Notes under the pieces: generated by a model
What the model was told of the DNA's origin: nothing
Seen by the model: only the letters and a program-made list of their open reading frames with translations
Databases searched by the model: none
In this document: piece by piece, positions 1 to 47,591 of the stretch
How the letters are laid out: each line of letters begins with the position of its first letter
Numbering within the stretch: position 1 is the stretch's first letter
Program-made: the position numbers and the translations under genes
From: an uncultured Gammaproteobacteria bacterium
Lineage (GTDB): Bacteria; Patescibacteriota; Patescibacteriia; Magasanikbacterales; GWA2-37-8
Direction of reading: 5' to 3'
Length of the DNA stretch: 47,591 nucleotides
Assembly: GCA_964516735.1 (NCBI GenBank)
Contig: CAZEYR010000003.1
Span: forward strand, 1-47,591

Positions 1-26
1 AGCGGGGCGTTTTTTGTTTGTTCTAA

Positions 27-55
27 TTGACATTTTCTAATTTTTTATGTAAACT
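27..55 (+). promoter_or_regulatory. putative sigma70-type promoter upstream of tig
   Basis: TTGACA (27-32), 17-nt spacer, TAAACT (50-55). Confidence 0.4.
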
Positions 56-124
56 CCCTATACTTTTAACAGATTTTGGACAATGTAGTTTTTAAGACCG
101 CGTCGCCCAAATAAATTATAAAAT

Positions 125-1411
125 ATGGAATACATCGTAAAAAAATTAGAAAAAGGACAAGTAGAATTAACGGTTACTGTTACCCCGGTTGATTATAAAC
201 ACGCCATGGAACATACGGCTGAGGCTATTTCTGAACGAGCCGCTATTAAGGGTTTCCGTCCAGGCAAAGCTCCTTACAACATTGTTAAAGAACAAGTTGG
301 TGAAGGAAAAATAATGGAAGAATCTTTAGAACACATCGTCCAAGAAAATTATTTTGAAGCTTTAGAAAAAGAAAAATTAAACACTGTCGGCGAACCAAAA
401 ATTACTATTGAAAAAATGGCCCCGGGCAATGATTTAATTTTTAAAGCGGTGGTTGCCCTGTTTCCCAAAGTAACTTTGGCCGATTTGTCAAAAATCTCTG
501 TACAGAGAAAAACTCCAAATGTAGAAAAAAAACAAGTAGATGAGGTTTTAGAAAATTTACAAAAAATGCAACGAATAGAAAAAATCAAGTCTGGTGCCGC
601 CAAAAAAGAAGACAAGGTAGTAATCGATTTAGAAATGTTTATTGATAAGGTGCCGATGGAGGGTGGCCAAGCCAAAGATCACCAAGTCTATTTAAGCGAA
701 GATCATTATATTAAAGGTTTAAACGAACAGTTGGTCGGTCTCAAAAAAGATGATACCAAAGAATTTTCTTTAAAATTCCCAGAAGATCACTATCAAAAAT
801 TGTTTGCCGGTAAAGATGTTGATTTTAAAGTAAAAGTTAAAGAAGTAATGGAATTGGCCTACCCGGAATTAAACGATGATTTGGCCAAAAAACTCGGCCA
901 AGAAAGTATGATGAAATTAACCGAGCTTTTACAAAACAACTTACTACAAGAAGCCGAAAAAAAAGAAGATCAAAGGGTGGAAATAGAAATATTAGAAAAA
1001 ATAATGGCAGAAACAAAATTTGAAGATGTACCAGAAATTTTGATTGAATCGGAAAAACACAAAATGTTTCACGAACTAAAACACAGTTTGGATCGTCAAG
1101 GGGTCAGTATTGAAGATTATATGAAAGACCTCAAAAAAACCGAAGAACAAATCTTCCATGATTTTTCCGAACAAGCCGATAAACGCGCCAAGGCCGCCCT
1201 CATTTCTTATCAAGTAGCCACTGATAATGGTATCAAAGTAGAAAAAAATGAAATCGATGAGGAGATGGCTTTAGTCAAATCTACCTATAAAGACGATGAC
1301 AAGATAGAAGAAAACCTAAAACGCCGCGAGGTGGTAGAAGCAATAATCAACATGATCCAAAATCGCAAAGTAATGAAATTTTTAAAGGAAAAAATACTCA
1401 AAATCGCCTAA
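125..1411 (+). CDS. tig: trigger factor
   Basis: 428-aa ORF with the N-terminal ribosome-binding signature GFRPGKAP. Length and the charged helical C-terminal arms are typical of trigger factor. Confidence 0.9.
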   Translation: MEYIVKKLEKGQVELTVTVTPVDYKHAMEHTAEAISERAAIKGFRPGKAPYNIVKEQVGEGKIMEESLEHIVQENYFEALEKEKLNTVGEPKITIEKMAPGNDLIFKAVVALFPKVTLADLSKISVQRKTPNVEKKQVDEVLENLQKMQRIEKIKSGAAKKEDKVVIDLEMFIDKVPMEGGQAKDHQVYLSEDHYIKGLNEQLVGLKKDDTKEFSLKFPEDHYQKLFAGKDVDFKVKVKEVMELAYPELNDDLAKKLGQESMMKLTELLQNNLLQEAEKKEDQRVEIEILEKIMAETKFEDVPEILIESEKHKMFHELKHSLDRQGVSIEDYMKDLKKTEEQIFHDFSEQADKRAKAALISYQVATDNGIKVEKNEIDEEMALVKSTYKDDDKIEENLKRREVVEAIINMIQNRKVMKFLKEKILKIA

Positions 1412-1423
1412 TCAACAATAATA

Positions 1424-1450
1424 AAATACAGGCTCCGGCCTGTATTTTAT
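1424..1450 (+). terminator. intrinsic terminator after tig
   Basis: Stem AAATACAGGC/GCCTGTATTT with loop TCCG, followed by a T-run. Confidence 0.6.
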
Positions 1451-1494
1451 TATTTCTCACTTTTTGTTATACTAACTTTACTAACCAAATTTTT

Positions 1495-2331
1495 ATGCTT
1501 TTTGGAGCTCATGTTTCAATCGCCGGCGCTCTCACCAACGCTCCGGTCAACGCCAAAAAAATTGGCTGCGAGGTTTTTCAAATCTTTACCAGATCACCCC
1601 AAGGAGGCCATATACCGCCTTGCGACCAAAAAATCGGTGCTAAATTTAAAAAAACCTGTCAAGAAAATCAGCAAAAAGAATGGTATGTCCACGCCCCATA
1701 TTTTATAAATTTTGCTTCAGCCAACAATCGCATTTATCGCGGATCAATCTATACTATTCGACAAGAGCTAGAAAGAGCCAACCTGCTTGGGGCCAAATAT
1801 TTAATGACCCACCTTGGTAGCTATAAAGATCTTGGCGAAAAAGCTGGTTTCAAACAGCTTGTTTCCGGGCTAAGCGATGTTTTAAAAGACTACACCGGTG
1901 AAACCAAGTTTTTAATAGAAATTTCAGCCGGCTCTGGAAAAATAATTGGTGACACTTTTGAAGAAATTGCCGAAATAATCCACCATCCCAAATTAAAAAA
2001 ATATAAGCTGGGAGTTTGTTATGACACTCAGCATGGCTTTGCCTCTGGTTATGATATTCGCGATACCGAATCCGCCACAGAAACTTTAACAAAATTTGAT
2101 CAAACAATCGGACTAAAAAATCTTAAACTGTCCCATTGTAACGACTCGCTCACCGAAATCAACTCGCATAAAGACCGCCACGCTCATCTGGGCGAAGGCT
2201 TGATCGGCAAAAATGGTTTTACAGCGTTGCTTCGTCATACAAAACTACCTGACATCAATTTTATTTGTGAAACCTCATCTGACAAAGTCGCGCAGGATAT
2301 TAAATTATTAAAAAAAATAAGAGTCTCCTAA
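1495..2331 (+). CDS. nfo: deoxyribonuclease IV (AP endonuclease family 2, Endo IV)
   Basis: 278 aa. N-terminal FGAHVS, then HAPYFIN, THLGS and the C-terminal HDRHAHLGEG pattern typical of Endo IV TIM-barrel enzymes. Confidence 0.85.
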   Translation: MLFGAHVSIAGALTNAPVNAKKIGCEVFQIFTRSPQGGHIPPCDQKIGAKFKKTCQENQQKEWYVHAPYFINFASANNRIYRGSIYTIRQELERANLLGAKYLMTHLGSYKDLGEKAGFKQLVSGLSDVLKDYTGETKFLIEISAGSGKIIGDTFEEIAEIIHHPKLKKYKLGVCYDTQHGFASGYDIRDTESATETLTKFDQTIGLKNLKLSHCNDSLTEINSHKDRHAHLGEGLIGKNGFTALLRHTKLPDINFICETSSDKVAQDIKLLKKIRVS

Positions 2332-2332
2332 T

Positions 2333-3106
2333 ATGAAAAAAGAAACCGCCGCCGCCCTTAAGATCATCCAACAAGCTAATCTTCTTTTAGTTAAAAACTT
2401 TCAGACTCTGGGATTAAAAAAAGTACAATTTAAATCAAATGAAGAAATCGTTACCAATGTCGATTTTTTAGCCGATCAATTAATTACAAAAAAATTAATC
2501 CAAATGTTTCCGACCGACAATATTATCAGTGAGGAATCAGAAAAAATAAACAAAAAAAGCGAATATACTTGGTATGTTGATCCTTTAGATGGCACCACCA
2601 ATTACTCCCTTGGTTTGCGGGATTTTTCTACCTGTTTAGCTCTTGTTAAAAATAAACAAATTATTTCTGGCGTCATTGGCATTCCCTTGGCTAAAGAATT
2701 ATATTGGGCCGAACAAAACACTCCGGCTTTTTTAAACGGCCAACCCATCCACGTTTCTGTCGCACAAAAAAACAGGCCGCGCTATATGCTTTTGTTGTGC
2801 GGTGGACACTCTGCTGCCGGACAGTCTAATTTTAAAAAGGTTGTTGCCCAATTAAATCCAAAGATTTTTCGATTCCGCATTTTATCTTCAGCCGGAATTG
2901 AAACCACGGCCGTTGCTTGTGGTCGAGCTGACGGTTTTATTTCTCCAGATATTCGACCTTGGGATGTTTTGCCCGGTGTTTTACTGGTTCGAGCCGCTGG
3001 CGGACGCGTTACTAATTTCAAAGGCGAAGAATGGGGGATAGAGGATAAAAACATTGTTGCTTCCAACGGTTTAATTCACAAAAAATTATTAGAATTGGTT
3101 AAATAA
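2333..3106 (+). CDS. inositol monophosphatase family protein
   Basis: WYVDPLDGTTNY metal-binding motif and a downstream PWD..PG motif; 257 aa. Confidence 0.85.
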   Translation: MKKETAAALKIIQQANLLLVKNFQTLGLKKVQFKSNEEIVTNVDFLADQLITKKLIQMFPTDNIISEESEKINKKSEYTWYVDPLDGTTNYSLGLRDFSTCLALVKNKQIISGVIGIPLAKELYWAEQNTPAFLNGQPIHVSVAQKNRPRYMLLLCGGHSAAGQSNFKKVVAQLNPKIFRFRILSSAGIETTAVACGRADGFISPDIRPWDVLPGVLLVRAAGGRVTNFKGEEWGIEDKNIVASNGLIHKKLLELVK

Positions 3107-3108
3107 TT

Positions 3109-3333
3109 ATGAAAATACCCATCAAAGTCTTGCCACGCTCTTCAAAAAATGAGGTCATTGGAGAAATGTCCGACAAAACCCTCAAGGTTAAATTAACCGC
3201 CCCACCGATAGACGGCGCGGCCAACCAAGCCCTAATCAATCTACTGAGCGACGAGTACAACGTGCCAAAAAGCAAAATAAAAATAGTCAGGGGTCTGACT
3301 AGTAAAAATAAACTAATAGAAATTTTAGATTAG
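3109..3333 (+). CDS. DUF167 / YggU-family small protein
   Basis: 74 aa. The pattern LKVKLTAPPIDGAAN..L...L......KSKIKIV.G..S..K matches the UPF0235 family. Confidence 0.7.
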   Translation: MKIPIKVLPRSSKNEVIGEMSDKTLKVKLTAPPIDGAANQALINLLSDEYNVPKSKIKIVRGLTSKNKLIEILD

Positions 3334-3587
3334 GGCAAATCCATTCCTCCTTTGCTCCACGGATTACACCTCACGACACGCCAAACGGTTTTTGGGATTC
3401 CCACCAACAAACCGTTTTTTAATATTGTTTGCTTACCATATTCGCTACAACTTGGATAAAAACGACAATAACCATGCGGAAACAAAAATTTTAGGGGACC
3501 ATGATCAAAAGACAGTGTTTTTTGATAAAAAATTATCAACCAAACTATTAGCCAACGCGGTAATTTTAAAAATTTTTTATAATTCAT
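3330..3587 (-). CDS. yidD: membrane protein insertion efficiency factor YidD
   Basis: CRFYPSCSEY ... RCNPWSKGGMDLP motif; sits directly downstream of rnpA. Confidence 0.85.
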   Translation of the reverse strand: MNYKKFLKLPRWLIVWLIIFYQKTLSFDHGPLKFLFPHGYCRFYPSCSEYGKQTILKNGLLVGIPKTVWRVVRCNPWSKGGMDLP

Positions 3588-3589
3588 AT

Positions 3590-3979
3590 TTATTTTAACC
3601 TAGCGCGCTTCACCAAATTATTTATATCCTCTTCTATCTCTCTATAGTCGCTTTTAAGCGCTTCTTTCTTGGTTATCACTAAAACATACCACCCGTCGGA
3701 AATTTTTTGGTCTTTTATTAAAATTCTAAATACTTCGCTGACCTGACGACGCAATCTATTTCTTACTACCGCACTTTTAGAGATCTTTAATCCCACCGAA
3801 AAAGCCACCAACAACTGTTTAGCAAAGTATTCTGGTTTAATTTTTTTAGGGCATAGTCCGACATTGTTTTTTAAGTCCAAAACTTTTAAATCAAAAAGTT
3901 GGCCGCTAATCCAACGACCTTTTTTCATTAAAAGATTAAAATCTCGATCTTTTTTTAAGCGATTACTTTGATCCAACAT
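3590..3979 (-). CDS. rnpA: ribonuclease P protein component
   Basis: 129-aa basic protein with the RNR motif (VVRNRLRRQVSE) in classic rpmH-rnpA-yidD order next to dnaA. Confidence 0.8.
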   Translation of the reverse strand: MLDQSNRLKKDRDFNLLMKKGRWISGQLFDLKVLDLKNNVGLCPKKIKPEYFAKQLLVAFSVGLKISKSAVVRNRLRRQVSEVFRILIKDQKISDGWYVLVITKKEALKSDYREIEEDINNLVKRARLK

Positions 3980-3985
3980 ATCAAT

Positions 3986-3994
3986 ATTATACCA
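3986..3994 (-). promoter_or_regulatory. extended -10 element (TGGTATAAT) 6 nt upstream of the rnpA ATG
   Basis: The reverse complement of 3980-3994 reads TGGTATAATATTGAT followed by ATG. This implies a leaderless or near-leaderless transcript. Confidence 0.45.
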
Positions 3995-4006
3995 TAAAAA
4001 GATATT

Positions 4007-4035
4007 AAAACCCGCTTTTGGAAGGCGGGTTTTTA
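4007..4035 (-). terminator. hairpin terminator between rpmH and rnpA
   Basis: AAAACCCGC / GCGGGTTTT stem with A/T runs on both sides. Confidence 0.5.
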
Positions 4036-4049
4036 CTTTTACACGAATT

Positions 4050-4229
4050 TTATTTTCTTTTTCTCAACAATTTACCTTTTTTCTCGTCGGAAACAGTTAG
4101 TTTTTTGCGCCCTTTTTTGCGACGGCGACTTAAGACTTCGCGCCCTTGTTTAGTAGACATTCTCTTTAAAAAACCATGGGATTTTGCCCGTTTTTTCTTT
4201 TTTGGTTGATAGGTTCTTTTGGTTGCCAT
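4050..4229 (-). CDS. rpmH: 50S ribosomal protein L34 with C-terminal extension
   Basis: Absent from the ORF track (59 aa). Manual translation gives [59 protein letters not shown]. The first 45 or so residues match the L34 consensus (KRTYQP..KR....HGF..RM.T..GR.VL..RR.KGRK.L). Confidence 0.85.
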
Positions 4230-4336
4230 ACGAAGAAATTATTTATTTAACAAAGTTATTATACACCATTTTTCGCAAAAAGTCAAACATTCAGCCTTTT
4301 TTAAGCAAAAAACTAACCCAAAAATCCATACACAGC

Positions 4337-4345
4337 TTATCCACA
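4337..4345 (+). promoter_or_regulatory. perfect DnaA box TTATCCACA upstream of dnaA
   Basis: Exact 9-mer about 95 nt upstream of the dnaA start. Confidence 0.6.
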
Positions 4346-4440
4346 CCTTCCCCACATCTCTAAAAATTTTAGGATTTGATATGTTCATTTTTTACTGATA
4401 AAATAGAGCAAAATCAAAATTATCTAACCAACTAAAACTT

Positions 4441-5862
4441 ATGAATACCAACGAAGTTTGGCGCGCTGTCTTAGCCGAGCTCGAGCTTTCTATTTCCAAA
4501 GCTAATTTTATCACGTGGTTTAAAAATACTGGAATTATTTCACTACAAGACGGCAACGTTTCGTTGTGTGTTCCCAACACCTTTACCCGTGCTTGGTTAG
4601 AAAAAAAATACCACCAAGCTATTATTAAATCACTAGAAAGAATTACCAGTAAACCCATCAAAAAACTAGAATATAAAATAGAAAACATAAAAAACGTTCC
4701 GGAACAAAGTATAAACCCGGCATCTCAACCAAAAAATGATGAATTAAACTCTTTTCACAGCAACCCACCCCAGCCTTCTTCTACTGTTTCCACTCGTTTT
4801 TCTACGCCACCCACTAGCTCCAGCGGTAGTTTTACCCTTAATTCCAAATATACTTTTGATAATTTCGTGGTCGGAAAAGGCACTGAGTTAGCTTTTGCCG
4901 CCGCCCAAGCTGTTACTAATCGGCCCGGCGAAGCCTATAATCCACTTTTTATCTATGGTGGCGTCGGTTTAGGAAAAACCCATCTTTTACAAGCTATCGG
5001 CAATACTTTGCTTAAAAACAACCCTAGTTGCAACATTATGTACACTAGCGCCGAAAAATTTTCTAATGATTTTATCTCTTCAATCAAAGACGGCACCGCT
5101 AAAGAGTTTCAAAACCGCTATCGCCATATCGACCTGCTTTTAATTGACGATATTCAATTTATTGCCGGCAAAGACCGCACCCAAGAATCCTTTTTTCATA
5201 CTTTCAATGACCTACACCAACAAAACAAACAGGTAGTTTTAACCTCTGACCGCCCACCAAAAGCCATTCCCGCCTTAGAAGACCGTTTAAAATCACGTTT
5301 TGAGTGGGGAATGATCGCGGATGTCGCCGCTCCTGATCTAGAAACCAGAATTGCTATTCTGGAAAAGAAAAGTGTTGAAAAAAATTACCCTCTTGAGAAA
5401 GACATTATTGAAACCATCGCCACTATCGTCCAAAACAACATTCGTGAGCTGGAAGGCTCTTTAAACAAAGTTATCGCCTATCACCAGCTCAAAAACGCTG
5501 TACCATCAAAAGAATCAGTAAAAAACCTATTATCCAGCTCGGAAAACACTTCTATGCGCCGCTCTTTAACATCTCAACAACTTATCACCACAGTTTCTTC
5601 GTTCTATAACATTACTACCGACGATATTTTGTCTAAAAACCGTGAAAAAAAACTTTCTTTTCCTCGCCAAATCATCATGTACTTAATGCGCGAAGATTTA
5701 AAAATGTCTTATCCGGCTATCGGCGACGAACTAGGAGGTCGCGATCACACCACTGCTATGCATGCCCACACCAAGATCGCTAGCGAAATCGAAAACGATT
5801 TAAAATTAAAACAAGAAATCGAGCTAATTAAGCAAAAATTATACATTAACAACCAAAATTAA
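4441..5862 (+). CDS. dnaA: chromosomal replication initiator DnaA
   Basis: 473 aa. Walker A GGVGLGKTHL, LLIDDIQF, a sensor region, and a C-terminal DNA-binding helix with GGRDHTT. Confidence 0.95.
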   Translation: MNTNEVWRAVLAELELSISKANFITWFKNTGIISLQDGNVSLCVPNTFTRAWLEKKYHQAIIKSLERITSKPIKKLEYKIENIKNVPEQSINPASQPKNDELNSFHSNPPQPSSTVSTRFSTPPTSSSGSFTLNSKYTFDNFVVGKGTELAFAAAQAVTNRPGEAYNPLFIYGGVGLGKTHLLQAIGNTLLKNNPSCNIMYTSAEKFSNDFISSIKDGTAKEFQNRYRHIDLLLIDDIQFIAGKDRTQESFFHTFNDLHQQNKQVVLTSDRPPKAIPALEDRLKSRFEWGMIADVAAPDLETRIAILEKKSVEKNYPLEKDIIETIATIVQNNIRELEGSLNKVIAYHQLKNAVPSKESVKNLLSSSENTSMRRSLTSQQLITTVSSFYNITTDDILSKNREKKLSFPRQIIMYLMREDLKMSYPAIGDELGGRDHTTAMHAHTKIASEIENDLKLKQEIELIKQKLYINNQN

Positions 5863-6196
5863 TTTTGTTTTGCTCTTTTTATCTTTAATCTTAGCCAAAA
5901 AATACGATTATCTGCAAATTTTAAATAAGTGTGAATAACCTGTTAACAAACTGTAAATAAGTCTGTGCAATAGTTGTAAAATTATCAACACCAAAGTGGA
6001 CAAGTTGGTTAAATTTTATCATCGACCAACTTATACACTTTTCTGTAAACTTTTCATTCACAACCTACCCACAAGCACACTTACCAACTTTTGCCTTACT
6101 TAACACAAAAATAAAACTTATTCACTTTATCCACACTATTATTAATATTATTATTTATCTATATATACATAAAATATAATCTTATAATAAATAACT
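5863..6196. other. candidate oriC (dnaA-dnaN intergenic region)
   Basis: DnaA-box-like 9-mers: TGTGAATAA 5930-5938, AGTGGACAA 5995-6003, TTATACACT 6031-6039, TCATTCACA 6054-6062. Tandem TTATTCACT (6118-6126) plus perfect TTATCCACA (6127-6135) follow, then an almost pure A/T stretch at 6136-6196. Confidence 0.7.
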
Positions 6197-7315
6197 ATGA
6201 AATTTTCCTGCACTAGGGACAATTTGGCCCAAGCACTATCTTTGGTAAGTGGTATCGCTACCAAAAGTAATAATTTACCGATTCTAGCCAACGTGCTTTT
6301 AAAGGTAGATTCACAAAAAGTGGAAATAGCAGCTACTAATTTAGAGGTGGCAGTGGTAGTCAATGTTCGAGCTAAAATTGAAAAAGAGGGAAGTTATACT
6401 GTACCAGCCAGAACATTGGCCGATTATGTAAATCTGTTATCTGATGAAAAAATAGATTTGGAATTAAAAGAAAACGAATTGTGGGTAGTTTGTGGAAAAA
6501 CATCTACAAAAATTAAAGGGTCGCCAGCTGATGAATATCCGGTTATACCGGCAGCCGACAATGGAAAAGGCTATGTGATTAAGTCTGATGAGTTAAAAAA
6601 GGGGTTATCGCAGGTGTCGGGGGCGGCAGCTAAAAGTGATATTCGACCAGAGTTGTCCGGTGTGTTGTTTAGTCTTATGTCCACCGGTTTAACTATGGCC
6701 GCCACTGACAGCTATCGTTTGGCGGAAAAAAGGATTCCATTATTACAAGGAAGTGATGAAAGTCGGGTAATAGTACCGGGTCGCACCGCTCATGAGATTA
6801 GTCATATTTTGTCTGGGGTTGATAGTATTGAAGAAGGAGAGAAAAACGTTCGGGTGTTAATAAGTGATAGCCAGATAATAGTGCATTATGGAAACGTGCA
6901 ATTAATTTCTCGATTGGTGGATGGGCAATACCCAGACTATACCCAAATTATTCCCAAAGAGTATAAAACCATAGCTGAGTTTTCTACGAACAAAATGACC
7001 AAGGAGGTAAAAGCGGCCAGCCTCTTCACTACGACTGGTATAAACGCAATTTCAGTCGATTTAAACACATCCCAGGGGTCGATTGGCATCTCCTCTACAT
7101 CTACTCAAACCGGTGAATACAATTCAGAAATTTCTGCTGAGATAAAAGGTGAAGAAAATTCAGTTTTGTTAAATCACCGTTATGTTTTAGACGGGTTGGG
7201 AAATATGGAAAAAGAAACCACTGTAATGAAAGTGGTAAATGCTGATAACCCTTGTTTATTTTTGTCAAAAGACGATGATAGTTATTTGTATATAGTAATG
7301 CCAATTAGACAATAG
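6197..7315 (+). CDS. dnaN: DNA polymerase III beta sliding clamp
   Basis: 372 aa, directly downstream of dnaA. N-terminal MKF.C....L and an overall three-domain length. Confidence 0.95.
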   Translation: MKFSCTRDNLAQALSLVSGIATKSNNLPILANVLLKVDSQKVEIAATNLEVAVVVNVRAKIEKEGSYTVPARTLADYVNLLSDEKIDLELKENELWVVCGKTSTKIKGSPADEYPVIPAADNGKGYVIKSDELKKGLSQVSGAAAKSDIRPELSGVLFSLMSTGLTMAATDSYRLAEKRIPLLQGSDESRVIVPGRTAHEISHILSGVDSIEEGEKNVRVLISDSQIIVHYGNVQLISRLVDGQYPDYTQIIPKEYKTIAEFSTNKMTKEVKAASLFTTTGINAISVDLNTSQGSIGISSTSTQTGEYNSEISAEIKGEENSVLLNHRYVLDGLGNMEKETTVMKVVNADNPCLFLSKDDDSYLYIVMPIRQ

Positions 7316-7326
7316 TTGGTAATAGT

Positions 7327-7357
7327 AAAAAACCACTTACGATTAGGTGGTTTTTTG
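7327..7357. terminator. bidirectional hairpin terminator between dnaN and the PBP gene
   Basis: AAAAAACCACTTA cgat TAGGTGGTTTTTT. Confidence 0.6.
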
Positions 7358-7371
7358 TTTGCTTAATTTGA

Positions 7372-10242
7372 TTATTTTATCCAGATAGCAATAGTGCTTT
7401 CAGTGGTTTGGTTAGTTTTGCTAGTACAAACAGCTTTTAGTTGGTAATTTCCGGTATTTGGTGAGTGCTTCCACGTAAAAGTTAAATTATTATTATCTAG
7501 TTTGTCGTTGTGATCAAAGGTATAAATTAATTTTTCTATTGAACCGGAAACTAAAATAATTTTTATGTCTTTGGTATCACCCCAACGGAAAGGAGTAAGA
7601 GTAAACACCCGTGGAAAATCATCTGGGTTGAGAGTGGTGTCACCCCCAAACCAAACTGCAGTCGGCGGGTCAAAATCAGCAGTGAGGTTGAAGACGATTT
7701 CTTTGGTGGTGGAATTGCCCTGATCGTCTTGAGCGGTGGCAGATAGGGTATGTTGTCCGGGGTTTAAAGTACGGGCGTAATATTCCAGCCCAAAAGGAAA
7801 AATTGTGCTGGCGCCAATATCTTTATTATCGATTTGATAAAATACTTTGGTGATGCCGCGAGGGGCAGAAGCTTGGACTTGAATAGAAAATTGACGGGTA
7901 TTAATTTCACCAGAGAGAGGGGTGATAATTTCTATTTTGGGTGCTAGAGTCGGGTCGGTGATGGTATTGTCGTATTCGGTTGGGGGATCTTCTAAACTCA
8001 CAATATTACCTTTTTCGTATTCTCTTTTTACCCAATCTTGTAAAGCGTTTTCCCAATTAAAATATTGCGGGTCATCGCTTGGGTTTGTTGGAATTGGTCC
8101 TTGTGGGTCGTTGCGATCTACATAATGTAAAATATCATGAGATGGTAAAAAAGTTTTTTCTATAATAGCCCCGGCCGGAGTGGATGATGTGGCAATTAGG
8201 TTATTAAATTTGTTTATTTTTATATTTATTCCGCCATCGTTACCATGTAAAACTGGTTTGGTGGTTTCAGTGGTTGGTGGGGCGGGAAACTGTTCAACCG
8301 GGGTGTTTTTTAGAGCTTCGCGCATATAAGTGTTCCAAATTTGTCCAGCCAAAGTGTTGCCACCACCCTTCATGGTAGACGGGTTGGTGTTTCCGACCCA
8401 AACGCCAGTAGCTAAAGATGGGGTAAAACCCATGGTCCAAGCGTCAAAATAGTTGTTAGTAGTACCAGTTTTTGCGGCCACTGGACGTCCGGGCAGGGTA
8501 AGAGTGCTGTTGCGTCCAAAAATATAAGCGCGAGCAGTATCGTCACTTAAAACATTAGCAATGGTGGCGGCTAATTCCGGTTTTACTGCTTCAGAGCCAT
8601 CAGTTGGTTTCCATTCATATAAATTGTTTCCATTGGTATCGTCTACTTTTAAAATACTAACTGGCGAGTGGAAAAGACCGCTGTCGGCCAGGGTGGCGTA
8701 GGCATTGGTATGCTCCAAGAGATTAACTTCAGCTCCGCCCAACACCAGGCTTAAACCCGGATCACCGGTAAACGTGGTATAACCAAATCTTTTGGCAAAT
8801 TCAATGGTTTCTTTAGTACCCACAAGATATAAAGTTTTTACAGCCGGTATGTTAAGAGATCCTTGTAAAGCCGTTCGAATAGTCACCAGACCATGTTCTT
8901 TATTATCGTAATTTTTTGGCGTGTATTTTTCCCCGGTACGCATGTCAAAGTTGGTTAAAACATCATATAAAACCGTATCTGGAGTGTATCCTTTTTCAAA
9001 AGCATAAGTGTAAACAAAGGGTTTAAAAGAAGAACCCGGCTGTCTTTTGCCAAGTACCGCCACATTAAATTGGCCATCGATTTCTTCGTTGAAAAAATCA
9101 CGGGAGCCAACCATAGCTAAGACTTGAGCGGTTTTTGGGTCAATAGAAACTAAAGCGGCATTGTTGGCGTTGTATTCTTTGGCGTATTTGTCGCCTAGTG
9201 TTTTTACTGTTTCCTCGGCTAATTTTTGTTTATCAAAATCCAAAGTGGTGATTACTTTTAAACCACCGCTGTCAACGGTTTTTTCTCCAAATTGGTCGGC
9301 CAATAATTGTTTTACATACAAAACAAAATGTGGAGCGGCTTTGATGCCGGCCGACTTGGTAATTTTTAATTCTTGTCCAACAGCCTCGATTTTTTGAACT
9401 TCGGAAATATAACCTTGTTCCACCATCAGTTTTAAAACATAATCGCGGCGTTCTCTTAATACGTCGGTGTGGTTTAGATAATAGCTCGGTCGTTGAATTA
9501 AGGCGGCTAAACTGGCGCTTTCGGCTAAGGTTAGGTCTTTAGCACTTTTTTGAAAATAAGATTGGGCGGCGGATTCGACACCGTAGTTAGTAGAGCCAAA
9601 TGGAATTTCGTTTAAATACATCTGTAAAATTTGATCTTTAGTGTATTTTTTTTCCAAACGAGGGGCTAATACGAGCTCTTTTACTTTTCGTACTACTTTG
9701 TGGAAAATATCTTTTTTGTCACCGATAATAGCGTTTTTAATTAATTGTTGAGTGATGGTGGAGGCGCCGCCACTGCCAGAATTGGTGTTTAGTAAATTGC
9801 TCACCATGGCGCGAGCGATACTAATGTAGCGCACGCCTTTGTGTTCGTAAAAATGCTTGTCTTCGATGGCTACCACGGCTTTGGGTAAAAAGGGATTCAT
9901 TTGGTCTAGGGTAACCGAGGTTCTTTTTTGATCTTGATAGATTTCGTATAAGATGTGGGTGCCGGTGCGGTCGTAGATTTTAGTACTTTGAGAAATTTGG
10001 CGGTCGGTTAGTTTGCTTGGGTCGGGTAAATCACTGCTAATCCACGCAAAGGCAATGGTGCCAAAAATAAAAAAGAAAGCCACGGCAACAACCCCAAACA
10101 TTAGGGCTTTTTTAATCAAGAACTTCGTTATTTTTGGTTTTTTAAACCTAAAGCCACGACCGAAATTAGAATTTGGGTCGTTTTGGCCAAGTTCACCATA
10201 GGAACGGTTGGCTCGAGGGTTAAGTTGAGGGATTGGAGACAT
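7372..10242 (-). CDS. class A penicillin-binding protein (glycosyltransferase + transpeptidase) with a long C-terminal beta-rich extension
   Basis: GT51 motifs EDKHFYEH.G and GASTITQQL, and transpeptidase motifs SSFKP and KTGTT. The start is set at MSPIPQ (10242) because the predicted promoter -10 (10265-10270) lies downstream of the track's ATG at 10302. Confidence 0.85.
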   Translation of the reverse strand: MSPIPQLNPRANRSYGELGQNDPNSNFGRGFRFKKPKITKFLIKKALMFGVVAVAFFFIFGTIAFAWISSDLPDPSKLTDRQISQSTKIYDRTGTHILYEIYQDQKRTSVTLDQMNPFLPKAVVAIEDKHFYEHKGVRYISIARAMVSNLLNTNSGSGGASTITQQLIKNAIIGDKKDIFHKVVRKVKELVLAPRLEKKYTKDQILQMYLNEIPFGSTNYGVESAAQSYFQKSAKDLTLAESASLAALIQRPSYYLNHTDVLRERRDYVLKLMVEQGYISEVQKIEAVGQELKITKSAGIKAAPHFVLYVKQLLADQFGEKTVDSGGLKVITTLDFDKQKLAEETVKTLGDKYAKEYNANNAALVSIDPKTAQVLAMVGSRDFFNEEIDGQFNVAVLGKRQPGSSFKPFVYTYAFEKGYTPDTVLYDVLTNFDMRTGEKYTPKNYDNKEHGLVTIRTALQGSLNIPAVKTLYLVGTKETIEFAKRFGYTTFTGDPGLSLVLGGAEVNLLEHTNAYATLADSGLFHSPVSILKVDDTNGNNLYEWKPTDGSEAVKPELAATIANVLSDDTARAYIFGRNSTLTLPGRPVAAKTGTTNNYFDAWTMGFTPSLATGVWVGNTNPSTMKGGGNTLAGQIWNTYMREALKNTPVEQFPAPPTTETTKPVLHGNDGGINIKINKFNNLIATSSTPAGAIIEKTFLPSHDILHYVDRNDPQGPIPTNPSDDPQYFNWENALQDWVKREYEKGNIVSLEDPPTEYDNTITDPTLAPKIEIITPLSGEINTRQFSIQVQASAPRGITKVFYQIDNKDIGASTIFPFGLEYYARTLNPGQHTLSATAQDDQGNSTTKEIVFNLTADFDPPTAVWFGGDTTLNPDDFPRVFTLTPFRWGDTKDIKIILVSGSIEKLIYTFDHNDKLDNNNLTFTWKHSPNTGNYQLKAVCTSKTNQTTESTIAIWIK

Positions 10243-10264
10243 AGTATTTATTAGTGCTTTGTTT

Positions 10265-10293
10265 ATTATATCGCAAGCGTCTAGGATTGACAA
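10265..10293 (-). promoter_or_regulatory. putative promoter of the PBP gene
   Basis: On the minus strand: TTGTCA, 17 nt, TATAAT. The -35 overlaps the -35 of the divergent plus-strand promoter. Confidence 0.45.
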
Positions 10294-10315
10294 AAGCACC
10301 AAAATATGCTATATT
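10287..10315 (+). promoter_or_regulatory. putative promoter of the 3D-domain gene
   Basis: TTGACA (10287-10292), 17 nt, TATATT (10310-10315). Confidence 0.5.
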
Positions 10316-10373
10316 ATTATGTCGTTAATTGCAAGGGTATCAAGATTGATACTCTTTTAAATTAATCAAAAAT

Positions 10374-10889
10374 ATGACTAAAATTAGCCAAAAATTGATA
10401 ATTGCTGTAATCTTAGCCAATTTATTTATTCCGAACTTTGCTTATGCTGCAGATTTTAGCCAAATTGCTAGTTTGCCTATAGTTAGCCATTTTACTGGGG
10501 TGAGAAACTTTTTGGTGGATACTGCTCAGGCTGATAGTGAAAATGCCGTTGTTTTGCCTATTTCTGGCAAAAGAGAAGCTGATAAGAAGGTAAATGCGGT
10601 AATTACTGCTTATACTTCTACTGTTGATCAGTGTGACGACGACCCTTTTATTGCCGCTTCCGGTAAACATGTGTATGATGGTATGATTGCCGCCAACTGG
10701 CTGCCGCTTGGTACCAAAATCAAGATCCCGGCCCTTTATGGTGATAAAATCTTTACCGTGGACGACCGTATGAACGCCCGTTATGGGTATGGTCGTATGG
10801 ATATTTGGTTGGATGCCACCAAGGATGAGGCCAGAAAGTTTGGTGTGAAAAGAGTAGAAGTGGAAGTTTATTACGATTATAATAAGTAA
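10374..10889 (+). CDS. secreted 3D-domain (MltA/YabE-like) cell-wall protein
   Basis: N-terminal signal-like hydrophobic segment. C-terminal TAYTS..DQCDDDP..AASG ... LPLGTKIKIP ... VDDRMN ... MDIWL matches the three-Asp 3D domain. Confidence 0.75.
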   Translation: MTKISQKLIIAVILANLFIPNFAYAADFSQIASLPIVSHFTGVRNFLVDTAQADSENAVVLPISGKREADKKVNAVITAYTSTVDQCDDDPFIAASGKHVYDGMIAANWLPLGTKIKIPALYGDKIFTVDDRMNARYGYGRMDIWLDATKDEARKFGVKRVEVEVYYDYNK

Positions 10890-10895
10890 AAGTTA

Positions 10896-10922
10896 AAAGA
10901 CCCAGTAATGGGTCTTTTTTTC
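10896..10922. terminator. bidirectional terminator between the 3D-domain gene and the PPIase gene
   Basis: AAAAGACCC agtaat GGGTCTTTTTTT. Confidence 0.6.
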
Positions 10923-11465
10923 TTATTCCTCAATTACTTCAACGGCTGTAATTTTTATTGGTGTCTTTGGTGTAGAACCTTCACCCCAAGGTAGGGTTGG
11001 CGCTTCGGCGATAGTATCGATAACAGACAAATCAGAGACTACTTTGCCAAAAATTGTATAATTTGGAGGTAGTGGGTAGTAATCATGCATGATAAAAAAT
11101 TGACTGCCGTTGGTATTTGGTCCGGCATTGGCCATGGCCACAGTGCCACGTTCATATTGGCCAGTAAATTTTTCGTCATCAAAACGGTAATTCGGACCAC
11201 CGGTGCCGTTGCCAATTGGGTCGCCGCCTTGGATCATAAAGCCCGGAATAGTGCGGTGGAAAACGGTATCATTATAAAAACCAACTTTAGCTAAATAGAA
11301 AAAATTATTAGCGGTATTCGGTACTTCCTTGGTGTTTAATAAGATTTTAATTTCGCCGGCTTCGGTTTTTAAAATTACGTAGCTTTTTTTATTTTCATCA
11401 AACTCAATTTTTTCGGCCTGTTTAAAATTTAGCTTGTCTTCTAAGGTTAAAATTTCTGCGGTCAT
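10923..11465 (-). CDS. ppiB: cyclophilin-type peptidyl-prolyl cis-trans isomerase
   Basis: FHRTIPGFMIQGGDP and GTVAMANAGPNTNGSQFFI motifs. Confidence 0.9.
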   Translation of the reverse strand: MTAEILTLEDKLNFKQAEKIEFDENKKSYVILKTEAGEIKILLNTKEVPNTANNFFYLAKVGFYNDTVFHRTIPGFMIQGGDPIGNGTGGPNYRFDDEKFTGQYERGTVAMANAGPNTNGSQFFIMHDYYPLPPNYTIFGKVVSDLSVIDTIAEAPTLPWGEGSTPKTPIKITAVEVIEE

Positions 11466-11473
11466 AATAAAAA

Positions 11474-12988
11474 TTATTCTGATTTAAAACGATATTGCAA
11501 GGCCTCCGCCAAGTGGTGAGATAATATATTACCACTTTTTTCTAAATCTGCAATAGTGCGGGCCAATTTAAGGATGCGACTGTAGCCACGAGCGGAAATG
11601 TTGTTTTTCTTGGCGGCTAGGCGCATTAATTCAAAACCGGCAGTGTCCAATTTACAAAATTTTTGTATTTCTTGATTACCCATCTCACTGTTGGTTTTTA
11701 ATCCGAGTGGGCGAAGCCGATCGGTTTGAGCTTGTCTGGCTTGTTCCACTCGGGCGCGGATATCGGCTGAACTTTCGCTAGTTTCTTCGGCAGAAAATTT
11801 TTCAAAATTAATTCTTGGTACTTCAATGTTTAAATCAATTCTATCCAAAAGCGGGCCGCTGATTTTTCTTCGGTAATTTAAAATTTGATTGGTGGTGCAG
11901 CTGCATTCTTGTTCGGGATCAGATAAAAATCCGCACGGACAAGGATTTTGTGAGGCGACTAAAATAAATCTAGCTGGAAAAGTAATGGTGCCACTGGCTC
12001 TAGCGATAGTCACTTGACCGTCTTCCAAAGGTTGGCGCAAGGCTTCTAGCGCCGGGCGATTAAATTCCGGCAATTCATCTAAAAATAATACACCACGATG
12101 AGCCAAGGATATTTCACCGGGTTTAATTTTTCCGCCACCGCCAATTAAAGAAACTCCAGAGGCCGTGTGGTGGGGAGAGCGAAAAGGTTGGGTTTGGATT
12201 AATTTTTTACCCAACAATCCGGATACGGAATAGATTTGAGTAATTTCCAAAGATTCTTCTTGTGTTAGTTTTGGTAAAATTGTGGGCAGGGTGCGGGCGA
12301 GTAGTGTTTTGCCGGATCCGGGTGGTCCGCTCATTAAAATGTTGTGAGCACCGGAAGCGGCGATTTCTAAGGCGCGCTTGGCAAAAGTCTGGCCATTGAT
12401 ATACGACATATCTAGGGTGTATTCTAATTCCGGGTTTTCTGTGAGATTGGTACTCTTGGTGTGTTTTTCTATTTTTTCCTCGCCGATTAAATGGCGAATA
12501 ATTTGTTTTAAATTTTTTACCGGATAAATATCTAAGCCTTCCACCAAACCGGCTTCGGGTGCGTCGTCGTAAGGGACAAAAATTTTATCAAAATAATTAT
12601 TTTTAGCATAAATCGCCATCGGTAAAATACCGTTGGTATGGCGAAGTGTGCCGTCGAGAGCCAGTTCGCCCAAGAGCAACGCCGAGTCAATATTAATGTC
12701 CAGCTTGTTGAGGGCGGCAATTAGTCCGACCGCCATTGGCAAATCATAAATCGTGCCGTCTTTAGGTAAATCGGCCGGAGAGAGATTGATTAAAATTCTA
12801 AAATTAAAGGGATAATCAAACCCGGAATTTTTTAAGGCGGAATGAATGCGCTCGCGCGCTTCTTTAATGGAAATGTCAGCCAGCCCGACAATGTTAAAAG
12901 CAGTTTGTCCTTTATTTATATCTACCTCAATTTCCACCGGCAAACAGTTGATACCAACCGGTGCGGCGGAATGAAGTCGGTAAAACAT
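11474..12988 (-). CDS. YifB/ComM family Mg-chelatase-like ATPase
   Basis: 504 aa. N-terminal Lon-protease-like domain, Walker A GPPGSGKT, LFLDELPEF, and a C-terminal helical domain. Confidence 0.9.
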   Translation of the reverse strand: MFYRLHSAAPVGINCLPVEIEVDINKGQTAFNIVGLADISIKEARERIHSALKNSGFDYPFNFRILINLSPADLPKDGTIYDLPMAVGLIAALNKLDINIDSALLLGELALDGTLRHTNGILPMAIYAKNNYFDKIFVPYDDAPEAGLVEGLDIYPVKNLKQIIRHLIGEEKIEKHTKSTNLTENPELEYTLDMSYINGQTFAKRALEIAASGAHNILMSGPPGSGKTLLARTLPTILPKLTQEESLEITQIYSVSGLLGKKLIQTQPFRSPHHTASGVSLIGGGGKIKPGEISLAHRGVLFLDELPEFNRPALEALRQPLEDGQVTIARASGTITFPARFILVASQNPCPCGFLSDPEQECSCTTNQILNYRRKISGPLLDRIDLNIEVPRINFEKFSAEETSESSADIRARVEQARQAQTDRLRPLGLKTNSEMGNQEIQKFCKLDTAGFELMRLAAKKNNISARGYSRILKLARTIADLEKSGNILSHHLAEALQYRFKSE

Positions 12989-12990
12989 AA

Positions 12991-13428
12991 TTATTGTTTG
13001 GAAGAAAATAAATTATTTTTGAAAATATACAGAAGAAAACCGACAACAATCATGACGTCGGCGATGTTTATAATCGCCGTTAAGAGTAGAAAGTAATCGA
13101 CAATATAACGATAAATAACCCGGTCGTAGAGGTTGGAAAGAGCGCCTAACAACACTGGAATTAAAAAATAAGAATGATTTTTTTGAGAAAAAATTAAATA
13201 ACCAAGCAAAAGCAAAACCGGCACTGTCAATCCAATAATTAGTAAATTAGGCATGGGCAAGCTAAAAGCCACACCATGATTAAAAGATGGTTGCCAATTA
13301 AAAAATTCCACCAAACGATTGCTGATTGGTGTAGAAGAGGTGAGGGCGAGGTGTTTTAAATAGCGATCCAGAAATAAAAAAAGCCCACTTATAACCAAGG
13401 TTAAAAATAAACGGGCTCTATTATTCAT
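12991..13428 (-). CDS. lspA: lipoprotein signal peptidase (signal peptidase II)
   Basis: 145 aa, four hydrophobic segments, NHGVAFS and IVDYF motifs. Confidence 0.8.
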   Translation of the reverse strand: MNNRARLFLTLVISGLFLFLDRYLKHLALTSSTPISNRLVEFFNWQPSFNHGVAFSLPMPNLLIIGLTVPVLLLLGYLIFSQKNHSYFLIPVLLGALSNLYDRVIYRYIVDYFLLLTAIINIADVMIVVGFLLYIFKNNLFSSKQ

Positions 13429-13431
13429 AGA

Positions 13432-13833
13432 TTATACTTCTTGGGTGATAGCTTTTTTACAACTTACACAAGCACTAGAAGTTGGGCGGACAGCCAAACG
13501 TTTTTCTTCAATCGGTTTACCACAGTATTTGCAAATGCCATAATGGCCTTTTTTAATTCTTTCCAGAGATTGTTTGATGTCGCGCAAGGTTTTTTCTAGA
13601 TTTTCTTCCAAAGGAATGCGGGCCGCGTATTCGGCCACTTCCGCGGCATTTTCGTCTTCTTTGTCTCCGTATTCTGGGAAAGCACTATTAAAATCATCTT
13701 TAACATGTGGATTTTTTTCAGCAAATTTGGTAAGTTCTTTTTCAATTTTCATTTTTTGTTTTAACAGTTCTTTCTCTACTTTTTCCAAAAACTCCTGAGA
13801 CAGGGTGGTTTTGGCAGTGGCTTTCTTGGCCAT
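13432..13833 (-). CDS. DksA/TraR family C4-type zinc-finger protein
   Basis: Coiled-coil N-terminal half plus CKYCGKPI...x17...CVSCK. The start is set at MAKKATAK (13833) because the predicted -10 overlaps the upstream ATG at 13872. Confidence 0.75.
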   Translation of the reverse strand: MAKKATAKTTLSQEFLEKVEKELLKQKMKIEKELTKFAEKNPHVKDDFNSAFPEYGDKEDENAAEVAEYAARIPLEENLEKTLRDIKQSLERIKKGHYGICKYCGKPIEEKRLAVRPTSSACVSCKKAITQEV

Positions 13834-13870
13834 ATGTTTGAGGTTAACTAAACAATTTGTATATGCCCAC

Positions 13871-13900
13871 ATTATAACATCGATTATTATGTTTCGTCAA
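13871..13900 (-). promoter_or_regulatory. putative promoter of the dksA-like/lspA/yifB/ppiB gene string
   Basis: Minus strand: TTGACG, 18 nt, TATAAT. Confidence 0.5.
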
Positions 13901-13921
13901 TAAATTCATCAATAAAAAATA

Positions 13922-14256
13922 TAAAAAAATAAGGGCGCAGAAACCCGATAATCAAATTGATATGTGGTCCTCGCCCTTAGGTAGCTGTCTAAGGCGAGAT
14001 GTAACAGACCAAATGAGGTCGTGACATACGAAACACCTTGACAGAAACCGCCTACCGCTCAGGGGTATTAACCTCGGTGCCAGTAAGACTCATTGAGCCA
14101 AACTAGCTATTTGGGGTGAGGTTACCCGTAAAGAAGTTAGGCAAGCCACTATTTTTATTTTACTATGCCTTTTTATTAAGAATAGTGGTCGACTTACTTC
14201 CTTTAAAGTAGCAGTGATGGTCGGTTGTTAGGTTTTGCAAAGAGCTTATCTTTACG
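13922..14256 (-). ncRNA. structured RNA of about 330 nt; possible RNase P RNA (identity uncertain)
   Basis: This block is richer in G+C than its flanks and has no plausible ORF. It has its own consensus promoter and a 3' hairpin plus U-run (AAGGGCG ... CGCCCTT then TTATTTTTTT on the minus strand). Minus-strand motifs occur in RNase P-like order: AAAGGAAGUAAGUC, ACGGGUAACCUCACCCCAAAUAG, GGUAGGC, GUCACGAC. I could not reconstruct a canonical P4 helix or specificity domain. Confidence 0.45.
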
Positions 14257-14262
14257 TTATAT

Positions 14263-14291
14263 ACTATACCATATTTCGTGGAACATGTCAA
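14263..14291 (-). promoter_or_regulatory. promoter of the ~330-nt RNA
   Basis: Minus strand: TTGACA (rc of 14286-14291), 17 nt, TATAGT (rc of 14263-14268). Confidence 0.55.
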
Positions 14292-14388
14292 GCATTAGTA
14301 GTTTAGTATATTTTTATGCTAAGATTAGCCAATAAGTAGCTAGCAGTAGCGAAAATTTTTGTTTACACTATTGTAAACAAACAACCAC

Positions 14389-14397
14389 TTATCCACA
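14389..14397 (+). promoter_or_regulatory. perfect DnaA box TTATCCACA
   Basis: Exact 9-mer, followed by TTGTCCACA at 14431-14439, upstream of the LTD-protein gene. Confidence 0.5.
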
Positions 14398-14532
14398 GAA
14401 GAAATCATTTTTGCACTATTTTGTCCACAGTTGTGTAGACTAGTGTATACAAAAATTAAAATTTTAGGATTTTATGGATCATTGTGTTAAAATATATACA
14501 AACTAATTAATTTCTAAATATTTTAATATTTT

Positions 14533-17115
14533 ATGAGGGGTAAAATATTGGGACTGGCGACTTTGGGGATGGTCGGCAGTTTTTTTATTTATATTTTAGG
14601 AGCGGGGGCGGCACCTAATGACATTATAATCAATGAAATTGGGGCTTATGAGCCAACCGGATATGAATGGGTAGAGATCTGGAACAAAGGAACAGAGCCG
14701 GTAGACATAAAAGATTGGAAGTTTTATGAAAGTGACGGCCCAAACCACAAGAGTTTTGTCCTTAAAAGCGGTGTTGATTATCTTATAGATCAGGGAGAGT
14801 ATGCGGTAATTTGCCAAGACGATATTAAATTTTTAGCCAAATATTCCAATTTTAGTGGCACCTTATTAGACTCAGCGTGGAATGGGTTAAACGAAGCGGG
14901 TAAAGAAATCGGTCTAAACGATGCCAAGGGCAGCACAATTGAAAGATTTACTTATATTCCCGCTCCTAATTACTCTTTGCAAAGAAAAGATTCAAATTTT
15001 GTGGACTATACCAGTAATAATTGGCAAGAACATATTAGTGGGAATACAGTGGGGGCGATTAATGTGTTTGAGCAAACACCGTCAGATAGCGCAAATGATC
15101 AAGGTGGCATGGCTGACCAAGCCGAAGAGGTACTTAGTCAGCCGGTAGTGGAATCGGTAATAGAAAATGTGGAGCCGGTGGTGGAGTATAGAGACATTCA
15201 ATTAAATGAGATTGTAGTTAATCCTGAAGAAGGAAATGAGTGGGTGGAGTTGTATAATTTTGGTAATTTGGCCGCTGGTTTAAGTGGATGGTTGTTGTGT
15301 GATGCCAGAAATACCAATTCTACTTGTAAAAAAATAAATGGCGATATTGCCAAAGGAGAATGGTTAAAATTGGACTTGCACACCACTACTTATTTAAATA
15401 ATGATGGTGATAGTGTGATTTTAAAAAATCCATCTGGCACAGTGGTTGACCAAGTGGCTTACGATGAAGAAAAAATCGGATTGCCGGCTGCTGGGCAAAG
15501 TTTGGTTAGAAAAGAAAATGGCGGCTGGGCTATCTCCGAGACAATCACTCCGGGTGAGAAAAATATTATCACTGAAGAAGTGATAGGTGAAAATAATAAA
15601 GCAATTGCCGTTACTAGCACCGTAAAAACAATTAGCAAAACAAAAAATCAAATTGGCGATAAAAAAGACGAAGTAAATATCGTTTGGAAAGGAAAAATTC
15701 CAACACAGGGTGCGCCACAAGAAAAAATAACTTTTGATGTTTCTGCCTCGGCCGATCCGCGCGGCGGAAATATTTTTTATAACTGGGATTTTGGCGATGG
15801 GAGTAATTTGGATGGTGGGGTGGTAGAGCATGTTTTTGCTACTTCTGGTTTGTTTATGGTTAAGGTTACGGCCACCAGCACGGTTGGCACGGTAGACGAA
15901 AAAAGTTACAAAATTTCTATTGGAAAAGAATTAACAGTGAGTAATAATGGAGTGGTGATTACCGAAGTTTTACCCAATCCAAATGGAGATGACAGTGAGG
16001 AGTTTATTGAGCTATACAATAAAAGCAAGCAAACTATTGATGTCGCGGGTTGGTTGCTTAAATATGACGACAAGGATTATATTTTTCCAGAAAAAACCAT
16101 AATTCACGCTGATAGTTTTTTAATTTTTAAAAGAGCGGTTACTAAATTTAGTTTGAACAATCAGGGTGGAGAAATTGAACTTTTAACGCCGGATAAAAAT
16201 TTGGCGAATAAAATAGAATATGGTGTTGCTAAATCCGGACAGAGTCATAATTATTTTAATGAACAATTTTGGGTGAGTGAGCCAAACCCTAGAATTTTGT
16301 CGGTGTCAGTCGAGGCGGAATTTTTAAATGATAAAACAAGCAGCGGGGTAAACAAAGAATTTGCAGGGGCGAGTCAGACCGGCAGTTCATCCAAAACTTC
16401 CGGACAGTGGGTTAGGGTGACTGGGGTGGTGAGTGTGGTGCCAAAAATTTTTGGCACGCAGTATTTTTATATTTCTACTATGGATGATGCTTATCAGGTT
16501 TATCAATATAAAAAAGATTTTCCAGAATTAAAAAATGGCGATGAAATTTCGGTGCAAGGTAATTTGGGGTTAATCGGGCAAACGAAAAGAATAAAAATAA
16601 AAAGCCGGAATGATATAGACGTTTTGTCGACAGAAAACAATTTAGTGGCGGTAGAGATGACGCCGGAAGAAGTGGCGCAAGAGGAAACAATTTTGGGAAG
16701 TTTGGTGAAAATTAATGGGGAGATCACGGAGATTAAAAGCAATTATATGTATGTGGATGATGGGTCGGCAGAAATTGAGGTGTATTTCAAGCAAGGAGCG
16801 GAAATCGATAAGAAAAAATTTGCTGAGGGTCAGCTAGTAGAGGTGGTGGGAATAGTAGGAGAAAACAAAAATGAAAAACAAGTTTGGCCAAGATCTAACG
16901 AAGATGTGGTGGTAATGGGAGTGTCAGATGATTTATTAAAAAAACAAAATTTAAATAATGAGAATAAAGAGTTGCCAAAAAAGTATTTGGGAGTGGTGGG
17001 TGGTGGGGCGGCAATGATGCTTTTGGGATTTTTGGCTCGGGCGCGAGCAGGGATAATAAAAAACACCGCTCAAAAGGCGGCGATAATAATTGGTGGTTGG
17101 TTTAAGAAAAAATAA
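14533..17115 (+). CDS. cell-surface protein with three lamin-tail domains, a PKD domain, an OB-fold-like module and a C-terminal membrane anchor
   Basis: N-terminal signal/TM. Three segments fit the LTD pattern (I.INEI.......EWVE.YN....V.L.GW.L). The PKD-like stretch reads FDVSASADPRGG.IFYNWDFGDGS. A WVRVTGVV... segment resembles nuclease-associated OB folds. C-terminal hydrophobic helix plus KKK. Confidence 0.8.
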   Translation: MRGKILGLATLGMVGSFFIYILGAGAAPNDIIINEIGAYEPTGYEWVEIWNKGTEPVDIKDWKFYESDGPNHKSFVLKSGVDYLIDQGEYAVICQDDIKFLAKYSNFSGTLLDSAWNGLNEAGKEIGLNDAKGSTIERFTYIPAPNYSLQRKDSNFVDYTSNNWQEHISGNTVGAINVFEQTPSDSANDQGGMADQAEEVLSQPVVESVIENVEPVVEYRDIQLNEIVVNPEEGNEWVELYNFGNLAAGLSGWLLCDARNTNSTCKKINGDIAKGEWLKLDLHTTTYLNNDGDSVILKNPSGTVVDQVAYDEEKIGLPAAGQSLVRKENGGWAISETITPGEKNIITEEVIGENNKAIAVTSTVKTISKTKNQIGDKKDEVNIVWKGKIPTQGAPQEKITFDVSASADPRGGNIFYNWDFGDGSNLDGGVVEHVFATSGLFMVKVTATSTVGTVDEKSYKISIGKELTVSNNGVVITEVLPNPNGDDSEEFIELYNKSKQTIDVAGWLLKYDDKDYIFPEKTIIHADSFLIFKRAVTKFSLNNQGGEIELLTPDKNLANKIEYGVAKSGQSHNYFNEQFWVSEPNPRILSVSVEAEFLNDKTSSGVNKEFAGASQTGSSSKTSGQWVRVTGVVSVVPKIFGTQYFYISTMDDAYQVYQYKKDFPELKNGDEISVQGNLGLIGQTKRIKIKSRNDIDVLSTENNLVAVEMTPEEVAQEETILGSLVKINGEITEIKSNYMYVDDGSAEIEVYFKQGAEIDKKKFAEGQLVEVVGIVGENKNEKQVWPRSNEDVVVMGVSDDLLKKQNLNNENKELPKKYLGVVGGGAAMMLLGFLARARAGIIKNTAQKAAIIIGGWFKKK

Positions 17116-17124
17116 GGAAGGGGT

Positions 17125-17152
17125 GCCCGGGCGCGCAGGTGCGCGCCCGGGC
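17125..17152. repeat. perfect 12-bp inverted repeat, all G/C arms (GCCCGGGCGCGC aggt GCGCGCCCGGGC)
   Basis: Read directly. It lies between the LTD gene stop (17115) and the stop of the minus-strand GC-rich ORF (17176), so it is a probable transcription stop or stability hairpin. Confidence 0.6.
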
Positions 17153-17175
17153 GGGAGGTGAAGGATGTGGGGGTG

Positions 17176-17502
17176 CTAATCCTGGTCGCCCCCGAAGACC
17201 GCGTGGCAGAGGTTGGGGTGGGCGGCGAAGACATTGGAGAACTTCTTCGCTTGGGCCACCGTTGCCTTTTGGCGGAACTGGCCGAGGTCGAAGACCCCGA
17301 CCACACCCCGCGTGCCCCGGCTTTGGTGCAGGCCCGGGATGTCGTTTCCCATGGCCAGCCGGAGGGCGTCCACCCCGACGTAAATGTCCGGGATCAGGTG
17401 GCCCCGGATCAGAATCTGTGCTTCGTGGGTCCCCATCAGGAGACCCTTGATGGCACAGCTGTGCCGGGAGTCGGGGGGCTCTGAACGGCGCTTCTTTTTC
17501 AT
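17176..17502 (-). CDS. hypothetical 108-aa protein encoded in a high-GC block
   Basis: Of the six frames open across this block, only this one has a balanced amino-acid composition. GGAGG lies 5 nt upstream of the ATG at 17502, and third codon positions are strongly G/C. No family recognised. Confidence 0.5.
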   Translation of the reverse strand: MKKKRRSEPPDSRHSCAIKGLLMGTHEAQILIRGHLIPDIYVGVDALRLAMGNDIPGLHQSRGTRGVVGVFDLGQFRQKATVAQAKKFSNVFAAHPNLCHAVFGGDQD

Positions 17503-17552
17503 CGCTTCCTCCACGTTTAAGGTCGGCAAAAGCGCCAACCTTTTTCGGCAGA

Positions 17553-17581
17553 AGTATAGCTGTTCTTTTGAGTTTTGTCAA
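17553..17581 (-). promoter_or_regulatory. putative promoter of the GC-rich ORF
   Basis: Minus strand: TTGACA (rc of 17576-17581), 17 nt, TATACT (rc of 17553-17558), located in AT-rich DNA. Confidence 0.5.
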
Positions 17582-17639
17582 TTTTAAGCCTGAAAAAGGT
17601 TGATTTTTGTTTTTGCTTATGTTATTCTATAAAAAATTT

Positions 17640-17729
17640 GGAAGGGTGCGAGAGCGGTTTAATCGAACAGTCTTGAAAACTGTCGTCCATGCAAGTGGAC
17701 CGTGGGTTCGAATCCCACCCCTTCCGCCA
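17640..17729 (+). tRNA. tRNA-Ser (anticodon TGA), CCA encoded
   Basis: Acceptor GGAAGGG/CCCTTCC, anticodon stem ACAGT/ACTGT with loop CTTGAAA, long variable arm, T-arm GTGGG TTCGAAT CCCAC, discriminator G then CCA. Confidence 0.9.
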
Positions 17730-17912
17730 AGACAATTTATTATCGGCGCAGGCCCATATTCTTGGCTAAACATAGCTAAAATTACGGAGGACAAGGCGAC
17801 CCATATACCTAAAAATGTAAATAAGAACAACGACTTCACGGTCGCTGTTTTTATTTCTGCTATAAAAAGCAATTCTTTAGTAAAACTAATTTTTGAGATA
17901 TAATATAAACTA

Positions 17913-18107
17913 ATGAACTACCCTGATATAAAAAACAAGCTTTTATATTGGATCCCGAAAATTCTAGCAATATTGTTAGGGGTATTTTTTATTATTTTTG
18001 GCGAACATGACGACAGTCCTGGATTGCAAGGAATAGGACTTATTCTAATAATTGCCACTGTTGTTGTAATCAAGGGAAAGAGAAAAAATAAACGCTATGA
18101 TTTTTGA
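17913..18107 (+). CDS. small two-helix membrane protein (64 aa)
   Basis: Two hydrophobic helices separated by EHDDSPG, with a basic tail. TATAAT (17899-17904) lies 8 nt upstream of the ATG. The ORF overlaps the next ORF by 11 nt. Confidence 0.5.
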   Translation: MNYPDIKNKLLYWIPKILAILLGVFFIIFGEHDDSPGLQGIGLILIIATVVVIKGKRKNKRYDF

Positions 18108-18576
18108 ACACCAATCAAAAAATAAAACGGTTTTGCTATTTATCTCGCTGATTATTTTGGCGTTAGGTATTTTTGTAATTTTCTATACCCCGGTTATTTT
18201 CCAAGAAGGCAATCCTTGGCCTCAAATTAAAGGTATTGCCCGATTAGTTTTTAGTAATAAAGACGTTGTAAAATTGGATATCGGAGAAAACAAATATATT
18301 ACTAAAGGCGACAATCCAGAGCTTATTAAGTCTTTCATGAAAGAAAAAGGCTACGATTTTACGGAACAAATGGGTTCCGGTTATTTTTTTAAATCACCAA
18401 CAGGAACCAGCGCAGTTGCCACTCACAGATATTACAGCCGGTTTTATTCGCTTTGGACTATTACGGAAAACATCAACAATCCCGTTGTTTGTAATCCATC
18501 TGGTAGAGAAATTCAACAGGACGGTCAAACCGAAATGTGTTTGGTAGACAATCGATCATACTCTAAAATAGTTTAA
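18097..18576 (+). CDS. N-terminally anchored hypothetical protein (159 aa)
   Basis: One N-terminal TM helix followed by a soluble domain with no recognised motif. The ORF overlaps the upstream ORF and lies 20 nt upstream of the giant ORF. Confidence 0.5.
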   Translation: MIFEHQSKNKTVLLFISLIILALGIFVIFYTPVIFQEGNPWPQIKGIARLVFSNKDVVKLDIGENKYITKGDNPELIKSFMKEKGYDFTEQMGSGYFFKSPTGTSAVATHRYYSRFYSLWTITENINNPVVCNPSGREIQQDGQTEMCLVDNRSYSKIV

Positions 18577-18596
18577 TTTATTAATTTTGTATTTTT

Positions 18597-21500
18597 ATGC
18601 GTGAATTTTTTGGTGAAAAAGGTGGTCGTAAACAAATTAAGGCAGCCGTTATTGAAGAGCAAATGGAAAATAATAATACAGAAGGTGAAATTAAAGCCCT
18701 AAGTCAGATACAAGAATTTTTTAATTCTTCTTCATATGAATACGATACAGACTACGATGATTATTATTTTAATATGAGAGATGTGATGAAAGGTCTTATT
18801 GAGTCTCACAAAATTGATCAAACTATTTTTCGTAGACCCGAAGCCCAAGAATTAGTAGACAATTATTGTTTGAGCCGGCTTCAATATCCTGAGTCGTTTC
18901 CCTTTCATGATTTAGCAGGTTTGTTTGAGGTTATCGGTTATAAACCAGACTTTAAACTCTCAAAATTTAAACCATTTATTGAAAGGATGTATAAAGATAA
19001 TTTATCGAAAAATTTTTTGAGTGGTGCCACCCAAGCAATTGCTTTTTTTGATGTCTTGCCTAAATTACCTCCAAAGTATATGGAAGGTCTGATCAAAAAA
19101 GTATTAAATCCATACTCAGAATATCAAGTGCACTGTAGAGATAGCAGGGAGGATGACGGTTTTTTTGAGTACCCCAATAAATTATCAAGCACATTGGATA
19201 TCTTAGAAAATTTTGTCCATAGTGTTTGTGCCGAAAAAGTGGATTTTACAAAATACAAAATAGAATTAAAAAATAGGTATATTGCAGAAATAAAAAATTA
19301 TAATGGAAATGACGAGATCTCCTTTATCACAGAACATACCGGCGTTAATATTGATTGGAAAGACCCAGATTTTGTAGCTGCCGTACAACAAAGTTATTTT
19401 ATATTGATGCGAGAGGATCGAGCCGAGTGGATTATAGATTTATTTGAACTGTCTGGTATTAATCCAGTTCTTCCAAATGTAGAAGATGAAATTTTTGTGA
19501 GAGCTGTTGCTCGTATGTCCGAAGATAAACAGAAAAAACTTTTGGATATCGTATTACCCGAAAATAATAAAAGGTCTGAATATCTCGCACAACGAGTAAA
19601 AAAACAAAATATTATAAACACGGTATTGTCTTGTAGTAATCCGGAGTGGTTGTCACGCTTTTTAGAAAAATTGATTGACAGCGGAGAGATGCCGTTGGAG
19701 AAATTAAATTTTTTACGAAAAAATAAAGAAGCTAAGCGTCACATTCAATCCATCTATGTTAATATTATTTTTATTAGCTTTCAGTATAACTCGAGTGCAA
19801 CAACAAGAGAAAATCTTTTACGATTTAAAAAGTTAACAGGGATATCATGGGAAGATGCTGATTTCTTTGATGTGAGCGAAAGTGAAGTTAAAGAAATTTT
19901 TAGTGGCATAAGCAGGATAGGACAATCGGACTATCATGCAGAGATGGCACAGAAGGCCCTAAACAGGATGGAAGAGCTTTTGAGTGGTTTTGATTACAAA
20001 CGAGTCTCCAACGAAATTCAGCAAGCCTATGCAAGTTTGTTGTTTGTTTATAATAAATACAACCGTGAAGAAATAGGTGGAAAGGAAATTGCGGAAAAGA
20101 TACAAAAGATTACCGGAATTAAACCAGATTCGCGACAAAAGGCTTTTAAAACTAAGTTTTTGGAAGAATCTGTTAAGACCATTGAGCGTCTTAATTTACA
20201 GAGCACAGAAGAAGGAATAAAAAGATTGGTTGCTATTGCCAAGAATGTTGGGGTTGATTTACCGTGGCGGGGTGAATTATCGAAGCCATTGGCCATCTTG
20301 TATGAGAGGTGTATTTTTCAGATAGAACATAGTGATTATAACGACAATGTCATAAAAGTATTAAGTTTCCTTATAAGTACTACCGGTGTTGATTTTCCAA
20401 AAACACCAGCAATGGAGCAAAATTTGAAGGACGTTTATAAAAAATATTATAAAAAAGGGCTAATAACTAATATAAAAGAATTAATTAAAATTACCAATAT
20501 ACAGCCTGTTTTTACAGCCTCGGAAAGTGAGGATATATATTTGTTTTGGATCCAAAAGGACAGTTTAGAAAAATTTGATGAATTTAAATTTGCGGGATTG
20601 TTATCAAGACACCCGGATTTTCAAGGTCCGTTAAAGAAAAAAATTATAGATAAAGTGTTTAAGACTGTAGGAATGCACAACGCAAAACAAAAGATTGCTG
20701 AACTTTCTAAAACAACCGGTATAGATTTTGATTTTCAAAAAGAATTACGCCCGCTTGTTTTGGATGAATTCTTTCGTTACATGGCAGACCATAGGGATAT
20801 TCAGTATCTTGTTGAAGTCTTTGGTTTTAAACCAGATTTTAAGGCGGAGTGTTATCAACGGACACAAGAATTGTTTGCGAGTATAGGGTTCAGAAAAATT
20901 GGCGAAATTAGTCATGTTGTAGGTGTGACGGGGATAGAACCGGATTTTTCTCTCCCCATCTTACTAAATAAATTGAAAGAACAATATGGGGTGATAATTG
21001 AGAATGGCGAATTTCACAATTTGAGGAAATTGGTTCTTTTATCCAAAATAGAACCAGATATTGTTAGGGAGTTTCGCCCTTTTTTGATCCGTAGATTGCT
21101 GACATACTTTTCGTCTCTTATTGTATCATATTCTGATCCGGTAAAAGGTTTGAGCAAAGAGCTTGAAGCATATCCTGCAGTAAAAATAAATTTTATTACA
21201 GAATTGCCCGAGGCGGTTGGTGGCGTCTATAAAAAGTGTTTGAGAGGGGCAAGGTTAGATTATGTCGATGGGCTGGAGGCTTTCACACATGTTATTCCTG
21301 ATTACAACGCGTGTAGGGAAGATGTGTTGGCCGGCTATGATAATTGTTTGAAAAATTTTTATAACTCAGAAGAATGGCGTGAAAGATTTTCTGAACTCCA
21401 AAAAAGAACAAATATAGAACCGTCATTTACAGAGATAGGCAAAGTGTTTATTCCGTTTATTAGAGATTGTAAAAATAATAATTTTACACAGGCAGAAAGC

Positions 21501-24104
21501 GTGGTGCGTCTAATTCGTCAGTCCAACAACTTTGTAAACAAAGAAAATTTTTGGTCAAAATATTTTGACCAAAATTGGGATGGTCAGGTGCCAAAAGAGT
21601 TTGTCAAATGGTATGAAAGTACCTTTCCCGAAAAGGCATCTTCTCTAAGTAGTGCCATAAAAAATAGTGCTGAAAAAAGATGTTTTGAATTTATTGCGGA
21701 AGAAAATTATGATTATGCGCAAAAAATAATTCAAGCAAACAAGCTTGTCTTAGATAAGGATAAGTTGTTAGAAAGTGCGATGAATTGTTTTTCTAAAGGC
21801 CTTTTGCCAGACGGTTTGTTGCAAATTTGTTTGCAGCAGAGAGTCCCATTAGAAGTTTCTCTTAAAAATGTTCAAAATACCAATTTTAATTTTAGAACAT
21901 CAGCCATGATCATCAACTCTTTTTTGCCTAAAAACAAAGAGGAGAGAAACGAAATCAAAGAAAATTTGATGAATAAAAGCGCACTACATCGAGCTATACC
22001 AAGATTGCTCGACTTACAAGGGATTTCTGCCAGAATGGATTTTTGTCCGTGGCAACAAAATCTTATGCCGCTTATTAAAACATTGGAGAAAGGGGGAGCG
22101 CTTTCTGATCGACAAGTTGATGGTCTGGTAGAATATGTTAGGCGTTTCGGTATGACAAATTTTCCGCTTTTGGCCAAAATCAACGTTGAATTAGCGGCAC
22201 TAAGATGTTCTCTCAAAAACAGAGAGGCGCACCCATATTCGTTCACCACGGCTGTTCAAAATACTTTAGAAAATTTTTGGAAAGCACACGGTTTAGCACA
22301 TTCAGTCGAAGAGATTAAAGAGCCACAAGCAATTGACAAAATATTGGATGAAATACAAACTAAAATAGAAGAATTAAAAGGCGCTATTCTTAATGATACT
22401 ATTCCACCGACTCTTGAGACGTCTGAATTGGACATGGAATTATTTAATGCTGTTGTGGCTAAAACTGGTTCATACGGAAATTTAAATGACCGCGGCTCTT
22501 TGATATTAAAATGGCGCAATCTTTGCAAGGTAGATTCTGACACCCGTGCTCCAAGTTATTTCCCAACAGGGGATAGAGCGCCAACATACCAATTGCAGTG
22601 CAAAAATAGGGAGTTATCTTTTGAGGACATTCTGGCGCAAGCTGAAGAGGCAAGCGATGATCCTATACAGCTAGAAAAGAGAAGGTTGTTGCTTTTAGAA
22701 TTGAGAAAACAAAAAGAAAAATTGTTAGCCAATCAACCTTTCCAAAAGTTTCTTTTACAGATGATGAATGCAGAAAATGTCGTCTCCGCCATGGAAAAAG
22801 AGCCCTGTGCCAACGAACTATTTTTGGAGCTGTCTGTAACAAGTTTACGCCAAAAACGAGCAGAAATGTTGATTAAGTTGGATAAAATAAGAAACACAAC
22901 AAATTTGAATCCAAAAGCATTGGAGGGAATGGAGAAAAGAATATCTGATACCGAAAAATTTATTAAAACGCTCGATAAGTTGGGAACCAAGGAGGGGCTT
23001 TACCAAATTATAGACGAAGAGGTGTCAAGACTTAGTAAAGCTGATGGTGTCCCGGAAAAAGAAGCCGACAGAAAGATTTTACAACAATATTTGGCGGCTT
23101 TTGACGAATTATCTCCTGCCGAAAATTTTGCCATGCTGTTGGAGGCTATGAGAATTCAAATTGGCAAAGAAGGGATGCTGGGTGAGTGTGAGAATTCGGC
23201 GAGCGCAATCATGATGGCCCTTCATAAAATTTTAGCCCCCGGACACTTTAATGCAATTAGGCAAGCCAGTGTGGCTTCACAAGGGGAAATTACTGAAGAC
23301 CTCATGAACGCGTGGAATTCTTTATTTGAAGATGAGGTGTTACAACATTTTGTTAATCCTGACGAGAAAAGATTTACAGCTTCCACACTTTCATATATTG
23401 AAAGCGCGTGGCGCCTAATTGGTAAAAGAAAGGCGTTGGCTGATAAAAATTTATCTGTAGATATTCGTCATGAATTTTATGACATAGTCAAAGCTGTCAA
23501 AAATATCAATGCTAATATTGATAAAATAGAAAATCCGCAAAAAGCCAGTTTAAAAGAAAATATATCAACTGTACCTGTAAAATTTTACGCCGTTCATGGT
23601 CTTGGTAGAATTTTTGCCGGAGATATTAGCAATGCTTGTTATGATAAGCAGAGAAACCTATTAGCAGAAAATAAATTTCAGAAAATTAACGCTGTGCTCA
23701 TGGCCCAGGAATCTAACAAAACTTTGCGATTACTTGGGGCTTTTTTAACGATTGAAGCTGATACTGAAGGTGGAAAAAAAGTATTAATTATTCGTGCTTT
23801 GAACCCAACTGACGCTGTGATAAAAAGAGAAATTAGGGCCGAAGAATTTGTTCGTTCTGCTGTGGAATATGTTACTGAAATCGCTCGAAATAATAATTTT
23901 GATGAAGCGCGTATTTGCGTTAGCAATCGTGGTGTGCACTCAACTAATATTCAAGAAGTCGCCGAGGAAATATATGCGCAAGTAAAAAAACAAAAACTTA
24001 TACCTGGTAGCCGCCTAGCGGATACTCCAGAGACTAATTTTAACGGTTATAACATTGCGAGAGAGGGGGAGACTTACGTTGTTTGGAGTAGAAATAAAAA
24101 TTAA
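18597..24104 (+). CDS. 1835-aa orphan protein with an N-terminal array of TGIxPDF-type helical repeats
   Basis: Uninterrupted 5.5-kb ORF with host-like composition. It has no TM or signal segment. At least 13 repeats of the motif h..hh.h[TS]G[IV].P[DE]F lie between residues ~110 and ~915. The C-terminal ~900 aa has no domain I recognise. Confidence 0.75.
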   Translation: MREFFGEKGGRKQIKAAVIEEQMENNNTEGEIKALSQIQEFFNSSSYEYDTDYDDYYFNMRDVMKGLIESHKIDQTIFRRPEAQELVDNYCLSRLQYPESFPFHDLAGLFEVIGYKPDFKLSKFKPFIERMYKDNLSKNFLSGATQAIAFFDVLPKLPPKYMEGLIKKVLNPYSEYQVHCRDSREDDGFFEYPNKLSSTLDILENFVHSVCAEKVDFTKYKIELKNRYIAEIKNYNGNDEISFITEHTGVNIDWKDPDFVAAVQQSYFILMREDRAEWIIDLFELSGINPVLPNVEDEIFVRAVARMSEDKQKKLLDIVLPENNKRSEYLAQRVKKQNIINTVLSCSNPEWLSRFLEKLIDSGEMPLEKLNFLRKNKEAKRHIQSIYVNIIFISFQYNSSATTRENLLRFKKLTGISWEDADFFDVSESEVKEIFSGISRIGQSDYHAEMAQKALNRMEELLSGFDYKRVSNEIQQAYASLLFVYNKYNREEIGGKEIAEKIQKITGIKPDSRQKAFKTKFLEESVKTIERLNLQSTEEGIKRLVAIAKNVGVDLPWRGELSKPLAILYERCIFQIEHSDYNDNVIKVLSFLISTTGVDFPKTPAMEQNLKDVYKKYYKKGLITNIKELIKITNIQPVFTASESEDIYLFWIQKDSLEKFDEFKFAGLLSRHPDFQGPLKKKIIDKVFKTVGMHNAKQKIAELSKTTGIDFDFQKELRPLVLDEFFRYMADHRDIQYLVEVFGFKPDFKAECYQRTQELFASIGFRKIGEISHVVGVTGIEPDFSLPILLNKLKEQYGVIIENGEFHNLRKLVLLSKIEPDIVREFRPFLIRRLLTYFSSLIVSYSDPVKGLSKELEAYPAVKINFITELPEAVGGVYKKCLRGARLDYVDGLEAFTHVIPDYNACREDVLAGYDNCLKNFYNSEEWRERFSELQKRTNIEPSFTEIGKVFIPFIRDCKNNNFTQAESVVRLIRQSNNFVNKENFWSKYFDQNWDGQVPKEFVKWYESTFPEKASSLSSAIKNSAEKRCFEFIAEENYDYAQKIIQANKLVLDKDKLLESAMNCFSKGLLPDGLLQICLQQRVPLEVSLKNVQNTNFNFRTSAMIINSFLPKNKEERNEIKENLMNKSALHRAIPRLLDLQGISARMDFCPWQQNLMPLIKTLEKGGALSDRQVDGLVEYVRRFGMTNFPLLAKINVELAALRCSLKNREAHPYSFTTAVQNTLENFWKAHGLAHSVEEIKEPQAIDKILDEIQTKIEELKGAILNDTIPPTLETSELDMELFNAVVAKTGSYGNLNDRGSLILKWRNLCKVDSDTRAPSYFPTGDRAPTYQLQCKNRELSFEDILAQAEEASDDPIQLEKRRLLLLELRKQKEKLLANQPFQKFLLQMMNAENVVSAMEKEPCANELFLELSVTSLRQKRAEMLIKLDKIRNTTNLNPKALEGMEKRISDTEKFIKTLDKLGTKEGLYQIIDEEVSRLSKADGVPEKEADRKILQQYLAAFDELSPAENFAMLLEAMRIQIGKEGMLGECENSASAIMMALHKILAPGHFNAIRQASVASQGEITEDLMNAWNSLFEDEVLQHFVNPDEKRFTASTLSYIESAWRLIGKRKALADKNLSVDIRHEFYDIVKAVKNINANIDKIENPQKASLKENISTVPVKFYAVHGLGRIFAGDISNACYDKQRNLLAENKFQKINAVLMAQESNKTLRLLGAFLTIEADTEGGKKVLIIRALNPTDAVIKREIRAEEFVRSAVEYVTEIARNNNFDEARICVSNRGVHSTNIQEVAEEIYAQVKKQKLIPGSRLADTPETNFNGYNIAREGETYVVWSRNKN

Positions 24105-24254
24105 TTAATAATTTTATGTCGGTTAATATCTTGGAGAGGCCCCTATTGACTTTTTTGTTGAGAAATGGTGATATTTTACGGAAAGGATTAGAGGTGTTAG
24201 AATAAAAATTTGAAATTGTGGGGCCAAGCGATGTAACGCGTGTCCCCGCATTAA

Positions 24255-24331
24255 CGGGTTGTAGCTCAGTTGGCTAGAGCGCGTGCATGGGGTGCATGAG
24301 GTCGCAGGTTCAAGTCCTGTCAGCCCGACCA
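24255..24331 (+). tRNA. tRNA-Pro (anticodon GGG), CCA encoded
   Basis: Acceptor CGGGTTG/CAGCCCG, anticodon stem CGTGC/GCATG with loop ATGGGGT, T-arm GCAGG TTCAAGT CCTGT, discriminator A then CCA. Confidence 0.85.
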
Positions 24332-24406
24332 GTTTAGGCCTAATAATTTTCTTATCAGTTGTGCTAATACACGAATGTGGTTTATTGTCTGGCCAGTCTA
24401 CGATTT

Positions 24407-24494
24407 GGAGAGGTGTCTGAGTGGTCGAAAGTACCGCTCTCGAAAAGCGGTGTCCTGCAAGGGACCGAGGGTTCGACTCCCTCCCTCTCCGCCA
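24407..24494 (+). tRNA. tRNA-Ser (anticodon CGA), CCA encoded
   Basis: Acceptor GGAGAGG/CCTCTCC, anticodon stem CCGCT/AGCGG with loop CTCGAAA, long variable arm, T-arm GAGGG TTCGACT CCCTC, G then CCA. Confidence 0.9.
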
Positions 24495-24677
24495 AACTTG
24501 AATCGGTTATAAAAAGTAATTGTGGAGTAGTTAAAAAACAGCCACCGACCGGGCAGGCGCCGATCATCTAAAATTCTTCAGAAAAAATAGCCACACAGAC
24601 AGTTGACACTTCAGTCGATTTGGATATGCAAAAATTGCAAGCTATCAATTTTTAAATGGTGTTTATTAGGTATAGTT

Positions 24678-25241
24678 ATGAAAAGTAAAATTCGGTTGCA
24701 AAATAGCGATTTGGTGTATGAAATTCGCCGTCGACGAGGTGCAAAAAGATTGAGCCTGAGTGTTAATTGCGATGCCAACGTGATATTGACTGCTCCGCAT
24801 TTTGTGCCTAATTTTTTATTGGAAAAATTTATTCAAGATAAAGCCGATTGGCTTATAGAAAAAATTGCTTGGTTTAAAGAAAAAAATAAAAACAAAGTTA
24901 AAATCGGCGGATCGCATCAAGAGTTTGCAACGATAAAAAAGGAGGCTTACTATTTAGTTAAACAAAAATTAGAAAAATTTAACACCGAGTATAATTTTTG
25001 TTATAAAAAAATTTATATTCGTAATCAAAAAACCAGATGGGGCAGCTGTAGTAGCCGGGGAACAATCAGCTTTAATTATCGAGTGGCAAGATTGCCCGAG
25101 CACCTGACGGATTATGTGGTAGTGCACGAGTTGTGCCACTTGGGACAAATGAATCACTCGCCAAAATTTTGGCAATTGGTTGGCAAAACTATTCCCGATT
25201 GGGCCAAAAGGAGACGTGAATTAAAAAAGATCATTTTGTAA
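24678..25241 (+). CDS. DUF45 / YgjP-like (M48-related) metal-dependent hydrolase
   Basis: RWGSCS ... NYR ... VVVHELCHL..MNHS..FW motif set. The start is set at MKSKIRL because the upstream extension begins at a TTG that is itself a TTGACA -35-like hexamer. Confidence 0.8.
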   Translation: MKSKIRLQNSDLVYEIRRRRGAKRLSLSVNCDANVILTAPHFVPNFLLEKFIQDKADWLIEKIAWFKEKNKNKVKIGGSHQEFATIKKEAYYLVKQKLEKFNTEYNFCYKKIYIRNQKTRWGSCSSRGTISFNYRVARLPEHLTDYVVVHELCHLGQMNHSPKFWQLVGKTIPDWAKRRRELKKIIL

Positions 25242-25244
25242 TTT

Positions 25245-26348
25245 ATGTTGCTAAAAAAATTTTTTGAATTATCCAAAAAACCACTGGCTCGTCCATTGGT
25301 TTTTTCTAGAAAGCAAATGGAAACAAAAAATCATCCGATGATTAAGACGTGGACGGGAGAGAAAAGAATTTTGGGTTATATCGAAGCTCGTTTGGCAGGA
25401 AAAATAAAAATTTTAGTTTTTACTTCGCCGGAGGCTGAGGCGATTACTACCGGTTTGGTGGGGTGGGAAAATGGCGCTTTGCGATATATTCCCGCTCGTT
25501 GGCATACGGGCGCCAAGCGCAGTATTGATGCTCTGGTGGCCGGTCATCAGGCGGTGCAAATGCCGGCAGTTAAAGAGGTATTGGCCGGGCTAAACAATCC
25601 GAATGAAGAGTTGATAATAGTGGATTTGTTGCGCGAAGGACAAAAGACCTGTCTGTCTGAAGGGTTTTATTTTAATTACGGCATTACGCCAACCAACGTG
25701 CTTTTGTCCATAAGTCATGTGCCGGATACAAGTACTCCGCTCGGTCGTCGCGCAAAAGTAAACAAGCCAAATTTGGAGGGCGTAAATCCGAAAAAGGTAA
25801 AAATTTTAGTTTTGTCAGATGCCGTGGCCAGCGGTACCAATCAATTTTTTGCTATTAATTTTTTCCAAAAAATATTTCCCAATTTAGAAAAAGTGGTTGT
25901 GGTGGCGGCACACCTAACCCAATATGGGGCTGAAGCTTTAGGTAAATTTTTAATTAATACAAAAATGACAGGCGTGATTATTGGTTTTAGCGCTTTATTA
26001 AAGTCTAATCCGCCACAAATGTATTTTTCGCCAACCCCAGTCAATGACCCGGACAAATTCGCTGACCCCGCTCAGGCTGGAGTCATGAAAATGATTTATG
26101 GAGTAGCGGCGGAAAAATTATGTGTAGCTGGAAATTGGTCAGCTATGTTTTTGTCGCCGCAAGTGGGTATGGAGTGGCTGGAAAAAGAATTAAAAGAGCA
26201 GGGATTAACAATAGATGAAATAAAAAGTAAAATACCAAGTATAGAAAAAATTAAAAAAGAACTCGGTGGGTTAGAAAAAATCATCCCGGCCTCTACCTAT
26301 TTGGAAGCGGCCAACGATAATTTATTAGATAAATTAAAAAACATATGA
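25245..26348 (+). CDS. uracil-phosphoribosyltransferase-like (type I PRTase fold) protein with extra N- and C-terminal segments
   Basis: KILVLSDAVASGTN followed by KVVVVAAH....GAEAL parallels the UPRT pattern LIVDPMLATGGS ... VLVLVAAPEG. At 367 aa it is much longer than canonical Upp. Confidence 0.5.
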   Translation: MLLKKFFELSKKPLARPLVFSRKQMETKNHPMIKTWTGEKRILGYIEARLAGKIKILVFTSPEAEAITTGLVGWENGALRYIPARWHTGAKRSIDALVAGHQAVQMPAVKEVLAGLNNPNEELIIVDLLREGQKTCLSEGFYFNYGITPTNVLLSISHVPDTSTPLGRRAKVNKPNLEGVNPKKVKILVLSDAVASGTNQFFAINFFQKIFPNLEKVVVVAAHLTQYGAEALGKFLINTKMTGVIIGFSALLKSNPPQMYFSPTPVNDPDKFADPAQAGVMKMIYGVAAEKLCVAGNWSAMFLSPQVGMEWLEKELKEQGLTIDEIKSKIPSIEKIKKELGGLEKIIPASTYLEAANDNLLDKLKNI

Positions 26349-27388
26349 ATCCGTTGAAATTTCCTCAAGACGGTGGACCTCACAATTGTGTGGTGGAGTG
26401 GTGGTATTATAACGGCTGGTTAGAAGCTGAAGACGGCCGTCAATTTGCCTATATGATGTGCTTATTTAAAGTGGACAACAAGCGAGTGAGCATCCCTTTT
26501 TTAAGCCGTATTCCAATTAAAACCGTGTATTTTGCCCATTCGTTATTGACTGATATTAATGCCAAAGACTTTAAAGACGATGTGGAGTATTTTTCAGTAA
26601 TTTCCCGTGACAGCTTTAAACGACCGCTAATGTATGTTAATTTTACCAACCCGATTAGTATTCGTGGTGGCTATGTAAATTCGGTAATTGAAGAATTTGA
26701 AAATAATAGCTACCACCTCAAAAGAGAAAATTTTGATTTAAAATTAATTTCTACCAAACAGCCGCTCTTAGAGGGTGGAACGGGCTATTTGCAATTGCAC
26801 GATAAAACTACTTATTATTATTCGTACACTAATTTGCAGACCACCGGGTTGGTTTTTGTGAACGGAGAGCCAATAAAAGTAAAAGGAAAATCTTGGATGG
26901 ATCATCAATGGGCGGATACCAGTTTTGATAAAGATACATGGACATGGTTTTCTTTGCAGTTGGACAACAATATTGAGCTGGTGTGTTATGAATACGGAAA
27001 AGGCGACAAAAAAGATTTCTTGGCCAGTATTTTGTATGCCGACGGACATTCCGAACATACGAATAATATTAAAATTACTCCACTTGGCGAAGAATGGGAA
27101 AGCGAAAAAACCAAAGCTAAATATCATATAGAGTGGAAAATAGAAATACCGGAAAAACAAATGGAGTTAGTGGTTCGTCCGCCAGTAAAAACTCAAGAAA
27201 TGATTTTTAGTGTGATTAATTATTGGGAAGGGCCGTTGGAAGTGGTGGGAAAGATAAAAGAAGAAACAGTGCGGGGCCAAGGGTTTATGGAATTGGTCGG
27301 TCGACAAGCTAAATATGGCAATTTGGGTAGAATGGCTCGGGATGCGTTTAAGAAAATTAAAAAATATGGTAGTATACTAAAGGTGTAA
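26345..27388 (+). CDS. AttH / CrtC-like lipocalin-fold protein
   Basis: N-terminal FPQDGGPH....EWWYYNG.L....G pattern and a later WMDHQW, typical of the hydroxyneurosporene-synthase/AttH family. The start overlaps the upstream stop (ATGA). Confidence 0.6.
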   Translation: MNPLKFPQDGGPHNCVVEWWYYNGWLEAEDGRQFAYMMCLFKVDNKRVSIPFLSRIPIKTVYFAHSLLTDINAKDFKDDVEYFSVISRDSFKRPLMYVNFTNPISIRGGYVNSVIEEFENNSYHLKRENFDLKLISTKQPLLEGGTGYLQLHDKTTYYYSYTNLQTTGLVFVNGEPIKVKGKSWMDHQWADTSFDKDTWTWFSLQLDNNIELVCYEYGKGDKKDFLASILYADGHSEHTNNIKITPLGEEWESEKTKAKYHIEWKIEIPEKQMELVVRPPVKTQEMIFSVINYWEGPLEVVGKIKEETVRGQGFMELVGRQAKYGNLGRMARDAFKKIKKYGSILKV

Positions 27389-27397
27389 CTATTTTTT

Positions 27398-27949
27398 ATG
27401 ATGGATTTAATACATTATTTGGATAAACAAGCCTTTGTTTGGGTTTTGTCTTGGCGGCATGTTTGGTTGGAAAATGTGTTTTTTGTGATTACCATGTTGG
27501 GTAAATCCTATATAGTAGTGATCCTAGCCTTGTTAATAGCTGGATATTTTTGGAAGAAAAATGAAAAAAAATATATCGTGCCGTTATTTTTTTCTTGCGG
27601 TGGCGCTACAGCGACAACGTATGTTTTGAAACATCTGATTTCTCGGCCGCGTCCGGTGGATATGGCGGTTTACTTGGAAGATTTGTCATCTTTTCCTAGC
27701 GGGCACGCTACAATTGCTGTAGTTTTTTATGGTTTTATAGTATATTACGTATTTAAAAAAATATTTGGCTGGCATCGTTGGTTGATTGTGGTGGGTGGTT
27801 TACTTTTAATTTTTTTGATTAGTTTTAGCCGTATTTATCTCGGGGTGCACTATTTAAGCGATGTGATCGGCGGATTATTAGTTGGTACACTTTGGCTCAG
27901 CGGAGGTATCGTTTTCTTGGAAACAAAAAAACAACCAGCCACTCTCTAA
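27398..27949 (+). CDS. PAP2-family phosphatase (membrane)
   Basis: The three PAP2 motifs: KHLISRPRP, PSGHA, SRIYLGVHYLSDV. Confidence 0.85.
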   Translation: MMDLIHYLDKQAFVWVLSWRHVWLENVFFVITMLGKSYIVVILALLIAGYFWKKNEKKYIVPLFFSCGGATATTYVLKHLISRPRPVDMAVYLEDLSSFPSGHATIAVVFYGFIVYYVFKKIFGWHRWLIVVGGLLLIFLISFSRIYLGVHYLSDVIGGLLVGTLWLSGGIVFLETKKQPATL

Positions 27950-27966
27950 AGAGTGGTTTTTTATTT
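27939..27966 (+). terminator. strong intrinsic terminator overlapping the PAP2 stop codon
   Basis: CCACTCT ctaa AGAGTGG followed by TTTTTTATTTTT. Confidence 0.65.
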
Positions 27967-27980
27967 TTAATCATTAATTT

Positions 27981-29099
27981 ATGCCAAAACAGCCCGATGT
28001 TTTAGAAAGAGAAGTTGGTAAAATGCGCGAGCGAATTTTGGTAGAGAAAGAAAAATTGGATCAGGTTTTAAATTTGTATCGGGAAGCTAATATTTATGTG
28101 GTAGGCGATGATTTAGGTGGTTCAGTGAGCGGGTATAAATATTTTGTTTATCCGTTTAAAGGGCTCACATTGGTTGATCATGGATTATATAAAATATTGG
28201 CTCAATATTTGGCTAAGATGATTGCCAAGGATACAGAAGTGCTTCTGACGGTTGAGGCGGATGGGATTGGAATTGCCACTTTGGTAGCGGCCGAATTAAA
28301 TTTACCTTTGGTAATTTGTAAATCTTTTCATTATAATGCGCCGTGTTTAGAGTTTGAACAAAAAACCGGTTATTATAATCGTTTAATGTATATGCCGAAG
28401 GTTATACAGGGGAAAAAAGTGGGGATTATTGATTGTTTGATTTCTACCGGCGGTACGATTAAAACTATGATTGAAAAAGCAATTAGTTTATCCGGGACCA
28501 CCATTAATGGCGTTTATTGCGTTAACAACAAGTCTAATTATCAGACGGGGTCGGAAAGCAAAACTGCTTTTGAAGGTTATCCCTATCGTTATTTGTTTGA
28601 TACCAAAATTAATGAGGGTGGGTCGGTGGAGTGTGTGATGTCTGACCATCTTAAAAGATTATTTTGGCGCGGAATTGACGGCATGTTTTATGAGATTGCA
28701 GAGCGCTTTTCTGAATTTTCCAACAGTTCAAAACATGGCTATCAGGTGGGGAGTGTTTTGGTAGATATGGCAAATTTTGAGATTTCGGCCTGGGGTTATC
28801 GTCGAGGCAATTTACACGCCGAACAAGACGCTTTGAGTATGTTGAGGGAGAATAGCCCGGATTGGCGGGAAAAGAAATATTCTATATATTCTACTTTAGA
28901 ACCTTGTAGTTGTAGGAATGGAGGTTTTACTCCTTGTGCGCATTTGATCGGTGAGACACCGCAGATAAAATGGGTGGTAATGGGAGAAAAAGATGTGTGG
29001 GACAAGAAAATCAACGGTGGGGGGATAAAACATCTTCTAGACAAGGGGAAAAATGTGCGGATTTTTAAAACCGATGAGCTCTACTTGGCTGGTGTTTAA
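27981..29099 (+). CDS. fusion protein: type I phosphoribosyltransferase domain + CMP/dCMP (RibD-like) zinc deaminase domain
   Basis: N-terminal half carries the PRPP loop KVGIIDCLISTGGT, preceded by TVEADGIGIA. C-terminal half carries HAEQDAL ... LEPCSCRNGGFTPCAHL (H-A-E ... PC-x(n)-C zinc site). Confidence 0.7.
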   Translation: MPKQPDVLEREVGKMRERILVEKEKLDQVLNLYREANIYVVGDDLGGSVSGYKYFVYPFKGLTLVDHGLYKILAQYLAKMIAKDTEVLLTVEADGIGIATLVAAELNLPLVICKSFHYNAPCLEFEQKTGYYNRLMYMPKVIQGKKVGIIDCLISTGGTIKTMIEKAISLSGTTINGVYCVNNKSNYQTGSESKTAFEGYPYRYLFDTKINEGGSVECVMSDHLKRLFWRGIDGMFYEIAERFSEFSNSSKHGYQVGSVLVDMANFEISAWGYRRGNLHAEQDALSMLRENSPDWREKKYSIYSTLEPCSCRNGGFTPCAHLIGETPQIKWVVMGEKDVWDKKINGGGIKHLLDKGKNVRIFKTDELYLAGV

Positions 29100-29169
29100 T
29101 AGACAATCGCTTATTATTTTGTTATATTATTAGCGGTTTGCGGTTTTTTGTTTTTTAATTTTTTCGGCT

Positions 29170-30120
29170 ATGTCAATTTTAGTTTCCGGCTCTCTAGTTT
29201 ATGATAATATTATGAATTTTCCGGATAGCTTTAAGCATCATATAATGCCAGACCAGATTCATATTTTAAATGTTAGTTTTTCTGTAGATAGGTTGGAAAA
29301 AAGTCGAGGTGGGACAGCCGGTAATATCGCTTATAATATTGCTTTGCTTGGCGGTGAACCGCTTTTAGTATCTGCGGTCGGTAAAGACGGTCAAGAATAT
29401 TTAAAACACCTAGAAAAAAATAAAATTAGCACGGATTATATTATAAAAGACGATAAGCAGATGACTGCTTCGTGTTATATCACCACCGATGCCGATGATA
29501 ATCAAATCACTGCTTTTTTTGGCGGGCCGTTGTTATCGGCTAAAGAAGTTGAACTGGCGGCGATTAAAGAAAGACCCTTTGTCGCTTTAATTTCCCCTAC
29601 TCACAAAGAAGTAATGACCAAGCACCTATTAGACTGTCGGGAGCGAGGGATAAAAACGGTATTTGATCCGGGTCAGCAGATCACTTCTTTTAGCGGTTTA
29701 GAACTAAAAAAGATGGTTAGCTTGGCTAATTTTGTGATTGGCAACGATTATGAAATTAAATTGCTAGAAGAAAGAGTGGGTTGGAATAAAAAAGAGATTT
29801 TAGCCAATACTGAAGTTTTGATTACTACTTTAGGAGAAAGAGGGTCGTTGATAGAAACGAGAGAAGGAGAAAAGATAGAAGTGGGAGTTTGCCAACCAAA
29901 ATCTTTTGACGATCCGACTGGAGCCGGCGATGCTTTCCGTGCTGGATTTTTTGTTGGCTATGAGCTAGGTTATGATTGGAGGGTGTGTGCCCAGATGGGT
30001 TCGGTAGCGGCCAGTTATGCTATTGAAACTTTTGGCACCCAAGATTATTCGTTTAGCAATGAGGAATTTATTGCTCGTTATGAAAAGGCTTTTGGTCAAA
30101 AAATAAGTTTAACTAGATAA
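29170..30120 (+). CDS. PfkB-family carbohydrate/nucleoside kinase, adenosine-kinase-like
   Basis: GG.AGN near the N-terminus and DPTGAGDAFRAGF near the C-terminus. By recollection, the overall pattern closely resembles the mycobacterial adenosine kinase type. Confidence 0.75.
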   Translation: MSILVSGSLVYDNIMNFPDSFKHHIMPDQIHILNVSFSVDRLEKSRGGTAGNIAYNIALLGGEPLLVSAVGKDGQEYLKHLEKNKISTDYIIKDDKQMTASCYITTDADDNQITAFFGGPLLSAKEVELAAIKERPFVALISPTHKEVMTKHLLDCRERGIKTVFDPGQQITSFSGLELKKMVSLANFVIGNDYEIKLLEERVGWNKKEILANTEVLITTLGERGSLIETREGEKIEVGVCQPKSFDDPTGAGDAFRAGFFVGYELGYDWRVCAQMGSVAASYAIETFGTQDYSFSNEEFIARYEKAFGQKISLTR

Positions 30121-30122
30121 TT

Positions 30123-30710
30123 ATGCACAAAATTCTTCGCATCTTAATTTTATCCGACCTTTTTTTGTTGGGTGGTTTCGGTTTAATCCAGCCGGTTTTT
30201 GCGGTGTTTATGCTCAATACCATTAATGGGGCTTCAGTCACTACCATTGGTCTGGCCACCGCCATACAGTTAGTAACAAAATCGTTTTTTCAGATTATTA
30301 TTGCCAAATGGACTGACGAAGAGTCCGGGAATCGTCGTGAGCTATTGACTTTATTTATCGGTTCCATTTTAATGTCTGCAGTTCCTTTTGGTTATATTTT
30401 TTGTACTGAATTGCGTCATGTCTATTTATTGCAATTCATCTATGGGGCGGGCAGCGCCTTGGCTTATCCCGGGTGGACGGTAATTTTTATGCGTTGTACA
30501 AGGAGCGATAAGGCCGGTTATGAGTGGAGTGTTTACAACACCACTATCAGCTTGGGGACAGCGGTAGCGGCCGCTGCCGGAGCTTATGTGGCGGATGTTT
30601 ATAATTTTAATTATTTATTTATTTTTATTGGCTTATTATCTATTTTTGGCACTGGTTTTATTTTGCGTATTTTTATTCACGAATTTACCAGAATACAACA
30701 GGCTAAATAA
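30123..30710 (+). CDS. six-helix MFS-like membrane protein (half-size)
   Basis: 195 aa with about 6 hydrophobic helices and a D/E-x-x-G-x-R-R-like loop (DEESGNRRE) after helix 2. Confidence 0.45.
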
Positions 30711-30721
30711 TTTTATTTTTT

Positions 30722-32032
30722 ATGGCGAATGATTATAAGGTGGCAGATATTAAATTGGCGGAGTGGGGGAGAAAAGAATTGGTGTTGGCGGAAAAAGAAA
30801 TGCCGGGTTTGATGGCTTTGCGAGCGAAATATAGCGGTAAAAAACCCTTGAAAGGCGCTAGAATCGCCGGGTGTTTGCACATGACCATTCAAACCGCCGT
30901 ATTGGTGGAAACTTTGGTAAAATTAGGGGCAGAAGTGCGATGGAGCAGTTGTAATATTTTTTCTACTCAAGATCATGCCGCCGCGGCGATTGCCAAAGTT
31001 GGCGTGCCAGTCTTTGCGTGGAAAGGCGAGACAGAGAACGAATACTGGTGGTGTGTAGAGCAAACTTTAAAATTTAAAAATGGTCTAGGTCCAAATTTAT
31101 TGTTGGACGATGGGGGCGATTTGACTGTATTGGTACATGAAAAGCATCCAGAATTATTGAAAGATATTTTAGGTGTTTCGGAAGAAACCACCACTGGTGT
31201 GCACAGACTGTATCAGATGATGGAAAAAGGCACTTTGGGCACCGTGGCAATCAACATTAATGATTCTGTCACCAAATCAAAATTTGACAATAAATATGGC
31301 TGTCGTGAATCTTTGGCCGATGGTATCAAACGTGCCACTGATATCATGATTGCCGGTAAGGTAGTAGTCGTGGCCGGTTATGGCGATGTGGGCAAGGGGT
31401 GCGCCCAAAGTATGAGTGGTTTTGGGGCCAGAGTTTTAGTGACAGAGATTGATCCAATCAATGCCTTGCAGGCGGCGATGGAAGGTTATGAGGTGGTGAC
31501 TATGGAAACTGCTGCTAAAATTGGTGATATTTTTGTGACGGCGACCGGCTGTTGTGAGGTGATCACCGGCGCGCACATGAACAAAATGAAAGACGGGGCG
31601 ATTGTTTGCAATATCGGACATTTTGACAGCGAGATTGATGTGGCTTGGTTAGAAAAAGAAGTAAAAGCCAAAAAAATTAAAGAAGAAAATATTCAGCCGC
31701 AAGTAGATAAATTTGTTTGGTCCAACGGGAAGTGCTTGATCCTGCTCTCCAGAGGTCGTTTGGTAAATTTAGGCAATGCCCACGGCCATCCTAGCTTTGT
31801 AATGAGCAGTTCATTTACTAATCAAGTTCTGGCGCAGCTTTCTTTGTGGCAAGAAAATAAAAAATATCAATCTGGCAAGGTTTATACTTTGCCAAAAAAA
31901 TTGGACGAAGAAGTGGCAAGATTGCATCTGGGTAAATTAGGGGTGAAATTGACAAAATTAACTTCTAAACAGGCGGCTTACTTAGGTGTGCCAGTAACTG
32001 GGCCGTACAAGGCAGATCATTATCGCTATTAG
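30722..32032 (+). CDS. ahcY: adenosylhomocysteinase
   Basis: 436 aa. N-terminal YKVADI.LA.WGRKE...AE.EMPGLM, the NAD site GYGDVGKG, and the C-terminal PYK.DHYRY. Confidence 0.95.
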
Positions 32033-32038
32033 TAAAAT

Positions 32039-32584
32039 ATGAAAATAAAATTTGGCAAAACAAAAAAAGTTTATCAGGGGAAGATTTTTAGGATCTACCA
32101 TCAAGATGTTGTTTTGCCGAGCGGAAAAAAAGGGGTGTTTGAATATTGTGAAAGATTTCCCAGTGTCAGCGTGCTGGCTTTTAATGAAAAAGGAGAATTG
32201 CTGATGATCAATGAGTATCGGCACGGCTACAAGAAAAATGTTTGGTTTTTGCCGGGCGGACGAGTGGATAAAGCGGGCGATACGCCCAAAAAAGCGGCGA
32301 TGCGAGAGCTGCGGGAAGAGGGTGGCTTCCGGGCTAAAAAAATGAAATTGTTGTTTACCAAATCACCGAGTAATACATTATTTTGGGATATTTATATTTA
32401 TGTGGCGAAAGATTTGATGCCGGATCCTTTACCGCAAGACGATGGCGAGCAGGCAGTGTCAGTGTTTGTACCTTGGAAAAAGGCGGTACAGATGGCCATG
32501 GATGGCACGATTGAAAATGAGTTTATTTCTTATAATATTATTCGGCTGGATTACATGTTGACCAGCGGAGAGTTTAAATGGTAA
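32039..32584 (+). CDS. NUDIX hydrolase (ADP-ribose pyrophosphatase-like)
   Basis: Nudix box GGRVDKAGDTPKKAAMRELREEGG. Confidence 0.85.
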   Translation: MKIKFGKTKKVYQGKIFRIYHQDVVLPSGKKGVFEYCERFPSVSVLAFNEKGELLMINEYRHGYKKNVWFLPGGRVDKAGDTPKKAAMRELREEGGFRAKKMKLLFTKSPSNTLFWDIYIYVAKDLMPDPLPQDDGEQAVSVFVPWKKAVQMAMDGTIENEFISYNIIRLDYMLTSGEFKW

Positions 32585-33837
32585 TTATGGAAAATATTTT
32601 GACCATAAGTTATTTTTTAGTTTTTGGATTTTTTTCTTATAAAAATTTTCGCTGGGCAACCGCTCTGCTAATTTTATTTTTACCGGCCTATTTGGTACGA
32701 TTTTCTTTTGGTTCGTTGCCCAGTACCTTGCTGGAAATAAGTTTTGGCGCCTGGTTTTTAGCTTGGTTAGTTAAATATTTTAAGAAAGATTGGCCAGAGT
32801 TAAAAAAGTTTTTCGCGAAGTATAAATGGTTGTCTATTTTTGGTGGTTTGTTTTTGGTGTCTTCAGCAGTTGGTGTTTTTACTGCCGGAATCGGGGTTAG
32901 CGCCTATTGGTCCGCAATATTTAAAGCCGCCGGCCAGTGGCGAGCTTATTTTTTAGAGCCAATTTTAGCTTTTGTGATATTGGTGGCGCGTCGCCATGAG
33001 CTGGATAAAAATTTTTTGATTTGGTCATTGATGGCTTCTTCTTTACCGGTGAGCGTGGTAGCTGTGGTGCAAAAATTAACTGGTTCGTGGTATTCGCCAA
33101 GCTTGTGGGATGATGTTTTGGGCGGGCGAGTAGTATCTTTTTTTACTTCGCCCAATGCGGTTGGATTATTTTTAGTGCCAATTATTTTATTGTCCAGCAC
33201 TTTATTTTTAGATAAAAATACAGAGTTGAAGAAAAAAATATTTTTAAGCATGGCGATGGTGTTGGCGGTTTTGGCAGTGATATTTTCCTGGTCGCAGGGG
33301 GCGTGGATTGGTTTGGGGGCAGGAGTAGTGGCTAGTTTGTATTTTTTAAACAAAAGAAAAGTGGCCATAGTTTTGATATTATTGGGTTTGGTGGCAGGGT
33401 TAATTTTTGCTCCGCTCCGTTCGGCAATTTTATTTCAGGATCGGGCTAGTCAAAATCGTTTGAAACTATGGAGTTATTCTTGGACATTTTTTACCAAATC
33501 GCCACAAAATTTTATTTTAGGGAGCGGAATACGGCAGTTTTATCGTCAGGTACAAAAACCGTTTTATAATCAAAAAGAAATGGAAAGATTGATTTATCCG
33601 CATAATTTTTTTATTAATTTTTGGAACGAAATTGGCTTAACGGGGATGCTATCAATGACTGGAATAGTAGCAGTCATGTTTTATCTGGGATGGCAAAAAA
33701 GAAAAACCGGGCTGGTATATAGCGCCGGTATTTTAGCCTGTTTGGTTGGTTTGTTGGTGCACGGTTTGGTGGATGTGCCGTATTTTAAAAATGATTTAGC
33801 TTTCCTTTTTTGGATCGTCGCCAGTTTATTTTTTTGA
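32578..33837 (+). CDS. O-antigen ligase (Wzy_C) family membrane protein
   Basis: About 10-12 TM helices and an SWSQGAWIGLGAG motif in the large loop region. An alternative start is at 32587. Confidence 0.7.
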   Translation: MVIMENILTISYFLVFGFFSYKNFRWATALLILFLPAYLVRFSFGSLPSTLLEISFGAWFLAWLVKYFKKDWPELKKFFAKYKWLSIFGGLFLVSSAVGVFTAGIGVSAYWSAIFKAAGQWRAYFLEPILAFVILVARRHELDKNFLIWSLMASSLPVSVVAVVQKLTGSWYSPSLWDDVLGGRVVSFFTSPNAVGLFLVPIILLSSTLFLDKNTELKKKIFLSMAMVLAVLAVIFSWSQGAWIGLGAGVVASLYFLNKRKVAIVLILLGLVAGLIFAPLRSAILFQDRASQNRLKLWSYSWTFFTKSPQNFILGSGIRQFYRQVQKPFYNQKEMERLIYPHNFFINFWNEIGLTGMLSMTGIVAVMFYLGWQKRKTGLVYSAGILACLVGLLVHGLVDVPYFKNDLAFLFWIVASLFF

Positions 33838-34245
33838 CGATCGATGGTTTTTATCATCAATCATCAAAATTCCCAAAATGATCAGGGTGGAGCTCACTGC
33901 TAAAACGTAATATTTGACCCCTACAGCCATACCAATAGCCGCAACCATCCAAAGTCCCGCGGCAGTGGTAAGACCTTCCACATGGTCTTTTTTGTGTAAA
34001 ATTGCGCCAGCGCCCAAAAAGCCAATGCCAGTGACGATCTGCGAGGCGACTCGGGTTTGATCATTCATGCCAAAGGCGTAAGTAGATAAAATAGTGAACA
34101 GAGTGGAGCCAGCGGTTACCAGAGCGTAGGTGCGTAAGCCGGCGGCGCGACCCCAATGACTTCTTTGCCAGCCCAAAACACCACCCAAGAGCATAGACAG
34201 AGCGATTTGGGCGACAAAATTTAATTCGTAAAAATTAATAGTCAT
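33826..34245 (-). CDS. MgtC/SapB family membrane protein
   Basis: 139 aa. The pattern GG.LGW.R......AGLRTY.LV..GS.LF and GIGFLGAGAI is typical of MgtC. Confidence 0.85.
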   Translation of the reverse strand: MTINFYELNFVAQIALSMLLGGVLGWQRSHWGRAAGLRTYALVTAGSTLFTILSTYAFGMNDQTRVASQIVTGIGFLGAGAILHKKDHVEGLTTAAGLWMVAAIGMAVGVKYYVLAVSSTLIILGILMIDDKNHRSSKK

Positions 34246-34336
34246 AAAAATTTAGATAATAGTGCTAATATTTTACCACATTATTGACTTTTTTGATAAT
34301 TACTGGTATGCTATTTTTACTTTTTAGTTAAAAATT

Positions 34337-34409
34337 GGGCCGATAGCTCAGCTGGTAGAGCAACGCCTTTGCAAGGCGAAGGTCTGGGGTTCGATTCCCC
34401 ATCGGTCCA
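34337..34409 (+). tRNA. tRNA-Ala (anticodon TGC), no encoded CCA
   Basis: Acceptor GGGCCGA/TCGGTCC with the G3:U70 identity pair, loop TTTGCAA, T-arm TGGGG TTCGATT CCCCA. Confidence 0.9.
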
Positions 34410-34457
34410 CGAGGAGTTGAAAAATTAGTTGGTAGCAGGTATAATAACGAACGTTAA

Positions 34458-34529
34458 GCCGAGGTAGCTCAGTGGTAGAGCGAAGGACTGAAAATCCTTG
34501 CGTCGCGGGTCCGATCCCCGCCCTCGGCA
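34458..34529 (+). tRNA. tRNA-Phe (anticodon GAA), no encoded CCA
   Basis: Acceptor GCCGAGG/CCTCGGC, anticodon stem AAGGA/TCCTT with loop CTGAAAA, T-arm GCGGG TCCGATC CCCGC. The T-loop reads TCCGA instead of the usual TTCGA/TTCAA. Confidence 0.85.
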
Positions 34530-34534
34530 CGTAT

Positions 34535-34608
34535 CGGGGTGTAGCTCAATTGGCTAGAGCACGTGGTTTGGGACCATGAGGTTGCAGGTTCAAGTCCTGT
34601 CACCCCGA
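34535..34608 (+). tRNA. tRNA-Pro (anticodon TGG), no encoded CCA
   Basis: Acceptor CGGGGTG/CACCCCG, anticodon stem CGTGG/CCATG with loop TTTGGGA, T-arm GCAGG TTCAAGT CCTGT. Confidence 0.9.
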
Positions 34609-34615
34609 CTAAAAT

Positions 34616-34650
34616 AAAAAACCGCTTGCAGAGTGCGAGCGGTTTTTTAT
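34616..34650. terminator. bidirectional terminator after the tRNA cluster and the convergent membrane-protein gene
   Basis: AAAAAACCGCTTGC agagt GCGAGCGGTTTTTT. Confidence 0.65.
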
Positions 34651-34662
34651 TTGTTGGATATG

Positions 34663-35313
34663 TTAAACAGTGGCAGCGGGAGGGGTGGTTGGGGTCGGTG
34701 AAGCAGTAAGAGAACCACCGGAGATTTTTCTGTAAACATAAGCATAGGCCAAAGTGGTAGTAGGTACAGTTACCAACAGACCAATACCCAAAGCCAACAA
34801 GCCCAATAAATTGACGCCTAAGATAACCAAATAAAAGCCTAATAAATTCCATTTTAGACCGTTGGTCATTTCGCCGCTCTTTTTGAGAGCTTCCATCGGT
34901 TTCATTCCTTTGTCTACGATTAAGTAGCCAACAAATTGGTATTTTAAAGCCCAATAAATACCCGGCACAACTAATAAAATGCTTCCAGCTATCACAATCA
35001 ATCCATAAATCAAGGTGCCGACGATAAAGTTGAATAAATTTTTTGTGTGAAATAGTTCTTTAAATTCTGGTTTTTTGTTATCGCAAAATTTAAGAGAAAT
35101 GGCGATAATACCCATTTGCATCATTAAACCGACGACAAAACCGGCTAAACTTAAAATGCTGTAAAGGATAGAATATTCTTCACCTTTAAAAAGTGAAGGG
35201 ACAGAACTAATTAAATAATATACCAATAGGATGCCAGCCAAAAAAATAAAATTTTCTTTCATTATTTTCCAGCCGACGCCCAATGACTCTTTGATGGGAA
35301 AAGTTTTTTCCAT
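34663..35313 (-). CDS. integral membrane protein (DUF975-like topology), function unknown
   Basis: 216 aa, about 5 hydrophobic helices, Pro/Thr-rich C-terminal tail. The family assignment is tentative. Confidence 0.55.
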   Translation of the reverse strand: MEKTFPIKESLGVGWKIMKENFIFLAGILLVYYLISSVPSLFKGEEYSILYSILSLAGFVVGLMMQMGIIAISLKFCDNKKPEFKELFHTKNLFNFIVGTLIYGLIVIAGSILLVVPGIYWALKYQFVGYLIVDKGMKPMEALKKSGEMTNGLKWNLLGFYLVILGVNLLGLLALGIGLLVTVPTTTLAYAYVYRKISGGSLTASPTPTTPPAATV

Positions 35314-35338
35314 AGTTTTTATATTTAAAAATTAAAAT

Positions 35339-36415
35339 TTATTCTTCAAGTGGTGGAGGAACATCCTCTTCGTTTAGGTTGTTGGCTGGAGTTTCTTCCA
35401 AAGCATCGCCGGCCTCAACGGCAACTAACACTTTTTCCCTAATTTCTTTTAGTATTTTTGGGTTGTCTTTGAGATATTTTTTTGCAGTTTCACGGCCGAC
35501 GCCTAATTTTTCTTCGCCGTATAAATAGCTATTGCCTTTTTTATCTATTACATTATAGGTGACAGCTGTATCTAAAACATCACCAGAAATAGAAATACCT
35601 TCATTGTACATGATATCAAATTCAGTAGTGCGGAAAGGAGCTGCTACTTTATTTTTTACCACTTTAATTTTTACGCGGTTGCCGATAATTTTATCAGCCT
35701 GTTTGATCTGAGCGGCTCGGCGAACCTCAATGCGCATAGAAGAATAAAATTTTAAAGCCACACCGCCGGTAGTAGTTTCTGGGTTGCCAAATACAATGCC
35801 GATTTTCATACGAGTCTGGTTGATGAAAATCACCACAGTTTTGGATTTGCTAACAATGCCAGTTAATTTTCTAAGAGCTTGACTCATCAGGCGAGCTTGT
35901 AAGCCCATATGTGAATCACCCATTTCACCTTCAATTTCCGCTTTTGGCACCAAGGCCGCCACTGAATCAACGACAATCACATCCACGGCATTGGAACGAA
36001 CCAAAGTGTCCACGATTTCCAAAGCTTGTTCACCAGTATCTGGTTGGGAAATTAATAATTCCTCAATTTTTACTCCGATTTTTTTAGCATAATCTGGATC
36101 CAAAGCGTGTTCGGCATCTACGAAAGCGGCAATACCTCCTAATTTTTGGACTTCAGCTACGATGTGTTGGGCCAAAGTGGTTTTACCACTGGCTTCCGGA
36201 CCATAAATTTCTATGATGCGCCCGCGTGGTACGCCTTTTACCCCTAAAGCAATGTCTAAAGATAAGCAACCAGTAGGTACGACATCCACCTGCATGGTTT
36301 TGGCTTCGCCGAAAGTCATGATTGCTCCATCGCCGAACTTACTTTTAATCTGATCAATAGCACTGGCGGCAGCTTTCAATTTACTCCTTACCTCCTCATT
36401 AACGTGTTTGGGCAT
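35339..36415 (-). CDS. recA: recombinase RecA
   Basis: Walker [19 protein letters not shown], and the L1/L2 loop regions; 358 aa. Confidence 0.97.
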
Positions 36416-36438
36416 AGTTGCTCAAATTAAGTAAAAAA

Positions 36439-37137
36439 TTATTTTAAACTTACTTTTTCTATTTTTTCTGGATTTATTTTGCCAATAATATGTCTGGTGA
36501 TAGTGGTCGTTTTTCCGTGTTTTTTGGTTGCAGATATAGTAATCTCATTTATGCCGTTTGACAAGTCTACCGGAGAATCAAATTGACCTTTTTCATTTGG
36601 GCGTACCTCCTGTCCATTGATTGTCAAATGAGTTTCTTTCTCGGTAGTGCCTTGTACAGCGATATTTAACTGACTAGTGACCATGCCTTCAATTGGTGTA
36701 TAAACCAAAAGTTTGGGTGGAGTCATCACACCTTTGACCTGCCAGATTAAATAGCTGGCAAATAATATGACAAATCCGGCGATTAAAAAATTTCTGGCCA
36801 CGATAGACAGAGTGGACAGAGAAGAAAAACTAAAACGACTAACTTTTTGATTCTTAGTTAGATCATTCCAACCACCTTCTTCGGCAAATTGTTTTAAAAT
36901 CGCTTCTTTGTCCAAATTAAAGGTGTTGGTGTAGGCTCGGAGGTAGGCTAAACGAAAGACTTTGGCTTTTGGCAATTCGGAAAAATAATTTTTTTCTAAG
37001 CAGTTGATGTGTTTTTCGGATAAGCCGGTTTTGCCGGTAAAATCTTGGACAGTAAAACCGTGCTCCTCGCGAGCTTTTTTAAATTTGTCGCCAAGGCAGA
37101 GTGGGGAAGCGATCTTTTTGGCGCAAAAAGTAGACAT
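36439..37137 (-). CDS. RodZ-like HTH-domain membrane protein
   Basis: N-terminal HTH (LGDKFKKAREEHGFTVQDFTGKTGLSEKHINCLE), a single central TM, and a C-terminal beta-rich domain. Confidence 0.65.
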   Translation of the reverse strand: MSTFCAKKIASPLCLGDKFKKAREEHGFTVQDFTGKTGLSEKHINCLEKNYFSELPKAKVFRLAYLRAYTNTFNLDKEAILKQFAEEGGWNDLTKNQKVSRFSFSSLSTLSIVARNFLIAGFVILFASYLIWQVKGVMTPPKLLVYTPIEGMVTSQLNIAVQGTTEKETHLTINGQEVRPNEKGQFDSPVDLSNGINEITISATKKHGKTTTITRHIIGKINPEKIEKVSLK

Positions 37138-37142
37138 AATTT

Positions 37143-39584
37143 TTATAAGGTAAAAAAGTCCGAATCTTCTTTTTGGTTTTTGTTTTTATTATTATCATTT
37201 TCCTCTTCTTCGACAATTTCGTCAATCTCTTCATTGTCCGCTTCTTCGTCGGTTTCTTTTTCGGTTTCGTCGTCGGATTCTTCGTTGTCAGATTCGTCTT
37301 CTCCGTTGTTTGTCGGATTATCAAAAACAGTGCCTCCCGCGTCCATGGTTTGTTCTTCCTCAGGCATTTCTGGTTCGGCGGTTGGCATTAAATGTTCGGT
37401 AAATACTTCGCGCGGTTTGGCTCCGTCAGCTGGGCCAACGATGCCGGCTTCTTCTAATTCGTCTAAGATGCGCGCGGCACGGGCGTAACCTAATTTAAGG
37501 CGACGTTGGAGTAAAGACGCTGAGGCTTTGCCACTTTCCACTACCACTCGTTTGGCTTCGTCAAACATCGGATCGTTGTCGTCATTGGACCCGCCAAATA
37601 TATTTAAATTACCGGAACCGCTGCCTCCTTTGGCAACAATAGTTTCGTCATAAGTTGGTTCACCGGCTTGTTGTTTTAAATAATCTACTACTCGTTTCAT
37701 TTCCTCTTCTGATACATAAGCGCCCTGAACGCGCTTGGGCTTGGATAATTCGGCAGTCAAGAAAAGCATATCACCGCGACCAAGTAATTTTTCCGCACCC
37801 GGACAATCTAAAATAGTGCGGGAGTCAATAATAGAAGCCACCGAAAAGGCAATACGAGCCGGAATGTTGGCTTTCATCAAACCGGTGATAACTTCCACAC
37901 TCGGTCGTTGGGTGGCTACAACCAAATGAATCCCTACAGCGCGAGCCATTTGAGCAATGCGAATGATGCCGGCTTCAACCTCGCTGGCGGCAGTGGCCAT
38001 CAGATCAGCCAGTTCGTCTATTACAAATACCAAATGTGGCATTGGGTCGTCTAAGTGATTTTTGTTGTAAGAGTCAATATCGCGATTGCCATTTTTGGCT
38101 AAAAGATCAAAACGTTTTTCCATTTCACCAATTGTCCATTTTAAGGCATTAACAGTTTTTATTGGATCAGTAATAACTGGCGTTAAAAGATGGGGAATGC
38201 CATTGTAGAGAGTTAATTCTACACGTTTGGGGTCCACCATAATCATACGCAAGGTATCTGGGTTATTTTGGAAAAGTAAGCTCAAAATAATAGTATTGAT
38301 ACAAACAGTTTTTCCACTGCCGGTGGAGCCGGCGATTAATAAGTGTGGCATTTTTGGTAAATCAGCCCACCAAACTTTACCGGCCACATCTTTACCCAAA
38401 GCAATACACATGTTGTGTTTGCGGTTTTTAAATTCTGGGCTTTCTAACAAGTCGCGCAAGGTGACCATGGCCACTTTTTGGTTTGGCACTTCAATACCAA
38501 CCAGAGCTTGGCCGGGGATTGGGGCTTCGATGCGGATCGGGTGAGCGGCCAAAGCCAAAGCCAAGTCGTTGCTTAAGGAGGTGATGCGTGAGAGTTTTAT
38601 TCCGCGAGCAGGCTTCATGGAGTATTGGGTGACGGTCGGACCGACGCGTACTTCACCCATATCTACCTCAATGCCAAAATTGGAAAAAGTGTCACGTATA
38701 ACCTCGGCGTTGCCTTTGATGTCGCCAGAAGTAGGTTTGGATTTGGAAACTTGTAAAGTGTCAATTGAAGGTAATTTGTAATCAATTTTAGGTTTAACAA
38801 TAATCATTGGTTGTTTTTTGCGTTCATTATCTTCGGTTTCGTCGTCTTCTTCGTGTTCGTTTTTATTTACAATCGTGCGTTTAGCAAAAATACGATGTTC
38901 TTCTTCGTCTTCATCACTAGCTATTTCTTCATCAATTTGTTCGTTTTCATCATCTTCTTCTTCGTATTCACCGCGAACTTTTACTTGATCATTTTGCTTG
39001 AAACCGCCAAAAAAACCCAAAATTCGTTGTCCGCTCCAGCCAAACATGGACAACGCTCTTTTATTTATTTCTACCAATTGAGCCAAGGAAGTGTTAAACA
39101 AGAAGATAATAGCGACCAAAAAAAGAGCAAACAAAATTAAAGTGGAGCCCCAAAATCCTACATATTTAGCGCCCGGCCAAGCCAAAGCCAAACCAGCAAT
39201 TCCTCCGCCATAGCCTTGCAAAGCTAGAGTGGTCATTTCTTCAAATTTATTCCAGTTGGTAAAGAGGTGGATTAAACCGTTGAAACTTAAAAAAAAGAGA
39301 ATGGCCCCAAAAGTGTGAGTGGAACGATATTCATATTCTAAGTCTTTAATCAATAAAATCGCGATAACTAATAAGATAACAGGGAAAACAAACCGTACTT
39401 GGCCAAAAATTAGAGCTAAAAGGGAGTCGATGAATTTCCCAGCTACTCCAGCCATAGAAAAAAAACTTAAGACAGACAAACCAGCTACGACAAAAAGGAA
39501 AATAGCCAATAAACCCCGACCGATTTCGGGGTTTAAATTGATATGTTCGCTAAAAGTGGGTTTGTAATGACTTCGTCTACCCAT
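37143..39584 (-). CDS. ftsK: DNA translocase FtsK/SpoIIIE
   Basis: N-terminal TM helices, an acidic linker, motor-domain Walker A GSTGSGKT, VIDELADLM, and a gamma winged helix (LLQRRLKLGYARAARILDELEEAGIVGP). The start is set at MGRRSHY because the predicted -10 lies downstream of the track's ATG at 39623. Confidence 0.9.
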   Translation of the reverse strand: MGRRSHYKPTFSEHINLNPEIGRGLLAIFLFVVAGLSVLSFFSMAGVAGKFIDSLLALIFGQVRFVFPVILLVIAILLIKDLEYEYRSTHTFGAILFFLSFNGLIHLFTNWNKFEEMTTLALQGYGGGIAGLALAWPGAKYVGFWGSTLILFALFLVAIIFLFNTSLAQLVEINKRALSMFGWSGQRILGFFGGFKQNDQVKVRGEYEEEDDENEQIDEEIASDEDEEEHRIFAKRTIVNKNEHEEDDETEDNERKKQPMIIVKPKIDYKLPSIDTLQVSKSKPTSGDIKGNAEVIRDTFSNFGIEVDMGEVRVGPTVTQYSMKPARGIKLSRITSLSNDLALALAAHPIRIEAPIPGQALVGIEVPNQKVAMVTLRDLLESPEFKNRKHNMCIALGKDVAGKVWWADLPKMPHLLIAGSTGSGKTVCINTIILSLLFQNNPDTLRMIMVDPKRVELTLYNGIPHLLTPVITDPIKTVNALKWTIGEMEKRFDLLAKNGNRDIDSYNKNHLDDPMPHLVFVIDELADLMATAASEVEAGIIRIAQMARAVGIHLVVATQRPSVEVITGLMKANIPARIAFSVASIIDSRTILDCPGAEKLLGRGDMLFLTAELSKPKRVQGAYVSEEEMKRVVDYLKQQAGEPTYDETIVAKGGSGSGNLNIFGGSNDDNDPMFDEAKRVVVESGKASASLLQRRLKLGYARAARILDELEEAGIVGPADGAKPREVFTEHLMPTAEPEMPEEEQTMDAGGTVFDNPTNNGEDESDNEESDDETEKETDEEADNEEIDEIVEEEENDNNKNKNQKEDSDFFTL

Positions 39585-39594
39585 AGATGAGAAT

Positions 39595-39623
39595 ATTATA
39601 TCACAAAAATGGGGTGTGGACAA
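39595..39623 (-). promoter_or_regulatory. putative ftsK promoter, near-leaderless
   Basis: Minus strand: TTGTCC (part of the DnaA-box-like TTGTCCACA), 17 nt, TATAAT, then 10 nt to the ATG at 39584. Confidence 0.45.
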
Positions 39624-39820
39624 AATAAAAACACCTTAAAAAAGTGTTTGGATGTATTCTTCCCACTAAGCTGCGTAAAGAGGCGCATGTTTTAGTGATC
39701 GGGTTGAAGCAAAAAACATTTTTCCGAAACAAATAAATGTTAAGGAAAAGAGAGAGAGTTTTTTTATTCCAATCCGGCTGAAACATCGACTCTCCCGCAG
39801 CTTAGTAGAGAAAAATGTCC
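39622..39820 (-). ncRNA. candidate small RNA of about 190 nt with a rod-like fold (6S-like; identity uncertain)
   Basis: A 13-bp closing helix (39663-39675 pairs with 39796-39808) is extended by GGAGAG/CCUCUU and CGAUGUUU/AAACAUGCG pairings. A 3' hairpin ACACUUU/AAGGUGU plus U-run lies at 39622-39648 on the minus strand. The upstream TTGACA-15 nt-TACAAT has a short spacer. No ORF is present. Confidence 0.4.
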
Positions 39821-39853
39821 CTTCATTGTAAAATATTTATAATAAGTGTCAAG

Positions 39854-39862
39854 CTGTGGATA
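39854..39862 (-). promoter_or_regulatory. perfect DnaA box (TTATCCACA on the minus strand)
   Basis: TGTGGATAA on the plus strand, 2 nt upstream of the TTGACA -35 of the small-RNA promoter. Confidence 0.5.
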
Positions 39863-39904
39863 AAGTAGGGCAGTGGAAGTGGAAAGCTAGAAGGGATTTT
39901 ATTG

Positions 39905-39913
39905 CTGTGGATA
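39905..39913 (-). promoter_or_regulatory. perfect DnaA box (TTATCCACA on the minus strand)
   Basis: TGTGGATAA on the plus strand. Confidence 0.5.
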
Positions 39914-40005
39914 AAAAAGTAGAAGAAAAAGGTAAAAAAATACTTTTAGCTAATATTAGCCAAAAAAATAGTAACTCTTGACATTTTGGCTAAAACGGTT
40001 TTGTC

Positions 40006-40034
40006 TTGACAAATATCCTAAAGTTTAGTATTAT
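40006..40034 (+). promoter_or_regulatory. putative rpoBC promoter
   Basis: TTGACA (40006-40011), 17 nt, TATTAT (40029-40034). This implies a leader of about 230 nt. Confidence 0.5.
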
Positions 40035-40070
40035 TTAAATAACTTTTGAGGAGTTAATTCTTCGGAAAAA

Positions 40071-40092
40071 TTTTGGCTAAAATTAGCCAAAA
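40071..40092. repeat. perfect 22-bp palindrome TTTTGGCTAAAATTAGCCAAAA in the rpoB leader
   Basis: Read directly. The half-site TTAGCCAAAA / TTTTGGCTAA recurs at 39984-39993 and 5891-5900. Confidence 0.6.
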
Positions 40093-40268
40093 TAGAGCGT
40101 GGCTGAAATTACTTTTTCATGCTGCGCGCAAGGTAATAAAAATTCCATGCTAGCCTTGCTTTTTGCCTAAAATTAGAGAAAACTTTCCTAATCACCTGAA
40201 AGAAGGGGAATTTTTTTGTTCTGCTTTTAAATAAAATTAATAAATAAACTTGTTTTTAAACATTTACT

Positions 40269-43200
40269 ATGCCTAGCTTCAAGCCCCAGTCGCTTAAGTC
40301 CACAGACCGTAAGTTTTTAAGTCAAGCCAATAATATCATTCCGTTGCCGGATTTGATTGAGGTGCAGAAAAATTCCTATGATTGGTTTTTAAAATTTGGC
40401 GTCAAAGAGCTTTTTGACGAAATTTCTCCGATTACTGATTTTGCTCGTCGCAATTTAGAGCTTTATTTTGAAGATTATTACATTGATGAACCAAAATTTG
40501 ATGAAATGACTTGCCGTAGTCGTAACACTACTTTTGAAGCCCCGCTTCGTGTGACCGCTCGTTTGACCAACACTGCCACCAAATCCACCAAGACCCAAGA
40601 AATTTATTTGGGAGATGTGCCGTGCATGACTGATCGGGGGACTTTTATTGTCAATGGCATTGAACGTGTAGTGGTTTCTCAGTTGATTCGTTCGGCTGGT
40701 GTTTTCTTTACTGCAGAAAATGTTCGCGGCCGTCGTTATTATGGCGCTAAAATTATTCCAAATCGCGGAGCATGGATTGAAGTGGAAACTGATCAAAATA
40801 ATGTGCTTTGGATCAAGGTTGATAGGAAGCGCAAAGTGGCCGCTACTTCTCTATTACGCGCTTTTGGTATTGGTAGTAATGATGAATTGGTTGATTTATT
40901 TAAAGATGTTAACAATCATCCAACAATTGATTATGTAGATGCCACCATCAAAAAAGATGAGGCAGAAAGCACTGATGAAGGCTTGATTGAAGTTTACAAG
41001 AAAATTCGTCCGGGCGATTTGGCTACTGCTGATAATGCTAAAGGTTTAATCCACGCCATGTTTTTTAATTTTGATCGTTATGATTTAGGGCGCGTAGGTG
41101 TCTATAAATTTGATACTAAATTTGATTTAGGTTATATCTCTGAAGATTTTGACAAAAAAGAAAACCGTGTTTTGTCTCCAGAAAAATTGTTGTTGGTTTT
41201 GAAAGAAGTGATTCGCCTAAATGTTACTCAAGAAGAACCGGACGATATCGATCACTTGGGCAACCGTCGTATTCGCGCCATCGGTGAATTGGCTCAAAAT
41301 CGTTTCCGTGTCGGTTTGGCTCGCATGGAACGCATCATCAAAGATCGGATGAGCACCTATGAAGCTGAACAATTATCCCCGAACAAGTTGATTAACGCTC
41401 GTCCGGTAGTTTCTGCTATTCGTGAATTTTTCATGAGTTCTCAGTTGTCTCAATTTATGGATCAGACCAATCTATTGTCTGAGCTGGAGCATAAACGTCG
41501 TTTGTCAGCTTTGGGTCCGGGCGGCTTGGCTCGGGATCGTGCTGGTTTTGAGGTGCGCGATGTGCATTCTACCCATTATGGTCGCATCTGCCCAATTGCT
41601 ACTCCGGAAGGTCCGAATATCGGTTTGGTAAATCACTTGGCTAGTTATGCCCGTGTCAACGAGTTTGGGTTTATTGAAACCCCCTACAGAAAAGTTTTGA
41701 AAGAAGTGGTAAATAAACCAGAATTTACCGAAGGTGAAATTTTGTCGGAAGAGTTAGAAAATGTTGCCACCGGCACTTTGATCACTAAAGACATCGCCGC
41801 TAAATTAGCTAAAGCCAAAGTAGAAAAAATTAAAATTAAACCTCGTGTCACTAATGAAGTAGTTTATTTGAACGCTTTTAAAGAAGAAAAAGCAGTGACT
41901 GCTCCGGCTACTACTAAGTTTGATGATAAAGGTTATTTTGTAGAAGAAAATACCCCAGCTCGTGTGCATGGCGAACCGGGTGTTTCGCCGGCTTCTGAAA
42001 TTGATTATATTGATGTGGCTTCTAATCAGTGTATTTCTATCGCCACTTCTTGTATTCCTTTTTTGGAACATGATGACGCTACCCGTGCTTTGATGGGTAC
42101 CAACATGCAGAGACAGGCTGTGCCTTGTATCACTCCACAACCCCCATTGGTAGGTACTGGTTTGGAACAAGCTGCTGCTCGTTATTCTGGCCACATGGCG
42201 ATTGCCGCCGCTGACGGTGAAATTACCGAAGTGGATGGTGGTCATATTGTATTGACTTCTAAAAAAGGTGAAAAATTTTCTTATAATTTAAATAAATTTT
42301 TACGTTCCAACGCTTCTACCTGTATAAATCAACACCCTTGCGTTAGTGTTGGCGATAAGGTTAAAAAAGGCCAGCCTTTATCTGACGGCCCTTCTATTAA
42401 AGATGGTGAATTGGCTTTGGGTCAAAATGTTTTGGTTGCTTACATGGCGTGGGATGGTTTCAATTACGAAGATGCGGTAATTTTGTCGGAAAGAATCGTG
42501 CAGAAAGATCGTTATACCTCCGTACATATTGAAGATTACACCGTAGATGTACGTGAAACTAAACTTGGCCCGGAATTAGTCACTTCCGACATTCCAAACG
42601 TCAGTGAAGAAAAATTAAAGAATTTGGACAGTGAAGGTATTGTCCGTATTGGCGCTGAAGTAAAATCCGGTGATATTTTGGTTGGTAAAATTACTCCAAA
42701 GGGTGAAACTGAATTGTCTGCCGAAGAAAGATTGTTGCGCGCTATCTTTGGTGAAAAAGCTCGTGATGTTCGTGACTCCTCTCTATATTTGGAACACGGT
42801 GAACATGGCAAAGTAATTGGGGTAAAGATTTTTTCCGCTGAAGCCGGCGACAAATTACAGCCGGGTGTTATCAAACAGGTACAGATTACCGTGGCTGATA
42901 TGCGTAAAATTCAAGTGGGTGACAAAATGGCCGGTCGTCATGGTAACAAAGGTGTTATCTCCAGAGTAGTGCCAGCCGAAGACATGCCGTTTTTGCCAGA
43001 TGGTACTCCGATTGATATTATCTTGTCTCCATTGGGCGTAGTATCTCGTATGAACTTAGGCCAGTTATTGGAAACTCATTTAGGTTTGGCCGCCAATTCT
43101 TTAGGTATGAAGATCGCTACTCCGCCATTGGATGGTTTAAATGAAGAACAAATCAAAACAAAATTGGAAGAAGCGGGTTTTCCATTATCCGGCCAGATGC

Positions 43201-43703
43201 AATTGTATGATGGCCGCACCGGTGAACCATATGATCACAAAGTGACAGTGGGCTATAATTACATGCTCAAATTAAACCACATGGTTGAAGACAAGATCCA
43301 CCAGCGCTCTATTGGTCCATATAGTTTAATCACCCAACAGCCTCTTGGCGGTAAAGCCCAATTTGGCGGCCAGAGGTTTGGTGAAATGGAAGTTTGGGCT
43401 ATCGAGGCTTATGGCGCCGCTCACACTTTGCAAGAAATTTTGACTATCAAATCCGATGATGTGCCGGGTCGTTCCAAAGCTTATGAAGCGATCATCAAAG
43501 GCGAGGAAGTGAAAAGAGTAAATATTCCAGAGTCTTTCAATGTGTTGGTTCGTGAACTAAAAGGTTTGGGCTTGGAAGTAGAACTTCTGAAAAGATCCGA
43601 ATCCGGCGCGTATCGTCCAGCGGCAGAAGTAAAAGCTGAAGAAGAGAAACAAAGACAACAAGAAGAAAAGACTATTTCGGTTGATCAAACAGAAAATAAA
43701 TAA
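40269..43703 (+). CDS. rpoB: DNA-directed RNA polymerase subunit beta
   Basis: 1144 aa; conserved blocks include GTFIVNGIERVVVSQL, LSALGPGGL, NMQRQAVP, GRHGNKGV and EVWA.EAYGA. Confidence 0.97.
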   Translation: MPSFKPQSLKSTDRKFLSQANNIIPLPDLIEVQKNSYDWFLKFGVKELFDEISPITDFARRNLELYFEDYYIDEPKFDEMTCRSRNTTFEAPLRVTARLTNTATKSTKTQEIYLGDVPCMTDRGTFIVNGIERVVVSQLIRSAGVFFTAENVRGRRYYGAKIIPNRGAWIEVETDQNNVLWIKVDRKRKVAATSLLRAFGIGSNDELVDLFKDVNNHPTIDYVDATIKKDEAESTDEGLIEVYKKIRPGDLATADNAKGLIHAMFFNFDRYDLGRVGVYKFDTKFDLGYISEDFDKKENRVLSPEKLLLVLKEVIRLNVTQEEPDDIDHLGNRRIRAIGELAQNRFRVGLARMERIIKDRMSTYEAEQLSPNKLINARPVVSAIREFFMSSQLSQFMDQTNLLSELEHKRRLSALGPGGLARDRAGFEVRDVHSTHYGRICPIATPEGPNIGLVNHLASYARVNEFGFIETPYRKVLKEVVNKPEFTEGEILSEELENVATGTLITKDIAAKLAKAKVEKIKIKPRVTNEVVYLNAFKEEKAVTAPATTKFDDKGYFVEENTPARVHGEPGVSPASEIDYIDVASNQCISIATSCIPFLEHDDATRALMGTNMQRQAVPCITPQPPLVGTGLEQAAARYSGHMAIAAADGEITEVDGGHIVLTSKKGEKFSYNLNKFLRSNASTCINQHPCVSVGDKVKKGQPLSDGPSIKDGELALGQNVLVAYMAWDGFNYEDAVILSERIVQKDRYTSVHIEDYTVDVRETKLGPELVTSDIPNVSEEKLKNLDSEGIVRIGAEVKSGDILVGKITPKGETELSAEERLLRAIFGEKARDVRDSSLYLEHGEHGKVIGVKIFSAEAGDKLQPGVIKQVQITVADMRKIQVGDKMAGRHGNKGVISRVVPAEDMPFLPDGTPIDIILSPLGVVSRMNLGQLLETHLGLAANSLGMKIATPPLDGLNEEQIKTKLEEAGFPLSGQMQLYDGRTGEPYDHKVTVGYNYMLKLNHMVEDKIHQRSIGPYSLITQQPLGGKAQFGGQRFGEMEVWAIEAYGAAHTLQEILTIKSDDVPGRSKAYEAIIKGEEVKRVNIPESFNVLVRELKGLGLEVELLKRSESGAYRPAAEVKAEEEKQRQQEEKTISVDQTENK

Positions 43704-43740
43704 TTACTTCTAAATAATAACTTCTATAAAAACTTTTACT

Positions 43741-46700
43741 ATGCCTTACGAACACGTTCAATCTATGGACTTTGATGCCATTCGCTTGCGCTTGGCTTCT
43801 CCAGAAGTGATTCGCTCCTGGTCTCATGGCGAAGTTCATAAACCGGAAACTATTAATTATCGCACTCAAAAACCAGAAAAGGGCGGTTTGTTTGCCGAAG
43901 AAATTTTTGGTCCGACTAAAGACTGGGAATGCTATTGCGGAAAATATAAAAAAATTCGCTACAAAGGTATCGTTTGCGACAAGTGCGGAGTAGAGGTTAC
44001 TCATTCTTTGGTTCGTCGCGAACGCATGGGTCATATTGAATTATCTGCTCCGGTATCTCATATCTGGTTCTTGCGCTCGGTGCCTTCCAAAGTTGGTTTG
44101 GTGTTGGATTTGTCCGCCCAAGCTTTGGAAAAGGTAATTTATTTTGCTTCTTTTATTATCACTCATGTGGACGAAGAAGGAAAAAAACAAACTTCTGATT
44201 TATTGCGTCAAGAGTATAAGACCAAGAAAAAGCAGATTGAACGCGAATTGGAACAAGCTATTAAAAAAGCTAACGACCAAAAAGCCGGCGCTGAAGTGTT
44301 GAGCAGTTTACAACAAGAAACTGAAAGAAAACAAAAGGCTTTGGATGCGGATTTTCAACAGGCGGATAAAGAATTAAAAGAAATTCAAGTCATGAAGATT
44401 ATTTCTGAAAATAAATATCAGGAATTATCTTTGCGTTATGGTCATTTGTTTGAAGCCTCAATCGGCGCCGAAGCCGTACGCAATTTATTGGAAAGAGTAA
44501 ATTTTGAACAAACTATTGAAAAATTAACTGAAGAACAACAGAATGCCAAAGGCGCTAAATTAGAACGTATCATTCGTCGTCGCAAACTTTTGAAGAGCTT
44601 GGCCATGAATGATACTCGTCCAGAATGGATGATCTTAAAGTGTATTCCGGTCATCCCTCCAGATTTACGCCCAATGGTGGCTTTGGATGGCGGTCGTTTT
44701 GCTACTTCTGATTTGAATGATTTGTATCGCCGGGTAATCAATCGCAACAATCGTTTGCGTCGGTTGCTCGAGTTGAATGCTCCGGAAGTAATTTGTCGCA
44801 ACGAAAAACGTATGTTGCAAGAAGCAGTCGACGCTTTGGTAGACAACAATGCTCGTCATGCCAAGACTGTGACTGCCGCTACTGGCCAAAAAAGACAATT
44901 ACGCTCTTTGGCCGACATTTTAAAAGGTAAACAAGGTCGTTTCCGTCAAAATTTGCTCGGTAAACGTGTGGACTATTCTGGCCGTTCGGTAATCGTGGTT
45001 GGTCCAAACTTAAATATTGATGAATGTGGTTTGCCAAAACGCATGGCTTTGGAACTTTTTAAACCGTTTATCATGAGCGAGGTGATCAAACGCGAATTGG
45101 CTCACAATGTACGCTCCGCCAGTCGTTTTATTGAATCCGAACAAGATGAAGTTTGGGATATTTTAGAAGAACTAACCAAGCATACTCGTGTGTTATTAAA
45201 TCGCGCTCCGACTTTGCACCGTTTGGGTATTCAGGCTTTTCACCCACGTTTGGTAGAAGGTAATGCTATCAGATTACATCCGTTGGTTTGTACCGCTTTC
45301 AATGCGGACTTTGACGGTGACCAAATGGCTGTGCATCTACCTTTGACCGCTGAAGCTCGTGATGAAGCGGAAAATTTAATGGCTGCCGAAAAGAACTTGT
45401 TGAAGCCGGCTACCGGTCAGCCTATTATCACTCCGAAACAGGACGTCGTGTTGGGTTGTTATTATCTAACCCGGGTTAATGAAGGCGAAAATAAGAAAAC
45501 GATTAAAAATTTCTATTCAGAAAGAGATGCGATTTTGGCCTATAAGACTCGTTTGATTGACTTGCACGATGTGATCAAAGTGCATTTTAGAGATCTGGAA
45601 AAATTTGAAGAAGGCACCGATCCAATGATGGAAACTACGGTTGGCCGCATTTTGTTCAACAGCGTATTGCCTTCCAAATTGCCGTACTTTAATGAGGTAA
45701 TCAATGTAAAACGTTTATCTAAAATTATTTCCTTGTGTTTGGAATATTATGGTCAACAAGATACCGCTTTCTTTGTAGATGAATTGAAAAATTTGGGTTT
45801 TAAATATGCTACAAAATCTGGATATTCTTTGGGTATGGATGATTTTCCAAAGATTCCAGAAAAAGCCGCCTTACTTAAAGAGTGTGATAATATCGTTTTG
45901 GAGGTTGAAGATCAGTATCGTGAAGGTTTGCTCACTCAAGCTGAACGCAAGAGTAAGATATTGGAAATTTGGACCGAAGTAAAAGATAAAATTTTGGCCA
46001 ACAACCAAGCTATGGTGAATAAAAACGGTCCGGTTTGGGCGATGATTGATTCCGGCGCGAGAGGTACCATGGGCCAGTTGGGTCAGGTTATCGGTATGAA
46101 AGGTTTGGTGGCTTCTCCATCCGGCGATATTATTGAATTGCCAGTAAAGGGCAACTTTAAAGAAGGTTTTAACCCATTGGAATTTTTTATCTCTTCTCAC
46201 GGTACTAGAAAAGGTTTGTCTGATACCGCGCTACGTACTTCCAATGCCGGTTATTTGACTCGCCGTCTAGTGGACGTTGCTCAAGATCTAGTGATTTTAG
46301 AAGATGACTGTGGGGACAAGAACGGTGAATTATTTACCATTGAACAATCTAAAGAAATGGGTGAGAAATTATCCGATCGTGTTTGGGGCCGTTATGCGGT
46401 AGAAGATGTAGTAATTGATGGTAAAGTAGTTGTGCCAGCTAATGAGATTATCGATGATAAGGCCTGTCGCAAAATTGAAGATTCTAATTTGCCATCAGTG
46501 CGTGTGCGCAGTGTATTTCAATGTCGTTTACCAAAAGGTGTTTGTCGTAAATGTTATGGTTTTGACTTGTCTTACAACAAACCGGCTAAAGATGGAGCCG
46601 CGGTGGGTGTAATTGCCGCTCAATCTATCGGTGAACCGGGCACTCAGTTGACGTTGCGTACTTTCCACACTGGTGGTGTGGCCGGATCGGATATTACTCA

Positions 46701-47591
46701 AGGTTTGCCTCGTGTTGAAGAATTGTTTGAGGTTCGCGCTCCAAAACATCAGGCTTTTTTGGCCGATGTAGATGGAAAAGTAGAAGTTGAAGATGCTGAT
46801 GGTAAAATTATCACATCCGTTTCCGGTAAGAAGATCTTTGAAGGGCGCCGCGGTCAAAAAATCGTTCGTATCCACTTTGAAGGCATGGATGAATTGAAAA
46901 TTAAACTGAAAGCCGAAGACGAAGTAATGGTAAAAGACGGCGATATTGTGCCAGCCGATACCGTATTGGCGGTGCGCGGCTCTTCCGGTGAAGAAGTAAA
47001 AGCCAAATATCAAAGCAATGTCAAGCTCACCAAGACTAATATGATCTTGACTTATGAAGGTCCGCGTGTGCGTGAGTTTATCGTGCCGTTGGGCTATAAG
47101 TTATATGTTAAAAATGGCGATACCATAAAAAAGGGAGATCAGTTGACCGACGGCAGTATCAATCTGCAAGAATTGTTTGAATTACGCGGTCGGGAAGCCG
47201 TTCAGAGATATATCATCAGCGAAGTGCAACACATTTATTCTTCTCAAGGCCAGAAAGTAAACGACAAACACATGGAGTTGATTATCAAGCAGATGTTCAG
47301 CCGCGTGTATGTGGAAGATGCCGGCGATACCGATTTATTGCCGGGCGAAGTGGTGGAGAAGTCTCAAATGGAATTTGCCAATCGTTTGGCCAAAAAAGAC
47401 GGTGGAAAATTAGCTACCGGCCGTGAATTATTGCTCGGTATCAGTAAAGTTTCCTTGTCTACTCAGAGTTTCTTGTCCGCCGCTTCTTTCCAAGAAACCG
47501 CCAAGATTTTGATCAATACCGCCATCACCGGCAAGATTGACTATCTGGAAGGTTTGAAGGAAAATGTGATTATCGGTCGGTTGATTCCAGC
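43741..47591 (+). CDS. rpoC: DNA-directed RNA polymerase subunit beta' (3' end beyond the window)
   Basis: Absent from the ORF track because no stop is reached. Translation from ATG 43741 gives MPYEHVQSMDFDAIRLRLASPEVIRSWSHGEVHKPETINYRT...CYCGKYK...CDKCGVEV (zinc finger). The later NADFDGDQMAVH catalytic motif is encoded near 45300. Confidence 0.95.
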   Translation, partial: MPYEHVQSMDFDAIRLRLASPEVIRSWSHGEVHKPETINYRTQKPEKGGLFAEEIFGPTKDWECYCGKYKKIRYKGIVCDKCGVEVTHSLVRRERMGHIELSAPVSHIWFLRSVPSKVGLVLDLSAQALEKVIYFASFIITHVDEEGKKQTSDLLRQEYKTKKKQIERELEQAIKKANDQKAGAEVLSSLQQETERKQKALDADFQQADKELKEIQVMKIISENKYQELSLRYGHLFEASIGAEAVRNLLERVNFEQTIEKLTEEQQNAKGAKLERIIRRRKLLKSLAMNDTRPEWMILKCIPVIPPDLRPMVALDGGRFATSDLNDLYRRVINRNNRLRRLLELNAPEVICRNEKRMLQEAVDALVDNNARHAKTVTAATGQKRQLRSLADILKGKQGRFRQNLLGKRVDYSGRSVIVVGPNLNIDECGLPKRMALELFKPFIMSEVIKRELAHNVRSASRFIESEQDEVWDILEELTKHTRVLLNRAPTLHRLGIQAFHPRLVEGNAIRLHPLVCTAFNADFDGDQMAVHLPLTAEARDEAENLMAAEKNLLKPATGQPIITPKQDVVLGCYYLTRVNEGENKKTIKNFYSERDAILAYKTRLIDLHDVIKVHFRDLEKFEEGTDPMMETTVGRILFNSVLPSKLPYFNEVINVKRLSKIISLCLEYYGQQDTAFFVDELKNLGFKYATKSGYSLGMDDFPKIPEKAALLKECDNIVLEVEDQYREGLLTQAERKSKILEIWTEVKDKILANNQAMVNKNGPVWAMIDSGARGTMGQLGQVIGMKGLVASPSGDIIELPVKGNFKEGFNPLEFFISSHGTRKGLSDTALRTSNAGYLTRRLVDVAQDLVILEDDCGDKNGELFTIEQSKEMGEKLSDRVWGRYAVEDVVIDGKVVVPANEIIDDKACRKIEDSNLPSVRVRSVFQCRLPKGVCRKCYGFDLSYNKPAKDGAAVGVIAAQSIGEPGTQLTLRTFHTGGVAGSDITQGLPRVEELFEVRAPKHQAFLADVDGKVEVEDADGKIITSVSGKKIFEGRRGQKIVRIHFEGMDELKIKLKAEDEVMVKDGDIVPADTVLAVRGSSGEEVKAKYQSNVKLTKTNMILTYEGPRVREFIVPLGYKLYVKNGDTIKKGDQLTDGSINLQELFELRGREAVQRYIISEVQHIYSSQGQKVNDKHMELIIKQMFSRVYVEDAGDTDLLPGEVVEKSQMEFANRLAKKDGGKLATGRELLLGISKVSLSTQSFLSAASFQETAKILINTAITGKIDYLEGLKENVIIGRLIP

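Follow-up and report, generated by a model that had tools for sequence, protein, structure and literature searches.

A conserved structured RNA ahead of a dksA-like operon in Patescibacteria: a probable stand-alone RNA gene of a new family

Introduction

What is encoded in the 660-bp spacer that separates a dksA-like open reading frame (13432-13872, minus strand) from an LTD gene (14533-17115, plus strand)? The question was raised by a window of 47,591 nucleotides, the whole stretch of patescibacterial DNA that was analysed here. The initial annotation of the window described an independent RNA on the minus strand of the spacer and left two readings: an RNase P RNA that is atypical or has undergone strong reduction, or a different, unclassified structured RNA. 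The second reading has been borne out by single-copy conservation, by covariation and by the anatomy of promoter and terminator, and we are confident that the gene is real, that it stands alone and that its structured RNA belongs to a new family. What the RNA does is a separate matter, in which a function in trans has to be weighed against regulated read-through into the dksA-like operon and against several known RNA classes.

Anatomy of the locus

The features of the locus are listed in Table 1. The G+C content is 0.45-0.51 at 13950-14150 as compared with 0.16-0.37 in the flanks, and the sole open reading frame in the spacer is a 42-codon TTG frame that starts inside the -35 box. The G+C-enriched, ORF-free block, the near-consensus extended -10 promoter on the minus strand and the other features described at the outset were all found in their places. 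In a promoter scan the sequence TTGACA-17-TATAGT was the top match in the region, and a promoter of the type TTGAC-N16-19-TAnnnT, ending 29-72 nt ahead of the core of the RNA, occurs in 48/48 homologous loci.

Table 1. Coordinates of the RNA, its flanking elements and the downstream operon
Feature	Position	Strand	Description	Basis
RNA, ~334 nt	13923..14256	-		ends inferred from promoter and U-run
5'-terminal hairpin	14237..14255	-	loop GUUCUUU or GUUCAUU in relatives	fold
Three-way-junction core	14054..14227	-		model R1, covariation
Closing stem P1	14215-14211 with 14058-14054	-	ACUGC with GCGGU; P1a extends outward	
Arm P2	14201-14132	-		
Arm P3	14127-14063	-	near-invariant internal loop GGUAACCUCA / GAGGnAAUACC	
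P4-P5 long hairpin	13985..14044	-	3' strand with conserved AUCUCGCC (14000-13993)	
Intrinsic terminator	13923..13978	-	stem AAGGGCG.../...CGCCCUU (13978-13931), then 7-U run (13929-13923)	fold
Sigma-70-type RNA promoter	14263..14291	-	TTGACA, 17 nt, TATAGT, TG extension	11/12 matches
Promoter-proximal palindrome	14358..14383	.	TGTTTACA....TGTAAACA	read from sequence
Two DnaA boxes	14389..14429	+	TTATCCACA (14389-14397, exact) and TTGTCCACA (14421-14429)	~100-140 nt upstream of -35 box
Distal palindrome	14431..14451	.	TGTATACACTAGT..TACACA type, flanking DnaA boxes	read from sequence
Separate dksA-like promoter	13871..13900	-	TTGACG, 18 nt, TATAAT, TG extension; just past U-run	11/12 matches
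DksA/TraR-type zinc-finger gene	13432..13833	-	133 aa from conserved MAK start	
lspA	12991-13428		downstream of dksA-like gene	
ComM/YifB-like ATPase gene	11474-12988		downstream of lspA	

At the 3' end, the terminal hairpin with a U-run that had been noticed ahead of the next promoter is clear in the fold. Its stem covaries, with 91.8% of the cells paired and 25 double-change cells, a value equalled by 0/500 shuffles, and a U-run follows the RNA in 47/48 loci. A simple terminator scanner called no terminator in the region because the stem carries a long branched loop.

The elements upstream of the promoter are conserved as well. An exact TT[AG]TCCACA box precedes the RNA in 43/48 loci of the host family and in 30/30 loci of the sister family, and a palindrome of the TGTATACACTAGT..TACACA type, often in two copies, is located at most 420 nt upstream of the core in 35/48 homologous loci. 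The cluster of DnaA boxes was also considered as a replication origin and rejected, as the GC skew reaches its minimum near 6 kb, in the interval from dnaA to dnaN. The promoter-proximal palindrome surfaced in the cmscan search as a perfect hairpin in a chance miRNA match.

Downstream, the dksA-like gene follows the RNA on the same strand, directly in 45/48 loci and beyond inserted DNA in two more. The remaining locus stops at a contig edge; hence the RNA lies upstream of dksA-like/lspA in 47/47 assessable loci. Such constant same-strand linkage, which extends to the sister family and apparently to the class, would be unusual if the two genes had nothing to do with each other, and it speaks for co-transcription or a common control. 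Three genomes have the RNA and dksA separated by orphan DNA of 0.5-1.7 kb and have retained both the RNA and its terminator. A dksA-type promoter lies between terminator and dksA in 37/48 host-family loci, including that of the source genome. Outside the host family, a separate dksA promoter was seen in 7/30 and 10/29 loci, frequencies comparable to background and hence not clearly enriched. The dksA 5' UTR of the source genome contains UAACCUCAAAC, a repeat of a P3 strand, which is missing from the relatives and is therefore a coincidence.

A fold supported by covariation

The 334-nt strand folds with a minimum free energy of -105 kcal/mol, compared with -76.9 +/- 4.8 kcal/mol for shuffled sequences (z = -5.84). 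From 5' to 3', a terminal hairpin is followed by the long closing stem P1a/P1b, which leads into a three-way junction with P2 and P3 as its arms, and then by the P4-P5 hairpin and the terminator hairpin. The long hairpin CCACUAUU...AAUAGUGG that the initial annotation had singled out is present and forms the distal part of P2.

Examination of the homologous loci upheld the fold. In alignments of 48 homologues, which had been fitted to the covariance model and come from mutually related genomes, 90.6% of the cells of the core are paired vs 27-47% in slid controls, and compensatory changes occur in 26/33 core pairs, a count matched by 0/500 shuffles. Because covariation across the 48 homologues supports the fold, the structure of the RNA is far beyond chance. 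The outer helices were assessed by comparing strands within and between species. P1a duplexes formed from strands of the same species have a mean energy of -7.6 kcal/mol vs -4.1 kcal/mol across species, a difference reached by 0/1000 permutations. In folds of the individual sequences the P4-P5 region is a single hairpin in 40/42 homologues, with a median of 22 bp, and the two P4 strands pair with a mean energy of -11.5 kcal/mol within species as opposed to -7.2 kcal/mol when permuted (0/1000 permutations). The terminator likewise displays species-specific complementarity (0/1000 permutations). When the 3' domain was aligned with MAFFT, RNAalifold recovered the base of the terminator alone and missed P4-P5, so that the evidence for this hairpin consists of the per-sequence folds and the permutation tests. 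The loop of the 5' hairpin (GUUCUUU/GUUCAUU) was found in 30/47 host-family 5' regions.

Distribution of the RNA

Simple searches uncovered few homologues: a blastn search with the RNA as query recovered two from 60 relatives, and an exact motif pattern found ten. A covariance model of the RNA core (model R1) was needed for the others. It detected exactly one full-length copy in 80/100 genomes of the host family, representing 31/41 genera. Within the order, 51/59 host-family genomes contain a match vs 1/91 genomes of other families. The sister family yielded one 28-bit match and four weaker ones, all of them syntenic and with P1/P3 motifs in common. One sister-family locus, G152, the site of a diverged homologue, displays the same layout and the P1/P3 signatures, with two tandem terminators ahead of dksA and an A/C-rich linker of the CAAAAACAAA type; the host-family version usually has no A/C linker.

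Upstream of dksA, a matching layout of DnaA boxes, palindromes, a strong promoter, a structured RNA and a terminator was observed in 29 families elsewhere in the class and at 30 loci of the sister family. Compared with the dksA-upstream RNAs of other lineages, the host-family RNA is short (~330 nt) and has a long P2 arm. A linker of the CAAAAACAAA type is present on the sense strand in 12/29 loci of other families vs 1/29 on the antisense strand. A second model, R2, was derived from a MAFFT alignment with only 3 RNAalifold pairs, which makes it in effect a sequence profile, and gave the G152 homologue 15 bits. Neither R1 nor R2 produced a significant match outside the order, including the dksA-upstream regions of the 29 other families searched with filters off. 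Across families, the pattern ACUGC..GGAUU..AAUCC..GCGGU matched 1/29 loci, and the 5'-loop motif followed the promoter in 3/29 loci vs approximately one expected. As the models have no significant match outside the order, homology beyond the sister family is plausible and no firmer than that; what is in common there is the layout and the A/C linker.

A proposed function in trans for a stable RNA

The best overall explanation of these findings, which we prefer by a modest degree of belief just above even, is a gene in its own right that encodes a stable, highly structured non-coding RNA of ~330 nt, which belongs to an uncatalogued family and acts mainly in trans. For the trans-acting mechanism taken by itself, we regard the chances as balanced. 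Under this explanation the RNA would be the nucleic-acid component of a ribonucleoprotein with a housekeeping or regulatory role, and the junction together with the near-invariant, asymmetric P3 loop (GGUA-A-CCUC opposite GAGG-nAA-UACC) would provide the binding platform. Synthesis of the RNA may be tuned by DnaA and by a protein that binds the flanking palindromes. That the RNA associates with RNA polymerase or with DksA is a guess prompted by the gene neighbourhood. Much of the diversity of bacteria is accounted for by CPR/Patescibacteria, whose tiny genomes have shed many "universal" parts, including the SRP. A well-folded RNA of at least 330 nt that is maintained in one copy and at a fixed address in such tiny genomes is unlikely to be dispensable.

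Transcription data come from one small metatranscriptome, in which a 151-nt contig maps to 13968-14116, inside the RNA, and is the sole contig on a 1.3-kb stretch. It is a weak hint that the RNA is transcribed, as it could derive from contaminating DNA. Two further RNA runs did not cover the stretch, a result that carries no weight.

Literature searches turned up no account of this RNA, and it is absent from Rfam 15. The closest parallels are among the orphan large structured RNAs of bacteria, namely the raiA motif RNA, OLE, ROOL and GOLLD, the biochemical function of which was not known at the time of their discovery. With these RNAs it shares a promoter and a terminator of its own, a covarying fold of several helices and conservation within a lineage, and its length falls in the range of the raiA motif RNA. 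It differs from them in its occurrence in Patescibacteria, in its fixed address between DnaA boxes and dksA-lspA and in being single-copy in each genome, and a cmscan search with all Rfam 15 models revealed no match to them in sequence or structure. Large RNAs of unknown function are few in bacteria, and the RNA would extend their list by a new family. Tests for a protein partner or a ligand could start from its three-way junction, from the invariant P3 loop and from the competition between P4 and the terminator.

A bolder proposal, which we consider improbable, would make the RNA a housekeeping RNA specific to Patescibacteria and distributed class- or phylum-wide. DnaA would govern its synthesis according to replication and growth state, and on RNA polymerase it would cooperate with the DksA-like factor, either as a polymerase binder like 6S or Ms1 or as a read-through sensor for dksA-lspA. 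If true, a new RNA-based link would tie the initiation of replication to the control of transcription in bacteria without SRP or detectable 6S RNA.

Possible regulated read-through into the dksA-like operon

Regulated read-through into dksA is a live rival to a stable RNA acting in trans, and we assign it a smaller but still appreciable likelihood. According to this scenario, the RNA is the cis-acting leader of the dksA-lspA-comM operon, a riboswitch-like element or an attenuator that senses a protein, a tRNA or a ligand. Sensing would fall to the three-way junction, and the 5' and 3' strands of P4 and the 5' and 3' strands of the terminator would form a 1:2 / 2:3 / 3:4 switch. Termination would release the 330-nt RNA as a by-product, and dksA would be expressed more highly when the strong, DnaA-flanked promoter is read through. 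The scenario includes the possibility that a stable RNA is combined with regulated read-through.

Such a leader agrees with the location of the RNA, which directly precedes dksA in the same orientation in the host family as well as in the sister and other families, and with the lack of a clearly present separate dksA promoter outside the host family. Further points in its favour are found at the 3' end. The two competing hairpins from which the initial annotation derived a switchable terminator are both present in the sequence, and the 3' strand of P4 can pair with the 5' strand of the terminator (CUCGCC/GGCGAG) in 86.9% of the cells vs 32-47% in slid controls. Alternative duplexes formed within a species have a mean energy of -11.56 kcal/mol, on a par with P4, and show a small species-specific excess (8/1000 permutations). 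Visual inspection of alignment A5 revealed single compensatory cases: CACGCC with GGCGUG in locus L061, and GUUCUUCYCCU with AGGGAGAAC in loci L060 and L064.

The idea of a switch is half supported, in that its complementarity is conserved and as strong as that of P4 but covariation between the columns is nearly absent. Only two double-change cells were counted, a number reached by 190/500 shuffles, and the shuffled pairing amounted to 85%. At least four independent changes at the central G of the terminator are compensated within the terminator and not in CUCGCC. Arguing further against a leader is the separate dksA promoter, an extended -10 promoter with 11/12 matches that lies past the 7-U terminator in the source genome and in 36 other host-family loci. 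The RNA and dksA tolerate being separated by insertions of 0.5-1.7 kb, G152 carries its two terminators in tandem, and a sensor of ~280 nt would be unusually large. The arrangement resembles trp-type attenuators in that the 3' strand of P4 pairs with either its own 5' strand or the 5' strand of the terminator, with similar energies. It departs from them in that the 2:3 pairing is nearly devoid of covariation and a separate promoter precedes the downstream gene. Neither a leader peptide nor a T-box nor a known aptamer was detected, and no riboswitch or T-box family of Rfam matched.

Comparison with known RNA classes

No Rfam 15 family matches the RNA at the gathering score, for which the whole window was searched with RNase P included, or at E<=10. 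In the cmscan search of the region 13800-14450 with all 4227 Rfam families at E<=10 and permissive filters, there was no match to RNase P, tmRNA, SRP, 6S, T-box or riboswitch models.

The known classes include 6S RNA and the mycobacterial Ms1 RNA. The RNA would then be their functional analogue, binding RNA polymerase, possibly together with the DksA-like secondary-channel factor, and replacing a 6S RNA that is undetectable; we judge this unlikely. Ms1 has ~300 nt, a length near that of the RNA. The RNA has a strong, constitutive-type promoter and is of the abundant, stable type, and the gene that invariably adjoins it encodes a member of the DksA/TraR family, an RNA-polymerase-binding factor. 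No 6S RNA was found in the source genome, which is weak evidence since the 6S model is insensitive and was positive in just 5/14 control genomes. The fold argues against an analogue, as it consists of a branched three-way junction and separate hairpins and not of a rod with paired 5' and 3' ends and a large central bubble. RF00013 likewise gave no match at E<=10, and gene neighbourhood alone is thin support.

The RNase P reading can be regarded as refuted, as a canonical RNase P RNA gene is present elsewhere in the genome and the locus matches no RNase P model; we leave it a negligible probability. The case for it consisted of rnpA, reported in the window by the initial annotation, and of short strings that resemble CR-I and the P10-P12 region of the specificity domain in an RNA of about the length of type A RNase P RNA (RF00010). 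A search of the 0.8-Mb source genome for a canonical rnpB located a full-length type A RNA on contig 25 (7117-7510, 148.7 bits, model positions 1-367); like tmRNA and 5S rRNA, it is encoded on a contig other than that of the locus studied here. The RNA itself fails the RNase P covariance model, and its covariation-supported fold has neither a P4 pseudoknot nor P1-P3. The RNase P-like strings do exist in the sequence. They are not motifs of the family, however, as they are unconserved among the 48 homologues: the AAGUC of the CR-I look-alike varies, and the look-alike GUCACGAC falls in the variable P5 hairpin. For annotation, these strings are to be treated as chance resemblances.

A divergent SRP RNA, suggested by the blank result of the small and large bacterial SRP RNA models (RF00169/RF01854) in the source genome and 40 relatives, is just as improbable, because the partners of such an RNA are missing: the Ffh and FtsY domains were not found in the source genome, the Ffh M domain occurs in 0/41 relatives and in 0/46 genomes drawn from 45 of the families in the class, the source genome has no SRP54 GTPase domain and 0/61 genomes sampled phylum-wide exceed the cut-off for it, no open reading frame of at least 150 aa in the genome contains a DTAGR motif, the two SRP subunits are missing from many CPR bacteria (PMC8080830), and at the locus neither a helix 8 motif was visible by eye nor an SRP model matched at E<=10. 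The identities tmRNA (RF00023) and 5S rRNA (RF00001) were rejected in the same way, with no match at the locus and both genes elsewhere in the genome, the tmRNA gene on contig 13 (6061-6465, 158 bits) and the 5S rRNA gene on contig 6 (488-594, 78 bits).

The transcription unit

The dksA-like gene and the LTD gene are separated by a 660-bp spacer. It carries one minus-strand transcription unit, and the elements that the initial annotation had recognized in it, a promoter, a G+C-enriched block devoid of ORFs and a hairpin followed by a U-run, are all present as described (see table). The G+C content of the RNA stretch of ~334 nt is 0.45-0.51 as compared with 0.16-0.37 in the flanking DNA, and the only reading frame within it is a 42-codon TTG frame beginning in the -35 box. 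The RNA strand folds with an energy of -105.1 kcal/mol versus -76.9 ± 4.8 kcal/mol for dinucleotide shuffles (z = -5.84). The ATG that starts the longest ORF of the dksA-like gene (13872-13870) overlaps the -10 hexamer of the promoter predicted for this gene; translation from the conserved start (MAK...), the ATG at 13833-13831, yields a protein of 133 rather than 146 amino acids.

Location of the features discussed in the text (positions in the window unless another contig or locus is named)
Feature	Location	Strand	Remarks
Palindromes, TGTATACACTAGTGTATACA-type	14431-14451; 14358-14383		bracket the DnaA boxes
DnaA boxes	14389-14397; 14421-14429		~100-140 nt upstream of the RNA promoter; TTGTCCACA at 14421-14429 by pattern search
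RNA promoter	14291-14263	minus	TTGACA, 17 nt, TATAGT, TG extension; 11/12, top promoter match of the region
Metatranscriptome contig	13968-14116		151 nt
RNA terminator	13978-13923	minus	long hairpin, 7-U run
dksA-like gene promoter	13900-13871	minus	11/12; directly after the U-run
RNase P RNA, type A, full length	contig 25, 7117-7510		148.7 bits
tmRNA	contig 13, 6061-6465		158 bits
5S rRNA	contig 6, 488-594		78 bits
Orphan insertions	L108 (genome G120), 880-1746; L109 (G020), 1544-3250; L050 (G035)
A/C-only tract, sister family	L110, 1470-1500		between the short P2 and P3

Identity of the RNA

In a cmscan search with all 4227 families of Rfam 15, six tRNAs were the sole matches in the whole window at the gathering score, and between 13800 and 14450 a threshold of E<=10 yielded three chance miRNA/snoRNA matches and none to an RNase P family. 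The genome (40 contigs totalling 0.80 Mb, completeness 98.7%) contains a canonical RNase P RNA on contig 25, which is one half of what the initial annotation had itself named as speaking against its first proposal. A reduced or atypical RNase P RNA in the spacer is therefore rejected. The fallback, a different, unclassified RNA, turned out to be right. No description of the RNA was found in the literature searched. It was concluded that Rfam 15 lacks the family to which this RNA belongs, that the fold of the RNA is well supported and that its genomic address is remarkably fixed.

SRP RNA and 6S RNA were not detected in the genome. SRP RNA is not expected here because its protein partners were not found: searches for the Ffh M domain were negative in 41 genomes of the order and in 46 genomes of 45 families of the class, and the DTAGR motif occurs in no ORF of at least 150 aa of the genome. 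Neither an SRP54-type GTPase (Ffh/FtsY) nor SRP RNA was found in the genome, in 40 relatives or in 45 other class families, and none of 61 genomes sampled across the phylum exceeded the cut-off for the SRP54 GTPase domain. The phylum-wide extent of this absence may merit documentation, although the lack of both SRP subunits in many CPR bacteria has already been published (PMC8080830).

Structure and covariation

The RNA is built around a three-way junction with the closing stem P1 and the arms P2 and P3. In the 48-sequence model alignment 90.6% of the cells form standard pairs, as opposed to 27-47% with the partners slid, and compensatory changes occur in 26 of the 33 pairs (307 cells changed on both sides), figures that are biased towards structure since the alignment is model-fitted and the genomes are related. 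None of 500 shuffles reached any of the structure measures. Despite the model-fitted alignment, the helices are convincing, given how the slid controls compare and how varied the pair types are. P1a, the outward extension of P1, pairs the 12 nt preceding ACUGC with the 12 nt following GCGGU; its mean duplex energy is -7.6 kcal/mol within the same species, a value reached by 0 of 1000 permutations, and -4.1 kcal/mol across species. The corresponding values for the P4 strands are -11.5 and, after permutation, -7.2 kcal/mol (0/1000). In the terminator stem 91.8% of the cells are paired, with 25 double-change cells, and none of 500 shuffles was as good. In 40 of 42 homologues the 66-80 nt from P1 to the terminator form a single long hairpin, P4-P5, with a median of 22 bp and with apical stems that are unrelated in sequence. 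Near-invariant nucleotides are concentrated in ACUGC/GCGGU, in ACUUCUU after P2, and in the asymmetric P3 loop (GGUA-A-CCUC / GAGG-nAA-UACC).

Distribution

Two homologues, both syntenic, were retrieved by blastn. A motif pattern derived from the three sequences was searched in 240 genomes of the order; it matched 10, each of them a member of the window's family, with no match for the reversed control. R1, a covariance model covering 157 positions of the core, has exactly one full-length match in 80 of 100 family genomes (73/88 high-quality genomes, 31/41 genera); the only genome with two matches is an 8%-contaminated assembly. No match was found in near-complete genomes of the family genera g26 (0/6), g29, g31, g5, g2, g33, g34, g36, g18 and g59. 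In a sample of the order R1 matched 51 of 59 family genomes versus 1 of 91 from the nine other families, and it matched none of the 148 genomes taken from elsewhere in the class, outside the family.

The single match outside the family (G152, 28 bits) is in a sister family. Its locus presents, in order, the palindromes, three DnaA boxes, a consensus promoter, the 5' hairpin and ACUGC, followed by a short hairpin that replaces P2, an A/C-only linker, GGUGACCUCA...GAGGUAAUCACC...GAGCGGU, the 3' hairpin domain, terminators and the dksA-like gene. Judged by this layout, the sister-family RNA is a true homologue. With the R1 filters off, 30 sister-family dksA loci gave five weak matches, each syntenic in both position and strand, and exact DnaA boxes lie upstream in all 30. 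A gap of 500-800 nt that is poor in ORFs and has a DnaA box at the distal end is also common upstream of dksA in 29 further families of the class, and a CAAAAACAAAAA-type A/C run occurs upstream of dksA in the sense direction in 12 of 29 loci versus one in antisense. The A/C-only tract is single-stranded and 14-24 nt long (loci L076, L077, L080, L084, L085, L089-L091, L094, L096, L097, L102). Covariance models demonstrated no homology beyond the sister family.

Stand-alone gene or dksA leader

Weighing promoters, terminators and insertions against linkage and complementarity, we see about an even chance that the RNA is a stand-alone, mainly trans-acting molecule. All 48 loci have its promoter, 47 of them the terminal U-run, and 37 a separate TTGAC-type promoter between terminator and dksA. 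In three genomes 0.5-1.7 kb of orphan DNA, whose ORFs have no Pfam matches, separates the RNA from dksA-lspA, yet RNA and terminator are kept; the sister-family locus has two terminators in tandem. In a small wastewater metatranscriptome, the sole contig on 13400-14700 lies wholly within the RNA, a weak hint of its transcription rather than proof.

An attenuator or a dual function, which would link the RNA in cis to dksA-lspA, is a tentative reading of rather low probability. In all loci that can be judged, dksA-like/lspA follows the RNA on the same strand, and the competing 3' hairpins proposed in the initial annotation stand as regards complementarity: in 86.9% of the cells the P4 3' strand, through its conserved AUCUCGCC, is complementary to a conserved GGCGAG in the 5' strand of the terminator, and their duplex (-11.6 kcal/mol) equals P4 in strength. 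Covariation for this pairing is scarce: only two double-change cells occur, shuffled pairing reaches 85% and 190 of 500 shuffles do equally well. Conservation of the two strings accounts for nearly all of the pairing; a small species-specific excess persists (8/1000 permutations), and several terminator substitutions are compensated inside the terminator and not in CUCGCC. In other families no clear enrichment of a separate dksA promoter was seen, so that in the wider RNA class a leader function may apply.

Upstream region and replication origin

Judged from the GC-skew minimum and the dnaA-dnaN pair, oriC lies near 6 kb. The DnaA boxes preceding the RNA promoter are therefore not the origin but a conserved satellite cluster. 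The bracketing palindromes occur in 35 of 48 family loci and in the sister-family locus, and they are probably the operator of some regulator. RNA synthesis may be controlled by DnaA and a palindrome-binding protein.

Some 8 kb separate the RNA from the origin, and its transcription runs head-on to the replication fork; the whole RNA-dksA-lspA-comM block is transcribed towards the GC-skew minimum 8 kb away. In five other family genomes (G020, G079, G099, G108, G109) dnaA is located 8-32 kb from the RNA, in four of them in the same relative orientation.

Follow-up and report, generated by a model that had tools for sequence, protein, structure and literature searches.

The stretch of DNA analysed here, the window, is an NCBI contig of 47,591 nt in which a gene for a protein with a lamin-tail (LTD) domain is followed by a block of high G+C content and then by a gene for tRNA-Ser(UGA) (Table 1). 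The names of LTD homologues place the organism near Candidatus Magasanikbacteria (Patescibacteria). A previous sequence-only reading of the window had described a sharp rise in G+C after the TAA of the LTD gene, and composition bears this out, as the block (17116-17545) has 64.9% G+C against 39.3% for the whole window. G+C climbs within about 10 nt past the LTD stop codon (17113-17115) and the composition profile drops at about 17545, near where the fall had been placed; the earlier count of 44 G+C in 17281-17340 is exact. Over all 430-nt windows the mean G+C is 0.393 (sd 0.045), the top window, at 17121, reaches 0.651, and the maximum outside the block locus is 0.512. Stop triplets are depleted 3.7-fold (density 0.014 in the block versus 0.052 in the window), and stop-to-stop open stretches of 107-174 codons run through five of the six frames of the block, in agreement with the stop depletion and five open frames noted before.

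Table 1. Features of the locus, strain variants within the block and length of the LTD/tRNA-Ser(UGA) spacer in the lineages compared.
Feature	Position or contig	Strand	Remarks
LTD gene, 860-aa protein with lamin-tail (LTD), PKD and OB-fold domains	14533..17115	+	Stop codon abuts the block
Wrong-frame 159-aa ORF, Pro/Arg/Gly-rich	17102..17581	-	TTG start inside the -35 box; codon-position G+C 0.77/0.64/0.43
Direct repeat AAAAAATNNGGAAGGG, left copy	17107..17122	+	Covers the LTD stop and the block's first bases
High-GC block, 65% G+C	17116..17545		Between the LTD stop and the tRNA-Ser promoter; composition and absence in three related lineages
13-bp inverted repeat GCCCGGGCGCGCA/TGCGCGCCCGGGC	17125..17152		12 G/C pairs and one A-T pair; unique in the window
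108-aa ORF, coding frame, orphan protein	17176..17502	-	ATG at 17502, stop TAG at 17178..17176; codon-position G+C, codon usage, homologue P0002
Shine-Dalgarno (SD) sequence GGAGG	17508..17512	-	5 nt upstream of the ATG of the 108-aa ORF
9-bp hairpin, 5′ untranslated region	17519..17542	-	z = -2.6; weak feature
Predicted sigma-70-like promoter of the 108-aa gene, TTGACA-17-TATACT	17553..17581	-	11 of 12 consensus positions; consensus match only
Ancestral promoter-like region of tRNA-Ser, TTGATT, 17 nt, TATTCT	17600..17628	+	Kept in L016, L012 and L018; assigned by eye, under the scan threshold
Direct repeat AAAAAATNNGGAAGGG, right copy	17631..17646	+	9 nt upstream of tRNA-Ser and the first 7 nt of the tRNA
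tRNA-Ser(UGA), intact	17640..17729	+	Syntenic neighbour of the LTD gene in 5 of 5 lineages examined
Block variant G>A	17239 (L009)
Block variant T>G	17394 (L011)
Block variant C>T	17176 (L011)
6-nt insertion	near 17172 (L011)		3′ UTR
Spacer, this window			LTD stop to tRNA-Ser(UGA), 524 nt
Spacer, P0004 lineage	L005-L008		48 nt; LTD identity 47%
Spacer, P0008 lineage	L012		105 nt; LTD identity 43%
Spacer, P0010 lineage	L018		50 nt; LTD identity 41%

Within the block, the 108-aa ORF on the minus strand has a codon-position G+C of 0.67/0.41/0.84 (GC3 > GC1 > GC2), which is the classic pattern for a gene of a high-GC organism. Its GC3 of 0.84 compares with 0.31-0.44 in the host genes, 12 of its 108 codons are host-rare, and its CAI-like value of 0.437, versus 0.732 ± 0.028 in 31 host genes, places it far outside the host range (z = -10.5). 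Additionally, we found that it is the only one of 32 long ORFs checked to carry a full GGAGG within 25 nt before its start, so the claim that it is the sole SD-led ORF holds for the full motif; four other ORFs have 4-nt partial matches (GGAG before 32578; AAGG before 18097, 27398 and 39623), and the remaining upstream regions, which lack even a partial match, are A/T-rich. The combination of an SD-led gene and foreign codon usage in an almost SD-free host raises the question of whether the host can express the 108-aa ORF.

The 13-bp inverted repeat lies just 3′ of the 108-aa ORF and also just past the LTD stop, and could serve one or both genes as a terminator stem. It had been described as an all-G/C palindrome of 12 bp; the 12 G/C pairs stand, and the stem contains one A-T pair as well. 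On the minus strand a U-run begins 10 nt beyond the stem, a departure from the canonical intrinsic terminator; the plus strand is without a U-run, and a scan for intrinsic terminators did not list the stem.

Public gene calls read this region in a different and wrong frame. The 159-aa ORF of Table 1 overlaps the LTD gene, the Logan gene calls on two other assemblies (L009 and L010) are equivalent to it, and its product is present in the protein collection from NCBI and Logan both, while the 108-aa product is absent from that same collection. Because the public gene calls are in the wrong frame, the true 108-aa protein is missing from the databases, and because these hold the 159-aa frame instead, our first word-based search missed even its own query. 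Family searches with the 159-aa frame gave no matches, and the plus-strand antisense frame gave sub-threshold matches only (two in Pfam and one PHROG). The public annotation is hereby corrected, in that a meaningless off-frame entry of 159 aa hides the 108-aa protein from protein searches.

An exhaustive phmmer search of 1.84 billion cluster representatives revealed one credible relative of the 108-aa protein, P0002 (117 aa, E = 5e-4), which is its one full-length homologue among about 15 billion proteins. The alignment covers residues 12-107 with an identity of 31-34% and a pairwise BLASTP value of 8e-15, and the two proteins have in common C16, M23-G-T-H-E27, P56-G-L58, D72-L73 and H100-A-x-x-G-G-D106. 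There is no nucleotide similarity between the two genes, and a homologue without such similarity argues for conservation at the level of the protein and not of the RNA. Word-indexed searches with the protein and with a profile returned P0002 only. One other phmmer match, a 3181-aa repeat protein (P0001) aligned over 15 short stretches, was rejected as a match of repeats and composition.

The 108-aa frame matched zero families in Pfam, NCBIfam, PHROGs and PADLOC, a Pfam scan of P0002 gave no match, and sequence searches of the PDB with the single protein and with a two-sequence profile yielded noise only. An AlphaFold2 model built from the two sequences is of mediocre confidence (mean pLDDT 67) and consists of a disordered, basic N-terminal stretch (residues 1-27, MKKKRR...) followed by a beta-beta-alpha-beta-beta-alpha-alpha-alpha domain. 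Foldseek searches with this model gave best E values of 0.33 in the PDB and 0.24 among viral structures (BFVD), none below 0.2. Family, PDB and fold searches are all in line with the earlier reading, which recognised no family for the protein. The conservation of Cys16, His26-Glu27, His100 and Asp106 suggests a putative metal or catalytic site, and the basic tail suggests a putative contact with nucleic acid.

The contig that encodes P0002 (L001; 8,960 nt, 41% G+C) carries the gene between a phasin-like gene and an alanyl-tRNA synthetase gene, as a unit of its own that has a promoter-like site, AAAGGAGG and a terminator. The GC3 of P0002, 0.54, is the highest on the contig, and an SD is absent at five of the seven gene starts there with readable upstream sequence. 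From these features and those of the 108-aa gene, both members of the pair resemble guests in SD-poor, low-GC genomes. Searches for a source gave no match in any of the collections covered: blastn against plasmids and phages found nothing, tblastn against phages found nothing, and a scan of viral contigs with the family profile had no match. A tblastn match to a plasmid (E = 0.4) lies under a ParB gene on the opposite strand and is spurious. The block has no similarity to the G+C-rich island of the sister species, and exact look-ups of the 108-aa, 120-aa and LTD products were without success. A closer homologue in a plausible donor lineage was not found among the roughly 15 billion proteins, the phage and plasmid DNA or the viral contigs.

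The LTD protein belongs to a 99%-identity cluster of five members, which are the contig of the window and four Logan assemblies from different sequencing runs, L009 (SRR27197509), L010 (SRR11845635), L011 (SRR27710297) and L004 (SRR31966183). Three of these, L009, L010 and L011, extend 580-614 nt beyond the LTD stop, far enough to take in the complete block, the AT-rich spacer and tRNA-Ser in part or in full, everything at identical positions, with 0-2 substitutions and one 6-nt indel in the block. The L004 contig shows the left junction too before it breaks off within the G/C inverted repeat, 16 nt into the block. Among the other assemblies of this species, the block is fixed in each of the four that reach the site, and divergence between assemblies over the upstream 9-12.5 kb is 0.1-0.3%. 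This settles that the odd block is genuine biology and no artefact. At the level of the ORF, the strain variants amount to F88F (synonymous), I37L and a stop-to-stop change from TAG to TAA, which is consistent with a maintained 108-aa ORF, the events being too few to prove it.

Sister genomes were reached through the list of LTD homologues; when the LTD protein was used to scan genome and metagenome contigs, only distant matches came up. The block is absent at the orthologous site in three related lineages (P0004, P0008 and P0010). The closest relative lacking it is itself distant, with an LTD protein 47% identical. A promoter-like pattern, TTGATT ... TTATGTTA ... CTAT, is conserved between the window (17600-17628) and L016, L012 and L018, and this conservation of the tRNA-Ser promoter in relatives means that the AT-rich spacer is ancestral, at least in its right-hand part. 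The retention of this neighbouring promoter is consistent with the earlier proposal that the predicted promoter of the 108-aa gene sits in host-like DNA. The foreign DNA is located between the LTD stop and the conserved tRNA-Ser promoter.

In a further lineage, P0016 (L016 and L017), the same junction holds an unrelated insertion of 1546 nt. It encodes a TrmB-family regulator, on the minus strand, together with two small Cys-rich ORFs, which have about 50% G+C and are each preceded by AGGAG. The occurrence of a different insertion at the same place makes the junction appear prone to recombination, and with unrelated insertions at the LTD/tRNA-Ser junction in two of the five lineages examined, it may be a local hot spot that merits a survey.

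The evidence above shows that the block is genuine DNA, that it was inserted, that its composition is foreign and that it is read in the 108-aa frame. We think it likely that it represents the recent horizontal acquisition of a single gene, on a segment of about 430 nt, at a recombination-prone spot upstream of tRNA-Ser(UGA). Recent import from a high-GC donor was among the options raised from the sequence at the outset, and it gains support from the absence of the block in three lineages, from codon usage that lies 10.5 sd away from that of the host genes, from a GC3 of 0.84 with no drift toward the host value and from the fixation of the block in the four other assemblies. As the closest block-free relative is distant, the word ‘recent’ rests mainly on composition.

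Under this explanation, a foreign segment of about 430 nt bearing one small gene would have been inserted, in one Candidatus Magasanikbacteria-like species, with the stop codon of the gene for the LTD surface protein on one side and the tRNA-Ser(UGA) promoter on the other. The imported gene would retain the codon usage and the SD of a donor with roughly 65% G+C. With a near-consensus sigma-70 promoter before it, at the edge of the AT-rich spacer, and a 13-bp G/C hairpin after it, the unit would be transcribed divergently from the tRNA gene, and SD-driven translation would yield a cytoplasmic protein of 108 aa, made up of a disordered, basic tail at the N terminus and a small alpha/beta domain, in which the conserved Cys16, His26-Glu27, His100 and Asp106 could form a site that binds metal or nucleic acid. 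We infer that the 108-aa gene is probably expressed in this host.

Other accounts of the block were weighed against this one. A chimeric join or a mis-assembled foreign fragment, raised as an option in the sequence-only reading, would fit the sharpness of the compositional jump and the Logan contig that ends 16 nt into the block within the G/C inverted repeat. At the level of independent assemblies this option is refuted, and we leave it next to no probability: the whole block recurs with identical junctions in three assemblies from different runs and the left junction recurs in a fourth, the same syntenic host genes (LTD and tRNA-Ser) lie on both sides, and the variant rate inside the block equals that in the flanks. 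A G+C-rich structured non-coding RNA in which the ORF is incidental is also very improbable. Stable RNAs are often G+C-rich in AT-rich genomes, the block adjoins a tRNA gene and is of a size akin to RNase P RNA or tmRNA, and the minus strand from 17560 to 17100 folds better than shuffles (z = -6.0, including the flanking hairpins), as does the ORF alone (z = -3.4), so that some mRNA structure is possible. The z-score of the whole region is, however, inflated by the terminal hairpins and by mixed composition. Rfam found tRNA-Ser and nothing else even at E <= 10 (the best non-tRNA matches score 12-20 bits against gathering scores of 40-80), ARAGORN found the tRNA and no tmRNA, and the absence of the block in related lineages is unlike a housekeeping RNA. 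The strict 3-nt periodicity of G+C, the full-length protein homologue without DNA similarity and strain variants that spare the protein likewise speak against an RNA that mimics a coding frame. On sequence grounds, the 108-aa frame of the block is protein-coding.

That the gene is an old resident of unusual composition, never imported, would agree with its fixation among the four further same-species assemblies that reach the site, with a promoter in host-like DNA and with an only homologue in another low-GC genome. We give this account very little credence, since the block is absent at the conserved LTD/tRNA-Ser junction of three related lineages, mutation pressure would erode a GC3 that far from the host value, and the gene has the sole full GGAGG among 32 genes. 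A larger, though still small, share of probability goes to recent foreign DNA that is an inert, neutral passenger, its ORF being intact only for lack of time. Within-species divergence is just 0.1-0.3%, the codon usage is very ill-suited to the host, the full SD is otherwise unused there, and family, PDB and fold searches allow no function to be assigned. Against an inert passenger, the gene combines a near-consensus promoter, an ideally spaced SD and a 3′ hairpin with an ORF that is intact; of the three variants in or at the ORF none is worse than conservative, the lone indel falls outside it, and the block is fixed in a streamlined genome. The following weigh against the single-gene acquisition that we favour: searches of about 15 billion proteins and of phage and plasmid DNA gave neither a donor nor a close homologue; the sole homologue lies on another low-GC contig and rests on a library E of 5e-4; an intact ORF in a recent import is no proof of selection, three strain variants being too few; the RNA of the 108-aa ORF is predicted to fold slightly better than shuffled sequences (z = -3.4); the structural model is mediocre and resembles no known fold; and the nearest block-free relative is distant.

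The way in which the segment was inserted may have left a trace in the direct repeat AAAAAATNNGGAAGGG, each copy of which is followed by (G)TGC and which has only two matches in the window versus 0.12 expected. Similarity between the copies does not extend significantly past about 20 nt. A second candidate, an inverted repeat at 17077-17094 and 17732-17749, was set aside as being at chance level for a region of 1.1 kb by our estimate. There is no integrase, transposase or recombinase in or beside the block, as the 524-nt segment holds the 108-aa ORF only and its flanks are syntenic host genes.

One form of the acquisition, which we regard as improbable, would be a minimal cassette that inserts site-specifically at the 5′ edge of tRNA-Ser and uses the repeat of 16-20 nt as its attachment sites. 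In its favour, the left edge of the block and the 5′ end of the tRNA are the only two places where the repeat is seen, and in a second lineage this junction has received an insertion as well. It is opposed by the lack of an integrase or transposase, by the limited length of significant similarity between the copies and by the conserved tRNA promoter inside the repeat-bounded segment, which misfits a simple geometry of att sites or of target duplication. Additionally, comparable repeats are absent around P0002 in L001, and, judged post hoc, a repeat of this kind has more than a negligible probability of arising by chance. The direct repeat is suggestive of an unexplained trace of a recombination event and is no proof of a site-specific cassette. 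Integron gene cassettes consist of a promoterless ORF followed by an attC with GTTRRRY core sites; the unit described here has its own promoter-like site and a 3′ inverted repeat without GTTRRRY cores, unlike this class.

A bolder proposal, and a doubtful one that we rate only slightly above the cassette, is that the LTD/tRNA-Ser(UGA) junction might be a dedicated capture site, at which SD-poor, AT-rich Patescibacteria would repeatedly gain small, SD-led genes of elevated G+C from unrelated organisms, possibly their hosts, by an integrase-free route that leaves a direct repeat resembling the tRNA 5′ end; a new family of mobile orphans would then comprise the 108-aa protein and P0002. If this were true, imported genes could mark the partner organism. 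The single-gene acquisition favoured above provides in its own right a clean, datable case in which a foreign gene has entered a streamlined genome of the Patescibacteria and kept its SD and codon usage, and a donor, if found, might give a clue to the organism with which these uncultured cells are physically associated.

Several known systems resemble the block in part. Elements that target tRNA genes are said, in Williams's account of 2002, to carry an integrase, to duplicate the 3′ part of the tRNA and to sit 3′ of it. As in such integrative elements (tyrosine-integrase islands and prophages), a repeat that includes part of the tRNA flanks the insert; in contrast to them, the insert here is located 5′ of the tRNA and its repeat matches the tRNA's 5′ end, an integrase is missing, and the host's tRNA promoter falls within the repeat-bounded segment. 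The G+C-rich genes of stable RNAs (rRNA, tRNA, RNase P RNA and tmRNA) share with the block a sharp G+C island, a tRNA neighbour and good predicted folding, whereas the block has codon periodicity and a protein homologue, has no Rfam match and is not kept in relatives. Horizontally transferred single-gene ‘genomic islets’ beside tRNA genes likewise have atypical G+C and codon usage and a tRNA neighbour, are absent in relatives at a conserved syntenic junction and encode an ORFan; the block differs in that it lies upstream (5′) and not downstream of the tRNA, is without an integrase and measures about 430-520 nt. Finally, horizontal transfer into Patescibacteria has been documented in groundwater metagenome-assembled genomes (PMC12455944), in a survey that describes, as here, individually transferred genes in ultra-small genomes with putative donors outside the phylum. 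That survey requires a recovered donor, whereas in the present case neither a donor nor a close homologue is in the databases and the gene is mis-called publicly. With transfer into Patescibacteria already documented (PMC12455944), the block is a further case of a known kind of event.

Around the 108-aa orphan gene and the gene for P0002, its sole full-length homologue, encoded on contig L001, a perfect inverted repeat of 10–11 nt flanks the promoter and 5′ leader at both loci. The repeat sequences of the window pair and the L001 pair are not alike, and the bracketing of the leader could represent an operator-like arrangement or could have arisen by chance. A longer, imperfect repeat that encloses the 3′ end of the LTD gene together with the high-GC block and tRNA-Ser is unique in the window, yet its frequency is, by our estimate, close to the chance level for a 1.1-kb region. 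The public annotation of the locus differs from ours: in place of the 108-aa gene, the NCBI record and Logan both carry a Pro/Arg/Gly-rich, off-frame ORF of 159 aa, the TTG ‘start’ of which coincides with the opening triplet of the −35 hexamer. The window’s own species is also represented by four Logan contigs, assembled from other sequencing runs, and each of them ends at the block/tRNA-Ser locus: L004 breaks off within the G/C inverted repeat, the other three within tRNA-Ser or at its end. The probable cause is that the assembly graph branches at the conserved tRNA and that the G/C hairpin is poorly covered.

Coordinates of features at the LTD/tRNA-Ser locus and on related contigs
Feature	Location	Strand	Remarks
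Inverted repeat CAACCTTTTTC/GAAAAAGGTTG	window 17536-17546 and 17592-17602		45 nt apart
Inverted repeat TGTTGACAAA/TTTGTCAACA	L001 5239-5248 and 5332-5341		83 nt apart
Imperfect inverted repeat, 18 nt	window 17077-17094 and 17732-17749		15/18 matching; brackets LTD gene end, block and tRNA-Ser
159-aa off-frame ORF	window 17102-17581	minus	public gene calls
Logan contig ends (window equivalents)	L004 17131; L009 17695; L010 17729; L011 17701
Insert of 1.5 kb	L016/L017 5044-6590		between LTD stop and tRNA-Ser(UGA) promoter; differs from window’s block
G+C-rich island, ~56%	L005 9100-9960, also in L006-L008		immediately 5′ of sister-species LTD gene
217-aa ORF of the island	L005 9200..9853		ATG start
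395-aa ORF	L001 1615-2802		same contig as P0002 gene; strong SD AAAGGAGG
Candidate structured RNA unit	window 13925-14292; counterpart L005 4983-5338	minus	strand given for the window; conservation, promoter, terminator, fold

The LTD/tRNA-Ser junction is occupied by other sequence in L016/L017, contigs of another related lineage, where the insert encodes a TrmB-family regulator on the minus strand (about 29% G+C) together with two small, SD-led ORFs, 86 and 84 aa long and rich in Cys. The two ORFs have ~50% G+C, against ~30% in their flanks, bear a weak likeness to zinc ribbons and are followed at the 3′ side by a hairpin terminator. The G+C-rich island of the sister species, which is unrelated to the window’s block, contains an ORF for a predicted membrane protein of 217 aa with no match in Pfam and with GGAGGAG 6 nt upstream of its ATG; starting instead from the upstream GTG at 9176 gives a 225-aa reading with codon-position G+C of 0.56/0.41/0.75. 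On L001, the 395-aa ORF is the sole strong-SD gene besides that for P0002, has the second-highest GC3 on the contig (0.48) and lacks a match in the precomputed Pfam records; it, too, may have been imported into this SD-poor genome.

Upstream of the window’s LTD gene lies an ORF-free spacer of 660 nt that contains a conserved non-coding unit of ~330 nt. Between the window and the sister species this unit is 72% identical over 364 nt, whereas the adjoining LTD protein is just 47% identical, and both its promoter (TTGACA-17-TATAGT) and its terminator, a hairpin followed by U7, are kept in the two. The fold z-score is −5.4, and the two-species RNAalifold structure comprises 80 pairs, 10 of which show compensatory double changes. 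An Rfam scan at E ≤ 1 returned no match, and ARAGORN did not identify the unit as a tmRNA. We regard it as a candidate unknown structured RNA, possibly of greater interest than the high-GC block itself.

Follow-up and report, generated by a model that had tools for sequence, protein, structure and literature searches.

In GNATs, the canonical pyrophosphate loop lies between β4 and α3 (motif A) and reads Q/R-x-x-G-x-G/A, and the α1-α2 region is the acceptor-substrate site. M. tuberculosis ICL2 binds acyl-CoA as a regulatory ligand through its C-terminal domain. OPR and HPR proteins bind RNA in eukaryotic organelles and often carry a RAP domain. The OPR repeat is 38-40 aa long, has a PPPEW-type motif and agrees with the PPR in the L, G and P of its C-terminal part (PMC2174033), whereas the HPR unit measures 37 aa (PMC6212722). 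Here we analyze a giant protein encoded in the window (the whole 47.6-kb stretch of DNA under study), for which AF2 models predict an overall plan of solenoid front, helical middle and GNAT-like end, with about 90% of it helical scaffold. Its architecture, its repeats, its family with the taxonomy of that family, and its predicted fold make up the established part of the account given below.

Results

The gene was identified by an ORF call with an ATG start at 18597..24104 on the + strand, and codes for 1835 aa plus a stop codon. It lies in a housekeeping region (dnaA, dnaN, recA, ftsK, rpoB), with no secretion-system genes near it within the window, and has tRNA genes on both flanks. Its GC content is 0.34-0.38, compared with 0.38-0.43 in the surroundings. 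We considered a genomic island and dropped the idea, as neither an integrase nor att-like direct repeats are found between the flanking tRNAs. At the DNA level, no tandem repeats were found in the gene. Two further public assemblies contain it at full length in near-identical form (P0001, with 5 aa differences, and P0151, of 1838 aa); a near-identical strain differs from the window gene at 9 nt, 3 of the changes being synonymous and 5 non-synonymous, too few for an informative dN/dS. The original prediction that the protein has no signal peptide or TM helix agrees with a hydropathy scan, in which the maximum Kyte-Doolittle(19) value is 1.05. The N-terminal peptide, MREFFGEKGGRKQIKAAVIEE (18597..18659, + strand), is a degenerate form of the family start M(x1-3)NPF(E)...R..(K/R)AI.

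The protein had been regarded as an orphan, a claim that must now be withdrawn. By an exhaustive HMMER profile search the family has at least 671 clusters, counted at 50% identity: that many representatives were recovered at E<=1e-3, with 528 remaining when the cutoff was <=1e-10 and 197 when it was <=1e-30. The protein looked like an orphan because a word-index search with the whole sequence returned just one distant homologue; when that type of search was run with the C-domain alignment it yielded 10 sequences, either short proteins labelled "hypothetical" or fragments, none with an architecture that was new. Nearly all family members are 700-2500 aa long and come from Patescibacteria, and the 19 genome loci obtained belong to Uhrbacteria, Magasanikbacteria, Liptonbacteria and "Patescibacteria group", plus MAGs labelled "uncultured Gammaproteobacteria". 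The family matches fall at the extreme C-terminus, where the common part covers the last ~716 aa; this C-terminal module was found in all of the 150 best matches, and end-to-end alignments with relatives show 27-33% identity across ~750 aa. Judged by these alignments, what the family conserves as its core is the C-terminal ~716 aa, and sequence comparison places the giant protein in a large, unnamed and Patescibacteria-specific (CPR) family. The N-termini are variable, with repeat periods of 37/38, 34 or 28-29 aa mounted on the same C-terminal module; the subfamily of the window protein has two-helix units of ~37 aa, joined by linkers that bear G-I-x-P-D-W/F. Members carry the label "hypothetical" in all sources, and the literature that we searched for a description of the family held none.

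Motif, profile and AF2 evidence define a degenerate, predicted alpha-solenoid zone of 14 two-helix units at aa ~84-950 (18846..21446, + strand). Each unit consists of helix A, a turn and helix B, followed by a linker that bears [TS]-G-[IV]-x-P-[DE]-[FWY]. All 13 of the motif copies listed in the original prediction are present, at sites that were right and at positions that were shifted by up to 9 nt, and a fourteenth (copy 13) has been added. The copies, all on the + strand, are EVIGYKPDF (copy 1, 18927..18953), EHTGVNIDWKDPDF (copy 2, 19332..19373), ELSGINPVL (copy 3, 19446..19472), KLTGISWEDADF (copy 4, 19830..19865), KITGIKPDS (copy 5, 20106..20132), KNVGVDLPW (copy 6, 20241..20267), STTGVDFPK (copy 7, 20376..20402), KITNIQPVF (copy 8, 20487..20513), KTTGIDFDF (copy 9, 20709..20735), EVFGFKPDF (copy 10, 20814..20840), VTGIEPDF (copy 11, 20925..20948), LSKIEPDI (copy 12, 21039..21062), AFTHVIPDY (copy 13, 21279..21305) and RTNIEPSF (copy 14, 21405..21428). 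Every copy is backed by its register in the AF2 model and every copy except 13 by the motif scan; a profile built only from relatives additionally supports copies 2, 3, 5, 8, 9, 12 and 13, and leave-one-out profiles support copies 8, 9 and 14. With the relatives-only profile, copy 11 scored 3.0, slightly below the best shuffle score of 3.1. The anchor residues of the 13 copies listed before are spaced by 135, 38, 128, 92, 45, 45, 37, 74, 35, 36, 38 and 122 aa, so the spacing of 35-37 aa proposed for the best-ordered stretch was about right (measured, 35/36/38).

Profiles, self-comparison and AF2 register agree with the proposal of a helical-repeat protein, in that the motif marks a two-helix hairpin repeat. 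Motif regexes gave 5-9 matches in the giant protein versus 0.1-1.0 expected from 2000 shuffles. A de novo BLOSUM diagonal self-comparison returned best pairs that all join motif regions, with a top score of 53 versus a shuffle maximum of 41, and 8 units scored above the best of 200 shuffles with a profile made from the repeats of the relatives alone. Using phmmer, aa 610-835 matched the regular 37-aa tandem arrays of relatives (E 7e-19), whose consensus is ..LxELSGIEPDWQGELKxxVxxxY..; in P0011, P0007, P0023 and P0012, whose arrays are regular, the unit recurs every 37 aa (range 37-40). The leave-one-out profile with the window's own copies recovered 3 of them strongly and 3 weakly, and left 7 unrecovered; beyond the short motif, therefore, they are highly degenerate. 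A word-index search with a 74-aa double repeat unit gave no matches, though relatives with perfect repeats exist, which we attribute to a limit of the tool. The N-terminal ~1100 aa are predicted by AF2 to be all-alpha, with the motif in the same register at 14 of the 14 copies, lying where helix B ends and within the loop that leads to the next repeat. This N-terminal model has a mean pLDDT of 69, which falls below 50 at aa ~136-294 and in parts of aa ~574-673, and its Foldseek matches include solenoids, among them PPR10 (prob 0.98), IFT-A TPR (E 1.7e-4) and karyopherins, at TM-scores of 0.1-0.2. The TGIxPDF motif is the mark of genuine repeats in the giant protein, and the window's array, though degenerate and irregular in its spacing, has 14 units that can be recognised.

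Searching Pfam with the whole protein (hmmscan, E<=10) returned only DUF4070 (E 0.14) and no PPR, TPR or other repeat model, and the relatives with near-perfect repeats matched no PPR/TPR family at E<=0.1. One relative gave a sub-threshold match to ANAPC3 (E 0.08) outside its repeats, and TPR/Sel1/HEAT/ARM profiles were otherwise unmatched. The resemblance to PPR repeats noted originally does not amount to membership, given the lack of a Pfam PPR profile match and a period of 37 aa instead of 35; the accompanying suggestion of a distinct repeat family is borne out, since the repeat fits no existing Pfam repeat model. The pI of the repeat array is 6.4 in the window protein and 4.8-5.7 in relatives, and the family median for N-terminal regions is 5.2. 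Acidic repeat arrays (pI 4.8-6.4) argue against RNA binding, and the nucleic-acid-binding function that had been put forward is therefore disfavoured.

The C-terminal half had been described as matching nothing, and we too found no annotation for it, whether in Pfam, NCBIfam, PADLOC, PHROGs or PDB sequences; the PADLOC and PHROGs models, which cover anti-phage defence and phage families, gave no match to the giant protein. Profile matches, alignments and a pLDDT mostly >90 delimit a conserved all-alpha module of ~530 aa (aa 1120-1654; 21954..23558, + strand), whose family motifs are R.E[FH][CD]PW (FCPW at 22041-22052), [YF]V..FG..N.P and D.IP...E.S.L.MELFNA, and in which His1584 (23346-23348) is near-invariant. 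The remaining ~180 aa (aa 1655-1835; 23559..24101, + strand) form an alpha/beta domain according to AF2, Foldseek and residue conservation. Its (near-)invariant residues are G1668, G1675-D1676, C1681 (23637-23639), G1714, R1733-A-L-N1736-P1737 (23793-23807), N1784 and E1812-T-N-F-N-G-Y1818 (24030-24050), and the invariant stretches are G-D..x-A-C (α1-α2), R-A-x-N-P (end of strand β4), S/T-N-R (start of helix α4) and E-T-N-F-N-x-Y (before the last strand).

An AF2 model of aa 1120-1835, built with 50 sequences, has a mean pLDDT of 92.1 and a pTM of 0.65. DSSP assigned the C-terminal domain of this model the order E-H-H-E-E-E-H-E-H-E, matching the GNAT order β1-α1-α2-β2-β3-β4-α3-β5-α4-β6, with segments (model numbering) E539-547, H550-571 (three short helices), E578-587, E590-604, E609-618, H629-646, E651-655, H667-679 and E707-712, at a pLDDT mostly >90. 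The high-probability local matches found by Foldseek with the C-terminal module were all GNATs (prob 0.82-0.94, TM-score normalised to target length [TMt] 0.39-0.54, rmsd 3.8-6.9 Å, 97-184 columns, E 0.03-0.7), a weak similarity with no match at E<=1e-3. Among them are 3fb3 (prob 0.94, TMt 0.45), 3eo4 (0.93, 0.47), Rv1916 (8g8k; prob 0.92), GNA1 (3t90; prob 0.84), Naa50 (6z00; prob 0.82) and NatC (6yga; TMt 0.54); the best by E-value is the acetyl-CoA-binding ICL2 of M. tuberculosis. At the sequence level, none of 31 domain sequences matched the Acetyltransf Pfam models at E<=10, and profile searches of PDB sequences with the C-terminal domain gave no significant match. Hhalign placed the family β4-loop-α3-β5 on residues 70-105 of E. 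coli RimI, its motif A, with a prob of 0.3%, which is not significant. The motif A loop Q/R-x-x-G-x-G/A is missing; a longer loop without a conserved Gly, R-A-[LN]-N-P-x-[ED]-x-[LVF], stands in that place. The domain is predicted, from the model, to be GNAT-like in its strand-helix order, and from topology only we infer that the invariant residues would cluster at a GNAT-type cleft. A macro-domain lead, consisting of a weak profile match to that domain in alphavirus nsP3 (E 0.09 over 68 columns) and a macro-domain match in 1 of the 31 members (E 0.12), was also pursued; we dropped it because the 50 best of the listed Foldseek matches include no macro domain and because the three long antiparallel strands fit a GNAT.

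A conserved partner gene for a protein of ~467 aa adjoins the giant gene in P0006, P0007-like, P0011, P0012, P0015, P0023, L004, L005 and L008. It is absent from the window and from locus L001, so cooperation between the two cannot be required in cis. Searches of the five resources named above covered the relatives and the partner protein as well as the giant protein and returned nothing significant. The H.FLHMGN...VDLD motif of the partner may point to a kinase-like fold without the catalytic Asp. An MxNPF start is common to the giant proteins and the partner proteins of relatives, and 10 of the 13 MxNPF-type ORF starts in 385 kb come from these two families. We also considered the relative P0006 as a DGR target; an A-wildcard scan of L022 for template and variable repeats (TR/VR) was negative.

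Discussion

We tentatively favor, at a likelihood that we place just short of even, a protein that joins an acidic, variable, protein-binding solenoid to a Cys1681-centred GNAT-like module for acyl-CoA-type binding or acyl transfer, and that has an adjacent partner. Such a protein would be soluble, with neither a signal peptide nor a TM helix predicted. Its variable acidic solenoid may be the protein-binding arm that selects a target or partner, and the GNAT-like domain, with Cys1681 at its center, would bind an acyl-CoA-type ligand or transfer an acyl group. The giant protein would act with the adjacent ~467-aa protein in most close relatives. A more ambitious and fairly unlikely extension of these ideas is an undescribed Patescibacteria system, in which a solenoid-guided, Cys-dependent GNAT-like enzyme and a kinase-like partner are both routed by MxNPF to one machinery or compartment, and in which GIxPDW would be the first bacterial "heptatricopeptide-type" repeat, serving recognition of protein and not of RNA and exchanged for other repeat types.

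Other explanations account for parts of the evidence. The protein could be a non-catalytic scaffold or sensor whose GNAT-like domain binds acyl-CoA or another regulatory metabolite while the helical parts organise a complex. The missing canonical motif A, the share of helical scaffold and the best Foldseek E-values, which belong to ICL2 and Rv1916, a GNAT-like domain binding acetyl-CoA, are consistent with this role; we nevertheless think it unlikely, as the family, though diverged to ~20-25% identity, keeps one Cys, one Asp, one Arg and two Asn invariant, a pattern that is more active-site-like but compatible with a sensor. We give less credence still to an exported, host-directed effector of an episymbiotic CPR bacterium, with MxNPF as the export or targeting tag and the solenoid recognising host proteins. 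The tag is common to two otherwise unrelated families and nearly absent elsewhere, highly variable N-terminal arrays stand upon a constant C-terminus, one relative adjoins conjugation-type genes and a DGR-like reverse transcriptase, and the window gene, lying between tRNA genes, has a lower GC content than its surroundings. However, the protein has neither signal peptide nor TM helix, its own MxNPF tag is degenerate, and its housekeeping neighborhood offers no secretion-system genes, integrase or att-like direct repeats.

Least probable to us, and doubtful indeed, is that a PPR/OPR/HPR-like solenoid reads a nucleic-acid sequence on which the C-terminal module acts. The two-helix unit of ~37 aa does end in L...G-h-x-P-[DE]-[WF], with L, G and P at positions common to PPR and OPR, and the HPR has the same length (PMC6212722). 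PPR structures, natural and designed, are also among the higher-probability Foldseek matches (4m57, 0.98; 5i9f, 0.98; 5i9g, 0.97), and tRNA genes flank the gene. Yet Foldseek fits HEAT/TPR solenoids equally well or better, at a TM of 0.1-0.2, and repeat models remain unmatched in the protein (E<=10) as in its regular-repeat relatives (E<=0.1). The arrays are acidic throughout, with a pI >8 in just 2 of the 129 N-terminal regions of the family; other members swap the array for unrelated 28-34-aa repeats while the C-terminal module is unchanged, and there is no RAP, nuclease or other RNA-related domain.

Patescibacteria have tiny genomes and a biology that is presumably episymbiotic for the most part. 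Each gene of the family takes up 3-7.5 kb, its full-length products measuring roughly 1000-2500 aa, and since so large a gene is kept in at least 671 clusters of these tiny-genome bacteria, the family likely matters to their biology. What was a supposed orphan is now a defined family with domain boundaries, a confident core model, a shortlist of invariant residues for mutation (C1681, D1676, R1733, N1736 and N1784), and candidates for both the class of ligand (acyl-CoA) and the partner. Furthermore, a 37-aa bihelical bacterial repeat with a PPR/OPR-like helix end bears on the origin and diversification of "tricopeptide" repeats, and a PPR/OPR-like motif need not imply RNA binding.

Compared with known systems, the repeats resemble PPRs in the two-helix hairpin, which is predicted to stack as an alpha-solenoid, and in the end of helix B, ...L...G-h-x-P-D. 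They differ from them in a period of 37 aa instead of 35, in an aromatic W/F after P-D, in a conserved G-E-L that opens helix A, in their acidic arrays, in leaving the Pfam profiles PF01535, PF13041 and PF13812 unmatched, and in being limited to Patescibacteria. The L..L[ST]G-I-x-P-D-W motif is nearer to the end of the OPR than to that of the PPR: the OPRs of Chlamydomonas Tbc2 are degenerate bihelical repeats of 38-40 aa with a quasi-conserved P..EW near the repeat end (PMC2174033), and the HPRs of apicomplexan and FASTK proteins, likewise degenerate and bihelical, share the 37-aa length (PMC6212722). The likeness to both concerns motif and length only, compared by their descriptions, and here the RAP domain is absent, the array is acidic and the C-terminal module is a different one. 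HEAT/TPR scaffolds such as karyopherins, IFT-A and SKI3, which are long, irregular, protein-binding alpha-solenoids, are the best global Foldseek matches, but at TM-scores of 0.1-0.14 and with no sequence or profile relation, so that the likeness says "alpha-solenoid" only. The C-terminal domain is predicted to share its strand-helix order with the GNATs of T. brucei (3FB3) and M. jannaschii (3EO4), Naa50 (6Z00), GNA1 (3T90) and ICL2/Rv1916, and its most conserved residues lie at the β4 end, the α4 start and α1-α2, which in GNATs are regions of the CoA and acceptor sites. Unlike GNATs, it has no sequence-profile similarity to them, lacks Q/R-x-x-G-x-G/A, has a longer β4-α3 loop and an invariant Cys in α2, and is always fused behind a helical module of ~530 aa that is found nowhere else.

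The giant gene and its repeat array

The open reading frame lies at 18597..24104 on the forward strand, starts with ATG and encodes 1835 aa, as originally predicted. The gene is real, and intact copies are retained in near-identical strains. A hydropathy scan found neither a signal peptide nor a transmembrane helix (maximum Kyte-Doolittle(19) 1.05), in agreement with the original prediction. All 13 copies of the TGIxPDF-type motif proposed for the N-terminal part are present, at positions within 9 nt of those predicted, with the anchor G of TGI at aa 114, 249, 287, 415, 507, 552, 597, 634, 708, 743, 779, 817, and 939. Simple regular expressions for the motif gave 5-9 matches in the protein against 0.1-1.0 in 2000 shuffles. 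Moreover, when aa 1-1000 were compared with themselves in an unbiased BLOSUM62 diagonal analysis, all the top pairs were motif-bearing regions, the best scoring 53 against a shuffle maximum of 41. The recurrence of the motif is not due to chance. No repeat was detected in the gene at the DNA level. Leave-one-out searches with the window's own copies, a weaker test, gave three strong recoveries, three weak ones and seven failures, so the copies must be highly degenerate beyond the short motif.

The same motif forms near-perfect tandem arrays in the relatives P0007, P0011, P0012, P0023, and P0038, with the consensus unit KEVVQERYKKYLSSGDLDDIEKLQELSGIEPDWQGEL and a period of 37 aa (range 37-40). 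With the 13 window copies as the basis of an HMM, 13 units were recovered in P0011, 11 in P0023 and 8 in P0007. Conversely, with an HMM built from the relatives' units only, eight units of the window protein scored above the best of 200 shuffles, and this model revealed a 14th copy, AFTHVIPDY (aa 895-903), which the original prediction had not listed. When aa 1-1125 were used as a phmmer query, aa 610-835 aligned to the P0007 array with a domain E of 7e-19, and the same region to P0011 (1e-12) and P0012 (3e-6). By these three independent sequence-based cross-checks, the degenerate copies of the window protein are tied to the regular arrays of its relatives. We also scanned the JGI metagenome collection with a DNA pattern for two G-I-x-P-D-W motifs at a spacing of exactly 37 codons, and obtained four stretches, two with the C-terminal module and a partner gene (both described below) and two that are N-terminal fragments of P0007-like genes.

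AlphaFold2 modeling of aa 1-1200, with an alignment of 26 subfamily relatives, produced an all-alpha structure (69% helix) with a mean pLDDT of 69, which exceeds 80 over most of aa 740-1200 but falls below 50 at aa ~136-294 and in parts of aa ~574-673. In each of the 14 copies, a helix A is predicted to be followed by a turn of 2-7 residues and a helix B ending one residue before the anchor G, and a loop of 8-13 residues with I-x-P-D-F connects to the next helix A. Since this predicted register is identical in all 14, the motifs do align as repeat units, a point that the original prediction had left to be checked, and the motif serves as helix cap and inter-repeat linker. The copies are thus true bihelical repeats, homologous to the regular 37-aa arrays in relatives. 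A Foldseek search of the PDB with this model matched long alpha-solenoids of every kind, among them IFT-A TPR (E 1.7e-4), SKI3, transportins, CRM1, and ATR, as well as PPR10 and designed PPRs (prob 0.97-0.98, E 0.01-0.015), with TM-scores all just 0.1-0.2. As far as such a model allows, these matches support an alpha-solenoid for this half, with no specific relationship to PPR proteins. Profiles for PPR, TPR, Sel1, and HEAT repeats found no match in the window protein or its relatives; with this result, and a subfamily period of 37 aa against 35 in PPRs, membership in the PPR family was not supported.

A conserved C-terminal module defines a patescibacterial family

A word-index search retrieved only the window protein itself and one relative, P0002 (1660 aa). 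The two proteins resemble each other only in their C-terminal halves, with 34% identity in the final 190 aa and 26% in aa 1132-1311. The locus of P0002, L001, encodes a second giant protein 1.7 kb away (L001:16724-21775, reverse strand; 1683 aa), with a protein-kinase domain. We then searched 1.84 billion cluster representatives exhaustively with a profile of the C-terminal half. At E<=1e-3 it matched 671 proteins, of which 528 passed E<=1e-10 and 197 passed E<=1e-30; the window protein is therefore not the orphan it had been taken for. Nearly all matches are 700-2500 aa long and align at their extreme C-terminus. The whole ~716-aa module (aa ~1120-1835) was found by local iteration in all 150 best matches, and aligns end to end with closer relatives at 27-33% identity. 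Consistent with the original prediction that the C-terminal half resembles nothing known, Pfam, NCBIfam, PADLOC, PHROGs, and PDB sequences gave no match for the window protein or its relatives, which all sources name "hypothetical protein". When one genome was scanned for each species, family members occurred at 19 loci; these are patescibacterial (Uhrbacteria, Magasanikbacteria, Liptonbacteria, "Patescibacteria group") or lie in MAGs given the generic label "uncultured Gammaproteobacteria". The family of the window protein is thus large, unannotated and restricted to Patescibacteria. The seven carrier MAGs with the gammaproteobacterial title (TPA assemblies; L009, L011, L012, L014, L017, L019, and L020), all other carriers being Patescibacteria, probably bear placeholder or mislabeled taxonomy, or possibly reflect host-symbiont co-binning.

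AlphaFold2 modeled aa 1120-1835, with 50 family sequences, at a mean pLDDT of 92.1 and a pTM of 0.65 (570 of 716 residues at pLDDT >= 90). Long helices make up aa 1120-1654, which carry the family motifs R.E[FH][CD]PW, [YF]V..FG..N.P, and D.IP...E.S.L.MELFNA and a near-invariant His1584. The following alpha/beta domain (aa 1655-1835) is predicted to have the GNAT order of elements: b1, short helices a1/a2, long antiparallel strands b2-b3-b4, a3, b5, a4, and b6. Foldseek gave no match to the module at E<=1e-3; the high-probability local matches listed were all GNATs, namely 3fb3 (prob 0.94, TM-score normalized to target length, TMt, 0.45), 3eo4 (0.93, TMt 0.47), Rv1916 (8g8k; 0.92), GNA1 (3t90; 0.84), Naa50 (6z00; 0.82), and NatC (6yga; TMt 0.54). 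The lowest E-values, 0.03-0.17, belonged to M. tuberculosis ICL2 deposited with acetyl-CoA, which in that enzyme is bound by the GNAT-like C-terminal domain. Across 31 diverse members G1668, D1676, C1681, A1690, G1714, R1733, A1734, N1736, P1737, A1763, N1784, T1813, N1816, and W1830 are invariant, and by topology they fall in a1-a2, at the end of b4 and the following loop, and at the start of a4 and the last strand. In GNATs, a1-a2 contributes the acceptor site and the other two regions the CoA site. Where that superfamily has its canonical Q/R-x-x-G-x-G/A loop, this family has R-A-[LN]-N-P-x-E; acetyltransferase Pfam models matched none of the 31 members even at E<=10, and hhalign against E. 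coli RimI aligned the equivalent b4-a3-b5 region with a probability of just 0.3%. These three observations count against GNAT membership, so we call the domain GNAT-like in its predicted fold, short of assigning it to the superfamily.

Other family members carry different N-terminal repeats (periods of 28-29, 34, and 38 aa) before the same C-terminal module, so that it is the front end that differs within the family. The N-terminal solenoid varies, while the helical module and the domain of predicted GNAT-like fold, with its invariant Cys, stay constant.

Partner gene and genomic context

In relatives, a gene for a partner of ~456-470 aa directly adjoins the giant gene, mostly downstream and once with a 4-nt overlap. 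It accompanies P0006, a P0007-like gene, P0011, P0012, P0015, and P0023 and occurs at loci L004, L008, L012, L016, and L019, lies upstream in L002 and L005, and was present in all the close relatives checked (L021:12922-14328; L022:13366-14766; L029:11610-12980; L027:3191-4588; L003:10379-11788; L004:10373-11782; start only, L030:5931-6011). It is absent from the 47.6-kb window contig and from L001. Neither Pfam nor the PDB gave a match to the partner protein, in which the motifs HHRS, KGxGF, GYDxLG, GMRxE, H.FLHMGN(8)VDLD, and KDxRD are conserved. A weak profile match to the MAP kinase catalytic loop (E 0.34), with the motif H.FLHMGN(8)VDLD, offers only a lead toward a putative kinase-like fold lacking the catalytic Asp. 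Giant proteins of the subfamily and their partners share an M(x1-3)NPF(E) start (L003, L004, L005, L008, L021, and L026-L030), and 10 of the 13 open reading frames with M(x1-3)NPF starts in 385 kb of related DNA belong to the two families. The window protein begins with a degenerate version, MREFFGEK... (18597-18659). The shared start could be a common targeting, export, or interaction tag. At the P0006 locus, ~650 nt upstream of the giant gene, an RVT_1 reverse transcriptase gene together with a bAvd accessory gene resembles a diversity-generating retroelement (DGR; L022:5915-7346, also L023:5756-7185). Genes for a TrwB/TraG-like ATPase and for a Replic_Relax protein adjoin them, and A-wildcard scanning of the locus revealed no template/variable repeat pair.

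The window covers a housekeeping part of a bacterial chromosome near the origin (rnpA, dnaA, dnaN, class A PBP, recA, ftsK, rpoB, and trigger factor). The giant gene is flanked upstream by tRNA-Ser(tga) (17640-17729) and downstream by tRNA-Pro(ggg)/tRNA-Ser(cga) (24255-24494), and it is poorer in GC (0.34-0.38) than the DNA around it (0.38-0.43). Twenty nucleotides upstream lies a 159-aa open reading frame that has a hydrophobic stretch at its N-terminus and matches no family. Two small membrane-protein frames upstream of the giant gene share with it the interval between the tRNAs and a GC of 0.34-0.38 (profile 18001-24000). No integrase or att-like repeat was found around the gene, and an island origin of these genes is unproven. 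In L031 (898-6405), from a near-identical strain in an unrelated sequencing run, the gene differs from window 18597-24104 by 9 nt (5 aa), and the 500 nt 3' of it diverge strongly, with 76 mismatches in an ungapped comparison, as would follow from a rearrangement or indel immediately past the gene. Directly upstream of the tRNA, 14533-17115 (+) encodes an 860-aa protein of unusual surface-type architecture, in which a PKD domain occurs together with three lamin-tail domains and a tRNA_anti-codon domain (OB-fold). Farther along, 27981-29099 (+) encodes a 372-aa fusion of a phosphoribosyltransferase and a cytidine/deoxycytidylate-deaminase zinc-binding domain, which also matches an AID/APOBEC-like model.

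Discussion

We tentatively propose, at somewhat less than an even chance, a composite function in which the GNAT-like domain would bind an acyl-CoA-type ligand or transfer an acyl group, the acidic solenoid would recognize a protein target, and the giant protein would act together with the partner encoded next to it, wherever there is one. Our doubt concerns mostly the target and the choice between catalysis and mere ligand binding. The protein could also be a non-catalytic scaffold or sensor, a reading that the replaced GNAT loop would suit and the invariant residues at the predicted acceptor and CoA sites would suit less well; we consider it fairly unlikely. RNA binding in the manner of PPR or OPR proteins could appeal to the PPR structures among the Foldseek matches. 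The array has a pI of 6.4 in the window protein and 4.8-5.7 in relatives, and N-terminal regions across the family have a median pI of 5.2, with values above 8 in only 2 of 129. Such acidity speaks for protein recognition and against a surface that binds nucleic acids; the nucleic-acid-binding role first suggested is disfavored, and RNA binding is very improbable. Compatible with the composite function is a role as an effector, exported or directed at the host, with MxNPF as its tag, to which the start shared with the partners would point; the degenerate start and missing signal peptide of the window protein count against this role, and it is decidedly unlikely.

The striking claims of the original prediction, orphan status and PPR-like nucleic-acid binding, fail, and the function proposed here is a prediction. 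The family is widespread, well defined and now testable, in a poorly understood phylum. No description of the repeat family, the helical module, the GNAT-like variant, or the partner pairing was found in the resources and literature searched; the known kinds to which the parts compare are the alpha-solenoid of helical hairpins and the GNAT-like fold. OPR repeats have 38-40 aa, a quasi-conserved "PPPEW" and L/G/P positions in common with PPR (PMC2174033), and HPR repeats have 37 aa (PMC6212722). By published description alone, the window-subfamily unit is at least as close to OPR as to PPR, and is likewise close to the 37-aa HPR.
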